Assembly: GCA_000004985.1 (NCBI GenBank)
Contig: GG739441.1
Source of the DNA: Naegleria gruberi
Lineage: Eukaryota
DNA length: 1,356 nucleotides
Reading direction: 5' to 3' (one strand)
Shown: positions 1 through 1,356 of the stretch, piece after piece
Layout of the letters: every line of letters begins with the position of its first letter
Numbering within the stretch: the stretch's first letter is position 1
Notes under the pieces: model-generated
The model's database searches: none
Told to the model about the DNA's origin: nothing
The model's input: the letters and a program-made list of their open reading frames with translations, nothing else
Made by a program: the position numbers and the translations under genes

Positions 1-324
1 ACATACTCAGTGTCCACAACAAATCCAAAGCCCAAATCCAATAAGCAAAACACAACCAATCGAATCAGCCATCTATCCCCATCCATTGATTTTGATCTTC
101 CCTCTAGTTATGAATATTCACTGAAAATTATGGAATTGGAACAGAAGAAACATGTACCACATAGTCATTTCTACCAAGATGGCTCCTCATTTGGTGATGA
201 TGATGAAAACTATCCTTACAGTGAGGATGAAGAGTATGATGATGGAATGTATCACATCCCAGAAAGTCATCAATCTCGATACATTCCCTCAGACAGTTCT
301 TTTTCAGATATGGATAGTTTTTAA
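1..324 (+). CDS. 3' end (C-terminal ~107 aa) of a protein-coding gene, truncated at the left edge. The product is an uncharacterised acidic, Ser/Asp/Glu-rich C-terminal tail (…DGSSFGDDDENYPYSEDEEYDDGMYHIPESHQSRYIPSDSSFSDMDSF*).
   Basis: Frame 1 is open from base 1 with no stop in 1-9 through to TAA at 322-324. The track ORF 10..324 is the same frame, and its leading 'M' is really a GTG Val codon, so the true start lies upstream of the window. The region has coding-like composition, while the 3' flank is AT-rich with A-rich/AATAAA-like motifs at 409-414 and 433-438, consistent with a yeast 3' UTR. A low-complexity acidic stretch encoded by GAT/GAA/GAG repeats lies at 193-245. I recognise no family. 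Confidence 0.55.
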   Translation, partial: TYSVSTTNPKPKSNKQNTTNRISHLSPSIDFDLPSSYEYSLKIMELEQKKHVPHSHFYQDGSSFGDDDENYPYSEDEEYDDGMYHIPESHQSRYIPSDSSFSDMDSF

Positions 325-435
325 ATTGCATCATTTAAAAGTATTTCAATTCATTTTCTAAATCAACTTCGTCTATTCTTCTTCGCTTACAACGAATTAC
401 AGTCCAAAATAAATCGCAAAAACACAACTAATAAT

Positions 436-443
436 AAATATAT
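436..443 (+). promoter_or_regulatory. TATA-like element (AAATATAT) about 28 to 35 bp upstream of the tRNA +1, a candidate TFIIIB/TBP site
   Basis: An AT-rich TATA-like motif at -35..-28 relative to tRNA nucleotide 1 (471). Yeast tDNAs commonly carry such an element near -30. The same octamer recurs at 460-467, immediately 5' of the tRNA. Confidence 0.35.
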
Positions 444-477
444 CAGGAAACAAGATTTCAAATATATGAAGCGGTCT

Positions 478-488
478 TGACCGAGTGG
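478..488 (+). promoter_or_regulatory. Intragenic RNA polymerase III A box (TGACCGAGTGG)
   Basis: Matches the A-box consensus TRGCNNAGTGG at 10 of 11 positions, at tRNA positions 8-18. Confidence 0.85.
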
Positions 489-529
489 TTAAGGTGATTG
501 ACTAGAAATCAATTGGGGCGACCCGCACA

Positions 530-540
530 GGTTCGAATCC
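530..540 (+). promoter_or_regulatory. Intragenic RNA polymerase III B box (GGTTCGAATCC), the TFIIIC binding site
   Basis: Matches the B-box consensus GGTTCGANTCC exactly, in the T-stem/loop of the tRNA. Confidence 0.9.
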
Positions 541-554
541 TGTAGACCGCGAAA

Positions 555-559
555 TTTTT
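555..559 (+). terminator. RNA polymerase III terminator, T5 run on the coding strand 4 nt past the tRNA 3' end
   Basis: TTTTT at 555-559 directly follows the discriminator base G551. A second T5 run at 603-607 could serve as a backup terminator. This is a eukaryotic Pol III termination signal. Confidence 0.8.
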
Positions 560-661
560 ATAACGAATCCAATATTATGTTTGGCTTTTGAAATCATCCC
601 ACTTTTTATCTGGATTTAAACTTTAATTCTTCTCAAACAAGCAAGGAAAAGAATTCATGAT

Positions 662-1356
662 TTATTCTAAATACAAAATGAAGAAAATCAATAAAACTAT
701 AGTTAAATAAATATTTTGTGAAATCGTAAAAGCTAATGAAACACTCCTAGTTGATGGATTCACTGGAGGGAAATAAAAATGACTTTCGTCAAAATTATTG
801 CCTCCTTCTTTTGTGCATGTGCAGTATTGTTTCGAACAAGAAATTGAGTCAACAGTGCAATAGTAATATGGGTCATTTTTGTAATTCTTGAAACTTGGTG
901 TGATACTAATTGTCAAAGGATAATATTGATCAGGAATTGTTGAATTATCCAAGAATCCAAATCCTGTATGAAACACTGTGAATATCATTGAACAATTGCA
1001 AACACTTTCAGCACCGTCAGCATAAGGATACAAACCCCAACCAGAACCAACACCGATACATCTATTATCCAATGTTCTGTATCTAGCACGATATCCAAAG
1101 TAAATGTTTTGAATATCTGTTCTATCAGAAGTATTTCCTCTGTAGTAAGGTTTGTCCAATGAAACCTTCAACGAATAAATTTTACATCCCATAGCAGAAT
1201 TGACGAATTTTTTGGCTCCATCAATTTTTAAACCAATGGGTGCTGTATAATTTCTACTTGGAATAATCATAGTAACTGGATTATCACCAGATATCTCTAT
1301 TACAGAATCTGTTGGTATATCTTTAACATTGATCAATACATTTGCACAATTCACAA
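662..1356 (-). CDS. C-terminal 230 aa of a predicted secreted, N-glycosylated, Cys/Tyr/Gly-rich cell-surface protein with a C-terminal GPI-anchor-like signal. The 5' end is truncated at the right edge of the window and I cannot recognise the family.
   Basis: A 693-nt ORF is open to the window edge, and the track's leading 'M' is a GTG codon, so the gene continues beyond 1356. The stop is TAA (complement of 662-664). The C-terminus …NPSTRSVSLAFTISQNIYLTIVLLIFFILYLE has a polar spacer with small residues (S/A/N/G) that are candidate omega sites, followed by about 15 hydrophobic residues and then the end of the protein. That is the classic fungal GPI attachment signal architecture. Sequons are present at N-Y-T, N-T-S, N-C-S and N-S-T. 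There are 9 Cys, including two CxC motifs (CNC, CTC), and a high Tyr/aromatic content (KPYY, IYFGYRARY, LYPY, DPYYYC, HFYF). The - strand sequence downstream of the stop (complement of 552-661) is AT-rich with poly(A)-signal-like motifs. Confidence 0.85.
   Translation of the reverse strand, partial: VNCANVLINVKDIPTDSVIEISGDNPVTMIIPSRNYTAPIGLKIDGAKKFVNSAMGCKIYSLKVSLDKPYYRGNTSDRTDIQNIYFGYRARYRTLDNRCIGVGSGWGLYPYADGAESVCNCSMIFTVFHTGFGFLDNSTIPDQYYPLTISITPSFKNYKNDPYYYCTVDSISCSKQYCTCTKEGGNNFDESHFYFPPVNPSTRSVSLAFTISQNIYLTIVLLIFFILYLE

What the first reader, a model, noticed from the sequence alone, without database searches (positions are those of the whole stretch)
662..1356. GPI-anchored Cys/Tyr-rich surface protein whose domain runs straight into the anchor signal, with no family I can assign
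The - strand ORF ends in a textbook GPI signal: a small-residue omega region, a polar spacer, then about 15 hydrophobic residues to the C-terminus. Most yeast GPI cell-wall proteins, such as adhesins, Gas/Phr, Crh, Sod and CFEM proteins, have a long Ser/Thr-rich O-glycosylated stalk between the functional domain and the anchor. Here a structured-looking domain runs directly into the GPI signal with no stalk. It has 9 Cys with CNC and CTC motifs, many Tyr/Trp/Phe, a G-V-G-S-G-W-G glycine cluster and four N-glycosylation sequons. The Cys spacing does not match CFEM, and I see no GH16, GH72 or aspartyl-protease catalytic motifs. High aromatic content is typical of carbohydrate-binding surfaces, so a lectin or CBM-like, or cell-wall-remodelling, role is plausible but unproven. 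Only the C-terminal 230 aa are in the window, and the N-terminal region and signal peptide lie beyond 1356.
Basis: partly seen in the sequence, partly recalled or inferred. Interest (0 to 1): 0.5.

Follow-up and report, generated by a model that had tools for sequence, protein, structure and literature searches.

The report
Naegleria orphan GPI-type surface glycoprotein
The ORF is a real gene, but it belongs to the amoeba Naegleria gruberi and not to a yeast; it encodes a small secreted, cysteine-bonded beta-sandwich protein with a GPI-anchor-type tail, from a tiny Naegleria-only family of unknown function, so the "missing stalk" is not an anomaly.

Summary
There is a 230-codon open frame on the - strand (665-1354, stop at 662-664), with 9 Cys, CNC and CTC, GVGSGWG, four N-x-S/T sequons and a 15-residue hydrophobic C-terminus.

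The context was wrong. The window is a 1356-bp contig of Naegleria gruberi (Heterolobosea). The ORF is the deposited "predicted protein" XP_002668022 (NAEGRDRAFT_77068).

Full-length relatives are only 249-262 aa. The window therefore lacks only the signal peptide of about 20 aa, not an N-terminal domain.

The family is tiny. I found five protein clusters among 5.8 billion, all Naegleria or Naegleria-like. There was no Pfam, NCBIfam or PDB sequence match.

The gene is under purifying selection (dN/dS 0.23-0.34).

The S-x-[A/G] triplet, 6-residue spacer and hydrophobic tail are kept even in a 33%-identical relative. This supports a GPI signal, although no formal predictor could be run.

An amoeba trophozoite has no cell wall, so the absence of a Ser/Thr stalk is normal.

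Verdict: an ordinary lineage-specific orphan surface protein, of low to moderate interest.

The parts
665..1354 (-). Coding sequence fragment, 230 codons. It is cut by the contig end, and about 20 N-terminal codons (signal peptide) are missing. It is the gene NAEGRDRAFT_77068.
   Evidence: open frame; 100% identity to XP_002668022/EFC35278.1, whose longest contig is 1356 bp; dN/dS 0.23-0.34 against paralogues
662..664 (-). Stop codon TAA
1346..1354 (-). Last three residues (V-N-C) of the signal peptide. They align with V-S-C, V-K-C and V-Y-C just before the predicted cleavage site in the full-length paralogues.
   Evidence: alignments; the cleavage site itself is inferred from the -3/-1 rule, not predicted by a tool
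875..1345 (-). Predicted beta-sandwich (jelly-roll-like) ectodomain, fragment residues 4-160. It carries all four sequons and four Cys (57, 99, 119, 121).
740..874 (-). Cys-rich C-terminal module C-x6-C-x4-C-x-C (Cys166, 173, 178, 180) plus a short Pro-containing linker, fragment residues 161-205. This is the fastest-diverging part of the protein.
   Evidence: the four Cys are conserved in all full-length members; low model confidence; dS 1.1-1.5
731..739 (-). Putative GPI omega triplet S206-L207-A208. The aligned triplet is S-L-A, S-S-A and S-V-G in the relatives. An alternative omega site is S204.
   Evidence: alignment. Assigned by the published small-residue rule for omega and omega+2. No GPI predictor was available.
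668..712 (-). C-terminal hydrophobic segment IYLTIVLLIFFILYL (15 residues). It follows the 6-residue spacer FTISQN (713-730) and is followed only by Glu230 (665-667).
   Evidence: Kyte-Doolittle mean 2.97 for residues 216-226; modelled as a helix, residues 208-229
1034..1054 (-). It is not conserved in the family.

Best explanation
The ORF is the almost complete gene of a small Naegleria gruberi cell-surface glycoprotein, about 250 aa as a precursor.

Proposed mechanism:
1. A cleaved N-terminal signal peptide takes the protein into the ER. This is seen in the paralogues. In the window only its last three residues are present.
2. A roughly 155-residue beta-sandwich and a four-Cys C-terminal knot fold there. 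They form 3-4 disulfides and are N-glycosylated at up to four sequons.
3. The C-terminal 24 residues act as a GPI-attachment signal. GPI transamidase cuts after Ser206 (or Ser204) and transfers the protein to a GPI lipid. The compact ectodomain then sits close to the outer face of the plasma membrane.
4. By analogy with the nearest folds (CUB and collagen-binding jelly rolls), the ectodomain is most likely a binding module for an extracellular ligand, such as substrate, prey or another cell, and not an enzyme.

The protein belongs to a very small, fast-evolving, Naegleria-restricted orphan family with at least two paralogues in strain NEG-M.

What is shown and what is inferred:
- Shown: organism, gene reality, family size, signal peptide in paralogues, conserved architecture.
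- Inferred: GPI cleavage, disulfide pattern, fold.
- Speculative: the binding function.
For: Organism and identity. The ORF is 100% identical to N. gruberi XP_002668022, on a contig of 1356 bp.

Full-length architecture. P0004 (249 aa), P0003 (262 aa) and P0006 (250 aa) all start with a basic n-region, a hydrophobic h-region and V-x-C. They all end in a hydrophobic tail.

Real coding gene. dN/dS is 0.23 (P0004), 0.33 (P0003) and 0.34 (P0006).

GPI-type signal kept across divergence. In P0006 (33% identity) the tail sequence is different (FVLLVMFICFVFTINV). The aligned S-V-G triplet, the 6-residue spacer and a 16-residue hydrophobic end are retained. There is no cytoplasmic extension: 1-3 terminal residues follow the hydrophobic run.

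Luminal or extracellular character. Each member has 6-8 conserved Cys and 3-4 sequons. Cys57 and Cys119 are both absent from P0006, as expected for a disulfide pair lost together.

No enzyme family. Nothing was found in Pfam, NCBIfam or PDB sequences.
Against: - No GPI predictor (big-PI, PredGPI, NetGPI) or SignalP could be run. The omega site was assigned by hand.
- I did not test for the GPI transamidase of Naegleria. The only support is a passing statement that GPI-anchored proteins are found in the Naegleria pangenome (PMC9928731).
- The tail is unusually well conserved among the three closest paralogues, at the nucleotide level as well. This is not typical of a cleaved and discarded GPI signal, and would also fit a retained membrane anchor.
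- The window itself does not contain the signal peptide.
- No expression or localisation data exist. None of the six accession and locus-tag identifiers searched (locus tags, RefSeq and UniProt) was found in the literature.
Confidence: 0.6

Rival explanations
1. It is a type I single-pass membrane protein. The C-terminal hydrophobic segment is not cleaved and stays as a transmembrane anchor with essentially no cytoplasmic tail.
For: - AlphaFold models residues 208-229 as one 22-residue helix.
- The tail is strongly conserved among the N. gruberi-type paralogues, with 18 of 19 and 16 of 19 identical residues and very few synonymous changes (dS 0.19-0.27 against 0.76-1.5 elsewhere for the pairs involving P0003). 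This fits a functional, retained segment better than a discarded signal.
Against: - The uninterrupted hydrophobic run is only 15-16 residues and is preceded by a polar S-Q-N or E-H-S. No basic stop-transfer residues or cytoplasmic tail follow it.
- A small-residue S-x-[A/G] triplet sits at the canonical distance upstream in all members, including the 33%-identical one.
- In that distant member the tail sequence itself is not conserved. Only its hydrophobicity is.
Confidence: 0.2
2. It is a secreted or cyst-wall/extracellular-matrix component. The protein is only transiently membrane-bound, through GPI or a hydrophobic tail. It is then shed or built into the cyst wall, where the aromatic-rich sandwich binds polysaccharide. 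This is the lectin idea of the first reader moved to Naegleria.
For: - The protein is Cys-rich, Tyr-rich, N-glycosylated and small with a signal peptide. From general knowledge this resembles amoebal cyst-wall lectins.
- Botulinum HA70/HA3 carbohydrate-binding sandwiches appear among the weak structural matches.
Against: - No match to any carbohydrate-binding module or lectin family.
- Only one Trp, and the glycine cluster is not conserved.
- The best structural matches are protein-binding modules.
- No expression data link it to encystment.
Confidence: 0.12
3. It is a fungal (yeast) GPI cell-wall protein of an unassigned family that unusually lacks the Ser/Thr stalk.
For: The AT-rich sequence and the GPI-like C-terminus are compatible with a yeast gene when read without tools.
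Against: - The contig and the ORF are N. gruberi.
- All relatives are N. gruberi proteins or unnamed environmental sequences 33-98% identical to them. No fungal protein was found among 5.8 billion clusters or among 1.84 billion representatives.
Confidence: 0.01
4. It is a spurious ORF or a pseudogene fragment on a junk contig.
For: - The contig is only 1356 bp and the gene is cut at its edge.
- One paralogue (L004) carries a frameshift.
Against: - The frame is open for 231 codons at a chance probability of about 2e-8.
- dN/dS is 0.23-0.34 against three relatives.
- Cys residues, sequons and the signal architecture are conserved.
Confidence: 0.02

Closest known systems
Generic protist and animal GPI-anchored surface glycoproteins without a stalk (for example Thy-1, CD59, Toxoplasma SAG/SRS, trypanosome surface proteins). 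This is a class, not a homologous family.
   Same: Signal peptide, a compact disulfide-bonded N-glycosylated ectodomain and a C-terminal signal made of small residues, a spacer and a hydrophobic end. The ectodomain sits within about 25 residues of the anchor.
   Different: No sequence or confident structural relationship to any of them. GPI attachment has not been demonstrated.
CUB domain (Pfam PF00431; meteorin, spermadhesins, neuropilin, MASP/C1r/C1s)
   Different: No Pfam CUB hit even at E<=10. Sequence identity is 3-9%. The domain is about 155 residues against about 110. The Cys positions are unrelated and no Ca2+-site motif was identified. The model confidence is only moderate.
Bacterial collagenase collagen-binding domain / PPC (pre-peptidase C-terminal) domain (ColG s3b, ColH, B. 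anthracis collagenase)
   Different: The Foldseek E-value of 0.055 is not significant. Sequence identity is 3-8% and there is no sequence-profile hit. The known domain is bacterial and Ca2+-dependent, without disulfides.
Fungal GPI cell-wall proteins (adhesins, Gas/Phr, Crh, CFEM)
   Same: Only the N-terminal signal peptide and the C-terminal GPI-type signal.
   Different: Different kingdom, no Ser/Thr stalk, no cell wall to span in the trophozoite, and no CFEM or glycoside-hydrolase match.

Membership tests
GPI-anchored protein (architectural class) | N-terminal ER signal peptide | tested here: met
   The full-length paralogues P0004, P0003 and P0006 begin MPRSPLNTFLLLSVLIVCVSC / MPKSLLNSYLLLLVLIVYVKC / (MSKLIIF)VYFILALLAFVYC. 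The window keeps only the last three aligned residues, V-N-C. This was read by eye. SignalP was not available.
GPI-anchored protein (architectural class) | C-terminal hydrophobic segment of about 12-20 residues reaching the C-terminus, with no cytoplasmic tail | tested here: met
   IYLTIVLLIFFILYL plus E, 15 residues, Kyte-Doolittle mean 2.97. The equivalent segments in P0003, P0004 and P0006 are shown.
GPI-anchored protein (architectural class) | Small residues at omega and omega+2, followed by a polar spacer of about 5-10 residues | tested here: met
   The aligned triplets are S-L-A, S-L-A, S-S-A and S-V-G. Each is followed by a 6-residue spacer (FTISQN, ITISQN, RPISQN, STIEHS) in the four members. 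The rule was applied by hand, with no trained predictor.
GPI-anchored protein (architectural class) | Positive score from a trained GPI predictor, and biochemical release by PI-PLC | not testable with these tools
   No GPI predictor or experiment was available.
GPI-anchored protein (architectural class) | The host organism has the GPI biosynthesis and transamidase machinery | not tested
The only support is a statement in the Naegleria pangenome paper that GPI-anchored proteins were found (PMC9928731).
Fungal GPI cell-wall protein | Fungal origin | tested here: not met
   Naegleria gruberi, Heterolobosea.
Fungal GPI cell-wall protein | Long Ser/Thr-rich O-glycosylated stalk | tested here: not met
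   At most 7 S/T per 20 residues, and a linker of 25 residues.
CFEM domain | Match to the CFEM profile with its eight-Cys spacing | tested here: not met
   No Pfam hit at E<=1 for the window protein or at E<=10 for any of six members.
CUB domain (PF00431) | Sequence-profile match | tested here: not met
   No Pfam hit. No PDB sequence hit with the family profile.
CUB domain (PF00431) | CUB jelly-roll fold | tested here: inconclusive
Collagen-binding / PPC domain | Sequence-profile match, or a significant fold match | tested here: inconclusive
Large variant-surface-antigen gene family (VSG, VSP and similar) | Tens to hundreds of paralogues per genome | tested here: not met
   Only two N. gruberi NEG-M proteins and three environmental clusters were found in 5.8 billion. 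There were three true hits among 1.84 billion representatives. The conserved tail 27-mer is absent from JGI metagenome contigs.

The most novel reading that the evidence does not exclude
The family could be a Naegleria-specific set of GPI-anchored, CUB-like surface receptors whose paralogues exchange segments by gene conversion. Synonymous divergence is mosaic: dS is 0.26, 1.24 and 0.27 along one pair of paralogues. The signal and anchor ends are homogenised while the membrane-proximal Cys-rich module diverges fast. This is the pattern expected of a recognition molecule under diversifying pressure, for example in prey, kin or mating-type recognition in an amoeba whose sexual cycle and surface receptors are essentially unknown.
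Probability: 0.12. Interest if true: 0.5.

Novelty: new member of a known kind. Interest (0 to 1): 0.22.

Why it matters
The practical value is mostly corrective.
- The apparent anomaly, a yeast wall protein without a stalk, disappears once the organism is known.
- Two deposited N. gruberi gene models appear to need repair. One is truncated at an internal Met. The other probably has an in-frame 39-nt coding stretch spliced out.

Biologically, almost nothing is known about the surface proteome of Naegleria, a genus that includes the brain-eating N. fowleri. A genus-restricted, probably GPI-anchored protein family is a modest candidate marker or recognition molecule. It is one of very many lineage-specific "predicted proteins". 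Nothing here points to a new mechanism.

Tried and rejected
Searches that found no family:
- Pfam on the fragment at E<=1 and on all six family members at E<=10 gave only noise: DUF4969 at E 0.16 and Spider toxin at E 1, each in one member.
- NCBIfam gave nothing.
- A profile search of PDB sequences gave only DNAJC10 at E 1.6, which is noise.

Searches for more relatives:
- A profile search of 1.84 billion representatives gave three true hits plus one repeat-ORF artefact, P0007.
- A second word-index search with the family alignment found no new members.
- A protein-pattern scan of JGI metagenome contigs gave nothing.
- An exact search for the conserved tail 27-mer in the same collection gave nothing.
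- A scan of viral contigs, to test for a link to giant viruses of Naegleria, gave nothing.

Structure:
- The AlphaFold model of the whole fragment, including the tail, had pLDDT 45 and was unusable. Its Foldseek search was non-significant.
- The AFDB Foldseek library was not available.

Other attempts:
- A look-up of P0002's genomic locus on the 747-kb scaffold failed, because the protein was not on record. Synteny in NEG-M therefore could not be examined.
- No flanking homology exists between the window and the paralogue loci. The match to L003 stops about 5 nt after the stop codon. The window is therefore a separate locus and not an allele.
- None of the six accession and locus-tag identifiers searched (locus tags, RefSeq and UniProt) was found in the literature.
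- Literature searches on GPI in Naegleria gave no direct biochemical evidence.
- A homology search with the left-hand + strand ORF found nothing.

Interpretations rejected: yeast origin, CFEM, glycoside hydrolase or aspartyl protease, tail-anchored protein, large variant-antigen family, spurious ORF.

Full report
**1. What is in the window.**
The - strand carries an open frame from the right edge of the window to a TAA at 662-664. It spans 230 sense codons at 665-1354. At 33% G+C, a frame this long stays open by chance with probability about 2e-8.

- Nine Cys, including CNC (119-121) and CTC (178-180).
- GVGSGWG at residues 101-107 (window 1034-1054).
- Four sequons: N35, N74, N120, N137.
- A C-terminus reading ...STRSVS-LA-FTISQN-IYLTIVLLIFFILYL-E.
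- No Ser/Thr-rich stretch.

Small corrections apply. There is one Trp, not many. Tyr (8.3%) and Phe (5.7%) are high, but the genome is AT-rich, which I infer contributes to this; I did not test it.

**2. Where it comes from.**
The fragment is 100% identical to "predicted protein [Naegleria gruberi]" (EFC35278.1 / XP_002668022.1, NAEGRDRAFT_77068, UniProt D2W6M4). The longest contig recorded for that protein is 1356 bp, the same length as this window. Naegleria gruberi is a heterolobosean amoeboflagellate in Discoba.

The deposited model has 202 aa and starts at the internal Met29, simply because the contig ends. The frame is open further upstream.

**3. The family.**
Three searches were run:
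- The fragment against 5.8 billion protein clusters.
- A profile against 1.84 billion representatives with no word index.
- The extended alignment against the 5.8 billion clusters again.

Together they found only five clusters:
- The window protein itself.
- NAEGRDRAFT_67833 (P0002, 236 aa, 77% identity, on a 747-kb N. gruberi scaffold), with its near-identical environmental version P0004 (249 aa).
- P0003 (262 aa, 63% identity).
- P0005, a 95-aa fragment of a fourth paralogue.
- P0006 (250 aa, 33% identity).

P0003, P0004 and P0005 come from one ENA assembly, ERZ929261. P0006 comes from another, ERZ27245887.

No relatives turned up in JGI metagenome contigs or in viral contigs. Pfam, NCBIfam and PDB sequences gave nothing. 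This is a genus-level orphan family.

**4. The gene is nearly complete.**
The full-length relatives begin with a typical signal peptide (MPRSPLNTFLLLSVLIVCVSC | VNVLINV...). The window's first residues, V-N-C-A-N-V-L-I-N-V, align exactly with the end of that peptide. Only about 20 residues are missing.

There is no further N-terminal domain. Cys3 is probably removed with the signal peptide, which leaves eight Cys in the mature protein. The distant member P0006 lacks both Cys57 and Cys119 and keeps the other six. This suggests that Cys57 and Cys119 form one disulfide (inference).

**5. It is a real, constrained gene.**
Nei-Gojobori dN/dS against P0004, P0003 and P0006 is 0.23, 0.33 and 0.34. 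DNA similarity to the paralogue locus L003 (87% over 705 nt) stops about 5 nt after the stop codon. These are therefore paralogues at different loci, not alleles.

**6. The C-terminal signal.**
All four full-length or near-full-length members share the same layout:
- A small-residue triplet: S-L-A, S-L-A, S-S-A and S-V-G.
- Six moderately polar residues.
- 14-16 hydrophobic residues running to within 1-3 residues of the end.

In P0006 the tail sequence is quite different, but this layout is retained. That is the behaviour expected of a GPI signal.

Together with the signal peptide, the Cys residues and the sequons, this excludes a cytosolic tail-anchored protein. GPI anchoring becomes the leading reading, with omega at Ser206 (window 737-739) or Ser204.

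Caveats:
- I could not run a GPI predictor.
- I did not verify the transamidase in Naegleria. A pangenome paper only mentions GPI-anchored proteins in passing (PMC9928731).
- Among the three close paralogues the tail is more conserved than the rest of the protein, at synonymous sites too. This keeps alive the rival reading of a retained transmembrane anchor with no cytoplasmic tail.

**7. The ectodomain.**
AlphaFold on the whole fragment with five sequences was poor, with pLDDT 45. On the mature domain alone it reached pLDDT 56 and pTM 0.57, with four of the five models at 53-56. The model has nine strands within model residues 3-156 and a low-confidence Cys-rich C-terminal 45 residues.

Foldseek gave the same classes without significance, with a best E-value of 0.055.

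I read this as a probable jelly-roll or CUB-like beta-sandwich. That is a generic extracellular binding scaffold, and the result is not evidence of family membership. No catalytic family is suggested.

The lectin idea has no specific support. The glycine cluster is not conserved, and aromatic richness is partly compositional.

**8. Why the "missing stalk" is not odd.**
Ser/Thr stalks let fungal GPI proteins span a thick cell wall. A Naegleria trophozoite has no wall, and from general knowledge GPI proteins of protists and animals commonly have their globular domain close to the anchor.

Here 25 residues, including a PP motif, separate the last Cys from the putative omega site. P0006 has a somewhat longer, Ser-rich linker.

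**9. Most likely mechanism, and confidence.**
The proposed sequence is:
1. Signal-peptide-directed ER entry.
2. Disulfide formation and N-glycosylation of a sandwich plus a Cys-knot.
3. GPI transamidation after Ser206 or Ser204.
4. Display on the plasma membrane as a ligand-binding module.

The architecture is well supported. GPI against a transmembrane anchor is about 3:1 in my judgement. The binding function is an analogy only.

**10. Novelty and score.**
The gene is already deposited, but as an uncharacterised "predicted protein". The domain belongs to no described family. The kind of protein, a small GPI-type surface glycoprotein of a protist, is ordinary.

A specialist would not be surprised by this. 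The finding is mainly a corrected context plus two gene-model repairs.

The one feature with some potential is the mosaic synonymous divergence among paralogues, noted below. Interest is 0.22.

Noticed in passing
window 471-551 (+): An intact tRNA-Ser(AGA) gene of 81 nt with a long variable arm. ARAGORN calls it, and Rfam RF00005 scores 61 bits. A T5 run follows at 556-560, which I take to be a Pol III terminator (inference). The gene ends 110 nt beyond the stop codon of the surface-protein gene and is convergent with it. None of the paralogue loci L001-L004 has a tRNA.
   Followed up: partly
window 1-324 (+): A second open frame runs from the left edge to a TAA at 322-324, 107 codons. Its product is acidic and rich in His and Tyr (…GDDDENYPYSEDEEYDDGMYHIPESHQSRYIPSDSSFSDMDSF). 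It is probably the 3' end of another gene cut by the contig edge. It has no Pfam hit, no homologue in the 5.8-billion-cluster search, and apparently no deposited gene model.
   Followed up: partly
L003 817-855, compared with protein P0002 (XP_002676939, NAEGRDRAFT_67833): The deposited 236-aa N. gruberi model lacks 13 residues (GLKIDGAKKFVNS). In the near-identical environmental copy these correspond to an in-frame 39-nt stretch that begins with GT and ends with AG. The stretch is translated and conserved in every other family member, including the window. There the equivalent stretch ends in TG instead of AG. The model probably contains a spurious intron.
   Followed up: yes
window 665-1354, compared with L001 152-940 and L003 645-1394: Synonymous divergence is mosaic along the gene. 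For the window against P0004, dS is 0.26 in the sandwich, 1.24 in the Cys-rich/linker part and 0.27 in the tail. For the window against P0003 the values are 0.76, 1.14 and 0.19. The last roughly 95 nt, including the stop codon and a few bases after it, are almost identical in three paralogues. This suggests gene conversion among paralogues or a nucleotide-level constraint on the 3' end. The segments are short (24-45 codons), so the statistics are weak.
   Followed up: partly
L004 207-723: A fourth paralogue, closest to P0003, changes reading frame after ...YYRGNSS. It continues in another frame as RTDIQNIFFADRVRYRYKDNQC… This is either a pseudogene or an assembly error in a 724-bp contig.
   Followed up: partly
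L001 1-60 and L003 about 532-590: The 5' flanks of two paralogues share a conserved block, GTGGATTTGACTGTATGGA(A)CGTTCCTTTCAYTTTGGATTTA, roughly 60-150 nt upstream of the start codons. The duplication therefore included upstream sequence that may be regulatory. This was seen by eye only. The window lacks this region.
   Followed up: no
L002 933-1616 (-): The locus of the distant relative P0006 has a convergent 227-aa ORF that overlaps the 3' end of the gene by about 17 nt. It was not characterised.
   Followed up: no
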